Position numbers and translations under genes: made by a program. The notes under the pieces were generated by a model. That model was not told the origin of the DNA. It saw nothing but the letters and a program-made list of their open reading frames with translations, and made no database searches. A stretch of DNA of 64,000 nucleotides from the human T2T-CHM13v2.0 reference genome, Homo sapiens. Location: assembly GCF_009914755.1 (NCBI RefSeq), contig NC_060932.1. One strand, 5' to 3'. The stretch's first letter is position 1. Every line of letters starts with the position of its first letter. Positions 1 through 64,000 of this stretch are shown here, piece by piece.

Positions 1-1142
1 AGTGAATACATACAGAGTGACTGGTATGGTGGCTCCCACACAGTACAAGATTGATGAACATCTACTCTTGCCTTTCCTTCCTTTCACATCTTAGAAAACT
101 CAATTTGTACTGTGGCTTAAAGATGTGACCCATTAAATTACAGGTTGGTAAAGACGACCTTACAGTGACACAATGGCAAGGGCTTGGCAGGAAGATTTTG
201 TTCAGACTCCTTATGTAGGCATCAGCAGGAAATTACCGTGGAAATGCCATTCTTCTGATCTTCCCTTCATTAAGTAACAACACATTTTCTGAATGCCTGT
301 CTTACCAGAACTAAATACAAGGGTGACCAGGGTAGGGTCCCTTGCCTTCAAAGAACACAACATCCTAGAGGGTAGAACCACACTTTAGTAACCATGATAG
401 CACTTTTTTTGTTGTTGAATTATAGAGGTGCACACAAAGTCCTGAAGATCTCCAATCACATGTATGGGTGGTGGGGCAAGAAATAGTCTTTATTGATACA
501 CTTTGAAGGCATATGGAACATTTGACCTTCTACAGAAAGTGTCTGCAGGCCAACAAGCAGATAAGGGCTGTCCAGATAGCCCCATGGAGGTTGAGAGGGG
601 GCAAAGTGGATGGCATTTTAGTGACATGGCAGGGATGGAAACAGGAAAGTGGAGGCAGTAGACAAAAACCACTCCATGGAGAGGCTAGAGGCTAGAGGCT
701 TTGGTGAAGATCAAATAAGAGGAAGCCAGGACTGGGTGGGGATTTATTTCTCGGATGGTGTGTAGACAGAGAAAGACCAGAGGAGACAGAAAAATTCAAA
801 GTGGCAGGAGAAAGAAGTTAACTGACAGAGCCAAGTCCAGAGGGGATGAGACAAATTGGGATGAGGTGTGAGGTGTGGCAGAGCAGGGGTCCTCTTCTCT
901 GAGATGGGTGGGAGGATCACTGGCAGCATTGAGATCTTTAGAGCTTCTTGTCTAAAGAATTCTGTTTTCTCGATTACTGAAAGTGAGGAGGGGTTTGGGG
1001 AAGGGTGGGACCATCACAGAGAAGTATTCACCATAGACAGAGAATGTCAATCACTTCGTTAGGTTCCATTCTTCTGGGAGGGAATGGGCAAAGAGAAGTG
1101 GCAGAGAGAAGTGGCAGATTCAGTGGACAAGGAAAAGAAAGA

Positions 1143-1519
1143 CGTTATGCACTGAACGTTTGTGCCCTCTCAAAATTCATGTGTCAAAACCAGGGATTAC
1201 CCCAGTGTGATGATATTTGCAGGTGGGGCTTTGGGAAGTAAGAAGTCTTAGATGAAGTCATGAGGATAGAGCCCTCCTGATTGAGATTAGTGCCCTTATA
1301 AGAGGCACAGGAGAACCTGCTTCTCCTCTCTCTTCTCTGTCATGTGAGCCTACAATGAAAAGTAGGCAGTCTGCAACCTGAAAGAGGACCCACCAAAGTC
1401 CTATCGTGCTGGATCCTTGATCTTGGACTTTCAGCCTCCAGAACTCTAAGACATAAGTTTCTGTTGTTTATAAGCCACCCAGTCTATGGCACTTTGTTAC
1501 AGCAGCACAAACTAAGACA
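1143..1519 (+). mobile_element. MaLR solo LTR, MLT1A/MLT1A0-like
   Basis: Starts GTTATGCACTGAACGTTTGTGCCC. Contains TTAGTGCCCTTATAAGAGG and TTGGACTTTCAGCCTCCAGAACT. Ends TTTGTTACAGCAGCACAAACTAAGACA. Confidence 0.85.
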
Positions 1520-1631
1520 GAAAAGGTATGTTAGGAGCCTGAGACCTCCCAGGGAAAGGTATTTAGGGGAGAATGACAAACTGGACACTGTTGGGGATGG
1601 GGGGCAAGAATAGTACTAGGTTGAAAGGATA

Positions 1632-2048
1632 AAGATGGTGCTGAATGTTTGTTTCCCATTCCAAAATTCATATGTTGAATTTTTGTATCTATATTTATAC
1701 GTTGAATATTCATATTTATATGTTGAAGCCCTAATCTCTCATGTGAGGGTATTTGGAGGTGGGGCCTCTGGGACATTGTTAGGCCATGAGGGTGGTGCTC
1801 TCATAAATGGGATTAGTGCCTTCAAAAAAAGGATTCTAGAGAGATCCTTCAGCCCTTCTGCCACGTGTAAGGACACAGCGAGAAGGTGGCTGTCTGCAAA
1901 CAAGGTAGTGAACCCTCAACCAGGACTAGAATCAGCTGGCTGGCACCTGGATCTTAGACCTTCCAGCCTCTAGAACTGTGGGAAATGCATTCACATTGTT
2001 GAAGCCACCCAGTCCCTGGTATTTTTTATAGCAATGCCAACTGACTCA
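1632..2048 (+). mobile_element. Second MaLR solo LTR, MLT1A-like
   Basis: CTGAATGTTTG...CAAAATTCATATGTTGAA, GGATTAGTGCCTT, CCTTCCAGCCTCTAGAACTGTG and AAGCCACCCAGTC motifs. Confidence 0.8.
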
Positions 2049-2764
2049 TGCCCATGAGTAGAGATGAAGAGGCACTAAAGGCAAACCTTGTTTTTCCCAA
2101 AGAAAGTGGATGTGAAAACATGCTTTAAGAGAGAGCAAAAGGAAAGATATTTGACATTTCTGGGACTTGTGAGCCCCGGGGAAAACAACCTATCCCAGGT
2201 GGGGAAGTTGTGTGCCACACGAGGAGGGGGTGCAGGGTGCAGGACTGGGGTCACATAGTCCCGGGCGCTGACTCGCGGGTTGGAGAAGGGTGCAGCCCAT
2301 CTCCCACAATGCCTTTCGTCTAGCACTCTGGCGCAGATGAGCCCAAGATGCTTTATAACTTTCAATCCTCCTTTTATGATCCTCAGAACTTGTCGCCATC
2401 TGCTATGCAGGGCTTTAATGCAAATCGGAGTTTGCTTTTATGGTTTCAATTAACCTAATAATAAAGCGGGGCAGGCAGGCTCCAAAGCATCTTCCCCTCC
2501 CATCCATTTCCAGGCAAGCTTCCCACCCTCCTCCCCCAAAACAACAGACCATGATGGCTTCACCCTGCAGTTGGAAACCCTTTGCCACATTAACCATGTC
2601 CCGTCTGCACCAAATTAACCACCTCCCAATTGTATCATAGTTGCTGCTGGGAATCCCTTCAGAGGAAACCGATCTAGGGTCTTGTGTGACAGATGCTACT
2701 TGAGCACAGAGGTCACTCAGGCCAGGAGGTCTTTCCCGGAGCACAATGTAAAGGGAAGACCATG

Positions 2765-2905
2765 ACTCTGAGAATGAGAGACACGGATTCAGATCATCCC
2801 TGTTTCACAGCTGAGTCACCTAGGGCATCTGTCTGAGCCTCACTTTCCTCACCTATAATAAGAGGACAATTACATACAGCATGCATAGTGCTGTGAGGGT
2901 GATGC
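2765..2905 (+). mobile_element. MIR fragment
   Basis: MIR core CTGAGCCTCACTTTCCTCACCTATAA. Confidence 0.6.
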
Positions 2906-2971
2906 ATCTGCCTCCTAATAAGCCACATTTTGCCTTCGGTAGGAACCCGGAGCAGGTTAGGAAGATAAATC

Positions 2972-3062
2972 TAGGATCACCAGAGAGGTTTCCAGGGACA
3001 TAAGACTTTCAAAGCTAAAAGTTGGAAAGCCCTGGGCAAACAGGAAGAAGCTGGTCACCCTA
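2972..3062 (+). mobile_element. hAT-Blackjack MITE, MER81-like
   Basis: GGTTTCCAGGGACATAAGACTTTCAAAGCTAAAA...CTGGGCAAAC...GGTCACCCTA resembles the recalled MER81 layout. The GGTCACCCTA TIR is at the right end, with a degenerate TAGGATCACC at the left. Confidence 0.65.
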
Positions 3063-3092
3063 AACGTGTCTTCTCTCCAAGATCTCTTTAGT

Positions 3093-3185
3093 GGCACTCC
3101 ACAGGTGTGTAGGTAAGGCAAGGCAAGGTAGGCACTTCACAGGTAAGGCAGATAAGGTAAGGTAGGCGCTCCACAGGTGAGGTAG
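3093..3185. repeat. Short imperfect tandem repeat (about 2.5 copies of 34-38 bp)
   Basis: GGCACTCCACAGGTG / GGCACTTCACAGGTA / GGCGCTCCACAGGTG recur, separated by AAGGCA/AAGGTA subunits. Confidence 0.75.
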
Positions 3186-4031
3186 AATCCCAGTACCAAA
3201 TTTTGTTCTTTTGCTCATGTCTTGCTTAGAAATTTCACAAAGCCTTGGGGAGTCAAGTTTCAAAAATATAATTATTACCATTAATTTATTCTTAAACTAC
3301 AATTGAAAACAACAAGGATTATTTGCATTTGCCTAGTAATGTGTAGCATACAAGCTGCACTTAATACCTGGAAAACCTCTGCAAGGTAAGGAAGTTATCC
3401 AAGGCCATATAGCAACAACATTATAGGGGTCCCTGGTCTTGAGCAGGTAGGTCACTCTTCCTCCCTTTTCTCAACTATAAAATGGAGTTAAAATATTTAG
3501 CTTGGTGAGAGTGAAAGATAATGCATTTAAAGTGCCTAAATTTTGTAGGTGATCCATTAAATGGTGGCACTAGCTCATTATTGTTTTTAACCTAACAAAA
3601 TTGCTGTGTGGTTCTATAAAAAAAATCTGGCATTTGGCCTTAGGTGCTCACCCATCCTTTCTTTGGATGTGAATGTCCTATATTTTCTAAACTTGGTTGA
3701 TTAGCTGGCATCAGTTGGCATTTTTTAAGTAAACACAGCCTTTGATTATAATTTTTGAATTATCTTCTCTTGAAGCAAAGGTGAGATGTACAATCCTATT
3801 TAAAGCATTCACTCATTCATTCATTCACTCTATGAATATTTTATTGGGCTTCTGGCTCCCAATGGGATTGTCCTAGGCTAGACATTTCTCTACTCACCCA
3901 GAATACATTACATTTTAGTTTTCAAGCTGAAATCAACTTTAGGTTCAGAAGTTTCTCCTAGCTAGACAAAGACGACCCTTCTAGAAAGGTGAGTGGGAGT
4001 ATTGTTTGGATCTGGGAGCAGAGATCAGCTT

Positions 4032-4272
4032 TAGGACTGTATTTCTACTATAAGCACAAAGGCAAAGGCCCACAATACTTTTGGGGGCCCCCCAAAATGT
4101 GTTAATTTTAATCAGAAAAAAATAAATATGCTCCATCCTGGTTTATATTTTTATTTTTATCATCACAGTTATAAAATATTTTACACACACACACAAACTC
4201 ACACATTTTTAATGGACTAAAAGGATCTATGAACATAAATGCCTAAGGCCCATGAAAGTCAATACAGCCCTG
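4032..4272. mobile_element. hAT-Tip100 MITE (MER96B/MER91-like)
   Basis: GGCCCACAATACTTTTGGGGGCCC, an AT-rich core, and a terminal TGCCTAAGGCCCATGAAAGTC...GCCCTG. Confidence 0.55.
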
Positions 4273-4404
4273 AGCCAATATCATTTCAGAGCTGGAGCTT
4301 TCAACTGCGTTGTGGTTAGCAGAGTGGCCAGCTGCAGGAATGATTCCCTAAAACCTCTAATGCAAGGCTTCCTGCAAATGAAAGGGACATGGAGTCCACA
4401 GAAT

Positions 4405-4496
4405 GACTGGATGGATGGATAGATGGATAGATGGAGGATGGATGGAGGATGGATGGATGACAGATGGATGATGGATGGATGGACAGGCAGATGGAT
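4405..4496. repeat. (GGAT)n microsatellite, imperfect
   Basis: Repeated GGAT/GGAGGAT units. Confidence 0.9.
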
Positions 4497-4947
4497 TAAA
4501 GAACAGATATTTATTAAGGTGCAAAGATGAATAAGTTATCAAGACCACAAGCGGAGGAGACTTAGTGCCCTGCAAATTCAGAGGCAGAATTGACCTGTGT
4601 TCTGCCTAGGCCCAGCTAAAAGGGACCCCATGAGTCTTACTTTATCCTTTTTAACCAGACTTTAAAAATCTTACTGTAAGGTCAGTATTTAAAGCACACA
4701 TACAACTCCCATTGAGTGATTTAACTGGGTTTGTGTATAACAGTAACTCAAATGCAAAGGATTAGCCCTTAATCTAGTAAGTGCCATATCCAAACCCAGG
4801 GCTGTGGCTCAAGTGCCAAGTTTTTCCAGAACCATGGGCTGCCATTTGGGAGATATTGTCTGCTAAAGTTTTCTTTCTTTAAAATTACACACCATTTCAC
4901 TTGGCTTAAAGACAAGAACCAGTTTCAACTTAAAAAAATAAAAAATA

Positions 4948-5358
<411 letters not shown>

Positions 5359-6453
5359 TCACAGATGCTTCTTGTAAAATGATTTAGCTGAGAAACAACA
5401 ATGAAGGCATTTATTTTCCAAGCAGTGATGGCACCAAGACAACTGGCAAAAAGTGTACTCAGCATGAAGACAAGAGTTGGTTTTCATTCCTTTTTGGATG
5501 TTTTGGGCATCTTCTTCTGCCTCACAGAGAATTCCTGAGAGACAGTCCTTGGACTTGCTTGCCCTCCACCAGTCACTGCCAGGGACCTCCTGAAACACCA
5601 AGATCCCCAAGGGACCATGGTGTCTGTTGCCAGCTTAGCGTCCTCATTTTGCCGTCTTCATGCCCTTCTCTCCACATCCACACCCCCACTCCCACTGTTA
5701 CAAACCATATTTAATAAAACGTAGACACCCAGGATGCTACAGTGAATGATTGTAACATCTCTGATGGTAACTAGACATTGAAAGGGACCCCTTAAAAGTA
5801 ATGAATAAATGGGCCAATTCGCACTAAAACGCAATTGTAAATAAGCAACCTCAGAAGTGAGAAGGGCAGGGGCTGTTAGTTCTCATTCCCAGTAAGAGGC
5901 AGAGATAAATTGGGTGCAAATGGAGATCCAATAGGTGCTGACAGTAACAGATGAAGATCTATGAAAATTGAGGATACTTTAATGAGTTATGTTGAACAGA
6001 TGCAAGAGAAATTGGTCCAGGAGGGTGCCCTTGGAAAGCTCTGTAGTCCTCCATATGCTTGGGTTTGTAGTTTGTCTCTCAACCACATCATCTTGATAAA
6101 TGAATGCTCAGCTCTCCTTTTAGGTCCTCTTACTGGGCTGGAAGCTGAGGCCAAACTTGTGGTTTTTCTCTGTTGCAATCTGCAGTATCTTAAGCACAGC
6201 ATTTTCTCTCTGTGTGCCTCACTTGTGTTATCTCTACAATGGAAGTAATTATAATTGTGAACCTTGCCTCAAAGTCTTGTAAGGGGGATGGATGTGACAA
6301 CGAATGTGAAAGTGTCACACACCACACACACAGTGGGGAGGGATTCAAGAGACAGCTCTAACACAGTCTGGTCATGTGGCCTACTGTGGGCTAATATTTC
6401 ACCTCTGGAGGCCTGAAGTTTCCTCATCTGTAAAATGAGGAGCTTGGATTCAT

Positions 6454-6632
6454 CAGTGGTTCTCAAACCTGGCTGCACTTCAGAATCACTTGGGGAGCTT
6501 TTTAAAAATAGTGGTGCCTGGAAACTTCCTCAAATTAATTACACTAGAACCTCTGGGGTTAGGCCCCAGACATCAGTCTATTTTAAAGCTCCTCAGGTGA
6601 TGGTGTTGTTCAGCCAGAGTTGTGAATTGCTG
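6454..6632. mobile_element. MER5A (hAT-Charlie) inserted in a MIR
   Basis: CAGTGGTTCTCAAACCTGGCTGCACTTCAGAATCACTTGGGGAGC...AAAGCTCCTCAGGTGA. Flanked by MIR halves (TTTCCTCATCTGTAAAATGAGG / CTAGATGATCTCTAAGG). Confidence 0.85.
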
Positions 6633-7558
6633 AACTAGATGATCTCTAAGGGTTCTTTCCCTCTAACATTCTGTGACTCTATAATTTGTTTTGTAATTGC
6701 ATGAAACATATTGGCTTTGATCCAGAGCCATTTCTACCTTAAGGGGAAACATCCCCCAAATAACAATGAAAGCGGGGCACAGAAGGGCAAACCAGGTGCT
6801 GGAGCAGTGGATTCCATCTGTTTCAGAGCCATGGTTCCTATAAAAAGCTGGACATGATGGTTGGCATGCTTAGAGCAAACTTTTTTAGTATTTCTTCCTA
6901 AAAGTGGTTGAGATTTTTTATAAATGAATTCACACTCTATGTAACATTTTGAGGTTGGTTTTACTCACTCAGTATAATGTTATTTGAAGTCCATCCTAGT
7001 GATGCACGCATCAAAAGTCTGTTCCTTTTGATTGCTGAGTAGTATTCCATGATAGGCATATATGCAATTTGATTAAACTTGCCCATTGAAAAAAATTGAA
7101 GTCAGTTCCAGTTTTTGACGGTTATAAAGAAAGATGTTATACACATTTTTATACAGGTGTTTGCATGAACATAAGTTTGGCATTTTGTGGGATAAATGTC
7201 CAGGAGTGCAATTTATGGGTCATATGATAAGTACATGTTTGGCATTGAAAGAAACTGCCAAAACCATTTTCCAGAGTGGCTGTGCCATTTTAAATTCCTA
7301 CCAGAAGTGTGTGAGTAATCCAGTTTCTCTGCATCATCACTAGTATTTGGTGTTAGTCACTCTGATAGGTATGTGGTGATATCTCATTGTGATTTTAATT
7401 TGCATTTTCCTAATGTTTAATGATGTTAAATATCTTTGATGATTTCAATTATTTTTAGTGTTGATGATTCAATAATTTTTAGTGTTGTCGACTTTTTTTT
7501 GGCCCAGGATATAATTTATCATGATGAATTTTCCGTGGTTGCTTGAAAAAAATTTATA

Positions 7559-7797
7559 CAGTCATCCCTCAATACACATAGGGGATTGGTTCCAGGACCT
7601 ACTCCCCAATCCCCAACTTCTGCTAACAAAATCCATTCATATTCAAGTCCTGCGGTCAGCCCTGTGGAACCCACATATAAGAAAAGTCAGCCCTGCATAT
7701 ACACAGGTTTCATATCCCATGAATACTGTATTTTAGAAAAAAAATCCTTGTACTAGTTGACTTGTGCAATTGTTCACCATGTTGTTTGAGTCAACTG
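7559..7797 (-). mobile_element. MER8-like (TcMar-Tigger) MITE
   Basis: CAGTCATCCCTC...GGGGATTGGTTCCAGGACC to ...GTCAACTG, with TA on both sides (7557-7558, 7798-7799). Confidence 0.85.
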
Positions 7798-7856
7798 TAT
7801 TCTGCTGTTGTTAGACAGAGTTCCACATATGCCAATTAGATCATGTTGATTGGTTG

Positions 7857-8733
7857 TGTACACTGAAAATAAAATTCTAAGTCCCACAACTATCTGAATG
7901 GACCCCTGCTCTTGGCCAAGGGCATTCTAAAGTTAACCTGAAAAACTAGTTCGGGCCATAGTGGGAAGTTGGGGTTTGATATGCCTCATTTTACCCTCCT
8001 CCCTTTGAAATTCAGGCACAATGGACCAGCATTAGCATTAAAACAGAGCTCTTAAGACTTTTTGTAGCAATAAGACACCAAATTCTGGTGTGACATGAGT
8101 ATGGCATCACATGACAGATAGCCGACCCTGAAGGAAATCAAAGTATTTTACCCTAAAATATATTTCTTTGACATATTTTGAAATGGCCCTGCAAAGCCAT
8201 CTCTTGTGGGAAAAATCTACATCACACAGAGAATCCCTTTCCCTTCCCAAGTCTTTTCCCTCAACCAGGAGAGGACTGAGTCTGGCACCTTTTTAAGTCT
8301 GATAAGAAACGTTTATAATCTATTCTCTCTGAAGCCTGCCACTTGGAGTCTTCATCTGCGTAATAAGAACCTTTGTCTCCACAATCCCTTATTTTAACCC
8401 AGGCACTCCCTTTAATGGATTCCAGGTCTTTGGATGAACTCTTTCAACCAATTGCCAATTGTAAAATTTTTGAATCCACATATGCACCCATGATCTAGAA
8501 GCCCAATACCTCCCAACCCTCCACTTCAAGTTGTCCCACCTTTCTGGACCAAATCAATGTATATCTTAAATGTATTGGTTGATGTCGTAGGTCTCCCTGA
8601 AATGTATAAAATGAAGCTGTTTTGGCACATGTCATCAGGACCTCCTGAGGCCATGTCACAGGCATGTCCTTAACCTTGGCAAAATAAACATCTAAATTGA
8701 TTGAGATTTGTCTTACATACCTTTTGTATTACA
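7857..8733 (+). mobile_element. ERV1 solo LTR, MER4D/MER4E-like
   Basis: TG start; AAAATAAAATTCTAAG...GAATGGACCCC...GGCCAAGGGCATTC; GGCACATGTCATCAGGACCTCCTGAGG; AATAAA near the 3' end; CA end. Confidence 0.85.
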
Positions 8734-8972
8734 AAAGGTTGTTTGCATTACAAAAGGTGTTGTTAACTTCTTCTATATCCTTGCTAATATTCTCTCTAGT
8801 ACTCTATCAATTGCTGCGAATGAGGCAGAGAAATCCTCAACTATAATTGCAGATTTTTGTATTTCTCCTTTCTTTTCTATCAAGTTTTTGCTTCATGTAT
8901 CATGAGGCTCTGTTGTTTGGTGCATACACATTTAGGATTTTTATGTCTTCCTGGTGAATTGATCCTTTTATT

Positions 8973-9119
8973 TATTTTAAAGATATAAATTTATTAAAAC
9001 TTTGAAGTTAACAATTTATTGAAGTCAGAAATAAAATAATATGTTAACTATAAAAACCTAGAAGTCCCAGGAATTAGATTTCAAAGATTTTGATTTCAAA
9101 GAATTCCTTACAAATAAGG
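8973..9119 (-). pseudogene. Short TSD-flanked insert, probable 5'-truncated retrocopy of an mRNA 3' end (parent not identified)
   Basis: Perfect 15-bp direct repeats ATTGATCCTTTTATT at 8958-8972 and 9120-9134. Two minus-strand AATAAA (9015-9020, 8990-8995) precede a very short A-rich end. Confidence 0.6.
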
Positions 9120-9286
9120 ATTGATCCTTTTATTAATATATAATATCCCTCTTTGTCTCTAGTAATTTTATTTGAAGTTTACTTTATCTACTTTTAATAT
9201 TTTATATAATATACCAATACAGTTACATAATGTATATATTTACATATTAACATGTAAATTTATATAACATTCTTAAAATATTATAA

Positions 9287-10410
9287 TTATAGAGATGGAT
9301 CATAGATCAGTGGTTGCCAGGGATTAGGGAGGATAAGGGAGGTTGATGTGGATATAAAAGGATGGTATAGGGGATCCTTGGGATAGAACTGTTCTGTACC
9401 TTGGTTCTGGTGGTGGTTACATAAATCTATGTATATAGAATTAATATGCATTATAAATTGCATAGAACTAATATGCACACACACAAATGATCATACAAAA
9501 AACTAGTGACCTCTGAGTAAGTGTGGTGGGTTATATCTGAAACTGCCATTGCAAATTTATAGCTGAGACAAATGTTACAGTGAAAAAGATCTGACATAAC
9601 CAACTTCATCCTCCTTCTAATCTCTAAACTGTTCTTGTTCATTCCTGGGTGTAGGCTGAACTAACTTTGAGAGGAACTTAGCTTATAGTTTAACTTGGAA
9701 ACAAACAGGAAAACAGTCTTTCCCAAAACAAACCTTCCCGGAGACTAGACTGCCTTTGCAGGACTAACAAATGAGCACACAATTAGAAATTATGATTTAG
9801 GAGTCATGTAGCTGGAGGCTACAACATTCTGACCCTTCCCAAATTGCTCTTGGGGTCATCATTTCTATTGTAAAAAACTAAGATCAGTGCTTGAGATATT
9901 CTGTAGGCCCTGCTAGATCAGCTGGCACCACCCAGATCCATAAACTGCCTCATCTGGTCTTGTGGCCCCTGCCCAGGTACTGACTCAGTGCAAAAAGACA
10001 GCTTTGACCGCCTATTATTTCATCTCTGACCCACCCAATCAGTACTCCCAACTCACTGGCCCCTACCCACCAAATTGTCCTTAAAAACCCTCGATCCCCA
10101 AGTTTTCAGGGAGACTCATCTGAGTAATAATAAAACTCCAGTCTCCCATACAGACAGCTCTATGTGAATTACTCTTTCTCTACAGCAATTCCCCTGTCTT
10201 GATAAAAGAGCTCTGTCTAGGCAGCAGCCAAGGTGAACCTGCTGGGTGGTTAGATATCAATGTTAATTTCCTGATTTTGATTTTATTCTACAGCTTTGCA
10301 AGATGTTACTCTTCGGAGAGCCTGGATGAAGACTATACAGCACCTCTCTGTATTACTTCTTATAGCTTCATGTGAGTCTACAATTATATCAAAATAAAAA
10401 TTAAAAAAAT
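9287..10410 (+). mobile_element. L1MC/MD-like 3' end, split by LTR8
   Basis: AGATCAGTGGTTGCCAGGG and GGTGGTTACATAAATCTA. Resumes at 10255 and ends AATAAAAATTAAAAAAA. Confidence 0.75.
9538..10254 (+). mobile_element. ERV1 solo LTR, LTR8-like
   Basis: TGAAACTGCCATTGCAAA start, GGCTGAACTAACTTTG, AATAAAACTCCAGTCTCC. 4-bp TSD TATC at 9534-9537 and 10255-10258. Confidence 0.9.
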
Positions 10411-11491
10411 TAAGAGTATTCTTACTTTTATGTATTTTTGAAATTTTCCATAATAAAACATTTTGAACGATGGATGAGAAATTAGCATAAATTCTGCTCC
10501 TTTACACATTCCCGTTTGTGTTTTCCCCATTTGCTTGGTATTATAGACACTGCATTAAGACAGTCAGCCTGGGACTTTGTGTGTTTTGGTATCACTGACA
10601 TTTTGATATTTCAGTTTAAAATCTGACTTGATCACATATTAAACCTCAAGTCTTCCTCAGCCTGGGCAGGAGCCCCACTGCCTACGTAAGCTTAGGTTGG
10701 AAGGGAACTTGCTTGGGGGCCTCACATGGCTATGATCACTCCCATTTGGTGCTGTTCTTATGCTTGTATTCTTTCTTGGATTTGCTGCCCTTCTCTTCTC
10801 ACTGATTTATCTGAGTAAGGGGGAAAGGGCCTCAGCACTTGGAGCCCAAAGGTGTGGACTCTGCACCAAGCCTCACAGCTAAGTCCAGATTTGGGCAAGT
10901 CACTGGCCCTTACAGAGCCCTCGTCCCCTCACCCATCAAATGAGGATTACTGTACAACCATCACAGACAATCGCATTGAGAAACCAACGAGAGGGCATGT
11001 TAAGGAATTTATTAACCACATTGTGTCATGCCAATGCAGACTGTGATTACTATTAGGTCCTTCTCCTGACTCTTCAAAAAAGCTCTTTAGTGCTGATTCT
11101 CTTAGGACACATAGATTACTTGCACAGTATTTATTTAACTTTAGGTCATTTGGTGGATGTTGCATGCTTGATTTAACTTTGGCAAAGCACATCCTCCTCC
11201 AAGCCATGCTTAGAAGTTAAAAGAAGGATTTCAGACCATGCCAGCCTGGGAAAAGTGAGTGATGACCTCCCAGGGACCTCCGGACTTATGCAAGTGAACA
11301 AAGAAAGCCCAGGATGAGGTGCTCAGGCAGTGGGCAAAGCGAGGAAGAAGAAGGTGCTCTCAGGAGAGAAATGGTGAGTTTGGAGCAATACTCAGAGAGT
11401 TAATTCTTAGTGGAAGTCCTGTTTGTACCCCTGGGCTTAGGCAGTAGGAGTGAGAGAGACTCAGGAGACATTTCTCAGATACCTCATCCAC

Positions 11492-11896
11492 TGTACTCAT
11501 CAGGGTTCTGCAGAGTCACAAAAGCATCAGAATCTGTACAGATATATGAAAAGAGATTTATTATGAGGGATTGACTCATATGCTTGTGCAGGCTGAGAAG
11601 TCCCAAGTCTGCCATCTGCAAGCTGGAGGTCCAGGGAAATAGTGGTGTAGTTATCCAAGCCCAATGGGCTGAGAACCAGGGCACCGATGGCTTAAGTCCA
11701 CGTCTGAGTCTGAAGGCCAGAGAGCAAGGAACACCAATGTCCAAGGGCAAGAAAAAATGGGTTCCCCAGGTCAAGCAGAGACAGCGAATTTGCCCTTCCC
11801 CAGCCTTTTTGTTCTAATCAGGCCCTCAATAGATTGGATGGTGCCCACTGGCATCGAGGAGGGCCACCTTCTTTACTCAGTCTGATTCAAATGCCA
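11492..11896 (-). mobile_element. ERVL LTR, MLT2B/C/D-like
   Basis: AGGGTTCTGCAGAG, GAGATTTATTATGAGGGATTGACTCA, GCCATCTGCAAGCTGGAG and GATTGGATGGTGCCCAC motifs. Confidence 0.8.
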
Positions 11897-12069
11897 GGCT
11901 CCCACCCCACCTGCTCTTTGCTGTGCTCTTTCCTCAAGGTGCCATGTCTTCCCTCCCTGTCTTGCTGTGGGGTCACCCTCCAGCCTGGCACCTCAAGTCT
12001 CCTCCCTTTGCACCTTGTAACTGTCACTCTATGTTCTCTTCATGCCTGAGGCTCCTGGACCTGAAACAG

Positions 12070-12850
12070 AGTGGGAATTCCTCCTAAGGACCCTCTGCTA
12101 ACCCTCCCCACCCCATACACCGCTTTGCAAGCATGGAAGTAAAGTAAAATCTTGAGTACATTCAAGGGAAATTCCAGACACCTAGCTAGCCCTAGGAAGT
12201 AAATGGGCAACATAATAAGCAAGAAGGCAATAGTAGCTTAAAACGACAGCCAAGGAAGTTAGAGTCACAGGATGTTTGGTTCCTTATAGAAATGAAAGAC
12301 AACATCTTAACATATGTTCCTGAGTTGTTTTTCAGAAACCCTAAACCCTACCAAGTGGATCTGCTGGCACACAGACCTCAGATAGAGGAACTGAGCCCTG
12401 AACTCGGATCATCATTCTTCGTTCTAAATTTCTTCCAAAAGGGCATGGGGGAAGTCACAACCACAAGCCAGAGCTAACCTTTTCTGCTGATCCCAATTGT
12501 GAAGCACACTTCTCTTCCTTAACGAATTGCAAATCAGAAAATCTTTTAATCTACCTATAACCTGTAAGGTCTTACTTCAAGATATCCCACTTGTTGAGGC
12601 CAAACCAATGTAAAATCTCCATGTATTGATTGATGATTTTGCCGGTAATTTCTGCTTTCCTGAAATTTTCCCTGCCTTTAAGAACTCTTGCTGGTATGCC
12701 ATCAGAAAGGTCGACTCTTAGGTGTCAGCTGCTCAATTCTCCTTGCTTGGTGCCCTGCAAAGGAACGCCCTCATTTTTCCCACTGCAAACATCAGTGTGG
12801 GTGTTTGGTCTCACTGTGTGGGCAAGTAGATCCCAGTTCAGTTAGGACAG
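12070..12850 (+). mobile_element. ERV1-class solo LTR (subfamily not assigned, left edge approximate)
   Basis: MER4-group-like ACGAATTGCAAATCAGAAAATCTTTTAATCTACCTATAACCTG, and U5-like ACTGCAAACATCAGTGTGGGTGTTTGG. Confidence 0.65.
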
Positions 12851-12949
12851 AGTCCTTCCACTGGGGATGCTCAGACCTCACCCATGTGCACTCAGATTCT
12901 TTTTTAGGGACTGGGTTGGGTTGCTCTTCCCCAAGCTATGAGTCTGTTC

Positions 12950-13225
12950 ACATGAGTGAGCATAGTGGTTTAAAGGCATTGACCGTACAGTTTGAGGTTC
13001 AATTCCTGGCTCCAGCACTGGCCATCTTGCGACCTCAGGCAAATTAAGTAAACCGTGTGGGCCTGCTTCCCTCTTCTGTGACATGGGGATAATCATAATA
13101 CCTGGTCATATATAATAAGGTCAGGAGGCCATGAGGTTATGCAGGTAAAATACCTAATCCAGAGCTTTTGAGCTAGTAAGTATTTGACAAATACTGGCTG
13201 CATTATTTTCATTGTTATTGTTAAT
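12950..13225 (+). mobile_element. MIR
   Basis: GCATAGTGGTTTAAAGGCAT, GGTTCAATTCCTGGCTCCAGCACT, TGGGGATAATCATAATACCT and an ATT-rich tail. Confidence 0.75.
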
Positions 13226-13508
13226 AGGCATATAGTCCAGAACCATCACCACCGCCTGCCTTGACTGGAGTCCTGTTGGGATGCTGATTAAATACGGCAC
13301 AGTTGATGACCCAGCTGTCACCTAGGAGGAATGCATCACACCAGGACAACCTCCCCAGTGATGCAAACTCTGGCTCATGGGCCTCTCCGCTGATGCTGTG
13401 GTTTCCAGATTCCCCAAATGTCACTTGCTGACCCAAATGACACTGAGGCTGAAAAAGTCAGGCATGAGACCCAGATAAGGCATAATTCAAAATATTTAGC
13501 ACACACTT

Positions 13509-13545
13509 CCCCCCCCCCCCCCCCCACCCACACACACACACAGAC
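13509..13545. repeat. C17 homopolymer followed by (CA)n
   Basis: 17 consecutive C (13509-13525), then CACACACA. Confidence 0.95.
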
Positions 13546-14286
13546 ACCCAGTTCTATGGAGCTCTAGGCCTCTGGGACGCGGGTATGAGAAGATCAGATA
13601 TATAAGAACAGAAAATAACGTAACGGCCGTGTCAGATGGCTGATTCCCTCCTAAGGAGGCAAATCGGCAGATGGATTTTAGATAGAGGCTACATATGCCA
13701 AGATGGTGCATACACTGTGGTATGCAGAGGAGGGAGGAGAAGCTGGGTTCACTCGCCCTGGTCAGGGTGAACTGTCACCAGAGAACAAAATGACTGGAAA
13801 GTCTGTGCACTGAGGGAGACTTCTCTTTTAGGAGGTGTATGCAGGAGAAAATTCTTCAGAGGAGTCTGCCTGTTAGACTCTTAGCAAGTGAACAGGAGTG
13901 CGGGAGCGGAGATACAGCTGACCCGTTAGACATCCCGAGCACCACCTTCGGAAGGGGCGTGGAAGAGCACCTCCCTCCCTGCACCCCCCTCCTTCCTCTG
14001 GATAAGGTGAGGTCATGGGCTGGCCCCCTGACAACAGGAGCTACTTTCCATGACAACCTAAGATGCTGCTGCTGCATGAGAGGGAGAATTACAGTCAGGC
14101 TCACATTAGCTTCAGGCAGTGTGTAAAAGGGGAATCAGCACTGCATTAAAGGGAAATGAGTATTTGTTTTGAAATGTATTTAAAAGCTCTGGCTGGTTAA
14201 TTATTTAAGGACCAGCGGGTATCTCAGCTGCCATGGAAACCTCTGGTTATGTGATTCCTTCCTGGAACCCTCAGACACCTCCCTGC

Positions 14287-14636
14287 AACACACACACATT
14301 CACACACGCAAACACACACTCTCACTCACATTTACACACCTACACTTACATAGGCACACTCATACACATATGGTCACACACACACACATGCATTTGCACA
14401 CATACAGTCACAGAGACATTAACTTATACACATAAATGGCCACACACTTATATACTCACATTTGTACACATCCACATGCTTATATACATTTTCACACTCA
14501 CATTCACATATACACACAAATGGTCACACACATTCACACATTCACATGCATTCACACTCACATAAATGCAAACACTTACACACTCATACACACTCACACA
14601 AACACATTCACATTCACGCTCTCTCACACACGCACG
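14287..14636. repeat. Degenerate (CA)n/(CACAT)n low-complexity tract
   Basis: About 350 bp of CACA/CACT/CATA units; translates as His/Thr-rich ORFs in all plus frames. Confidence 0.9.
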
Positions 14637-16651
14637 ACTCTGTTGGAGCCCTCATATTTTCCTGCTCTCTCTATCCATGAGGTGCTCAGAGACTGCCCTA
14701 GGACTTGTGCAAGATGTCCTGGGTCATCCCTTCCAGCCACTTTGACTCCAAGCAGGCTGCTGCCCTTTGTACGTGGAACCAGGCACAGCGTGTCTCCCTT
14801 TCTAAATTATAGTCAAGCACCATTATGAACAGGTGGGGCCACTAACTGACTTTGCTCAGAGTCTACCACAAGGCTTAGGGGAAACAGCAGGCCAGACACA
14901 CGAGGGACTAGAAACATGACTAACATCACTTGCTGTCTGTGTGACCTTGGACAAGTTCCTTAGCCTCTCTGACCCATAATTTCCTCATCTGTCAAATGGG
15001 GATCATAACAGCAGACATGCCTTTTATTTGGATGATCTTATTTGATCCTCTGAGCCACCCTTGAAGCAGGGGTCATTTCTATCCTCATATGCTAGATGAC
15101 GAGAAACCCCTGGTTCAGAAAGAATGACAAACTTCCCCAAAGATACATATATGAGTCCAGGCGGTGTCCCACCACAGACCACTTGTTTGCACTACCACCT
15201 CCTTACCAGTGAATTGCTATGAAGACGGCAGGAGATGTGCATGGCATCAGAGAAGGTGAGTCCCCCCATGCACACCTCCTTTGCCCGGAAGGATATGGAC
15301 GGATGCCCTGCACTTAGGCCAGAGGCAGGTGGAGTTTCCTGCTGGCTTCGGGAGCAGGATCCTTGCCTTGGAAAAGAGTCAAGTCCAAAGGCCAAGTTCC
15401 CTTTCGAAAGAACTTTTCCAGAGCTGGAGTGGCGCCTCTCATCCCTCCCTACACTGCTGTGGCGCTGCACCACTGAACTATATAATTGCATATTTGTTCC
15501 TGTTGAGTCTTGAAATATCAGGGCCCAGTGTATAATTCCAGGGCTCCTGTACTGAAGATACTGCCATGTAACTACCAAATAAAAAGACAAATAATGTGGC
15601 CAGAGCTGCAAGCCCATACTGCCCTGCTTAATTAATGGAAAACTTTATTAAGAGCACGCAGAAAACAGACCAACCTCTGACACCAAGCCTTCCCAGAGGA
15701 TCCTTAAAGGGATAATAACGCCTCCTGAATAAATCCAGCATAAGAGTCTACTAAGAGTCTTTCATAATATCTTGTCTGTGTGCAGCTTTGATGACTGTGT
15801 TTGTGATGGGGCAGGGATGGGGTCACATTGGCACAACAAAGGCTAAGACTCTGTGTCCAGGAAGACGTTGGACATGCAAGCTGGTGGGTCTTCAGATGCC
15901 AGAGACCCTCACTGCAAGGCGGAAAACACATTTGGGTTAGGACAAATAGATCAGAATCCAGGGAAATGTAAAAAGATTGCTGTACACGAGGATAGATGAG
16001 TCCAGATAAGCAATTTGTCAATCACACAGGCAGAAATTTCTCTGCAGAAAAGAGATCCTGAGAGTATACAGCTCATAGGAAGGAAAAGTAATGAGGTCTG
16101 ACCAGCAGGAAAAGGCAGGTGGGCCAGGACCACACAGGTGACCAAGGGGACTTGAGTCTAGAACAAACATTGTGCTGGCTGAGGAGTTCTTTATGCATTC
16201 CCTCCCAGAGCCCCCAAAGAATTCAGTGCTTAGCTTTTCAAAGACCTGAAATAGGAAGGCACAGTTTGGTTTCCTCTGACCAAATGGACTGTATACCTCA
16301 GAAGTGACAGCCAGTGTCCAGGGAAGGGAGCCCAGGCCAAGTGTGGGATGCAAGTCCTGTAGGGCAAGGCGCCTGGACACAGAGGGTTATACATTTACAT
16401 TTGCACAGGTGAGGAAGCTGAGCAGAGAGAGGTCATGCAATTTGCCCAAGGTCATAGAAGGAGGTGGTGATGCTGCCTGGGAGCAAAACCATGGCATCCA
16501 GCTCCAGAGCCTGGAGATCAAAGTCTGGAAAGGACCCTTTGGGAGGTTCTAACAGGGAAACAGGGAGATTGAAAACATGGTCCCTTCTGCTGACAGCAGT
16601 CTGCAAACACAGGCTGGGGTTCAGCACTGGGGCAGGCAGAAGTAACAAAGC

Positions 16652-17030
16652 CTCCCTCTCCTGATCTCTGTCTCTCTGCCTCATTCTGTCTCTTTGCCTC
16701 CCTTCTCCCTCTCTCTCCCTTTCTCTCTCTTTCTGCTCTCATCTCTCTGCCTTTCTCTGTCTGTCCTTCCCCCTCTGTACATCTCTCTCTCTTTCTCTCT
16801 GTCACTCCCTTTCTCCTTTTCCCTGTCTCTCTCCCTCCCTTCCTCTCCCCCACTTTCTCTCTTTTTCTCTCTTGCCCTTTCTCACTGTCTCTCCTTCATT
16901 CTCTCCACCTCTGCCCCTCTCTCTCTCTGCCTTCCTCCCTCTTTCCCTCTCTCTTTCTCTCCCCCACCTCCTCACTCCCTCCTTCCATTTCTTTCTTTGC
17001 ATGTGTCTCCCCTCTCCTTATCTTCCCCTT
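16652..17030. repeat. CT-rich polypyrimidine tract
   Basis: About 380 bp almost entirely C/T on the plus strand. Confidence 0.9.
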
Positions 17031-18196
17031 GCTAGGAACAGGAATAAGCAGGGGAGAAGTAGAGGAAATATATAACAAATTGGCAAAAGGCTGTGTCTAA
17101 CTAGGATGTTTCTCAAACTCATCTGGGATCCGTCAGCCCTTCCTTCAACTGTCTATATTTTTGTGGTGCCATGTAATGGTTATCTCTGTTAAACAAGTTC
17201 TTATATACAGCTCTCCTCCCTGAGAACACCTGTGGGAAAACAGGTTAGGCACTCGGGTTTAGATTTTGCTGCCATTTCTGCCTTGGTTGAAAATGTATTG
17301 AAAAGGCAAGACACTTTTGTTCTGAAGACAGCGAGTTTAGTGCCAGGTAATGAGGTGTCAGGAGAGGGTTGACGGTGGAGTGTATGTCACAAAGTCCTTG
17401 TCTCCTGAATTTCTCAGAAGAATCTCACCAGCCCCAGCTTTCCTTTGAGGTCCTAAACTCAGCCGCTGCAGGGCATGAGGGTCCCAGGTCGCAGCTCTTC
17501 AGTGACATTAGACTTCCAGTGAGCTGGCAATGCAAAGAGTGGGGACCCTTGCCCAGTGGCAATCACAGTTTCTCCTCCTTCCTTTGCTGGTGCGTGGATA
17601 GGCCTGAGACGCAGCTGCCTGTGCACCCATCCCTCTAACTGGAATTATGTGTCTAGAGAAAATCCTATGGCCTCTCAAGCTTTCATTTCCAGCAGTGGCA
17701 AAAAATAATGATGCAAGCTTTCTGCTTGGGGGATGCCTTCCAGGATCTTGTGAAAATGAATGAAGCAACTGGTTGTCAAGGGCCAGTGTCTGCCCATGAC
17801 TCCATTCTACCAACCAGGGAGCTCCTCATGAATGAAAGCACTGAAGCCACTTTTCAGCCCTTTCCTGATGCCCAGCAAACGGGCTCCCTGGGATCCCCAA
17901 ACTCTCTTTCAGCACGAAAGATAAGCAGAAGAAAAACTGGATGCAATTTTTAATACCACAATCGAAAAGCAAAGCATAAGGGTTTAAAACTCCCAAAGTC
18001 CACAGCCTGCCCCAGCGTCTGCCTCTGAAACCCAGGAATTGGCATGGTGCTAGCCCTACGTTTGCAGTCAGAGGGCTGGGTGCAACCTCAGGCCCCTCCT
18101 AGCATCTTCTTTCTTTTCATGGTAATTATCTCCTTTCACCATTTCTTAACTTGTAAAGTCAACTCTTCTTTCATTAGTTCCAAAGTTGCCTCTTTC

Positions 18197-18751
18197 AGTT
18201 ACCCGAGTTGTCCTTCATTCTGTCCCTGGTGAAACTCTGTCCCAGAAAGTGAAAGTAAATAATGACTAGCAGAAATTGAGTTTGCAGGATGGTAGATAAG
18301 AAAAGCAGCAACTTGCTGAAACATGTACACTCCCTTCCTTATAAGAAAAAAGGATTTGGCGAAAATGAGTTGGAACCAAGATGGCTGACTAGAGTTTGCA
18401 CAGAACGAGCTTGCTGGTGTCACAGACTGAATTTCCACTGCATGTTTCATGCCAACTCTCCCGAATTTGCAGAAGCCACCCATGGGTTAGGATGAAGAAA
18501 TAACTGTGCATGTCCCAGGACTGTCGAGACCCCCCCTTCCCTCCAGGAATTACCTACCCATCTCAAAATCCACCCCTTGAATCTTTTCTGACATAAATAT
18601 TGCCTTGAAGCCAGTCAGCGGAGACAGAGTTGAGCTTGACTCCTATCTCCTTGGAAATTGGCATTGAACAAAAACTTCTTTTTTCAAAAACCTGGTGTCA
18701 TAGTATTGGTTTCTAGCACATCAGACAGGGAGCCCCCTTTGCTCTTTAACA
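18197..18751 (+). mobile_element. ERVL-class solo LTR (MER73/MER74/LTR53-like)
   Basis: GGAACCAAGATGGCTGAC, GAACGAGCTTGCTG, and terminal TCAAAAACCTGGTGTCATAGTATTGG...TTTGCTCTTTAACA. Confidence 0.6.
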
Positions 18752-20884
18752 CTGGCAGATACTATGCTCTTATGTTTGAGAAGCTCAGATCATCTCCACC
18801 TGCAGCCAAAATCTTTAAGACTAGAAGGGGCTTCACCAAGACCCACCCAGCGATCTCAGGACAGTTCCTGGATATCTCAGGGAAGACGTCCAGAATACAA
18901 CCTAAGATGCGTACAAACCACCTTGATCTGTTTCATGGACTCAGAGCCTCCTGTTCTCGGCTTTGTGTATAGATAATGTGAATAACAACAACACTGAGAT
19001 ATCACAAATGTATTTGTATTCATGGGTAAACTGTGTGTGTACATGTGTATGTACGTGTGCATGTGTATGAGAACATACACACGTGTATGTGTATAAGAGT
19101 AAAAAAAAAAATTTCTGAATGGAAAGATGCAGATTCCAGTTCTGTGTGTTGTTTTTCATCAAGAAATGATTCCCTATGCCCATTTTCCAACTTGTGAAGT
19201 TAACTCTCCTTTATTAATACCCCAAAATGCCTCCTTTAAGTTTTTGGGAGATAACTCCAGTGGAACCATGAAATAACCATGGAACTGGGGCCATTTCCTT
19301 ATTTTTCTTTAATTTCTGTGACCTTACCTGTAAAATGGGGCTGAGACTCTACCTTGTAGGACTGTGGTGATGAATAAAGTAGACACAAATGTGCTCTGTT
19401 CATGATGAATCATGAGAGAAAGGGCAGCCTGAACTCCTGCACATGTACCCACACAACTCTTCCACGGAAGCACAGTTAGGTCTCAGTAATTTCTTGCAAC
19501 TTACAATTGAAGCATCAGGAACTCAGGAGAGATTACCAATCCTCAGGTAGCTTCATCTCTATAAGCCTCCTAGATCAGAGAGTTGGCCTCTCCTAAAGCC
19601 AGTGACTTCCCATCAGGGACCAGGGATCCTGCTTTCTGAAACCGCAGCAAGAAGATCCCCCACCTCAGTTATACCCAGAGGGGTCTCTCTTCTAAGGGGA
19701 GAAACAAGCAAAGAAACTAACAAATAGGAAGTATAAGATATTTGTGCAAGTTAGGGGAAGGCATATGAAAGGTCCCATCAGTTTTTATGGAAATTAAAAA
19801 TATGGGGTCCCATTCCCCAGTCTGAGGACCCAAACCATTCTCCTTTTTTTTTTTTAATGGGAGTCCTACCCCTTGTATATCTCTGTTTTCATCATCTCAG
19901 ATCTTGTTGGCTCCCTCTCAGAATCTGGTAGTGCTCTCCAGTGAAAAGACATGTACAAGTAACTAAACAAAAATCCAGTTAAGCTGCTAGGTGAGAAAAG
20001 TAATTGCTAAGAACAAAGCATGTCTACTGCATGAAATGCTATTTTTTAAAAGGCCATGGCTACAGTTTCCATGTGGAGGCTTGGAACACCACAGCTTTGA
20101 AGGGTAACAGGCACTATTCTTCCAGGAGGCTGATACTGTGAAGGTCACAGGTTGTTTCTGTTACAGGGAAGGGAGGTAGGTACCTGGAGGCTGCAGGAAA
20201 ATGCATGGCCGACAGGGCCCTGAGACGGTGGGGGTGGAATCAGCACCTCTCCTCAATCAGACATAGCCCTGCCCCATTTACACCTCAGACATCGACCTCC
20301 ATGGAGCAGACACATGTGGAATGGGGGCATCCCAAATTATGGGTAAGGTCAGTTCCATGGGGCCCCCAGAATTCTTCATCCCACAGACCTTTTGAAGGTA
20401 GTGTGTAGATCTGAAAAACCAAATGAATAATTAAACACTTTGTATTCAAGCTCCTTGTTCTGCATTGCTTCAAACACTTTTCATACTTGTTAATGCTCCC
20501 TTAAGTCTGTACTTTTCCTTGGAGTGGAGGAGAGGCAAGAATAGATATTATTAACTCCATTTTATAGGAGAGACTGAGGCACAAAGTGGGGTAGCAGAGG
20601 GCCTGCAGGGAACCAACAGGGAGCTAACCAGAAAGCAGGGCCAAATGGATGGACCCTTTTTAGGGCTGTATGCATTTGGCTAGGGAGAGGAAAAAAAACG
20701 TAAATACACAATGTAAACAAGTGCAAATTGTTTGTGAACCCTAAGTGAGGAGTGGAGTTGGACACTAGCCTCTAAAAGCAATGAATGAGGGCTTCCTTCC
20801 TCCGTGAGTAGGAAATGTCCCAAGGAGGCAGGCCTGCTTGCTGCTGCCTCTCCACCCTTGTTTTAGCCATTTTTCCTCTTATAG

Positions 20885-21334
<450 letters not shown>

Positions 21335-21336
21335 TG

Positions 21337-21869
21337 AGCTTGTGCCATCCACCACAGAGGCCAGTAGCCACAGGTAGCTCTAAACCAAACGAAATGATGC
21401 AAATTTGAAATGAGATGTGCTGTAAGTGTGCAAGACACACCAGACTCCAAAGAGTTTGTGTGAAAAGAAAAAAAGACGTAAAATATCTCATTGACTTTTT
21501 TTATGCTGATTACATCTTGAAATGATATTCTGAATATATCAAATTAAATAGAATGTAATACTATTAATAAAATTAACTTCACCTGTCCCTTTTCACATTT
21601 TAAAATGTGGCATTTTGAAAATTTAAGAAGAGTAGATTTTAAGTGTTCTCACCCCACACCCAAATAAAGATAAGCCAGTGATGTCATGCATATGTTAGTT
21701 AGCTTGATTTAGCCATCTCACAATATATACGTTTCAAAATACCATGCTGTACACCATGAATGTATACATTTTTATTCAATTAAAAGATAAATAAATATTT
21801 AAAAAATAAATTTAAATGCATATGTGTAGCTTGCCTCTATAGCTGGCATATTTCTACTGGATGGTACTG
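21337..21869. mobile_element. MER33-like (hAT-Charlie) element split by an L1MA 3' fragment
   Basis: TGAGATGTGCTGTAAGTGT...AAAATATCTCATT...AATTAACTTCACCTG. Resumes after the L1 with CATATGTGTAGCTTG...ATATTTCTACTGGA. Confidence 0.7.
21626..21808 (+). mobile_element. L1MA 3' end (5'-truncated)
   Basis: GAGTAGATTTTAAGTGTTCTCACC and TAGCTTGATTTAGCCAT, an A-rich end, and AAATTTAA on both sides. Confidence 0.8.
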
Positions 21870-22020
21870 TTTTCAGATACTTCTACCAGTTGCTAAGAAA
21901 ACAGTTGTGAGACCTCCCCAGAATGGAGTGGGCATGCCTGAGGAGCCCATTTTAAATCTATGTGACAACCTTGTGATCTGCATGGAACAATCCCCTATAT
22001 CCCATTAAAAAAGGAAACTG

Positions 22021-22285
22021 GGGACTGAGGTGGGAGGACTGCTTGATGCCAGGAGTTCAGGCTAGTCTGGACAACACAGTGAGACCCCCATTTCTATAAA
22101 AAAAAATTTAAAACTCAGCCAGGCATGGTAGGGTGCACCTGTAGTTCTCGCTACTCTGGAGGCTGAGGTGGGAGGACTGTGTGAGTCCAGGAGTAAGAGG
22201 CTGCAATGAGTGATAAGAGGCTGCCACCGAACTCCAGCCTGAGCAACAAAGGGAGACCCTGTCTCTAAAAAAATGAAATAAAATA
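22021..22285 (+). mobile_element. AluJ, 5'-truncated, within a MIR
   Basis: GAGGTGGGAGGACTGCTTGA...GAGACCCTGTCTCTAAAAAAA with J-type GGAGGA arms; internal TAAGAGGCTGC duplication. Confidence 0.85.
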
Positions 22286-24406
22286 TTTTAAAAAGAGGAG
22301 ACTGAGGCCCAGAGGCACTGAGAGCCTTGCTCAAGACCACAGAGTCCCTGAGGGTCAGACCTGCATTGGGGCACACATTTTCTGACTTCTGAACCTGTGG
22401 CTCTTTTCCCCAGACATAGGATTTCCTTCCTGTTAGAAACTCTGATCTTAACTTCCTCTCTACAGTGATTCCACAGCAGAACATAGCTCTAAGCTGTTCC
22501 CAGCAAGGATCAAATGTCCCCATTGCCCTGGGGCTCCAGAAAAGCCCAATCTCATGCCTGAGGTTTAGTGCATCTGTCCAGAATTATAGCTCTTTCTCTC
22601 TCCTTCTACCAACATATCCACACCTTCCTCCCAAGCTCCCTTACTTAGCATGGAGTAGAGGGATAAAGCAGGCCATCTTCATGCATACACTGAGATTCTG
22701 ATGTGTGTGCTGGTGTGGTCCACAGGTCACCAGCCTGCCGTGGCTGAGCGGACATTCTGACAAATGGGCAAGGAGCCAGCACCCTTTGACCTAAACCTTT
22801 GCCTGGCTCCAGGGCATCTGGATGCTCTGAAAAGAGCACAGATGATGCCCTCCACCTACCCATGGCAAGATGTGGTGGGAACTTAACAGACTTCTCCACA
22901 AGCTCTAGGAGCTTCTGACAAGCCAGAACCTCACAAATGCAAGGATTTAAATTTTAAATGGTCTCCATTCTGATGAGTCCTATTTTAGTTCCCAAAGCAA
23001 CCTTGGTTTTATGCTACCAAGACTCGATGTATCAGTTGTCTTTCTAGGACTACTGCTCCCTCGCTGACTAGGGCAGAAGATGGTGTCATGTTAACTTCTG
23101 TCCTTCCTGCAAGAACACTTCTCACAGAAACCTCCTGAAAACAGAAGCCTCACCTCTTATACCAGTTGTTACCTTTTCTACCATTAAAAATTACCATTCA
23201 GGACTAGCCTGAAGACCTTACTCCATTCCTGCCTAACTACAGGACTGCTTTCTGGGGATCTCATAACAGGAAGGAATCATCTCTACTCCTCAATTCCACA
23301 GGGAGCAGATGTCCAACCAGGAGTTCACAGAGAAGCAAGCACTAGAGTCCTGAACTCCTTAAAGATTAGAAGACCGGGAAAGTGACTGAACACCTTGGGA
23401 CTTTATTTTGTCCATCTGTAATTGGCAAAATGCACTCCGTGTCTACTTTGTAGCTCCTCTCCTCAGAGAGAGGGTAATCAAAGAAAATGAAATGTGAAGG
23501 AGACAGCCACATATCCTGCTAGCGAGTGGAGTACCCGGGAGATAATAAACAGGCTCTCAAGTGCCAGGCTGAATGTATCAAGGGACAAGTGAAGTATCAC
23601 AGACAGAAATGAAGTAAAAGAGGAACTGAGATGTGTTAAGTCTCTGAAATTGACAGAAAGAGACAGAATAGTCTTGTCGGGGAACCTGTTGAAGATTCAG
23701 GAGTTGAGAAATATGTTTAGAGATTCTCAGGGCCAAAAATGTGCTTAGAAGTCAAACACAGGAAAGCAACTTGGATGATTGGAGACCCTGTTCAAAGATG
23801 ACCTCCTTTGTGACAACTTTCAGGCCCCAGAGTGAGTTGTTGTTGCCTCAGTGCCCTCAGGCTCTGAAAGTGCCTCTTCCTGCCTGGACCACAGCATGCA
23901 GCACACCGGTTGATGAACACCTGACCCCAGGTCTACTCCTCCACCAGAAGGTAAGAGCCTCCAGAGCAGAGGCCAGGGCTAATCTTCACATCCCCAGTGT
24001 CTGGCACAGTGGAGCTATTCAATGCATGCCTGTTAAACTGATCAGAGGAATTTAGGGGACCTCCTGTGAATAGCCAAGGCTAAGAGAGCCAAGAAAAGAG
24101 CATGGGGTCTCCCAAACAGGCAAGGCTGGGAGAGGAAAGGCAGCTCAGGGGTTGACGAGTGTGTCTGGGGAAAGGCTTTGGGTTAGGGAAACCGGGGCAG
24201 GCAGTATTTCACACTGGGCATTCTTGGGAATTATCCAGACCAGCTTTCAAGGAAGGTAACAGCAACTAAAAGGGGAAAAAAAAGAGGGAATCTTAAAAAA
24301 AAAAGGAAAGACCAAAGTCAGAGAATCTCTGTCCAAATCTCTGCCTTGAAGGTTGGCAAGCAGTAAGAACATCAGTCAAAGTCCGGAAAAGATGTGCTAG
24401 AAGTGA

Positions 24407-24825
<419 letters not shown>

Positions 24826-24858
24826 ACTGCTCTCTTTTTTACGTCAATGCATACATAT

Positions 24859-25238
24859 TGTATTAGTCCATTCTCATTGCTGCTAATAAAGACATACCTG
24901 AGACTGTGTAACTTATAACGGAAAGAGGTTTAATTGGCTCAAAGTTCTACAAGGCTGGAGAGACCTCAGAAAACTTACTATTGTGGTACAAGAGGAGGCA
25001 AGCATGTCCTTCTTCATATGGCCACAGCAAGGAGAAGTGCAGAGCAAAGATGGATGGAAAATTCCCCTCATAAGACCATCAGATATTGTAAGAACTCACT
25101 CAATATCACAAGAACAGCATGGAGGTAACTGCCCTCACGATTCAATTACCTCCCGTAGGGTCCCTCCCATGGCATGTGGGATTATGAGAACTGCAGTTCA
25201 AAATGGGATTTGGGAGGGGACACAGTCAAACCATATCA
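24859..25238 (-). mobile_element. MaLR solo LTR, THE1C/D-like
   Basis: TGTATTAGTCCATTCTCA...ATAAAGACATACCTGAGACTG...GGGACACAGTCAAACCATATCA. Confidence 0.9.
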
Positions 25239-25759
25239 AATATATATTAAGTGACTCTGTGGGTACCTAGCATTGTGAGACATCACAGGGATAAAGAGGA
25301 AGGGAGTGGTCCTTGCTTTAAATTGCTTACAAACCCCTTACTTAGCCACAATCTATCTAAATCAGACAAACAAAAAAAGGGCACTTACTATCAGAATGTC
25401 ACTTACAGTGGAACAAGAAGAAAGGAAGTCTCCTCTCACTGATAGCTTCTCCATTAGTTAAACAGAGGCTGGGTCTGAGTAGGTATAATTTGTGAGAAAG
25501 AACCCGCTAGTGACAATTCCTGTTTGGTCAGAATTAATAACAAACATTAGAATGGGAAGGGAAGGCCCTAGATTTTAGGGTAGACCCAGGATGGGAGACC
25601 GTGAAATCAAGATGAAGTAAGTGGTGTTTACTCACAGGCACAAAGTGGCAATCTCACATGGTACTCTGGGTCTTCCTGCTGTGATCCCATCACAGAGCAG
25701 GGAAGGAGAATGCTACAAACTGTTGCTTTATTCCAACAATTCCTGTGTATAGTCTTATG

Positions 25760-26145
25760 TTTTTTCAGCATATGTTTCATGAACACCTATGATGTGCCAT
25801 GTATAGTAATATTCTAGAAGCTGGAAATCTGGAAATACAGGAATGAACAGACAGGCAAAAATGCCTGCCTTCCTGGAGCTTACATTCGAGCAAGTTGTGA
25901 CAGACAATGAACAAATAAACAAAGGAAATATTTATAATAGGTGAGAGGGTGATGGGTGCAATAGAGAAACAGCTCATGGATCATGTAGACTGGGAATAGA
26001 TAGTGTGCAAATTAAAATAGAGTGGTCAGGGCAGGCTGTACTAATGGCATGACTTCTGAACAGGGACCTGAGGAAGTAAGAGAGCAATTCACAGAACAGC
26101 TAGGGAAAAGAGTATTCTAAAAAGAAAGAATAGCAAGTGTAAATG
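25760..26145 (-). mobile_element. L2 3' fragment
   Basis: CCTGCCTTCCTGGAGCTTACATTC, GTGGTCAGGGCAGGC and CAAGTGTAAA motifs typical of antisense L2. Confidence 0.7.
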
Positions 26146-27019
26146 AAGTACCCAAGGAATGATCTTCTATGAGAAGGATCTGGGTTGGAACCAGCCCTTC
26201 TTCAGGTCAAAAGTCTATAATGAGTCCCTATGCTCTATGGCAACAAATCTAAATTATTCAACCCAACTTTCCATGTTTTCCCAAAATAATCAGCCTCACT
26301 ATCCTATCTCCCTAGCACAGTTCCTCTGAAGTAACTAGATCAGGCTCACTAATATTCCCTGTGCTAAGCTCATTCCATCTCCAGATGGCTATTAGGTTCA
26401 ACCCAATGCCTATCATGAAGCATGACACGTTAACATAGAGTTGGGCTCTGATATAAGGGACAGAGACTGGGTCATCAAAAAACAATGCCATAGGAGGAAT
26501 CTGTCTCAATAATTGACATGGGATCCAGTTCCTCTCTCACTGAGTCTGTCTATCCCCCTACCCTGTTCACTATATGCCCAGCTGCCTCTCACTCTTTGGC
26601 TTCCAGTAGGACTTACCTGGTCTATGGAGTCAACCAGCTTCAGCACTCTTGGCTCCTCAGCAGGGATTGAATTAGTTCCCCATTTTCTCTCCATCTCTAA
26701 GATGTCATCATTTCTCCCACATCCCGCTCTAATCCTAAATTGTTTAACCAATTCTATACTTTGATCTTTATTTTTACTTTCATGACCCATTTTGATTCCT
26801 TTTGCTTTCAAGGCTGTCCTATCATAAACCACCTGTTAACATTAATTCTGCCTATGTACACTTAGGAAGCCACTTCCTCTTTCTATATCTCACATTCTCC
26901 ATCATCTAGGATGAGAGTGTTGGACTTGAAAACATACAAGGTCTCTCCTGTTCCTGGCATACTGAGATCTTATGTCTCATTCCCACCTTCATGGCCCTGC
27001 TCATGCTACTTTCTGATGT

Positions 27020-27920
27020 ACACTGCTCAGTCCATTTTTATGAGGTCCCTGCCCTGAACCAAGTGCTATGTCAGGTCCTGGATAAAGAAAGATGAACAGG
27101 ATATAGTTCTTGCTCTGAGGGAACTCACCAATCCAATCAGCCACTAGTGCCATGCAGTGCAATGAGGGCTCTGACAAGGGTAGGAACACCTGTTAGGAAA
27201 AGGATGGAGCAGAAGGTGTCTGGGTGGCCTTCTCCAGAGATGCCCAAGCTGCACCTTGAAGACTATGTCAAAGAGAACTAAGTAAGGCATATGGAGACAT
27301 TGTTCCAAGCAGAAAAGACAGTGGTACAGAACAGGTACAACAGAACACAGACTATTTAAAGAACTTCCAGTAGAACAGAAAGGCTGAGGCACGAGGTGGG
27401 TGTAGGTACACAGCCAATAGTGATGTTCAGGAGGTAGGGAGGGGTCAGATCATGAAGATCCTTGAATGTCACTTTGAAGAGTTTACTTATCGACTTACAG
27501 AGAATGGGAATGTTTAAGGGATTTAAAATAACAGACTAACAAAAACACATTTACTTTCCAGAAAGACGGCTTCAACAGCAGTGAGAAGAAGGAATCGGAG
27601 GTGTGCGAGGCAAGAATCAAAGAGAGCAGCTAGAAGATGTTTGCAGTAATCCAAGTAACCATGATCAAAGTCTGGGCGGAGACAGTGGCCGGGGAATCAG
27701 ACAGAAAGATCCACTTCTACTGATATTTGAGAAAGAATCGATAGAACATGGTGAACACTTGGCTTAGGGTAAGGTAGAAGGAGAAATTAGGTTTCTGGCT
27801 GGAGTCACTAAATAAGTGGAAACTGTCTTTAACAGAGACATGGATTGTTACAGAATAACGTCTACCAATTTGAGTGGAAAGGGTTGAGGTCAGACTCAAC
27901 CATGTTACATTTCAGGTACA
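27020..27920 (-). mobile_element. L2 fragment
   Basis: GCTCTGAGGGAACTCAC, GGTCAGATCATGAAGATCCTTGAATGTCA and GCAGTAATCCAAG motifs. Confidence 0.65.
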
Positions 27921-28094
27921 TTTCCCTGCCTGTAAGCCTTCCTATCTCTTATTTCATACTCTCTGACTGTCACTTTATGGCCATGCTGTAGTAAATACCC
28001 TTATGTCTATTCCTTTAGCATTTCGGTGTGATTTTTTTTTTTTTTTTCAGTATTTCCCTTGGTTTTAATCCCCTATGTATGTGCATCTTGAATC

Positions 28095-28384
28095 TTTTTT
28101 TTTTTTTTTTTTTTTTCTGAGATGGAGTCCTGCTCTGTCACCCAGGCTGGAGTGCAGTGGTGTAATCTCAGCTCACTCCACCTCCCAGATTCAAGTAATC
28201 CTCCTGCCTCAGCCTCCTGAGTAGTTGGGATTACAGGTGCCCACCACCATGCCTGGCTAATTTTTGTAGAGACGGGCTTTCACCATATTGGTCAAGCTGG
28301 TCTCAAACTCCTGACCTTAGGTGATCCACCTCTCTCAGCTTCCCACAGTGCTGGGATTACAGGCGTGAGCCACCACGCCTGGCC
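28095..28384 (-). mobile_element. AluS
   Basis: Antisense Alu with poly-T tail. TSD TGCATCTTGAATCTT at 28082-28096 and 28387-28401. Confidence 0.95.
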
Positions 28385-29639
28385 TATGCATCTTGAATCT
28401 TATTGGAGAGTTCAATATCCATTTATGCCCCAAGTCCTCTACTTTTGGGCACCCTCTGGTGCCCAGCACTGTGCTCAGATCATAGAAAATGCTATCCCCA
28501 CCCTGCTGTCAAGGCCGCAGGAAGAGCCAGCATCAGAAGCCTAGGAGACGATGTAGGCGGGAGAGACAAGACGCCCCCATCTCCTTCACTTCAAGAACAC
28601 GTGTCCCCCAGCATGGAGGGCAGGATAGAGCTGCTCATTTCATGTTAGCCCTTTTATGTTTCTGTTTTGAAATTTGATGTTCAAAAGCTCACAGGCTGTA
28701 GTAGGCAATCAATCCAAATGGAAATGTGTAAGGGCCAGCGGAGCAAGGAGAATGTGTTTCTGAGGGTGGGGGAGTATTTTTCTTAGGAATTTTTCTTGTG
28801 CCACACAGAAAAATCTTTGTAACAACAAAGAGAAAAGTCGTGAAGATGAATAGGGGTAATGAACTCCACTCTGTCTCTTCTATGCAGGGGAGTGGAGCTG
28901 CTCGAATGTGAATGTCCTGGCAGGAGGGGCGCAGCTGTGCTCACGGTGAGTGGGATGTGACCTTGAAGGGTTGGCGGACAGAAAGGAAAGAGGGAGAAGG
29001 GAAAAAGAGGCTGACCCTTTTTCAAAGGAAAGAAGGGGCGTTATGAACAACAATAAAGAGGAGGAGTGTTTTGATGAAGTGTGCGCCCTCCCAGAGGGAA
29101 AGAAAGAGTGAATTAACACCTGTTGAGTAACTATTATGTGCCAAGACCCCTTTTCTCATTTTGTTTAATTCTCTCAATATCTCTGAAGTCATTTTTGTTG
29201 TTATTATCGTCATTATTATTAGTATCATCCTAAGGGCATTCTTAACCACTCTTTCCTGCAGAAGGTCTCCAGCAGGTTTAATTCCGGCACTACCTCACTC
29301 AGTGTGAAGTCCATCGTCCCAGTGGCCTTTGCCATGGGCTGAGTGTGTGTCCTGCAGCATCATGAAGCTGGGAGAAGATGTCCACTTGGGTAATTCATTG
29401 AAGGACTGAACAAAATCTTGTGCTAATCTCCGATCAGTCACTCCCCTGAGCAGCCATCAAAGGAGGTTCTGGCTGCCAAGAAATGACCAGCTGGCCACAC
29501 AGGACCCCAAGGGAAAAGACAGCCAGGCTCTGGGGCAGATAACCGGCTCCCCAACGGCTTGTGGGAACCTTATGGTGGTCCCTGTGGCCTTTAGGTCTTG
29601 CTGGGCACTTGGAGCAGGCCAGGGGCTGTCTCTCTCTCT

Positions 29640-29941
29640 TTTTTCTTTCTCTTTTCTCTCTGTCTCACTCTGACGCCCAGTCTCGCTCTGGCACCCAGGG
29701 GCCATCTTGGCTCACTGCAACCTCCGCCTTGTGGTTCAAGTGATTCTTCTGCCCCAGCCTCCTAAGTAGCTGAGATTACAGGCATGTGTGCCATCACACC
29801 TGGCTAATTTTTTTGTATTTTAGTAGAGAAGTGGTTTCAACATATTGGCCAAGCTGGTCTTGAACTCCCAATCTCAAGTAATCTGCCCACCTCAGCTTCC
29901 CAAAGTGCTGGGATTACAGGCATAAGCCACTGTGCCCGGCC
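29640..29941 (-). mobile_element. AluS/J with internal deletion
   Basis: TCTCGCTCTG...CTTGGCTCACTGCAACCTCCGCC...CCCAAAGTGCTGGGATTACAGG...CCCGGCC; the CTGGAGTGCAGTGG segment is missing. Confidence 0.85.
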
Positions 29942-30699
29942 TGGCTGTCTCTATTTCTATTGATGACCTCACAGCCTGTAGACCCTAGGGTCTTACCACA
30001 TACATTTATTCTCTCTCCCATCCTTCCTGCAGCCTGGGAAGCTGTAGAAAGAAGGCTAGGTCTACTCTCCCTGGCACTTCTCCAGGACATTGGTTTGTAC
30101 CCACCAATCCCATCTCTATTGTCTCCTTGGCAAAACCCTCCTTCTCCCTTCTCATTTGTTCTCAGTTGACCTTTGGTGAAATGTTTCACTGGCAATAGTG
30201 ACTGAGCAAAGGCATCAGAAGATGAAGGCAAGGATACTCCAAAGTCTAAGTCTACATATTACACCTCACAGAGGGTTTCTCATGGAGAATACTTGGTCAT
30301 GACACCTGCTGGCAGAGGGTACACATCCCCAGCCTTCAGATTTCCGCAAAGCCATGCTGCTGCTGTGGATATCGGGTGCCACTATCACAGGGAAGAAGCT
30401 TCCTCTACTCTTTTTTCAGAGCTTTTATCCCATTGGCCTTGCCATGGCTTCTGCAGACTCTGGCTGTCTGCCTGACCACTCACCAGGGACAAGCAACGAG
30501 AGCCCTAACCAAGAGACTGGGCAGGTCACAGGCCAATTTTCCAAGCTCAATTTCCAGGCCGCCTTCCCTACCCCGCAGACCCCAGCTCCAGCTTTCTGAT
30601 ATGAAGCCCAGGGATCTACTAAGCCTAAAGCTACTTTTCCCTTTTCTTCAAAGGCAAGGAAGGATTTAACTTCCAAATCTTCTAGTGAAGAACAGAAAG

Positions 30700-30730
<31 letters not shown>
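30700..30730. repeat. A31 homopolymer
   Basis: 31 consecutive A. Confidence 0.95.
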
Positions 30731-30731
<1 letters not shown>

Positions 30732-30889
30732 CCCAATTTATTTTTTATTTATTTTTAAAGCATTCTTTAAATTTTTCTTTGTTCTGGTAAAATATACATA
30801 AAATGCAATTTAGCACTTTAACTAATTTTCAATGTTCAGACTTCAATGACATTCAGCCATCACTACCATCGATTTCCAGAACTTTCTGA

Positions 30890-31208
<319 letters not shown>

Positions 31209-31618
31209 CTCAAACTGAAATTCTATACCCATTAAACTGGAACTCCTCATAGACCCTCCCCCAGGCCCTGGTAATGACTATTCTCTTTGTGTCTCTATGA
31301 ATTTGAATGTTCTGGGCATTTCATATCAGTGGAATTATGTAATACTCATCTTTTTCTGTTTAGTTTATTTCACTTAGCATCATGTTTTCAAGGTTCATCC
31401 ATGTTGCAGCATGTGTCAGAATTTGTTTTTGAGGCCGAACAGTATTTCTTTGCATGCATATACTACATTTTGTTTATTCATTCATCTGTCCATGGGCATT
31501 TGGGTTGCTTCCACCTTTTACCTATTGTGAATAATGCTGCTATGAATTGGTGTGCAGGTTATCTGTTTCAGTCTCTGCTTTCAATTATTTTTGGTACATA
31601 CTTAGAGGTAGAACTGTG

Positions 31619-31937
<319 letters not shown>

Positions 31938-33259
31938 TAGAATTGTTAGATCGTATGGTAATTCTAGAGAAAACACCATACTGTTTTCCACAGCAGCTGC
32001 ACCATTTTACATTCTCACCAGCAATGCAAAAGGGTTCCAATTTCTCTGCATCCTCACCAACACTTGTTACTATTTTTTTTCTTATAGCCATTATAATGAA
32101 TGTGATAAAGTGTTCCTAATGGTCCTATTTTGCCAGGTTAACATCATCTTACAAATCAGAAAAGTGAGGCTCACCAAGGTTAACTGGCTTTTCTGCAAAT
32201 GTAAAGTTGCCTAAATGACAACAAGAGCTCCTTGTGCCCCCTCCCAGATCACACCTGACTAGTTGATTCTCCTCTTTACGTAAGCCTTGGTTGGAGGTTT
32301 AGAGGGTCTTGGAAAGTGTTTGAAGCAGAGATTTGAACACAATATGCACATGCTGTGAATATGATATAAAGATAATATGTGTATTATTAATACACCTCAA
32401 GGTGATCTTTCTTCTGAGTAAAGCTACCAGTCAACAGGAAACATGACGTTTCCAAGCCAAGGGGAGATCTAAATGTGAGCAAAGGAGAGAGAGAAAGCCC
32501 CCAACTCTCGCCTAAGCACCACAGATGCCATAGCCTTATCAGGAACATCAAACGCACCAGAGCTCCTCCCCAAGGAGAATGAACAGCAGCTCCAAACCCA
32601 CAAGACCCAAAAACTGTAGGGCCATGGAGATGATCTGCTCAGCATAGCAGTGGACCCATAGTAGCTGCTGGATGATGAGGGCATGACGAGCCATAAGGAG
32701 ACAATTGGAAGAGTGCCAGTTACCAAAGTTCTGTTAAGTGACAGGTGCCTCGCCCGACTCTGACAAGCATGCATTATCATCTCTGATTTATAGATGTTGA
32801 GAAACTGCAGCTCTGAGACAAAGTCACAGAACTTGCTGGCAAATGGAGTCAGGATCTGAGCTCTAATCTGGCTGGTTCTGAACCCACATACTTTCAACTT
32901 CAACCATTCTCACTGTGGGACACCTACGTAGAAATCCGGGAGCACCAAGCTGTGGGCCGGGAGGTAGGCCAAGCCATGGGGTGAGCATAGCATGGCTTTT
33001 GGAGCATCTTTTTTCTGCAAAATTTTGAGAAAAACAGCCAAAATCAAAACATTATTTTTATGTTAAAAATATAAATTACGGAGTAGAATGCAAAGTTCAC
33101 AAACATTTTCTAAGATAAAGCACACGGCTTCAAAGAAAGTTCACACTGACAGTTAGCTGCCTTAGGCAACACTCCCAGACCCCTGGGGTAGGTGTTCCTG
33201 CCTCTGCTATTGGGACTCCATCCAAGGAAAGCTCAGCCATGCTGTCCTATATTCGAGCA

Positions 33260-33730
33260 TGCAGTCTTGGGCTTTGGAGACCTACCAGCCTAGGTCTGAA
33301 TTCTGGTTCTCACTTGCCATCCATGGGAATTTGAGCTTTTTCTTTTTCCTTAGGCAAGTGATTTAACACATCTGGGCCTCATTTTTCTTATCTGTAAATT
33401 AGGAAAAAAAAACAGCATACCTATTTTATACAGTTACTATGAAGATTAAATAAGTAATACACATAAAGGATTTATAGTTGTGCCAGGCACATAGTAAGAA
33501 CTCTACAAGGGTTCTTTATCTGATCATTATTTACTCTGAGCCTGTTTATCTATAAAATCGTAAAATTTTATCTATATACCTTGTATATACCATATACATA
33601 AGTATATGTTATATATACTAACACGTACCTTGTAAGGGTGTCATGGGCATTACATGAAATGTTACATACACAACACAGTGCCTGGCAGGTAGTAAGTACT
33701 CCACAAATACTACATATACTGGTAGTTATT
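33260..33730 (+). mobile_element. MIR elements
   Basis: GGCAAGTGATTTAACACATCTGGGCCTCATTTTTCTTATCTGTAAA and GTGCCAGGCACATAGTAAG. Confidence 0.7.
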
Positions 33731-33837
33731 ATATCAGCACTGTGGCTATGGCATCACGACACCATTCCCAAGAGAAGTTCAAGTTATGACCTTAATCTGT
33801 TGATGCCAGGTTCATGCATTTCAACTTCAATTTTACC

Positions 33838-34779
<942 letters not shown>

Positions 34780-34791
34780 CACCCATTTTCT

Positions 34792-35194
<403 letters not shown>

Positions 35195-36814
35195 TAGGAA
35201 GGCTGTTGTTTTCACTGTGAGTCAAAGAAGGAATGTCCAGCAAGCCATATTCCTAGTCTGTATCTTTCCATCCCAAAGCATCCATCCTCCTTCAAAAAGG
35301 CTGACAGCACAGCCTCATCCCTCTTCACATACAGAATCTTTGTAAGCAGTGTACAATCAAGTGTGCTTTCCTTTGTGTCTGTCTTGTTTCTCCAATTAGA
35401 TTGTGAGCTCCCTGTGAAAGGGATGGAATTTTCACCTCTGGTGTGCAATTCGAGCCTAATAAAATGCAATGTAGCAACTGAAACCCACAAACCATGAGAT
35501 CTGTTTCTAGTTGGTTGGTCCAAATAAGGAGCCCCTTTTGTAATTGAAGGCATCATTTTGCCATTTTTTTTTCTGGCCCAAGCGGGCACACCTTGCTCTA
35601 ATGTGCACCTATCCATGGCACCCAAGACAACCTCCAGTGCACCCTCCAGTGTAGACGGTGTTGGGAACCCTGGTGGTGCTTAATAAATATCTGAAGATGG
35701 ATTCTATCATTTCTGAGTCTGAGTTTGGCATTCCCTTAGGAGGAACCAAGAACCTTGTGAACTGACAGTGAGGGTGCAGGCTCAGCACATCCTTCCTTAG
35801 GTATGATGTCTATGAACAATAATAATCTATAACTGAGTGCCTGGGGTATCACCACTTATGGGTATAAGCGACTGGGTCCTGTCAGTAACAATCCCCGAAC
35901 GGCCACGGTGACTGGATCCTGAGTGCAGGGCAGCACCAGCCCTGCTAAGTGCCCCCTGAACATCTTCCCGGTCACATCTGAGAATTTCTAGGCATACTGC
36001 CCATGCCGCAGGAGCATAGTTTCAGGCCTCCTGGAAAAGGCACTCCTCGAGAGCCTGGGTTCCTGAGAGAGCTGCCCAAGAGACCCCGTGCAGCACTGCC
36101 TGGTGCCTCAGAGGGTCTCTCTGTCCACGGCATCCACACTGAACCCTCAGGGCGCCAAAGCCACTTTTGATTTGAGAGGACCAGGTAGGGATGCCTCACA
36201 CCAAAACCCTCAGCCCCTAAGCAGAACCATTTGGATCCAGATCAACCAAGTCCAGCCCTTCAGCTTCTGAATCTGCCTACTCCTTCCTCACTTGATGGAA
36301 ATCAGTCACTCAGCGAGGGCAGGAGGAAAATGCTGACTGCTCTCCTCATCACTTCTGATCAGTCCCCAGCTCACTCACAATAGCAATAAGAGACGCAAAC
36401 AAACCTACCTCCCGGAATCTAAAAGACAGGGTAAAATGCATATTTAATAAAAAGCCTTAACACAGAACAGGTGTGCAAATGGCAGGCTCCCTGGATCCCC
36501 ATCGCAAGATTTACACAAAGATCAAATGAACTGGGGCTCAGCTAGGACACTTGGCTGCAAAAATTTATCTAGCTCTTTACACACCAGAAAACACATTCTC
36601 ATATATTATCTCAGTTGATCCTGATAAAAACTGCATGTTGAGCTCAGAGTTTTTATCCTATGTATGTTTTTCAGAGTGTAGAAAAAGTTTCAAATTAAGG
36701 AGCTTCAGGTACAGAGGAAATGTCTTAGAGGGGAAGTTGGAAAAGTCTAATGCTTATGCAGAAATATCAGCAAGGAAACAAAGCGTTTGGCTCCTGGGCC
36801 TGACACTTATGCAC

Positions 36815-36911
36815 TTACACGTGCATGTGAATGTGTGTGCACGCACATGTCTGTGTGCCCATGTGCGTTTGTGTATATGTGTGTGGGTGTACATGCATGT
36901 GTGTGCACACA
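36815..36911. repeat. Degenerate (TG)n alternating purine-pyrimidine tract
   Basis: CACGTGCATGTGAATGTGTGTGCACGCACATG...GTGTGTGCACACA. Confidence 0.8.
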
Positions 36912-37847
36912 ATCGCAGGCATTGAGAACTGACTGCAATGTTCTCTTGGAGGTCCAGGCTGGGAATGGAGAAGGCAAACTGCAAAGAACCCAGGGCTGAG
37001 AGTGGTTTCATTGTCTCGTATCATAACAAGGGCCTTCGAAACCTCCTGGGCGCTGTGCCACCCATCCTCTGGCCTGGGGACAAGCAATCTTGGCACGGTT
37101 TGCCCGCCTTCTGGTGAAGGTGCCAAGAACTGTTTCTTCACTGACCGTCTTCCCACTTTCTGTCCAAGGGACAGGCCAGATGGAAGAGGTCAGTGGAGGG
37201 GCAGCCGTTCCCTGGGCTGTCCTCCAGGCTGTCAATCCGCAATGATCAGCACATAGAGAGCAGTTTAGCTAAGGTGATGTCAGGAGCAGGAATAGAATGG
37301 TGACCATGGAGAGGAACTAGATGGGAAGGAGTGGTGGGCGGGCCTGGGCCCTGCTTTGACAGGAGTGCTGGTCACCATGTGAAGGTGGGTCCAAGGGCTG
37401 GGAGGGGCGTCCCGGAGCGGCAGGCCAGCAGTGAGGATGATACCTGCTCCTGAACCGCCCTGGAATCAGGTATCTTCTCCCACAGCATTCCCAGGATGGG
37501 TCAGAACCTTCTAGTGCCAGATTGCTGACCTTCAGGACCAGCTGTGGGGATGCAAAACACAAGAGATGATTTAAGTGACAGGAAAAGGAAAGAAGTGGAG
37601 AGATAAAGAGAAACATGGGACTGAAGGACTGTCTTGTACCTTCCAGCCCCATCTCATCGTCCAGCATTTGTGAGGCACTTAGTGAAGGTGGGAATAAAAG
37701 GCAGTGAATTGGATATCAGGGAAACTACAGGAAGGAGGATGCAGGATACAAAGGAAGAAAGGCAGGGAAAGGAGAGAAGAGGGAAGATGTTGAAAAAGTT
37801 GAAGGAAAAGCAAGGAAGGAGTGGAGAAAGGGGAGTAAGAATGTCAC

Positions 37848-38254
37848 TGATACAGTTTGGATCTGTGTCCCCACCCAAATCTCCTGTTGAAATGTAATCT
37901 TCAATGCCGAAGTGGGCACTAGTGGGAGGTGACTGGATCACGGGTACAGTTCCTAATGGTTTCGCACCAGCCTCCTAGCGTGCCCCCTAGTGCTGTTCTT
38001 ACCATAGAGTTCTCACAAGATCTGGTTGTTTGAAAGGGTGTGGTGCGTCCCCCTCTCCCTCCTGCTCTAGCCATGTAAGGCCTGCCTGTTTCCCCTTCCC
38101 CTTCCGCCATGATTGAAAGCTTCCTGTGGCCTCCCCAGAAGCCACTACGCTTCCTGTACCACCTGCAGAACTGCGAGCCAACTGCACCTCTTTTCTTTAT
38201 AAATTACCCAGTCTGAAGCATTTCCTTCTAACAGTGCAAGAACAGGCTAATGCA
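37848..38254 (+). mobile_element. MaLR solo LTR, MSTA/MSTB-like
   Basis: TGATACAGTTTGGATCTGTGTCCCCACCCAAATCTC start, TTTATAAATTACCCAGTC near the end. Flanks GTCAC/ATCAC are a 5-bp TSD with 1 mismatch. Confidence 0.9.
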
Positions 38255-38585
38255 ATCACCCAACAGGTGAGCAGACATCAGCAGACCCACAGAGCAAGTC
38301 TAGCCTTTAACCTTACAGAACAGTGTACTCCAGCCTAAAGCTGTGAACACAGAAAGAGAGAATGTCAGGTAGTGGAGAAAGGACAGATGTTTCAATTCCA
38401 AATGGGGCCTTCGCAGCTGTGGGACTACGGTCCACTGACCCTCCAAGCCTCAGTTTCCTTAACCATAAGATGGAAATCAAAGAACCTGGTTTTCAGAGTT
38501 GCCATAAGGAATGTGAGAAACAATGGCTATGCAAGCAGCAGCACAGGGCAACATAAAGGCAGGGGCTCAAACTTGGCCCAGCCAT

Positions 38586-39080
38586 TGTATTAGGCTTCTG
38601 GTGCCACCTAACAAATCACTGCACACTTAGTAGATTAAAGCAACCCCCATTCCTTATGTCACAGTTCCTGTGGGTCAAAAGCCCAGGCCCTACACTGAGT
38701 CCCCTGCTCAGGATCTCACTGGGCTACAATAACATGTCATCTGGGGCAACGATCTCATCTGAAGCTGGGGGTGCTCTTCCAAGGTCTCCAGGTGTTGGCA
38801 GAATTTAGCAACCAGTGGTTGCAGGTCTGAGGCCCTCAGCTCCGTCCGCCCACAGCTCCCTGCCATGTGGCCCTTCCCACATATGCCAGGGCCATGCAGG
38901 AGAGCATGTCTCTCTCCAGTTTGCTCAGACACACTCTAATACAATGTAACCTGATCACGGAGGGACATCTCAGCTTTGCTGCATTTTATTGCTTAGAAGC
39001 AAGTCAGAGGTTCCCCTGCCCTCAAAGAGAGAGGATTATACAAGGGCTTGACTCCTTCACTGTCACCGTAGGGTATGTCC
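38586..39080 (-). mobile_element. MaLR LTR, MLT1E/F-like
   Basis: TGTATTAGG...TAACAAATCAC...TCACAGTTCCTGTGGGTCA...GTTGGCAGAATT...TAGAAGCAAGTCA. Confidence 0.7.
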
Positions 39081-39396
39081 CTGGGCAAATGGGTCTCCTT
39101 GGTCTTCACTTTCCTTCTCTGTAAAATGATTATTTGCAACAATGCTTCCTCCATAACAGCAGTTATGATGGTTGAATTAATCAATAACTGTAAGGCACTT
39201 AGAATAATGTCTGGTCCATAGCACATATCATATGTGTTTATGACATGTGTTTTAAATAAATGAATGAATTTGAAAAAAACCTATCATGCAGCAAGCACTG
39301 AATAAAGGAGCAAATGTCTGAAGTTGACTGGTTAGTGCAGGCCCAGGAACTGGTAAAGGCAGGCCCAGGAACTGCCACCCTGGACCTGAAGGTGCT

Positions 39397-39700
39397 GGGT
39401 TTTGTTGTTGTTGTTGTTTGAGATGGATTCTCACTCTGTCACCCAGACTGGAGTGCAGTACACAAGCTCAGCTTACCTCAACCTCCATCTCCCAGGTTCA
39501 AGCGATTCTCCTCTTTCAGCCTCCTGAATAGCTGAGATTATAGGCGCGCGCCACGATGCCAGGCTAATTTTTGCATTTTTAGTAGAGACGGGGTTTGACC
39601 ATGTTGGCCAGGCTGGTCTCAAACTTCTAACCTCAAGCGATCCTCCAGCCTTGGCCTCCCAAAGTGCTGGGATTACAGGTGTGAGCCACCGTGCACGGCC
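39397..39700 (-). mobile_element. AluS with (TTG)n tail
   Basis: Flanks TGGACCTGAAGGTGCT / TGGACCTGAGAGTGCT form a degenerate TSD. Confidence 0.93.
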
Positions 39701-40776
39701 TGGACCTGAGAGTGCTCTTTCTCTCTGTGCTGTACCTCCCTTGGGGAGCAGAGAGACAGCAGTTTATGCTCTGGGTGGAGGCATCTGGAACTGGGGGGTG
39801 AGAAAGATACAGGAAAAAGACTCTTCCTTCCTGCAGGTCTCAGAGTGCAACCCCATTTCCTTCCGGCCCTGAACTCTCCCTCACAATCAAGGCCTTGCCT
39901 CTCCCTGGCCCAATGGACCCTGCAGCAGCCCCCATGCCCACTTCCTGCTCCCTGGCTCTCTTTACTTTTGGAGGAAGATGGGGTGTTCTGGGGAGCCGGG
40001 ACCTGGCCTCTCAGCCCTTGCCATCCCTCCAGCAGAAACCCAAGACAGCTGCCATCCCCATCCATCTTTCCCTTTCAAATCTAATTTATGTATAGCTTTT
40101 CTCATACTTGCAAACCATAAGAAACCCTTAAAACTAAAAAGCTGTTTCCCATTTCTGAGGTGGGTTCTGCTGGCTGCCACGCACGCTCACATGCATATAT
40201 TTGAACAAGTTTGATTCAGTGTAGCTGACACAAAAACCACTTAGTCGTTTCTCCTACATCATCCTAAGTTAATACTCCTGACAGGCTGCAGGAGGCTTTT
40301 CAGCAATTTTTCTATTTCAGCTATTTTCCCCTCTGCCTCCTGCCACTTCCCACCTCCCCTTTCCTTGCTGTAAAATTTGCTTTCCGCTCAAAAGCTGACC
40401 AAACCTTTGCAATTTGTATCCATCGCATCTTAAGACTAAATTGAAAGGCAAGCAGCAGCTCTAAACGGGAACGGGCCAGCCCAGCCTTGCAGGCATGGAT
40501 TCTATTTGTGCTTGATGTAGGGGAATTTAACTGTTCACGAAAGATAAGAGATGCGCTTGCTTCGTCCCTTCATCAGGGAGCTCCGACTTGGAGGGGGCGC
40601 TGCCGCCCTGGGCCGTTTCTGTCGTTCACCTGCTCAGCCTCCTGCCTCAGCTGGTCTGGCTTTTGTGTCCTGTGGCGGGAACCAGGCAGGATCCCCAAAG
40701 CCACAGGCTGCGTCTCAGACCATGGACGCCCGCGCCCAAAGGGGAGGGGCTGGCGTGTGCCGAACAAGTCAGATAT

Positions 40777-41248
40777 TCTCTCTCCCTCCCTCCCTCTCTG
40801 CTTCTGTCTCTCTCTATTCTAGTTTTTCTATCTCTATCTCCCTCTCATTCTCTGCCTCTCTGCCTCTGTCTCTGCCTCTGTTTCTAACTCTGCCTCTCAC
40901 TGTCTCTGCTTCTCTATCTCTGTCTCTGCCTGTTTCTAACTGTCTCTTCTGTCTCTCTACATCTGTCTCTTTGTCTCTGTCTCTGCCTCTTTTTGTCTCT
41001 GTCTCTTTTTGTCTCTGTCTCTATCTCTGTTTCTGTCTTTGTCTCTGTCTCAACTTGTCTGTCTCTCCCTCCCTCATCTCTGTCTCTATCTGTATCTTTT
41101 TATCTGTCTCTGTCTGCCTCTCTCTTTTTGTCTCTATCTCTGCCTCTCTGTCTTTTTGTCTCTGTCTCTGCCTCTGTCTCTGTATCTCATCTCTGTCTCT
41201 CATCTCTGTCTCTGTCTCTCCCCCTCTCTCATGCACACACACACACAC
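40777..41248. repeat. (TCTCTG)n/CT-rich tract ending in (CA)n
   Basis: About 450 bp of TCTCTG/TCTCTA/CCTCTG hexamer variants, then CACACACACACACAC. Confidence 0.92.
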
Positions 41249-41605
41249 CCAAAGCCTATGAGCCTGAGACCCTGATGTAAACCTTGGCCTCTCCTGCCAC
41301 CGCCCTTCACCTTGGCCTCCACTTCCCCGCCCTCTCCCCTCTCCCCTCTCCCAGGGTACCACACCGCCCCTGGGGTTCTTTTCAGCTGGATAATATGTGG
41401 GGGACAGGGGATCTGCAGGCCGGCCACCAGGAGCTCCGCTTCCCCCCAACACTAGCACTACCTAGGAATGTGACCGCAGCTCTGCCCACCCCCCTCGTCC
41501 TAGATCTCTCCCCACTTCAGCCCCTGCAGGAGGCCGACCTCCAACTCCTCCAGCCCTTCAGCCTGGAGACTGCCTGGCCATGGCCCGCAGCTTTCCAGGG
41601 CCAGG

Positions 41606-41624
41606 TGGCCAGCAGGGGGCACAC
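41606..41624 (+). promoter_or_regulatory. Predicted CTCF binding site
   Basis: TGGCCAGCAGGGGGCACAC closely matches the CTCF core TGGCCA(C/G)(C/T)AG(G/A)(G/T)GGC. Motif only; no occupancy data. Confidence 0.6.
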
Positions 41625-41649
41625 TGTCCCCGCAGCCGGCAGCCCAGCC

Positions 41650-41750
41650 AGTGACAGGCAGCGGGGAGGGGCGGGGGAGCGGCAGCGGCTAACCTTGCAG
41701 GGGAGGCAGTTATTTAAGGACCGAACTTCTCTGCTGCTGGCATCGTATTT
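41650..41750 (+). promoter_or_regulatory. Candidate core promoter (GC box plus TATA-like element)
   Basis: GGGGAGGGGCGGGGG at 41663-41677 and TATTTAA at 41711-41717, in a locally CpG-enriched unique segment. Confidence 0.35.
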
Positions 41751-42423
41751 CCTGACCAGGAGGCCTAAGACTCAGGGCCAGCCAGGAAGAAGGCTGAGCT
41801 AGGGGAGAATGATTAAAGGGGAAGTACAAAATTCACACAACCTGGCTCTGGGTGCAGTGGCAGGCTGCAGTGTGGCCGGGGCTGCTGAGGCCACCCCAGA
41901 AAAACAGCACAGTGAAAAGGACGGTGCTACCATTCAGTCCAATACCCCCTAGGTGCTTGACCTCCCACCACAAATGTCATTGGCATTGCTATCATTACTA
42001 TTTTGGAGCTGAGAAAACTAAGGTGCAGAGAAGTTAATTAACCTGCCGAGAGTCACGTGGCAGAGAAATGATTTGATCTAGAACTGGCTGACCGCAGACT
42101 CCCTGCTCAGCTACAGCTATGCTGCTTTCCCTGTGATGACCTGAGATGTCTTCCTGGCCCATGACCCTCAGCCAGCCCCCTAGGACCCTGCTAGTTTGCA
42201 GCAGTCAAAGGGGTGACCCCTTCAGGTATTCCCATTTTCAGAGGAAACACAGGAGGCCTGTAAAGGGTTCAAGACCTAAGCATTTAAGGAGGCCTTGGAG
42301 AAACACTGGAACGGCAGGAAGTAAACTGTCCTGACTCTGGCTCGGCCATTACTAGACTGTGTGACACTGAGCAAGTTGCGTGTCATCTCTGTGCCTTGTC
42401 TAAGAAATGTAGAGCTAGAGACA

Positions 42424-42606
42424 GATCAAAGAATCTTATCCAGGGCCCATGAATGGGCTTGGAGGGCCAAAAAATTCCCTAAAAATTATATACGAGAACT
42501 CCTGTGAATGGGTATTATGTACATGTGCATTTACCTGGGAAAACAGTCACAATTTTCATCAGATTCTCAATGGGGTCTGTGAGCAAAGAAGGTTTGAGAG
42601 TGGCTG
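42424..42606. mobile_element. hAT-Charlie MITE (MER103C/MER117-like) within a MIR
   Basis: TTTCATCAGATTCTCAATGGGGTCTGTGA...AAGGTTTGAGA. The MIR 3' end GATGACCTCTAAG...CCAGTTCTGACATTCT follows. Confidence 0.55.
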
Positions 42607-43437
42607 TACCCGATGACCTCTAAGTCACTTCCAGTTCTGACATTCTGAGACAGATGACTGACCCTCTAAAGAAAAAATTTCAGGACTGAAACCATGACGT
42701 TTATGCAAGTGATCTTTGGGACAGCTGTGGAGAGAGCCGTGGTCTCAGGGGGTCATTTGTATCTCTGAGCCTTCCTGCTTCTCACCTGATGACAGGTATT
42801 CTTATGCAGGTTTGTATGGTTAAAATACCAGGAGAAAGGACTGCCTGTAGTTGACTCTGGTGAAAGGAGGCCCTGGAAGCCCCCCAGACTCAGACCCTGG
42901 GGTAGTATTTCACTGATCATGTCACCAGGCATCACTTTAACTGTTTGTCAATCTCCCCTGAACCAAGCCAGGGCTTCCTCTAGCTAGGTCTCTAAGGATA
43001 GTGACAGGGTCCTCTGTAGAAGTTCCAGTCAGCGCTGGAAAATTGGCCCAGGCCTTCTTGGAGAACCCGAACACCATACTGTACTGGGTGAGAGGGAGGA
43101 AAATCTTACTCTTGTTTATCCCATTTGGTTCTTATTGCCCATATGTCTGTTCTAAGGTCAGATCAGGTTAAAATAGCCATCATCTTTCTCCCTGATGAGA
43201 AAGAAGAGGGAGTTGTCACAAATTAACATTACAAGCTGTAAGAGGGTAAGAAGTGGTCATGGAAGGAAAGGACTTCTGTCTGCCTTGCACTGTGACAATG
43301 AGGATGTTCAGGGTTGGTTCTAAGTCTAAGAGTCTCAGATTTATTTGGATTGACTGGCAAAACTATGCTCTTCACCCCAGAGTGCATCCCTAGTCATTTT
43401 GAGAAAACCTGGTGATTCAAAGCCCCAGCAAGATAGC

Positions 43438-46400
43438 CCACCTTCTACCGCCCTACCTCCCCTCCATCTACCACCCCACCTCCCTCCCCACATCCCCACC
43501 TCCCCACACCTCCCACCACCCCACCTCCCCCCCGACCTCCAACCACCCCACCTCCCACCTTCCACCACCCCACCTCCCCCCACCTTCCACCACCCCACCT
43601 CCCCCCACCTTCCACCACCCCACCTCCCCTCCACCTTCCACCACCCCACCTCCCCCTACCCCACCTCCCCACCTTCCACCACCCCATCTCCCCCCAACCT
43701 TCCACCACCCCACCTTCCCCTACCCCACCTCCCCACCTTCCACCACCCCACCTCCCCCACACCTTCCACCTCCCCACCTTCCACCACCCCACCTCCACTC
43801 CACCTTCCACCACCCCACCTCCCCCCCACCTTCCACCTCCCCACCTTCCACCACCCCACCTCCCCTCCACCTTCCACCACCCCACCTTCCCCTACCCCAC
43901 CTCCCCACCTTCCACCACCCCACCTCCCCCTCACCTTCCACCACCCCACCTCCCCCCCACCTTCCACCTCCCCACCTTCCACCACCCCACCTCCCACCAC
44001 CCCACCTCCCCTCCACCTTCCACCACCCCACCTCCCCCCCACCTTCCACCTCCCCACCTTCCACCACCCCACCTCCCCTCCACCTTCCACCTCCCCACCT
44101 CCCCCCCACCTTCCACCTCCCCACCTTCCACCACCCCACCTCCACTCCACCTTCCACCACCCCACCTCCCCCCCACCTTCCACCTCCCCACCTTCCACCA
44201 CCCCACCTCCCCTCCACCTTCCACCACCCCACCTTCCCCTACCCCACCTCCCCACCTTCCACCACCCCACCTCCCCCTCACCTTCCACCACCCCACCTCC
44301 CCCCCACCTTCCACCTCCCCACCTTCCACCACCCCACCTCCCACCACCCCACCTCCCCTCCACCTTCCACCACCCCACCTCCCCCCCACCTTCCACCTCC
44401 CCACCTTCCACCACCCCACCTCCCCTCCACCTTCCACCTCCCCACCTCCCCCCCACCTTCCACCTCCCCACCTTCCACCACCCCACCTCCACTCCACCTT
44501 CCACCACCCCACCTCCCCCCCACCTTCCACCTCCCCACCTTCCACCACCCCACCTCCCCTCCACCTTCCACCACCCCACCTTCCCCTACCCCACCTCCCC
44601 ACCTTCCACCACCCCACCTCCCCCTCACCTTCCACCACCCCACCTCCCCCCCACCTTCCACCTCCCCACCTTCCACCACCCCACCTCCCACCACCCCACC
44701 TCCCCTCCACCTTCCACCACCCCACCTCCCCCCCACCTTCCACCTCCCCACCTTCCACCACCCCACCTCCCCTCCACCTTCCACCACCCCACCTCCCCCC
44801 CACCTTCCACCTCCCCACCTTCCACCACCCCACCTCCCCCCCACCTTCCACCTCCCCACCTTCCACCACCCCACCTCCCCCCCACCTTCCACCACCCCAC
44901 CTCCCCCCTACCTTCCACCTCCCCACCTTCCACCACCCCACCTCCCCCCCACCTTCCACCTCCCCACCTTCCACCACCCCACCTCCCCCCCACCTTCCAC
45001 CACCCCACCTCCCCCCTACCTTCCACCTCCCCACCTTCCACCACCCCACCTCCCCCCTACCTTCCACCTCCCCACCTTCCACCACCCCACCTCCCCCCCA
45101 CCTTCCACCTCCCCACCTTCCACCACCCCACCTCCCCCCCACCTTCCACCACCCCACCTCCCCCCTACCTTCCACCTCCTCACCTTCCACCACCCCACCT
45201 CCCCCCCACCTTCCACCACCCCACCTCCCCCCTACCTTCCACCTCCCCACCTTCCACCACCCCACCTCCCCCCTACCTTCCACCTCCTCACCTTCCACCA
45301 CCCCACCTCCCCCCCACCTTCCACCACCCCACCTCCCCCCCACCTTCCACCTCCCCACCTTCCACCACCCCACCTCCCCCCCACCTTCCACCACCCCACC
45401 TCCCCCCTACCTTCCACCTCCCCACCTTCCACCACCCCACCTCCCCCCCACCTTCCACCTCCCCACCTTCCACCACCCCACCTCCCCCCCACCTTCCACC
45501 ACCCCACCTCCCCCCTACCTTCCACCTCCTCACCTTCCACCACCCCACCTCCCCCCCACCTTCCACCACCCCACCTCCCCCCTACCTTCCACCTCCCCAC
45601 CTTCCACCACCCCACCTCCCCTCCACCTTCCACCACCCCACCTCCCCCCCACCTTCCACCTCCCCACCTTCCACCACCCCACCTCCCCCCCACCTTCCAC
45701 CACCCCACCTCCCCTCCACCTTCCACCTCCCCACCTTCCACCACCCCACCTCCCCTCCACCTTCCACCAGCCCACCTCCCCTCCACCTTCCACCTCCCCA
45801 CCTTCCACCACCCCACCTCCCCTCCACCTTCCACCACCCCACCTCCCCTCCACCTTCCACCACCCCACCTCCCCCCCACCTTCCACCTCCCCACCTTCCA
45901 CCACCCCACCTCCCCTCCACCTTCCACCACCCCACCTCCCCCCCACCTTCCACCTCCCCACCTTCCACCACCCCACCTCCCCCTCACCTTCCACCACCCC
46001 ACCTCCCCCTACCCCACCTCCCCACCTTCCACCACCCCACCTCCCCCCTACCTTCCACCACCCCACCTTCCCCTACCCCACCTCCCCACCTTCCACCACC
46101 CCACCTCCCCCTCACCTTCCACCACCCCACCTCCCCTCCACCTTCCACCACCCCACCTCCCCTCCACCTTCCACCACCCCACCTCCCCCCCACCTTCCAC
46201 CTCCCCACCTTCCACCACCCCACCTCCCCCCCACCTTCCACCACCCCACCTCCCCCCCACCTTCCACCTCCCCACCTCCCCTCCACCTTCCACCACCCCA
46301 CCTCCCCGCCACCTTCCACCTCCCCACCTTCCACCTCCCCACCTCCCACCACCCCACCTCCCCACCTCCCACCACCCCACTTCCCCCCAACCTCCAACCA

Positions 46401-47595
46401 CCCCACCTCACCCCTATCTTCCACCACCCCACCTCCCACCAACCTTCCACCACCCCACCTCCCTCCCCACCTTCCACCACCCACCTCCCTCCCCACATCC
46501 CCACCTCCCCACACCTCCCACCACCCCACCTCCCCCTACCCCACCTCCCCACCTTCCACCACCCCGCCTCCCCACCTCCCACCACCCCACTTTCCCCCCA
46601 CCTTCCACCACCCCACCTCCCCCCGACCTCCCACCACCCCACTTCCCCCCGACCTTCCACCACCCCACCTCCCCCCGACCTCCCACCACCCCACCTCACC
46701 CCCACCTCCCACTACTCCACCTCCCCACAACCTTCCACCACCCCACCTCCCTCCCCACCTTCCACCACCCCACCTTCCTCCCCACCTTCCACCACCCACC
46801 TCCCTCCCCACATCCCCACCTCCCCACATCTCCCACCACCCCACCTCCCCCCGACCTCCTACCACCCCACACCTCCCACCCCACCTCCCCCTGACCTCCC
46901 ACCACCCCATCTTCCACCACCCCACCTCCCCCCACCTTCCACCACCCCACCTCCCCCCACCTTCCACCACCCCACCTCCCCATCTTCCACCACCCCACCT
47001 CCCCACCTCTCACCACCCCACCTCCCCCCCCACCTCCCACCACCCCACCTCCCCCCCCACCTCCCACCACCCCACCTCCCCCCACCTCCCACCACCCCAC
47101 CTCCCCCCACCTCCCACCACCCCACCTCCCCCTGACCTCCCACCACCCCACACCTCCCACCACCCCACCTCCCCCTGACCTCCCACCACCCCACCTTCCA
47201 CCACCCCACCTTCCCCCACCTTCCACCACCCCACCTCCCCCCGACCTTCCACCACCCCACCTCCCCCCACTTTCACCACCCCACCTCCCCCCTACCTTCC
47301 ACCACCCCCAACCTTCCACCACCCCACCTCCCCCCACCTTCCACCACTTTACCTCTCCCCCACCTTCCACCACCCCACTTCCCCCCAACCTTCCACCACC
47401 CCACCTCCCCCCCACCTTCCACCACCGCACCTCCACCCCACCTTCCACCACCCCACCTCCCCTCCACCTTCCACCACCACCCCACCTCCTCCCCACCTTC
47501 CACCACCCCATCTCCTTCCCATCATCCACCAAGCCCACCTCCTCCCCACCATCCTCCAAGCCCACCTTGCACTATCCCACCTCCTACCTCCCACC
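43438..47595. repeat. ~4.15-kb complex CCACC/GGTGG tandem array (VNTR-like)
   Basis: Built from CCACCTT, CCACCACC and CCACCTC(n) blocks. Homogeneous core with divergent edges; plus strand nearly devoid of G. Confidence 0.97.
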
Positions 47596-48212
47596 TGGTT
47601 GGAATCTTCAGCTGATGGTACCTGGAACCTGTGCCATGTCTTCACTGCACCCCTCCAAGCACAGAGTGGGAGCTGGAGATGTGCTTGGGTACCAGGTAGC
47701 ACCACCAGGCAGGCTGGGGCAATGTCTGGACCAAGAGGAATGACTTTATGCTGTGTCACTTTCATTAATGTAAGTTAATAGGATATCATTTCATAATGAC
47801 TTGACTTTCTTACTTTGCAAATACTAATAGAACATGAAATTTGCTCAAGTTTCCCTAAAATGTGTGTCAATATCACCTGGGATTTGAAAATGAAATTCTT
47901 AATAGGTCTCCAGGTCAGCCAATGCCCAGCAGTCCAGGAAGCCCAGTCTGGCTAGCTTATGCTGTTGGCTGATGTTGAGAACATGAGATTTAGGGATCTG
48001 TAGACATGCTCTGAAGCTTCAGAGTCCACCCAGGATTAAGCAGGCAAGGAGAGAGGGTTTGATCCTAAAGGGTATGATGAAAGGAAACAGACAGTATATG
48101 GTAGCAGGAAGGCACTCCCGGGTTCAATAAGCAGTGACCCACAAAAAAGGTAGGTGATGGGATTCAGAGACAGTGATATGGAAATGTGAGAAGACAAACA
48201 GGTGACCATCAC

Positions 48213-48627
48213 TGTGTCAGTCCATTTTGCACTGCCATAAAGGGATACCTGAGGCTGAGTAATTTATAAAGATCTTTTATTTGTTTGGTTTATTTGGTTC
48301 ATAGTTCTGCAGGCTGTCCAAGAAGCATGGCACCAGCATCTGCTTCTGGTGAGGGTCTCAGGAAACTTTTACTTATGGTGGAAGGTGAAGGGGGAGCAGG
48401 CTTGTCATATGGCAAGAGAGACAAGAGGAGGTACCAGGCTCTTTTTAACATTCAGATCTTGGGGTAATTAATAGACTGAGAATTTACTCATTACTGTGAG
48501 GACAGCACCAAGCCATCCATGAGATCCACCCTCATAACTGAAACTCCTCCCACCAGGCCTCACCTCCAACACTGGAAATCACATTTCAACATGAGATTTG
48601 GAGGGGACAAACATCCAAACTATATCA
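48213..48627 (-). mobile_element. MaLR solo LTR, MSTB-like
   Basis: TGTGTCAGTCCATTTTGC...GCATGGCACCAGCATCTGCTTCTGGTGAGGG...GGGGACAAACATCCAAACTATATCA. Confidence 0.9.
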
Positions 48628-48667
48628 ACCATCAACTCCAAAGATTGGTAAAGAAAGCAAAGTGGGG

Positions 48668-48990
48668 GGCCAGGTGCAGTGGCTCACTCCTGTAATCCCA
48701 GCACTTTGGGAGGCCGAGGTGGGGGGATCACGAGGTCAGGAGATCGAGACCATCCTGGCTAACACAGTGAAACCCTGTCTCTACTAAAAATACAAAAAAT
48801 TAGCAGTGTGAAAATGGACTAATACAATGAAAGGAGATACAGGTTTCAGAGACTCTTCTGGGGAGAGAAAGGCTGTTTGGGGAGGGGAACGAGAATCTTG
48901 CAGTGAGCCGAGATTGCACCACTGCACCACTGCACTCCAGGCTGGGCAACAGAGCAAGACTCCGTCTCAAAAAAAAGAAAAAAAGAAAAA
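48668..48990 (+). mobile_element. AluY carrying a foreign 92-bp replacement in its right arm
   Basis: AluY left arm to ...AAAAAATTAGC, non-Alu sequence 48805-48896, then Alu resumes CTTGCAGTGAGCCGAG. TSD AAAGAAAGCAA(A/G)GTGG at 48650-48665 and 48991-49006. Confidence 0.95.
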
Positions 48991-49763
48991 AAAGAAAGCA
49001 AGGTGGAAACTCAGCCCAGAGGCAATGGAGTACTGACTGGGCAAATAATCCAGACAAAGCTCCAGTCCGGGTGCTGGAGCTCACATATACCAGTGGAGGA
49101 TTAGCCTTAGAAATCACAATAAAAAGCAGTCCTGAACCGAGGTAGAAGGTCTGAGCAATGCTGGCAGCAAGTCTACCTTGAAGCTGAATTCTCTTAATTG
49201 ACTCCAAAGGCAGGACAGTCCTGAATCTAAGTTGGGTGTTAAACTATAGGTAGGGCGCAGATGGCTCCTGAGGGTGGTCCTGTAGGCTCAGATTGAGGAT
49301 GAGGAGGGAAGTAGACACAAGAGCACTGTGCAAGGAAAAAGAGAACAAAGTGAACAACTGCTTGTTAAACATGAAGGTAGAATCCAGTGCAGTTCTTCTG
49401 TGGGCCATACTGACTCCCACATGGCTGGAGCCAGATTATCAAGAAAGCCTGACAAAGATGCCCTCCACGATGCCCTGCTGTGTGAAGGGTTACTGGAAGA
49501 TGCAGACTTTCTCTCCCTAAAGGGAGACACTACAAGTGTCAAGCCCCAGGGATGCTGCAGATATTGATTCCACAAGTAAGAATGAGGAGCTCTCATTTGG
49601 TCTGTTCTGATGTCAGCCAGGGCCAGGCTGACCCAAGAAGTACCTGCCACACAGGGGTAGAGGAGTCTGGCTGTATCTGATTGAACCTGCTGTCTTCCCA
49701 AAGAGCTCCCCAATCCGTGGTGGCCTTCTCAGCCAATATGGTGATGACTTCCTAATGAAGGTG

Positions 49764-51818
49764 TGTATTAGGGTTCTCTAGAGGGACAGAACTAATAGAA
49801 TATATGTATATATGACAGGGAGTTTATTAAGGAGAATTGACTCACATGATCACAAGGTAAAGTCCCACGAAAGGCCATCTGCATGCTGAGGAGCAAGGAG
49901 GACAGTGGTGGATCAGTATGAGTTCCAAAACCTCAAAAGTAGGGAAGCCAAGAGTACAGCTTTCAGTCTGTGGCTGAAGGACTGACAGCCCCTGGCAAAT
50001 CACTGGTGTAAGTCCAAGGGTCCAAAAGCTGAAGAACTTGGAGACTGATATTCAAGGGCAGGAAGCATCTAGCACAGGAGAAAGATGGAGGCCGGAAGAC
50101 TCAGCAAGTCTGTTTTTCCATCTTCTCCTGCCTGCTTTATGGTAGCTGCGCTGGCAGCTGATTAGATGGTGCCCACCAAGATTGAGGGTGAATCTGCCTC
50201 TCCCAGTCCACTGACTCAAATGTTAATTTCCTTTGGCAACACCCTCACAGACACACCAGGAATAATACTTTGCATCCTTCAATCCAATCAAGTTGACACT
50301 CAATATTAAGGATCACAAATCCACCCCTTGTCAACTTGAACCCACACACATCACCTGAAACCATACATAATCTTCAAATAAAGACAATAATGTCATAATT
50401 ATGCCTAACATAATACAGCTATCTTTCACACAACCAGAAGTGCACTAATTCTTAACCCAAATGCTGTTATAGAAAGTTAATAGCACTTAAATGCTGATAT
50501 GAAGTCAAGAAATCTTATGTCACATGATAAAGGAAAAATAAAAGAAATAAAATGAAGGTATTAGTACAATTGTATAATATACAAACATGTTCTTAACATA
50601 AGGAAGAAATACTCATGAAAATTACCGTCCTCATTTCTGCAACTGGTCAAGTGGTCATAGCTGGTTTTGATGACTACCTTCTTTCAACTACTCATTCTGT
50701 ATTTCCTTTGCCTTCAGCAAGCACCTCAGCAGGTTGTGGTTTTTAACCTGGTGGACGGACCCAAATCTTCATTCCTGAAGGTTGTGGGCCATTTGCAGTC
50801 CTGCCTGGATTGAGTTTTTGTAGTTTCCTGTTGACCTTAATAACAGGGCATGGGATTGATGTCCTAATGGATCTTTTGTGTTCCATGTGTACTCTTCCTT
50901 ACCTCCATTGTGGAGTAATAGGCTGATTTCCTCTTGATAGTCCAGGTCAGTCACCCCAGCCAACAAGGTAACATACTTCTTAGCCTGTTGACTTAGAGGT
51001 AGGAGGAGCCCAAAATGGCCAGGTGACTTCCAGTTTCATAGAATCATTTTTGTGTCTCCTGGTGGCAGCATTCCTTCCTCTGAACTAGGACCTCTAGGCC
51101 AGTGAAAGGTAATGTTGTGGAAACAGAAGGCAAGATTTTTGCTAGTGGGTCACTATGGGTGATGGTGAGTAGTGCCACCTTCCACTTCCACCCCTTGATT
51201 CCTGGGCCCGTTAATCCTGGCTATGGGAGAAACAGTACCATAATACTGGATACTGATTCAGAGCATACACAGCCTTCTGGAGAACTTTGCCCCACTACTG
51301 CAAAGTACTGTCACCTAGTTGGTGTTGTAATTGTGACTTCAAAAGGCCATTCCACTATTCTATCAGTCCAGCTGCTTCAGAATGGTGGGGAACGAGGTAA
51401 GACCAGTGAATTCCATGAGCATGATCCCACTGTCACACTCCTTTAGCCATAAAGTGAGTGCCTTGGTCAGAGGCAATGCTGTGTGGAATACCATGATGGT
51501 GGATAAGGCATTCTGTGAGTCCACAGATGGTAGTCTTGGCAGAAACAATGTGTACAGGATAGGCAAGCTCCTATCTGGAGTGTCTATTCTGGTGAGGACA
51601 AACTGCTGCCCTTTCCATGATGCAATATAATCAACCTGCCACAAAGTAGCTGGCCGATCACCCAGAGGAATGGTGCCATATCAAGGACTCATTGTTGGTC
51701 TCTGCTACTGGCCAATCAGGCACTCAGTGGTGGCTATAGCCAGATCAGCCTTGGTGAGTGGAAGTCCATTTTGCATCCTTCAATCCAATCAAGTCGACAC
51801 TCAATATTAACCATCACA
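49764..51818 (-). mobile_element. Internally deleted HERV-L provirus (MLT2A LTRs)
   Basis: Full 3' LTR 49764-50317 with adjacent polypurine tract (minus strand AAGGGGTGGA). Internal region 50318-51768. A 50-bp 5' LTR stub at 51769-51818. TSD AGGTG at 49759-49763 and 51819-51823. Confidence 0.93.
50769..51644 (-). pseudogene. Disrupted ERV-L integrase and dUTPase remnants
   Basis: ORF fragments WQVDYI...FVLTRIDT (integrase core-like) and LAGVTDLDYQEEISLLLHNGG (dUTPase motif-like), broken by frameshifts and stops. Confidence 0.8.
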
Positions 51819-51964
51819 AGGTGCTTACAATTAGGTTCTGATTGCAGGAGTAAGGACTGGATGAGAAACTCCTCCCCACACTCTCTAGTCCTGGCACCTC
51901 AAAGTTTCTAATGTCTCTTGGCTATGATCCAATAGCCCTTGTCCTCACCTGGCAGCTTATCTGC

Positions 51965-52215
51965 TCTAGCAACAGGCATGGTGGGCAAAACATGGGCTTT
52001 AGATTCAGACCCAGGTCCAAATGCCAGTGCTCCACCGACTAGTTGTAAACTCTTGGAGTAATATAACCTGTCTGAGCTTCACTATGTTATATAATGGGGA
52101 TAATAAAACCTATTTCATTGAGTTTTAATAAAGATTCAGTAATAATGACAACATTTATTGAGCACTTACTGTATTCCATGCACTGTGCAAGTGACTTACA
52201 TAAATTATCTAAATG
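51965..52215. mobile_element. MIR followed by an opposite-strand MIR/L2 tail
   Basis: GGGCTTTAGATTCAGACCCAGGTCCAAATGCCAG...ATAATGGGGATAATAA, then AACATTTATTGAGCACTTACT. Confidence 0.7.
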
Positions 52216-55200
52216 CAGCTTAGGCTTCATTTCAGTTCCTTAGTTTCCTTTGCCTGTTGGGCCATAAATTGGCACCTGGGCTCACCAGTTAATAGCTACA
52301 CAATTGCAGGTATTGTTTCCTTGAAGAAATGAACAGTCCCTAAAGGGCTGGTATGGCAAATCTGGTTCTCTTCAAGAAACCCAGGTATGATGTCAAGGAG
52401 AGGAAAATTATTTTTCTGAGTTTCAGAAATCTTCAGGAAATGCACTATGCCTTAAACATGGACCCTAATTCCTCATCCAGCCACACAAAGACCACTGTGA
52501 GCTTGTTTGGTTTGTCTTTTCATTCCTAGCTTCCACCAGTCTCCAGGAATGAGTATTCACTGCCTTATCCCATTTGTCACTCCATCCATATTGTTTACAA
52601 AGCCTGAAGGCCCTTCCCTTTCTCTATCTGGGAGTCTTTCCCAATGCTGAGGTCTTCCTTAATTCATGTGCTTTCATGGGGCCTGTTCCTGGCCAGAACC
52701 CTGTTAACTCCTTCCTCTCCTACTCTCTTGATTGATTTTAAGCTTGTGTTTTACTTCTTATCCAATTTGATCTTATCTCAGCCATTTGTGGATGAATCTG
52801 CCTCTCACAGTCAACCTTCATCTCATAGACAGAAGAAGTAGTGCCTTATTTATCCTTTTATCCTAACCCCACCCGTAAAAAAGGAACCTATCAGAGGTTA
52901 CAACACATTTTGTGCAGTTAGTTAAGATCAGTCCGCACGCCTCCTGACAGGTCATAGAAACTAGAGATGGAGGAAGGGAGTACTTTGTAAGGCCCCAGGA
53001 CTGGAGGGACAGGGACTGGGGAGCATTTGCAGGTCCACTGCTTCTTCTGGGAGATAAAGGCCAAAGACGCTCTCTCTCAGGTTGGCTTTGGGCAATCAAT
53101 GGAGTGGACTCATCATTGGGAGGCTCCGCCCTCCTTTCTGTCCATGTTTCTGACTCAAGGGCCCCTGCCACCACCTGATTCTAAAGCACCTCTTCCCACA
53201 AGCTTTCCAACTGCACAATTTACTGAAGACTGATCTGTTCTGAGTTGTGTGTCCTCAGGCATTATTTCATACAGAACTGGATCTCATAAATGAGGCCAGC
53301 CAGGTGGCATCTACTGTCTAGATGGAGCACTCTAGACATGTAACACTCCTGCAAGAAACACCTTGGAGGGACCTGGGCTCCCTCTCATAGTGTCCCCGCG
53401 TCTCCAAGCTCTCCTCAAGGGGTCACAGTAACTTCCACATTGGAAGAACAAGAGGGGACAGTCCCTGTATTCGGATGGCAGAGCCTCCCTACATGTTCAG
53501 GACAGGGCTTTGTCCTGGTGTGACACAGATTGTTCTGTCCCCCAGTGTCCCAGAAAGCAGCTGGGGCACAGTCCTGTGCTCTCAGACAGACAGGCACTCA
53601 GCCTGTGGCTTACTCCTTCCTCTCTCGGCTGGTGCACCGGCCCTCTCCCATGGGTTGGGTGGAACTACCATTTCAGCTGCCATGACTGTTTTATAGAAGA
53701 GAAGAAAGTTGGTTATGAATCCCACCCACTTGTCTTCAGACAGTGACAGCCTAAACATTACCCCCTAGGTAAAAAGAGCACGTCTGCTTTGCAAACTGAG
53801 CCTCAAGAAAAGTCCCTTAGCCACAGTCTTCCCATACTTCCATGCAGATGTCTGTCCCTAAGCTTCTATTATAGGGACATTCTGGAGCTGGCTCTCGAGT
53901 CACTGCAACCAAACGGCAACATCAGGAAAGTGAGTAGGGTGTATATTTCCAACCTGAGACAGCCTTGGTCGGGGCATATAACAGGCTTGCCTGAAAATGG
54001 GGACAAGGTGCTAAGGAGGGATGAAATGTGCAAAGAAAGGGAAACTTCAACAAACGGGACAAACTCAGTCCCTCGCAGCTTGCCTGGACCTGTCTTGGCA
54101 TGCACAGTGTCTTTCTGGGGCCACCCAGCAGGGCTGGCCAGCCTGCAGCCAAAGCCGGCAGCGTGCTCCCTGAGGTCCCATTTCAGTCTGTCTTTCCCTC
54201 TGCCCATCCTCCTCTTCCCCTGGGCAGCTCGTTTGCTTGCAACAGCCTCTCATTTCCCTGTGTTGGTTTAGTCTCAGGCCCAGACCCTGTTCAATATTTG
54301 TTTCCCCGGCTCTGCTATTTGCTCTCATTTCCATATGTTTAACATACATATTAGCTACCTCCTATGGTCCCATAGTTGTCACTGGCTCTTCCGGCCTCAG
54401 TCTGAGTCCCAGGGCCACTGAGCACCTGTCATCCCAGAAGGATGGTGCTGGGTTGCTGTTGCCTAAGCACTGGTGCCACCCTACCCACTCAGGGGACCCA
54501 AGTCTGGACAGCAGGACCTCAGAACTCCCTCTCACCTTTGCTTACCTCATCCCAAGTCACCCTTTCTTCCTTCTGGCAATGTAATATTGATTGATATTCT
54601 AGAACTATAATTTCTTCCTTAATGAGAAGTCAAGGTAAGAATACAATTAAAAGTTCTTAAAATGGACTCCAAAGCTTTTTCAGATTATCCCTTCCCACTG
54701 CCATCATCTCCTGCTGAACTTATTTTATCTTCCTCGCTCCACATTGGGCAACCTGCCTTCATCATAAGCTTCTTGATGAATCCTAGTGATCATCTAGCCC
54801 AACCATGGAGCTATGGCTTAAACGCCCCTTCAGTTATCCACCCCACATTCCTTCCATGTGTCCGGCACTGGGCTAGGTACCAGAGATTCAGAAATGACAG
54901 GGATAAATAGGAAGAAGCTGGAAGGACCTCACATCTAGTGTGGGAGGTGGAGACCCAACTATAATGCTGTGTGACAAATTTAAGATAGAGTTGGAAAGGA
55001 GGACCGTAACTCAGCCAAAGGTATCAGCAAAGTCTTCCTACAATCCTTTCATTATTGATTATTCCACATTTAGAGGAACTCACTACCTCCCAAAGTGCAT
55101 CCTTTCCCTTTCTGAGTTCTTGTGACACACATACTTCTTTCTGTGAGTACGTCCCTGTTGCCTGAAATCAGCAATCTAAATTTTTTTTTTTTTTAGTGAA

Positions 55201-55899
55201 AAGCTGCGTTATCCTTGAATGAACCCTGTCCCTCTGCCTCAATGTTTCCCCAGCTGTAGAAAGAAAAGGATAAAGCTCAGTGATTTCTAGAACTCCCCAA
55301 TCTTGTTGGTTCTACAGCAGATTGGCTCTCAGGGAGGCCTCTCCCCCATCCTCACTGCATCTTCTAAAAAGATGCCATGGGTCACCTTCCCCTTGCTTCT
55401 CCATAGCCTCTGGCCTCTTCTCCATGAGCCCACCTGCTCACTCTGCTAGCTGGCTTCTTTAAAATCCTGCTCATCATCTTATCCTGATTCCTTACTGCCT
55501 CCAGGAGAAATCCACACATCTTGGCTTCAGATACATTCAAGATATTTTATAATTGGCCCCAACATACCTTCTTCTTCCTGCTCTCTGCCACCATGGAACT
55601 GCTCCTGCTGTAATGCCTGTCTCACAGTTCCCCAGACATAAGAGTCCATTTCAACTCTGCACCCCTGGATATGATTCCTTGTCAACTTGAAAATCTGCTC
55701 CCTGTCTTAATCAATTAGAAAACTCCTATGTACACTCAAAGCCTGGTTCACAGCCTAGGGGTAATAAATCTATTCTTCCTCTGCCCACCTGAAGCACACT
55801 GTTCATGCTTTCATAACGCCATCCTACAAGTCGGTCCTCAGTCCTACTCATGTCCTGGAATTTCTGCTCTTGTCTGGTCCTCTTTACACTGAATGAAGA

Positions 55900-56783
55900 T
55901 AACCTATGTAGCCAGTAGGATAGAGCTGTGAGAATGTGTGACTTCCAGGACTAGGTTATAAAATACATTGCAACTTCTACCTTTCCCTTCATGGCTCACT
56001 CTGGGGAATCCAGCAGCCATGGAACCTGCAAATAGCCTGTGGGGAAGACCAAGACCAAGGGGACAAAGCTGAGGCCTCCTACCAACACTCAGGTATTAGT
56101 CTATTTTTGCACCACTATAAAAGAATACCTGAGACTGTGTAATTTGTGTGTGTGTGTGTGTGTGTATAAAAAGAGGTTTAATTGGCTCATGGTTCTGCAG
56201 GCTGTACACAACGCATAGTGACTTCTGCTTCTGGGGAGACCTCAGGAAGTTTCCAATCATGATGGAAGGCAAAGGGGGAGCAAGGCATCTCACCTGCAGG
56301 GAGCAGGAGCAAGAGAGAGTGAGCAGGGAGATGCTGTACACTTTTAAACAATCAGATCTCATGAGAACTCACTCACTGTCACGAGAACAGCACCAAAAGG
56401 ATGATGCTAAACAATTCATGAAAAATCCACCCCCATGATCCAACCACCTACCACTAGGCACCACCTCCAACAGTGGGGACTACAATTCAACATGAGGGTT
56501 GGTGAGGACACAGATCCAAACCATATTAACCACATCAACTTGCCGGCATGCAAGTGAGCCATTGTCTCAAGTGCATCCTTCAGCCACAGTCAAACCTTCA
56601 GATGACTGTGTTCCCAGTCAACAACTTGACTGCAACCCATGAGAGACCCTGAGCCAGAGCCACCAAGCTAAGTGGTTCCTATTTTGGATCCACAGAAACT
56701 GTGAGAGATAATAAATGCCCATTGGTGTTTTAAGCCATTAGGTTGTGGGGCACTTTGTTACAAGGCATTAGATAACATGAACA
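55900..56783 (+). mobile_element. MLT1F-like LTR split by an MST LTR
   Basis: TGTGACTTCCAGGACTAGGTTATAAA, CAGTCAAACCTTCAGATGACTG and GAAACTGTGAGAGATAATAAATG...TTTAAGCCATTA. Confidence 0.75.
56092..56528 (-). mobile_element. MSTA/MSTB-like LTR containing a (TG)11 microsatellite
   Basis: GTATTAGTC...AGAATACCTGAGACTG...GAGGTTTAATTGGCTCATGGTTCTGCAGGCTGTAC...CACAGATCCAAACCATATTA; TG run near 56145-56166. Confidence 0.9.
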
Positions 56784-59279
56784 ACAGCTTTTACTCTATT
56801 GCATTAAAGTGTATCTTTTTACAGGCTTCTCTGTACAATCCATCAGCATCTTTGAAAACATGGGCATATGTCTTTCTCCTCCAAATCTATAGTGTCTAGC
56901 AAACTGCATGATGCAAAAAAAGTAGGCTATAAATAAATCCTTGCCTAACTTATTAATTAGTAATTAATTTTTTAAAGCCCTAAAGATCTGGTTTATATTT
57001 CTCCTTGTTCAACTACTTGATTCTTTGCTGTAGCTTCCTTTAGGCATCAATCTGTCCCATACCCCCACCTCCATACTCTACAGGGCTCTACATCACATTT
57101 GCAGTTTGCAAAAGACCTTTTACCTGCCTGTTCATTCCTACAATGACATTCTGAGGTTGGCAGAGCAGGTATGATTAAGCATATTTTACATAAAAAAGGT
57201 TAAGTTTCTTGTCCCAGTTTGTCAAAGAGTCCCAGTTTTCCTAGACTTTCCCAATTTTCCTAGGAGCTCAGTTCAGTGTCCCTTATACCACCCTTTCTTG
57301 GATAGGTGAGCTGGATATTGTAGATACTTTAGCTGCTTCTCTCTAAAGACCCATCACTGGGGGCTTCTGAAGGAGCCCAGCTTCCTATTTCAAGATAAGA
57401 ATGCAGACAATCATTCACACATATAAGACTTTCCTGCCTGGCTACCCTTCTCTCTTTCCGAGGCTGGAAGCTCAGCCACCCTGGGCCACCCTGGACCACC
57501 CTGGGCTGTGATGACACAGAGTCTGGGTATAGGGTGTGCCTTGGTTTGGTGTTCTATCTCCTTATTAGTACAAGCTAATGCCACTTACCCCTGTTAGCTG
57601 CACACACACACTGCAGATTTCCTGCAAGAGCCATGGTGGTGTTTGCTTGGAGAGATTGTCTGAAAAATAACCTCTTTCCCTAGCATCCAGAAATAGCTTT
57701 TGATGTTATCTTAAAAAAAACAATTTTGGGACCAAAATTTAGAATAAAGCTGAGTGCCAGTAAATGCCTACATGACTGCTTCCAAGGGAAATCAGAAAGG
57801 ATTTCTAGAGACGCTAAAGCTGTATATTATTGTAAGCCCGTGGAGCTGAAAAGCTCCTGGACTGAGTGTCAGAAGACCTTTCTTTTCGAATTCCAACTCT
57901 CATCACAGTAGCAGCACTGAACCTCTTTGCGGTACAGTGCTTCTGTCTATAGGAACACAGTCATCCTCCTTTCTGTATTAAAATCATGAGACCAGGGAGA
58001 AGGTGAATAAACATCATACTCATCATGTACCAAACACCTAGGATGTGCCACATGCTATATTAGGCACTTTGCAGCTCTTAACTCATTTAAGTTTCACAGC
58101 AATGCTATGAAGTAGGCATTTTCTCTACTTAAGTAACAACTAAACCAAAACTTAGAATAGTTAAGTAGGATGCTCACCAGGCAGTAAATCAAGGGTAGAA
58201 CTGGGATGCAAACTTCAGCTTTTTCCACTTTGCTGTGATGACAAGTAAGAGAATACATCTTAACATGCTCTAAACATTCCTCTTTAAAAAAATCAAATGA
58301 CATGAAAACAAAGACGAAAGAACCCAGCATTTGGAGATAGGCCCAGTGATACATGCCACTCTCCTTGGTTCTCCTTTTCTGACTTCCCAGGGCAAAGACT
58401 ACACTCCGAAAGCATGGATCCTGGACAGCCTATGTTCCCGAGCTTCTGCAGATGAGGGTGAGGGAAGGGTGGACACCCCACAGCTCCTGCAGACTGACAA
58501 AAGCTCTCTCTTACCTGCCAGTCTAGATTCCACCTCATCCCTACCCTGTGTAAGGAAGAACAGGGTTTCGTCGTCTCTCTGGGAAGCTGCAGATGGCTCA
58601 TTTTTGCATTCTTCCCATTTCTTAAAAGTACTGCACATGAATTTTTAAAAGTAAAATTGATTTAAATTGATTCTATTTAAATTTTCTTTTATTTTAGACG
58701 TTTCACAATGCCTCCTAGGATAACTGCAGCCTTTCTGTGTGTTCAAAAACAGACTTTGGAGCCTATATTGAACTCACATACAGCTCCTTCCAGGTCATAA
58801 AGGCAGCTCTTTTCAGCTCTAGAATTCCATATTCAGTCAAGTCCTGGTTCTCATCTTGTGCACTTTGTGAATGGCACAGAGGCCCACAATTGCTTAATGC
58901 TCAGGACAAAACCCAGAACTTGATATTTTTCTTGCCCAACATTTTTCTTCCAACCCAGATTCCTGAGAGCTCATTTGTACCTCTATTTGTCTGCCCCAGA
59001 GTCCCTAAAATACAGCAACCTCGCTTTAATTCTATTGCCATTCAACTGCCTGACTTTGAGCACATGACTGAGCCTTCTCTGTGACTCAGTTTCCTCTTCA
59101 TGATCACTGCTCTATGTCCTTCCCGCAGCTGCTGTGACAATGATGTTAAAGATGCCCCACAGTGGCCACACCACCCTTGTCCCTTTTGGTCACTGTGCTG
59201 AGACAGGCACTTGGGATTAGACTCTTTTTCATCCCTCAAAAGGTAACCCTGGGGAGGAACTCACTTGATCACTCTAATT

Positions 59280-59600
59280 TTCCATGGCTAGTTACACATA
59301 CCAGCCTCCAGCCCCACCCTTCACTTGGCTAACTCTAGCTCTTCATATCCTGGTCCTCTGCAGAAGTCACTTTCTCCAGGAAACTTCCCTGATCGCATGC
59401 AGTCTTGGTTAGGTGCCCTTCTTAAGGAGTCTCACCGCATCCCATCATAACCATCACCACGTGGTGTAATTGTTTCTCTGTCTGTCTCATCCACCAACCT
59501 CTAAGCTCTGTGAGCGTATCTCACTCTCCTTGTTCATCATTGTATATCCAGAGCCTAACAGAGTGGCTGGCACATAGTAGGTATGAAAAAGCACAGAATA
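59280..59600 (+). mobile_element. L2 3' fragment
   Basis: TCACTTTCTCCAGGAAACTTCCCTGA, CTAAGCTCTGTGAG and TGGCTGGCACATAGTAGGT. Confidence 0.7.
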
Positions 59601-62600
59601 AGCCTGTCTGTCCTGCCCCTTCATGGAGCTGCTATGGGGAGTGAGTCTTTCAGCAAGCCACTTCATGTCTCCTGGCTTCAATTTCCTCCTCTTTAAAAAG
59701 CATGGTTTGAACTAGCTGTTCTCTATCATTCTTTCCTGCACAATAATCTGTAATTCTGTGATTCTAAATAAGGTAATGCATTGAAAGAACATGGAAAACT
59801 GTAGCACTTTAACCAACATAAGGATTGTATTTAACGTTACTATTATTATTCCACATGGTTTTCCCGATCTGTGCATCCTGGCAGCTCATGCCTCAGAATA
59901 AATGCAGCCTTCCTCCCGCAGCCAAAAGATTGGCCTTGTCAAAGACCGCCCCATAGGTCAACAGCAGTATTGCAACAGGGCTATGGATGGGTCTGACCCT
60001 CCTTTTCTTTCTTCACAACAGCCTTGGGAAATGTGTGAGGATCCTTTCATTCCTGCCATCCGAATATTGCCTGGGCTGAGTGGATGGGACCTTGTTTTTG
60101 CAGATAGTCTGTGATGACCTTAACTGAATTTTCTCATCTGGTCATTTGGTTTTGAGGATTTTTTTTCTTTCTTAAAAAAGCAAGAATCAAAAAATCAATA
60201 ATGTAAAAAAAAAAATGAAACAAAAAATAAATAAAGGAGAAGAAGACAGTCAGTGCGCCTCAAGTTTAAATTAGAATACAACGGTTTAATGCTCCCAAAG
60301 ACCAGACTATCGTTTCTTACCAGATTTCCCCTTGCATGAGCAATTGTGAAGCCAACCTGTCCAGAGGAATGAGTTGTCATTCCGCCAGATGAGCAAACAC
60401 CATCGATTTTAATGTGTGTGATAGAAACAAACAGCACTGAGCTCTCCCCCTCCACACCCTCCGCTGGACACTATTCAGTGGAAACAGACGCCCTGGTTTT
60501 GTTAAGTGTCCAGGCAGAAGCACCAGGAAGGGAGTGGCAATGGAAGGTTCAGGACTGGATGCAGGGAGATTCTTCCAAACAGACTGGGCCCCAAGAGCCT
60601 CCCAGTTCAGAAAAAACACTGAGTCATGAAACATGGACCCCCCAAAGGTGGGAAGGACTAGAGAAGGGGATCACAGTTCCTTGCCCGGACTGGGGAGGGA
60701 GGAGCCAACACATCACCTCTTAGAGGTCTTCAGACAGCTGCCACTGGGCCAGGGCAGGCACAGAAGACAATAAATGGGGCCAGGAGCAATGGCAAAACCT
60801 GCTAATGGGCCTTGTCATCAATGCCCAACCTAAGCTGCCTCCAAACCATGAGAACCGACTCAAAGAGAGTTTGCCGTTGAGGTTTTGCTGGTGATAATCT
60901 GTTATCAGAGGCAAGAAGCCTACTAAGCAGAGAGGAAAAGAGGAGGGCCCCTGGCAACCTAAGAGCTTGCCCCACAGCCCCCTAAAAAGATTCTATGGCC
61001 TACTGTCACTTGCAATGTCTGCTGACCAAACACTCAGGAGTTTTCTCTTCAAAGATCATGACTTGTGGTCTATGGCCTTCTGTGTTTATCTGGTTACAGA
61101 GTAGGCATCAAAGAAATATTTATACAATTCACTGACTGATGTTCTGTACCAACAGAGGAGAAGACAGCTCCTCAGATGGAATAAACCCACTGCATTAATG
61201 CTGAAAGCAATGAGCAGTTAACATATGTCAAGATATCAGCTTCTTAGGAGGGCTATGTGAGACCAAACAAAATCAAGACAGAGAATATTGGACACTGATA
61301 GTCAGGTAAGTGTTCCTGGCACTTCACAAATTAGTTTACTATCCTTATACCCAGGAGAGAGAGTCCCCAGTCTGGAAGCTGAGATCTGAGGTCTAACTTT
61401 TGTTATTAACAACACAAAATGATGACACACCCCAATGTTTCAGTAATAATAACCCTTGGTTGTTCAGCTCAACTTCTACATTGGTAGTCTACAGGAGGGT
61501 AATCATGAGATAAGGAGAACTCCAAGAATTCAGGATGGGGAATGCCATCTTCCCCTGTGAGCTAAACCTAGCAAAACCCACACACAGTGGAAGTGATTTG
61601 GCAACTGAAAATGTCAGTGCAGAGATTATCTGTAATTGGGTGACTTGAGGATTTATAAACACCCAAAACTCCAGTCAAGGTGATTTGGGAGCAAACTCAG
61701 AGAGATAATATTGGAGTGAGATTGTAATTTGGTAAGCAGAACCCTAATCAATCGTATTGTGCCTTCCTAGGAGAAAGTCATCTTCCAAACCTGCCCCTCC
61801 AGGGTTCTGTGAGTGTCTGTTCATCTGACAGGCAGGCACCTGCCATAAAGATACATGCTTCAGTCTGACAAAGCCAGTTGACAATGGAGTCATAGAATTC
61901 TTTTCTCTGGTTCTGAATCTATGATCCTCAAACATCCCTCTGATAAGTTTTGGACCCATATGGCTTGCGTGCAGAGAAAGAATAGACTGGACAGGCCAGA
62001 GCAACTTACATACAGTCCATCTCATAGTACCATTCCAACATATGCCTCTTGATGCTTTTGTTAATGTAAACGAGTGGATCCGAGTTCAATTGACAGGACA
62101 GATCTGAGGTCTAGGACACTACACTGAGGTCCAGGACCCAGAAAAGGGGGAATTTGTCTAGAAAACTAGCAGTCAGATGCCTGAGACCCTGCATTTACAG
62201 ACCACTCTCCCAGGGAAAAGTAGGTATTGAATTTTTCTTTAGAAAGGTGGCATTCTGGCATTTAATCCCCACATGTATGACATAGATTTTTTTATTACCC
62301 CTTCTGTTTATCAATAAGGAAGCTAAGATCCAATGGCTCAAGGTCACAGAGCATGTGGTATTTTGACTTTACACAATCCTGAGGCTCCCTCGGCAACATA
62401 ACAAGAATCACGGAAGATTTCCAAAGATCCCCCCCTCCGAGTCTGAAAAGGCTAGGCATGTGCTCCCCTCAATCCTATGTAAAAGGGCTGGCTGGCATGG
62501 GGTCAGATTGTCTTTGTAAAGACAGAGATCAAAAGGAGGTAGTTTTGATCCCACCCCACTGCACCTCCCTATTCCTTTTGCTGGCTGCAGTAGCCTCCGG

Positions 62601-63227
62601 CTTCCTTTCTGGGTCGTTCATAAGACCCTTGGCATTGGGTTCCTCTTGCTGAGGACTAAGAGGCATGGCCACGAGAGAAATCAGTCTGCTCCACCTGGGG
62701 AGACTCCCATAAACATCCATTTTCACCTACAGACCCTGAGCCCCGTGTGTACAGAACAGTACAATACTGTGGTCCCTAGGCTGCAGTGGAGGGTGGACAG
62801 AAAGGAGGAAGGCCATCCAGTGGCTCCCAGGCACTCTGTGGTCTAAGAAGCAAATCTGCCCTTCTCCTTCTCCTTGCCACTAGCTGAGGGGCACCGCTGG
62901 GGAATCTCCCAGGGAGATACAACCACAGAGTCTCATCCTTCCCCATTCCCTGTAGCTCTTCTCTTGCGTAATTAGCCCATAGGGATTGTAGCCACAGTCC
63001 AGGCCTTCTGAGGGCCAGAGGACTCCATCTCAGTGCCTGTGGAGGCAACGTAGGCATAGGATTTTACACAGTAGAATAGACACAGTTGTGCCTTCCAACT
63101 TCTCCCTCTTGATCATGGTCCTCTCCAGACCCTATTCTGTTCTTTATTCAGACCAAGATTCTCGTTCCCCTCCCCAAACAGCCTTTCTCTCCCAAGAAGA
63201 GTCTCTGAAACCTGTATCTCCTCTCAT

Positions 63228-63588
63228 TGTATTAGTCCATTTTCACACTGCTGATAAAGACAATTGCAAGTCTGGATACTTTATAAAGAAAAAGAGGTTT
63301 AATGTACTCACATTTCCACGTGGCTGGGGAGGCCTCACAATCATGGTGGAAGGTGAAAGGTACTTCTTACACGGCGGCTGCAAGACAGAATGAGAACTAA
63401 GTGAAAGAGGCTTCCCCTTATAAAACCATCAAATCTCGTGAGACTTATTCAAAACCAGGAGAACAGTATGGAGGAAAGCACCCTCATGATTCAATTAGCC
63501 CCCACCGGGTCCCTCCCACAACATGTGGGAATTATGGGAGCTACAATTCAAGGAGATGTTTGGATGGGCACACAGCCAAGCCATGTAA
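63228..63588 (-). mobile_element. MaLR solo LTR, THE1B/C-like
   Basis: TGTATTAGTCCATTTTCACACTGCTGATAAAGAC...GGGGAGGCCTCACAATCATGGTGGAAGG...GGGTCCCTCCCACAACATGTGGGAATTATGGGAG. Confidence 0.92.
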
Positions 63589-63859
63589 TCCATCTCAGAA
63601 ACCTTATCCAGTCTATCACCTCCCCTCCCTCCTTCCCTCTTGGGCAGTTTTTCTCTTTTAAATGTCTCTCACCAGCTCCCATTTCTTAAAGCCCCTGGTA
63701 GATCCTCAAATCAAAACTCCAACCAATATTCCCACTCCCTGCGCTCCTCCTTTCCTCCCATCCTGGCCTCAGCATTGCTCTACCACCTCTTGCAGCAATT
63801 ATGCTTGACCTGCGGGAGAAATTACCCAAGATTTACTTATTTATTTGTGAAAAATGAAG

Positions 63860-64000
63860 TTCCAATTATGGCATGTCCATATAGTGGAATGTTATGTAGT
63901 CATTTAAAATGACAGGGTAGAAGAAAATTTAATGAGGTGGAAAAATATTCACAACAATATATTCAGAGAGAAAAAGAGGCTACAAAACAGTGTGCAGGGA
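63860..64000 (+). mobile_element. L1ME-like 3' fragment
   Basis: AATTATGGCATGTCCATATAGTGGAATGTTATG...GAAAAAGAGGCTACAAAACAG. Confidence 0.55.

What the first reader, a model, noticed from the sequence alone, without database searches (positions are those of the whole stretch)
48802..48900. Templated 99-bp inverted insertion inside an AluY, with its donor 14.3 kb away in the same window
Seen in sequence: 48802-48900 is the reverse complement of 63154-63252 with only 2 mismatches in 99 bp. The donor spans the terminus of the THE1 LTR plus its unique flank, so this is a copy of that specific locus and not a shared repeat. Against the AluY consensus, about 80 bp (CGGGCGTGG...GGCGGAG) are missing and 92 foreign bp sit in their place. 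Both junctions have microhomology shared by Alu and donor: AGC on the left, CTTG on the right. The Alu TSDs are still present. Inference: a double template switch during break repair or replication (Pol-theta-type templated insertion or MMBIR/FoSTeS) copied a nearby segment. This would record a physical contact between two sites 14 kb apart. It also leaves a ~98%-identical inverted repeat pair bracketing the HERV-L region.
Basis: partly seen in the sequence, partly recalled or inferred. Interest (0 to 1): 0.85.

Follow-up and report, generated by a model that had tools for sequence, protein, structure and literature searches.

The report
Copied 92-base patch inside an Alu
An old Alu repeat on human chromosome 8 had 80 of its bases replaced by an inverted 92-base copy of a single-copy site 14 kb away, a clean but ordinary scar of error-prone DNA repair or replication.

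Summary
Window 48802-48900 is the reverse complement of 63154-63252 with 97 of 99 bases matching. In the whole assembly the 99-mer occurs at these two places only.

The donor is 25 nt of the end of a roughly 357-bp high-copy LTR-type repeat (63228-63584, minus strand) plus 74 nt of its flank. That flank is single-copy apart from the insert.

The host Alu keeps its 16-nt target-site duplications. It lacks exactly the 80 nt that two of three aligned in-window Alus carry at this point, and has 92 foreign nt instead. Acceptor and donor share AGC at the left joint and CTTG at the right joint. The chance of both is about 8e-4.

Best reading: one non-reciprocal copying event in which a broken or stalled 3' end primed by microhomology on nearby DNA and then returned. 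This is the FoSTeS/MMBIR or synthesis-dependent end-joining type. The enzyme cannot be named from sequence. An RNA-templated patch is not excluded.

This kind of scar is well documented in human germline variation (PMC8082928, PMC2621351, PMC5110952). It is a new instance of a known kind, and interest is low.

The parts
48650..48665 (+). Left target-site duplication of the host Alu
   Evidence: 16 nt matching 48991-49006 with 1 mismatch.
48666..48804 (+). Host Alu, left arm and A-rich linker, ending in TTAGC
   Evidence: Matches 10 other in-window copies of the same roughly 300-bp repeat. Those matches stop at 48801-48811 (alignment A1). The name Alu is recalled.
48802..48804 (+). Left joint microhomology AGC, shared by Alu and donor
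   Evidence: Alu copies read ...TTAGC and the donor reads ...TCAGC before the copied stretch.
48805..48896 (+). 92 nt of foreign sequence that replaces 80 nt of Alu
   Evidence: Count taken from alignment A1. 90 of 92 bases are identical to the donor.
48897..48900 (+). Right joint microhomology CTTG, shared by Alu and donor
   Evidence: In-window Alus read CTTG or CTTA at this point, and the donor reads CTTG and then diverges.
48897..48990 (+). Host Alu, remainder of the right arm and A-rich tail
   Evidence: Matches in-window Alus from 48898 and from 48921 onward. The tail runs up to the right target-site duplication.
48915..48930 (+). 8-nt tandem duplication in the Alu, 15 nt to the right of the right joint
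   Evidence: Found by regex. Absent from the 3 aligned in-window Alus. A link to the event is only a guess.
48991..49006 (+). Right target-site duplication of the host Alu
63154..63252 (-). Donor of the copied stretch, still in place
63228..63584 (-). Solo LTR-type high-copy repeat whose last 25 nt belong to the donor
   Evidence: 5832 first-look candidates in the genome; 39 scored non-self copies at 83-86% identity. 21 of 29 fetched copies stop matching exactly at 63228, and all 29 stop within 63218-63230. The name THE1/MaLR is recalled.
62700..63227 (-). Single-copy flank of the LTR; its first 74 nt (63154-63227) belong to the donor
   Evidence: The genome search finds only the flank itself and the insert; 2 first-look candidates, both scored.

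Best explanation
After the Alu had integrated, a break or a collapsed replication fork inside its right arm left a 3' DNA end. That end paired through 3-4 nt of microhomology with single-stranded DNA 14.25 kb away on the same chromosome, on the opposite strand. About 92 nt were synthesised there, across the boundary between a solo LTR and its unique flank. The end then let go and paired back through a second microhomology 80 nt further along the Alu. The result is a non-reciprocal deletion-insertion (80 nt out, 92 nt in, inverted) with the donor left intact. This is a FoSTeS/MMBIR-type double template switch, or equivalently synthesis-dependent microhomology-mediated end joining. Shown: the copy, its direction from donor to acceptor, the deletion, the microhomologies, and the uniqueness and nearness of the donor. 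Inferred: that the template was DNA, that it was a single event, and which polymerase acted.
For: 1. The match is locus-specific. The 99-mer has 2 of 2 genome places, and its 74-nt flank part likewise. The same search tool detects LTR copies at 83-86% identity, so a repeated flank would have been seen.
2. The direction of copying is clear. At 63 kb the 25 nt continue into a whole LTR. At 48.8 kb they are cut off inside an Alu.
3. It was one Alu. The target-site duplications bracket both Alu parts, both parts keep order and orientation, and exactly 80 nt are missing.
4. There is microhomology at both joints. The chance of at least 3 nt and at least 4 nt together is about 8e-4.
5. The donor is retained, so this was copying and not cut-and-paste.
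6. The donor lies in cis. A randomly placed donor would fall within 14.25 kb with probability about 9e-6. RNA-derived patches described in print showed no positional preference (PMC5110952, parts 1-2 read).
7. The kind is documented. 172 of 2292 germline deletions were classed as FoSTeS/MMBIR with inserted sequence, and 33 of 73 inserts of at least 30 bp mapped to the reference (PMC8082928, passages). The MMBIR model allows switches in inverted orientation followed by a second switch (PMC2621351, passage).
8. No Alu lies near the donor, so Alu-Alu recombination or conversion cannot have carried the stretch over.
Against: Nothing in the sequence separates a DNA template from an RNA template. 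The insert lies in the same sense as the Alu and as the LTR, which is what a read-through LTR transcript would give. There is no outgroup genome and no second human haplotype here, so an intact-Alu state has not been seen, and the order 'Alu first, patch later' is inferred. The two mismatches give only a loose date: point estimates of 10-20 Myr, with 95% ranges of 1.2-36 Myr at the faster recalled substitution rate and 2.4-73 Myr at the slower one. The mismatches could also be copying errors made during the event.
Confidence: 0.75

Rival explanations
1. RNA-templated origin. Either the LINE-1 reverse transcriptase, while copying the Alu RNA at integration, jumped to a nearby nascent transcript and back. 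Or a later break in the Alu was patched with reverse-transcribed local RNA, in the manner of a class 2 templated sequence insertion.
For: The insert has the sense orientation of both the Alu and the LTR, as a read-through transcript from the LTR would require. Microhomology at joints is also reported for RNA-derived patches (PMC5110952). The divergence of 2 in 99 does not exclude an age equal to that of the Alu: P(2 or fewer mismatches) is 0.43 at 30 Myr with the slower rate.
Against: No gene or transcript is annotated in the window (hub annotation). Described RNA-derived patches come from all over the genome without positional preference, whereas this donor is 14 kb away in cis (chance about 9e-6). 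Two precise jumps that land back in the same Alu RNA are needed. At the faster rate, P(2 or fewer mismatches) at 30 Myr is 0.065.
Confidence: 0.1
2. Capture of a free DNA fragment of about 95 nt, for example a replication or resection by-product from a sister chromatid or homologue, ligated into a gapped break by end joining.
For: It would also give an insert without a poly-A tail or target-site duplication of its own, and it leaves the donor intact on the recovered chromosome.
Against: Microhomology of 3 and 4 nt at both joints is unlikely for simple ligation (about 8e-4). Nothing in this model predicts a donor in cis at 14 kb.
Confidence: 0.08
3. Assembly artefact, that is, a chimeric join in the assembly.
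For: Nothing from the calls supports it. It is listed only because reads could not be inspected.
Against: The copy differs from the donor at 2 of 99 positions. A mis-join of reads from the donor would be identical. Both joints lie in microhomology, and the Alu resumes in register and in the right orientation.
Confidence: 0.02
4. A by-product of an inversion of 48901-63153 made by staggered breaks, or the remnant of a larger inverted duplication that was later trimmed.
For: The two copies are inverted and bracket a 14.25-kb segment.
Against: The two Alu parts on either side of the insert are in the same orientation and order, and they share one pair of target-site duplications. The segment to the right of the insert has therefore not been flipped relative to the left Alu part. 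Trimming would need extra events that happen to end in microhomology.
Confidence: 0.02

Closest known systems
Templated insertions at deletion or rearrangement junctions ascribed to FoSTeS/MMBIR (Hastings et al. 2009, PMC2621351; Gu et al. 2016, PMC5120786; Fujimoto et al. 2021, PMC8082928)
   Same: A copy of another locus sits at a deletion junction, with 2-5 nt microhomologies, either orientation allowed and the donor retained. Reported insert sizes run from 7 bp to 13 kb (Table 1 of PMC5120786).
   Different: Here the event is tiny and simple: one 80-nt deletion and one insert. It lies inside a repeat in a gene-free region and is old rather than a patient or population variant. Dependence on replication is not shown.
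Class 2 templated sequence insertion polymorphisms (Onozawa and Aplan 2016, PMC5110952)
   Same: The insert has no target-site duplication or poly-A of its own. There is a deletion and microhomology at the joints, the donor is intact, and the size falls in the reported range (experimental inserts 73-414 bp).
   Different: Those inserts come from distant loci, often other chromosomes, and are enriched in transcribed sequence and ascribed to RNA. Here the donor is 14 kb away in cis in a window with no annotated gene. Polymorphism could not be tested.
Polymerase-theta end joining with templated inserts (Schimmel et al. 2019; seen only as a reference-list entry, its content recalled)
   Same: Microhomology-primed synthesis on a template, release, then re-annealing.
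   Different: As I recall, these inserts are mostly under about 30 nt and are copied from within tens to hundreds of bases of the break. Here it is 92 nt from 14 kb away.
Short-range template switches in human and great-ape genomes (Loytynoja and Goldman 2017, PMC5453318; Walker et al. 2021, PMC7954356; listings and abstract starts only)
   Same: An inverted copy replaces the local sequence through two switches.
   Different: Those events copy from the immediate neighbourhood. This one reaches 14 kb.

Membership tests
FoSTeS/MMBIR-type templated insertion at a deletion junction | The inserted bases match another genomic locus | tested here: met
   97 of 99 identical to 63154-63252. These are the only 2 places in the assembly.
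FoSTeS/MMBIR-type templated insertion at a deletion junction | The donor is retained (copying, not excision) | tested here: met
   The donor is contiguous with the rest of its LTR, whose copies end at 63228.
FoSTeS/MMBIR-type templated insertion at a deletion junction | Microhomology of a few nt at each joint | tested here: met
   AGC and CTTG. Joint chance about 8e-4.
FoSTeS/MMBIR-type templated insertion at a deletion junction | Loss of acceptor sequence at the same site | tested here: met
   80 nt of Alu are missing, judged against 2 of 3 in-window Alus.
FoSTeS/MMBIR-type templated insertion at a deletion junction | Arises during replication or break-induced replication | not testable with these tools
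   Sequence alone cannot show this.
Polymerase-theta templated insert | Short insert copied from close to the break (criterion recalled) | tested here: not met
   92 nt copied from 14253 nt away.
Class 2 templated sequence insertion (PMC5110952) | No target-site duplication, poly-A signal or poly-A tract of the insert; microdeletion and microhomology at the joints | tested here: met
   The joints read Alu-AGC-insert and insert-CTTG-Alu. The A-rich stretch to the left is the Alu's own linker, present in all 3 aligned Alus.
Class 2 templated sequence insertion (PMC5110952) | Donor in a distant region, RNA-derived | tested here: not met
   The donor is 14 kb away on the same chromosome. An RNA origin is not testable here, and no gene is annotated in the window.
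Class 2 templated sequence insertion (PMC5110952) | Polymorphic among people | not testable with these tools
   Only one human assembly is held.
Class 1 templated sequence insertion / LINE-1-mediated retrocopy | Own target-site duplication and poly-A tail of the inserted piece | tested here: not met
   Neither is present at either joint.

The most novel reading that the evidence does not exclude
The patch was made from RNA. A read-through transcript started in the solo LTR 14 kb away was reverse-transcribed into the Alu, either by two template jumps of the LINE-1 enzyme during Alu integration or as a patch on a later break. That would show that reverse transcriptase in the germline samples nascent RNA from the immediate chromosomal neighbourhood.
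Probability: 0.1. Interest if true: 0.5.

Novelty: new member of a known kind. Interest (0 to 1): 0.2.

Why it matters
It is a tidy, fully resolved natural example of a mid-sized templated insertion. Both joints, the deleted acceptor bases and the exact donor can all be read, because the acceptor is a repeat whose intact form is known. Such cases can calibrate software that looks for templated insertions in complete genomes. This one should also serve as a shared derived marker for dating in primates. It has no evident functional consequence: the region has no annotated gene. By my recollection of the lengths needed for homologous recombination, the 99-nt inverted pair at 98% identity is too short to drive recurrent inversion.

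Tried and rejected
1. Shared-repeat explanation: rejected. The LTR part alone is not specific: 1 of 29 other copies matches the 25-mer exactly and 3 of 29 match with one mismatch. The 74-nt flank, however, is single-copy.
2. The 'flank' as the internal part of a full-length element: rejected. The 527 nt next to the LTR gave 2 first-look candidates against 5832 for the LTR with the same tool.
3. Alu-Alu exchange: rejected. None of the 10 other in-window Alu copies lies between 49001 and 64000.
4. A paralogous copy of the acceptor locus with an intact Alu: looked for and not found. The 1301-nt query matched only itself end to end; the 45 other matches are dispersed copies of an older roughly 415-bp repeat at 48210-48630 or of Alu parts.
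5. Inverted Alu pair as the cause of the break: the nearest other Alu is about 9 kb away.
6. 'HERV-L' between the arms: 18 of the 31 open frames of at least 90 aa gave no Pfam family at E up to 0.01.
8. Dating: too few mismatches to place the event before or after the human-chimpanzee split.

Full report
**Observation**

The stretch 48802-48900 on the plus strand is the reverse complement of 63154-63252.
- The repeat finder reports a single inverted pair in 40000-64000: 48799-48900 and 63154-63255, 102 nt, 97% complementary, arms 14253 nt apart.
- blastn gives 99 nt at 97.98% identity without gaps, E 6e-46.
- The two differences are at 48831 and 48860.
- In a self-comparison of the whole window only 3 pairs reach 93% identity over 40 nt, and this one is far the strongest.

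The match cannot be chance.

**Is it a shared repeat?**

No. The window's own assembly (3.117 Gb, 24 contigs) could be searched.
- The 99-mer has two places, the insert and the donor. Both first-look candidates were scored.
- The 73 nt 63154-63226, all but one base of the flank-derived part, also has two places.
- The 527 nt 62700-63226 beside the donor match only themselves and the insert.
- The 421 nt 63200-63620 gave 5832 first-look candidates. Of these, 40 were scored: the locus itself and 39 other copies at 83-86% identity.

The tool warns that counts are lower bounds and that very common words are skipped. It plainly detects copies of about 85% identity, however, so a repeated flank of similar age would have shown up.

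The repeat is about 357 nt long (63228-63584, minus strand). Of the 39 other copies, 28 stop matching at query position 393, which is window 63228. In my own blastn against the 29 fetched copies, 21 end exactly at 63228 and all 29 end within 63218-63230.

The donor is therefore the last 25 nt of a solo LTR-type repeat plus 74 nt of single-copy flank. The 25-nt part alone is not specific: 1 of 29 other copies matches it exactly. The flank is what ties the insert to this locus. No tool here names repeats.

**The acceptor**

The sequence around the insert is one copy of a roughly 300-nt repeat that has 10 other copies in the window, none of them between 49001 and 64000. I call it Alu from recall.

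I aligned it with the three most similar in-window copies.
- It matches them up to TTAGC (48804) and again from CTTG (48897).
- Between those points two comparison copies have 80 nt. The third has 64, through a deletion of its own.
- This copy has 92 nt, and 90 of them are identical to the donor.
- A 16-nt direct repeat with one mismatch (48650-48665 and 48991-49006) brackets the whole element.

So one Alu integrated here, and its interior was changed afterwards or during integration.

The donor reads AGC immediately before the copied 92 nt and CTTG at their end, and so does the Alu. The joints therefore lie in 3 and 4 nt of microhomology. For random joints the chance of at least 3 nt and at least 4 nt together is about 8e-4.

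The insert has no poly-A tract and no duplication of its own. The A-rich run to its left is the Alu's own linker, present in all aligned copies.

**Direction and nature of the event**

At 63 kb the 25 nt continue into a complete LTR. At 48.8 kb they are cut off inside an Alu. The copy therefore went from 63 kb to 48.8 kb. The donor is intact, so the event was duplicative.

The two Alu parts keep their order and orientation within one pair of target-site duplications. This rules out an inversion of the 14-kb segment as the source of the inverted pair.

A donor placed at random in the genome would fall this close with probability about 9e-6. The mechanism must therefore favour nearby DNA, or something tethered to it.

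**Mechanism**

The most economical account runs as follows.
1. A break or collapsed fork arose in the Alu.
2. The 3' end annealed by microhomology to exposed single-stranded DNA 14 kb away, on the opposite strand.
3. About 92 nt were synthesised there.
4. The end was released and annealed by a second microhomology 80 nt further along the Alu.

This is the pattern described for FoSTeS/MMBIR. The passages I read report junction microhomology of 2-5 nt and segments in either orientation, and the model holds that a switch in inverted orientation needs a second switch (PMC2621351). The same pattern is expected of synthesis-dependent microhomology-mediated end joining.

Templated insertions from 7 bp to 13 kb are tabulated for patient rearrangements (PMC5120786, Table 1 and discussion passages). 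In long-read genomes of 11 people, 172 of 2292 germline deletions were classed as FoSTeS/MMBIR because of inserted sequence, and 33 of 73 inserts of at least 30 bp mapped back to the reference (PMC8082928, passages). That paper's supplementary tables, which would give donor distances, were not opened.

As I recall the literature, its inserts are shorter and copied from close to the break. I saw that review only as a reference entry.

**Rivals**

*RNA template (about 0.1).* This cannot be excluded.
- The insert lies in the sense orientation of both the Alu and the LTR, as a read-through transcript from the LTR would give.
- Class 2 templated sequence insertions, ascribed to reverse-transcribed RNA, share the joint features (PMC5110952, parts 1 and 2 of 4 read).
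- Against it: those inserts come from all over the genome without positional preference, no gene is annotated in this window (hub annotation), and the integration-time version needs two jumps that return to the same Alu RNA.

*Capture of a free fragment (about 0.08).* This fits neither the double microhomology nor the cis donor.

*Assembly error (about 0.02).* This fits badly with two mismatches between copy and donor.

**Age**

Two differences in 99 sites give point estimates of 10-20 Myr with recalled substitution rates of 1.0e-9 and 0.5e-9 per site per year. The 95% ranges are 1.2-36 Myr at the faster rate and 2.4-73 Myr at the slower one. An origin after the human-chimpanzee split is not excluded: P(2 or more mismatches) is 0.14-0.37 at 6.5 Myr. 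The mismatches may also be copying errors. A very recent origin without copying errors is unlikely: P is at most 0.002 at 0.3 Myr.

- 'HERV-L region': 18 of the 31 open frames of at least 90 aa between the arms gave no Pfam family. The name is unverified.
- 'Records a physical contact': true in the trivial sense that any template switch needs contact. Sites 14 kb apart touch often in any chromatin fibre.
- 'Inverted repeat pair': real, but short (99 nt).

**Verdict**

The thing is an individual, probably old, example of a well-described class of repair or replication scar. Novelty: new member of a known kind. Interest: 0.2.

Noticed in passing
window 48915-48930: An 8-nt tandem duplication in the Alu right arm, 15 nt to the right of the right joint. 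It is absent from the three aligned in-window Alus. It could be a slip made during the same error-prone synthesis or an unrelated later slip.
   Followed up: partly
window 24857-25234: A second copy of the same LTR-type repeat family, 75-76% identical to the donor LTR in two pieces. Its end also matches 48799-48828 at 87%.
   Followed up: no
window 48210-48630: The Alu sits about 20 nt beyond the end of an older high-copy repeat of about 415 nt, with dozens of scored genomic copies at 75-79% identity. The family was not named.
   Followed up: no
window 50269-50318 and 51770-51819: A 50-nt direct repeat at 94% identity, 1.5 kb apart, inside the segment bracketed by the inverted pair. Unexplained.
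   Followed up: no
window 49000-63150: 18 of the 31 open frames of at least 90 aa gave no Pfam family at E up to 0.01.
   Followed up: partly
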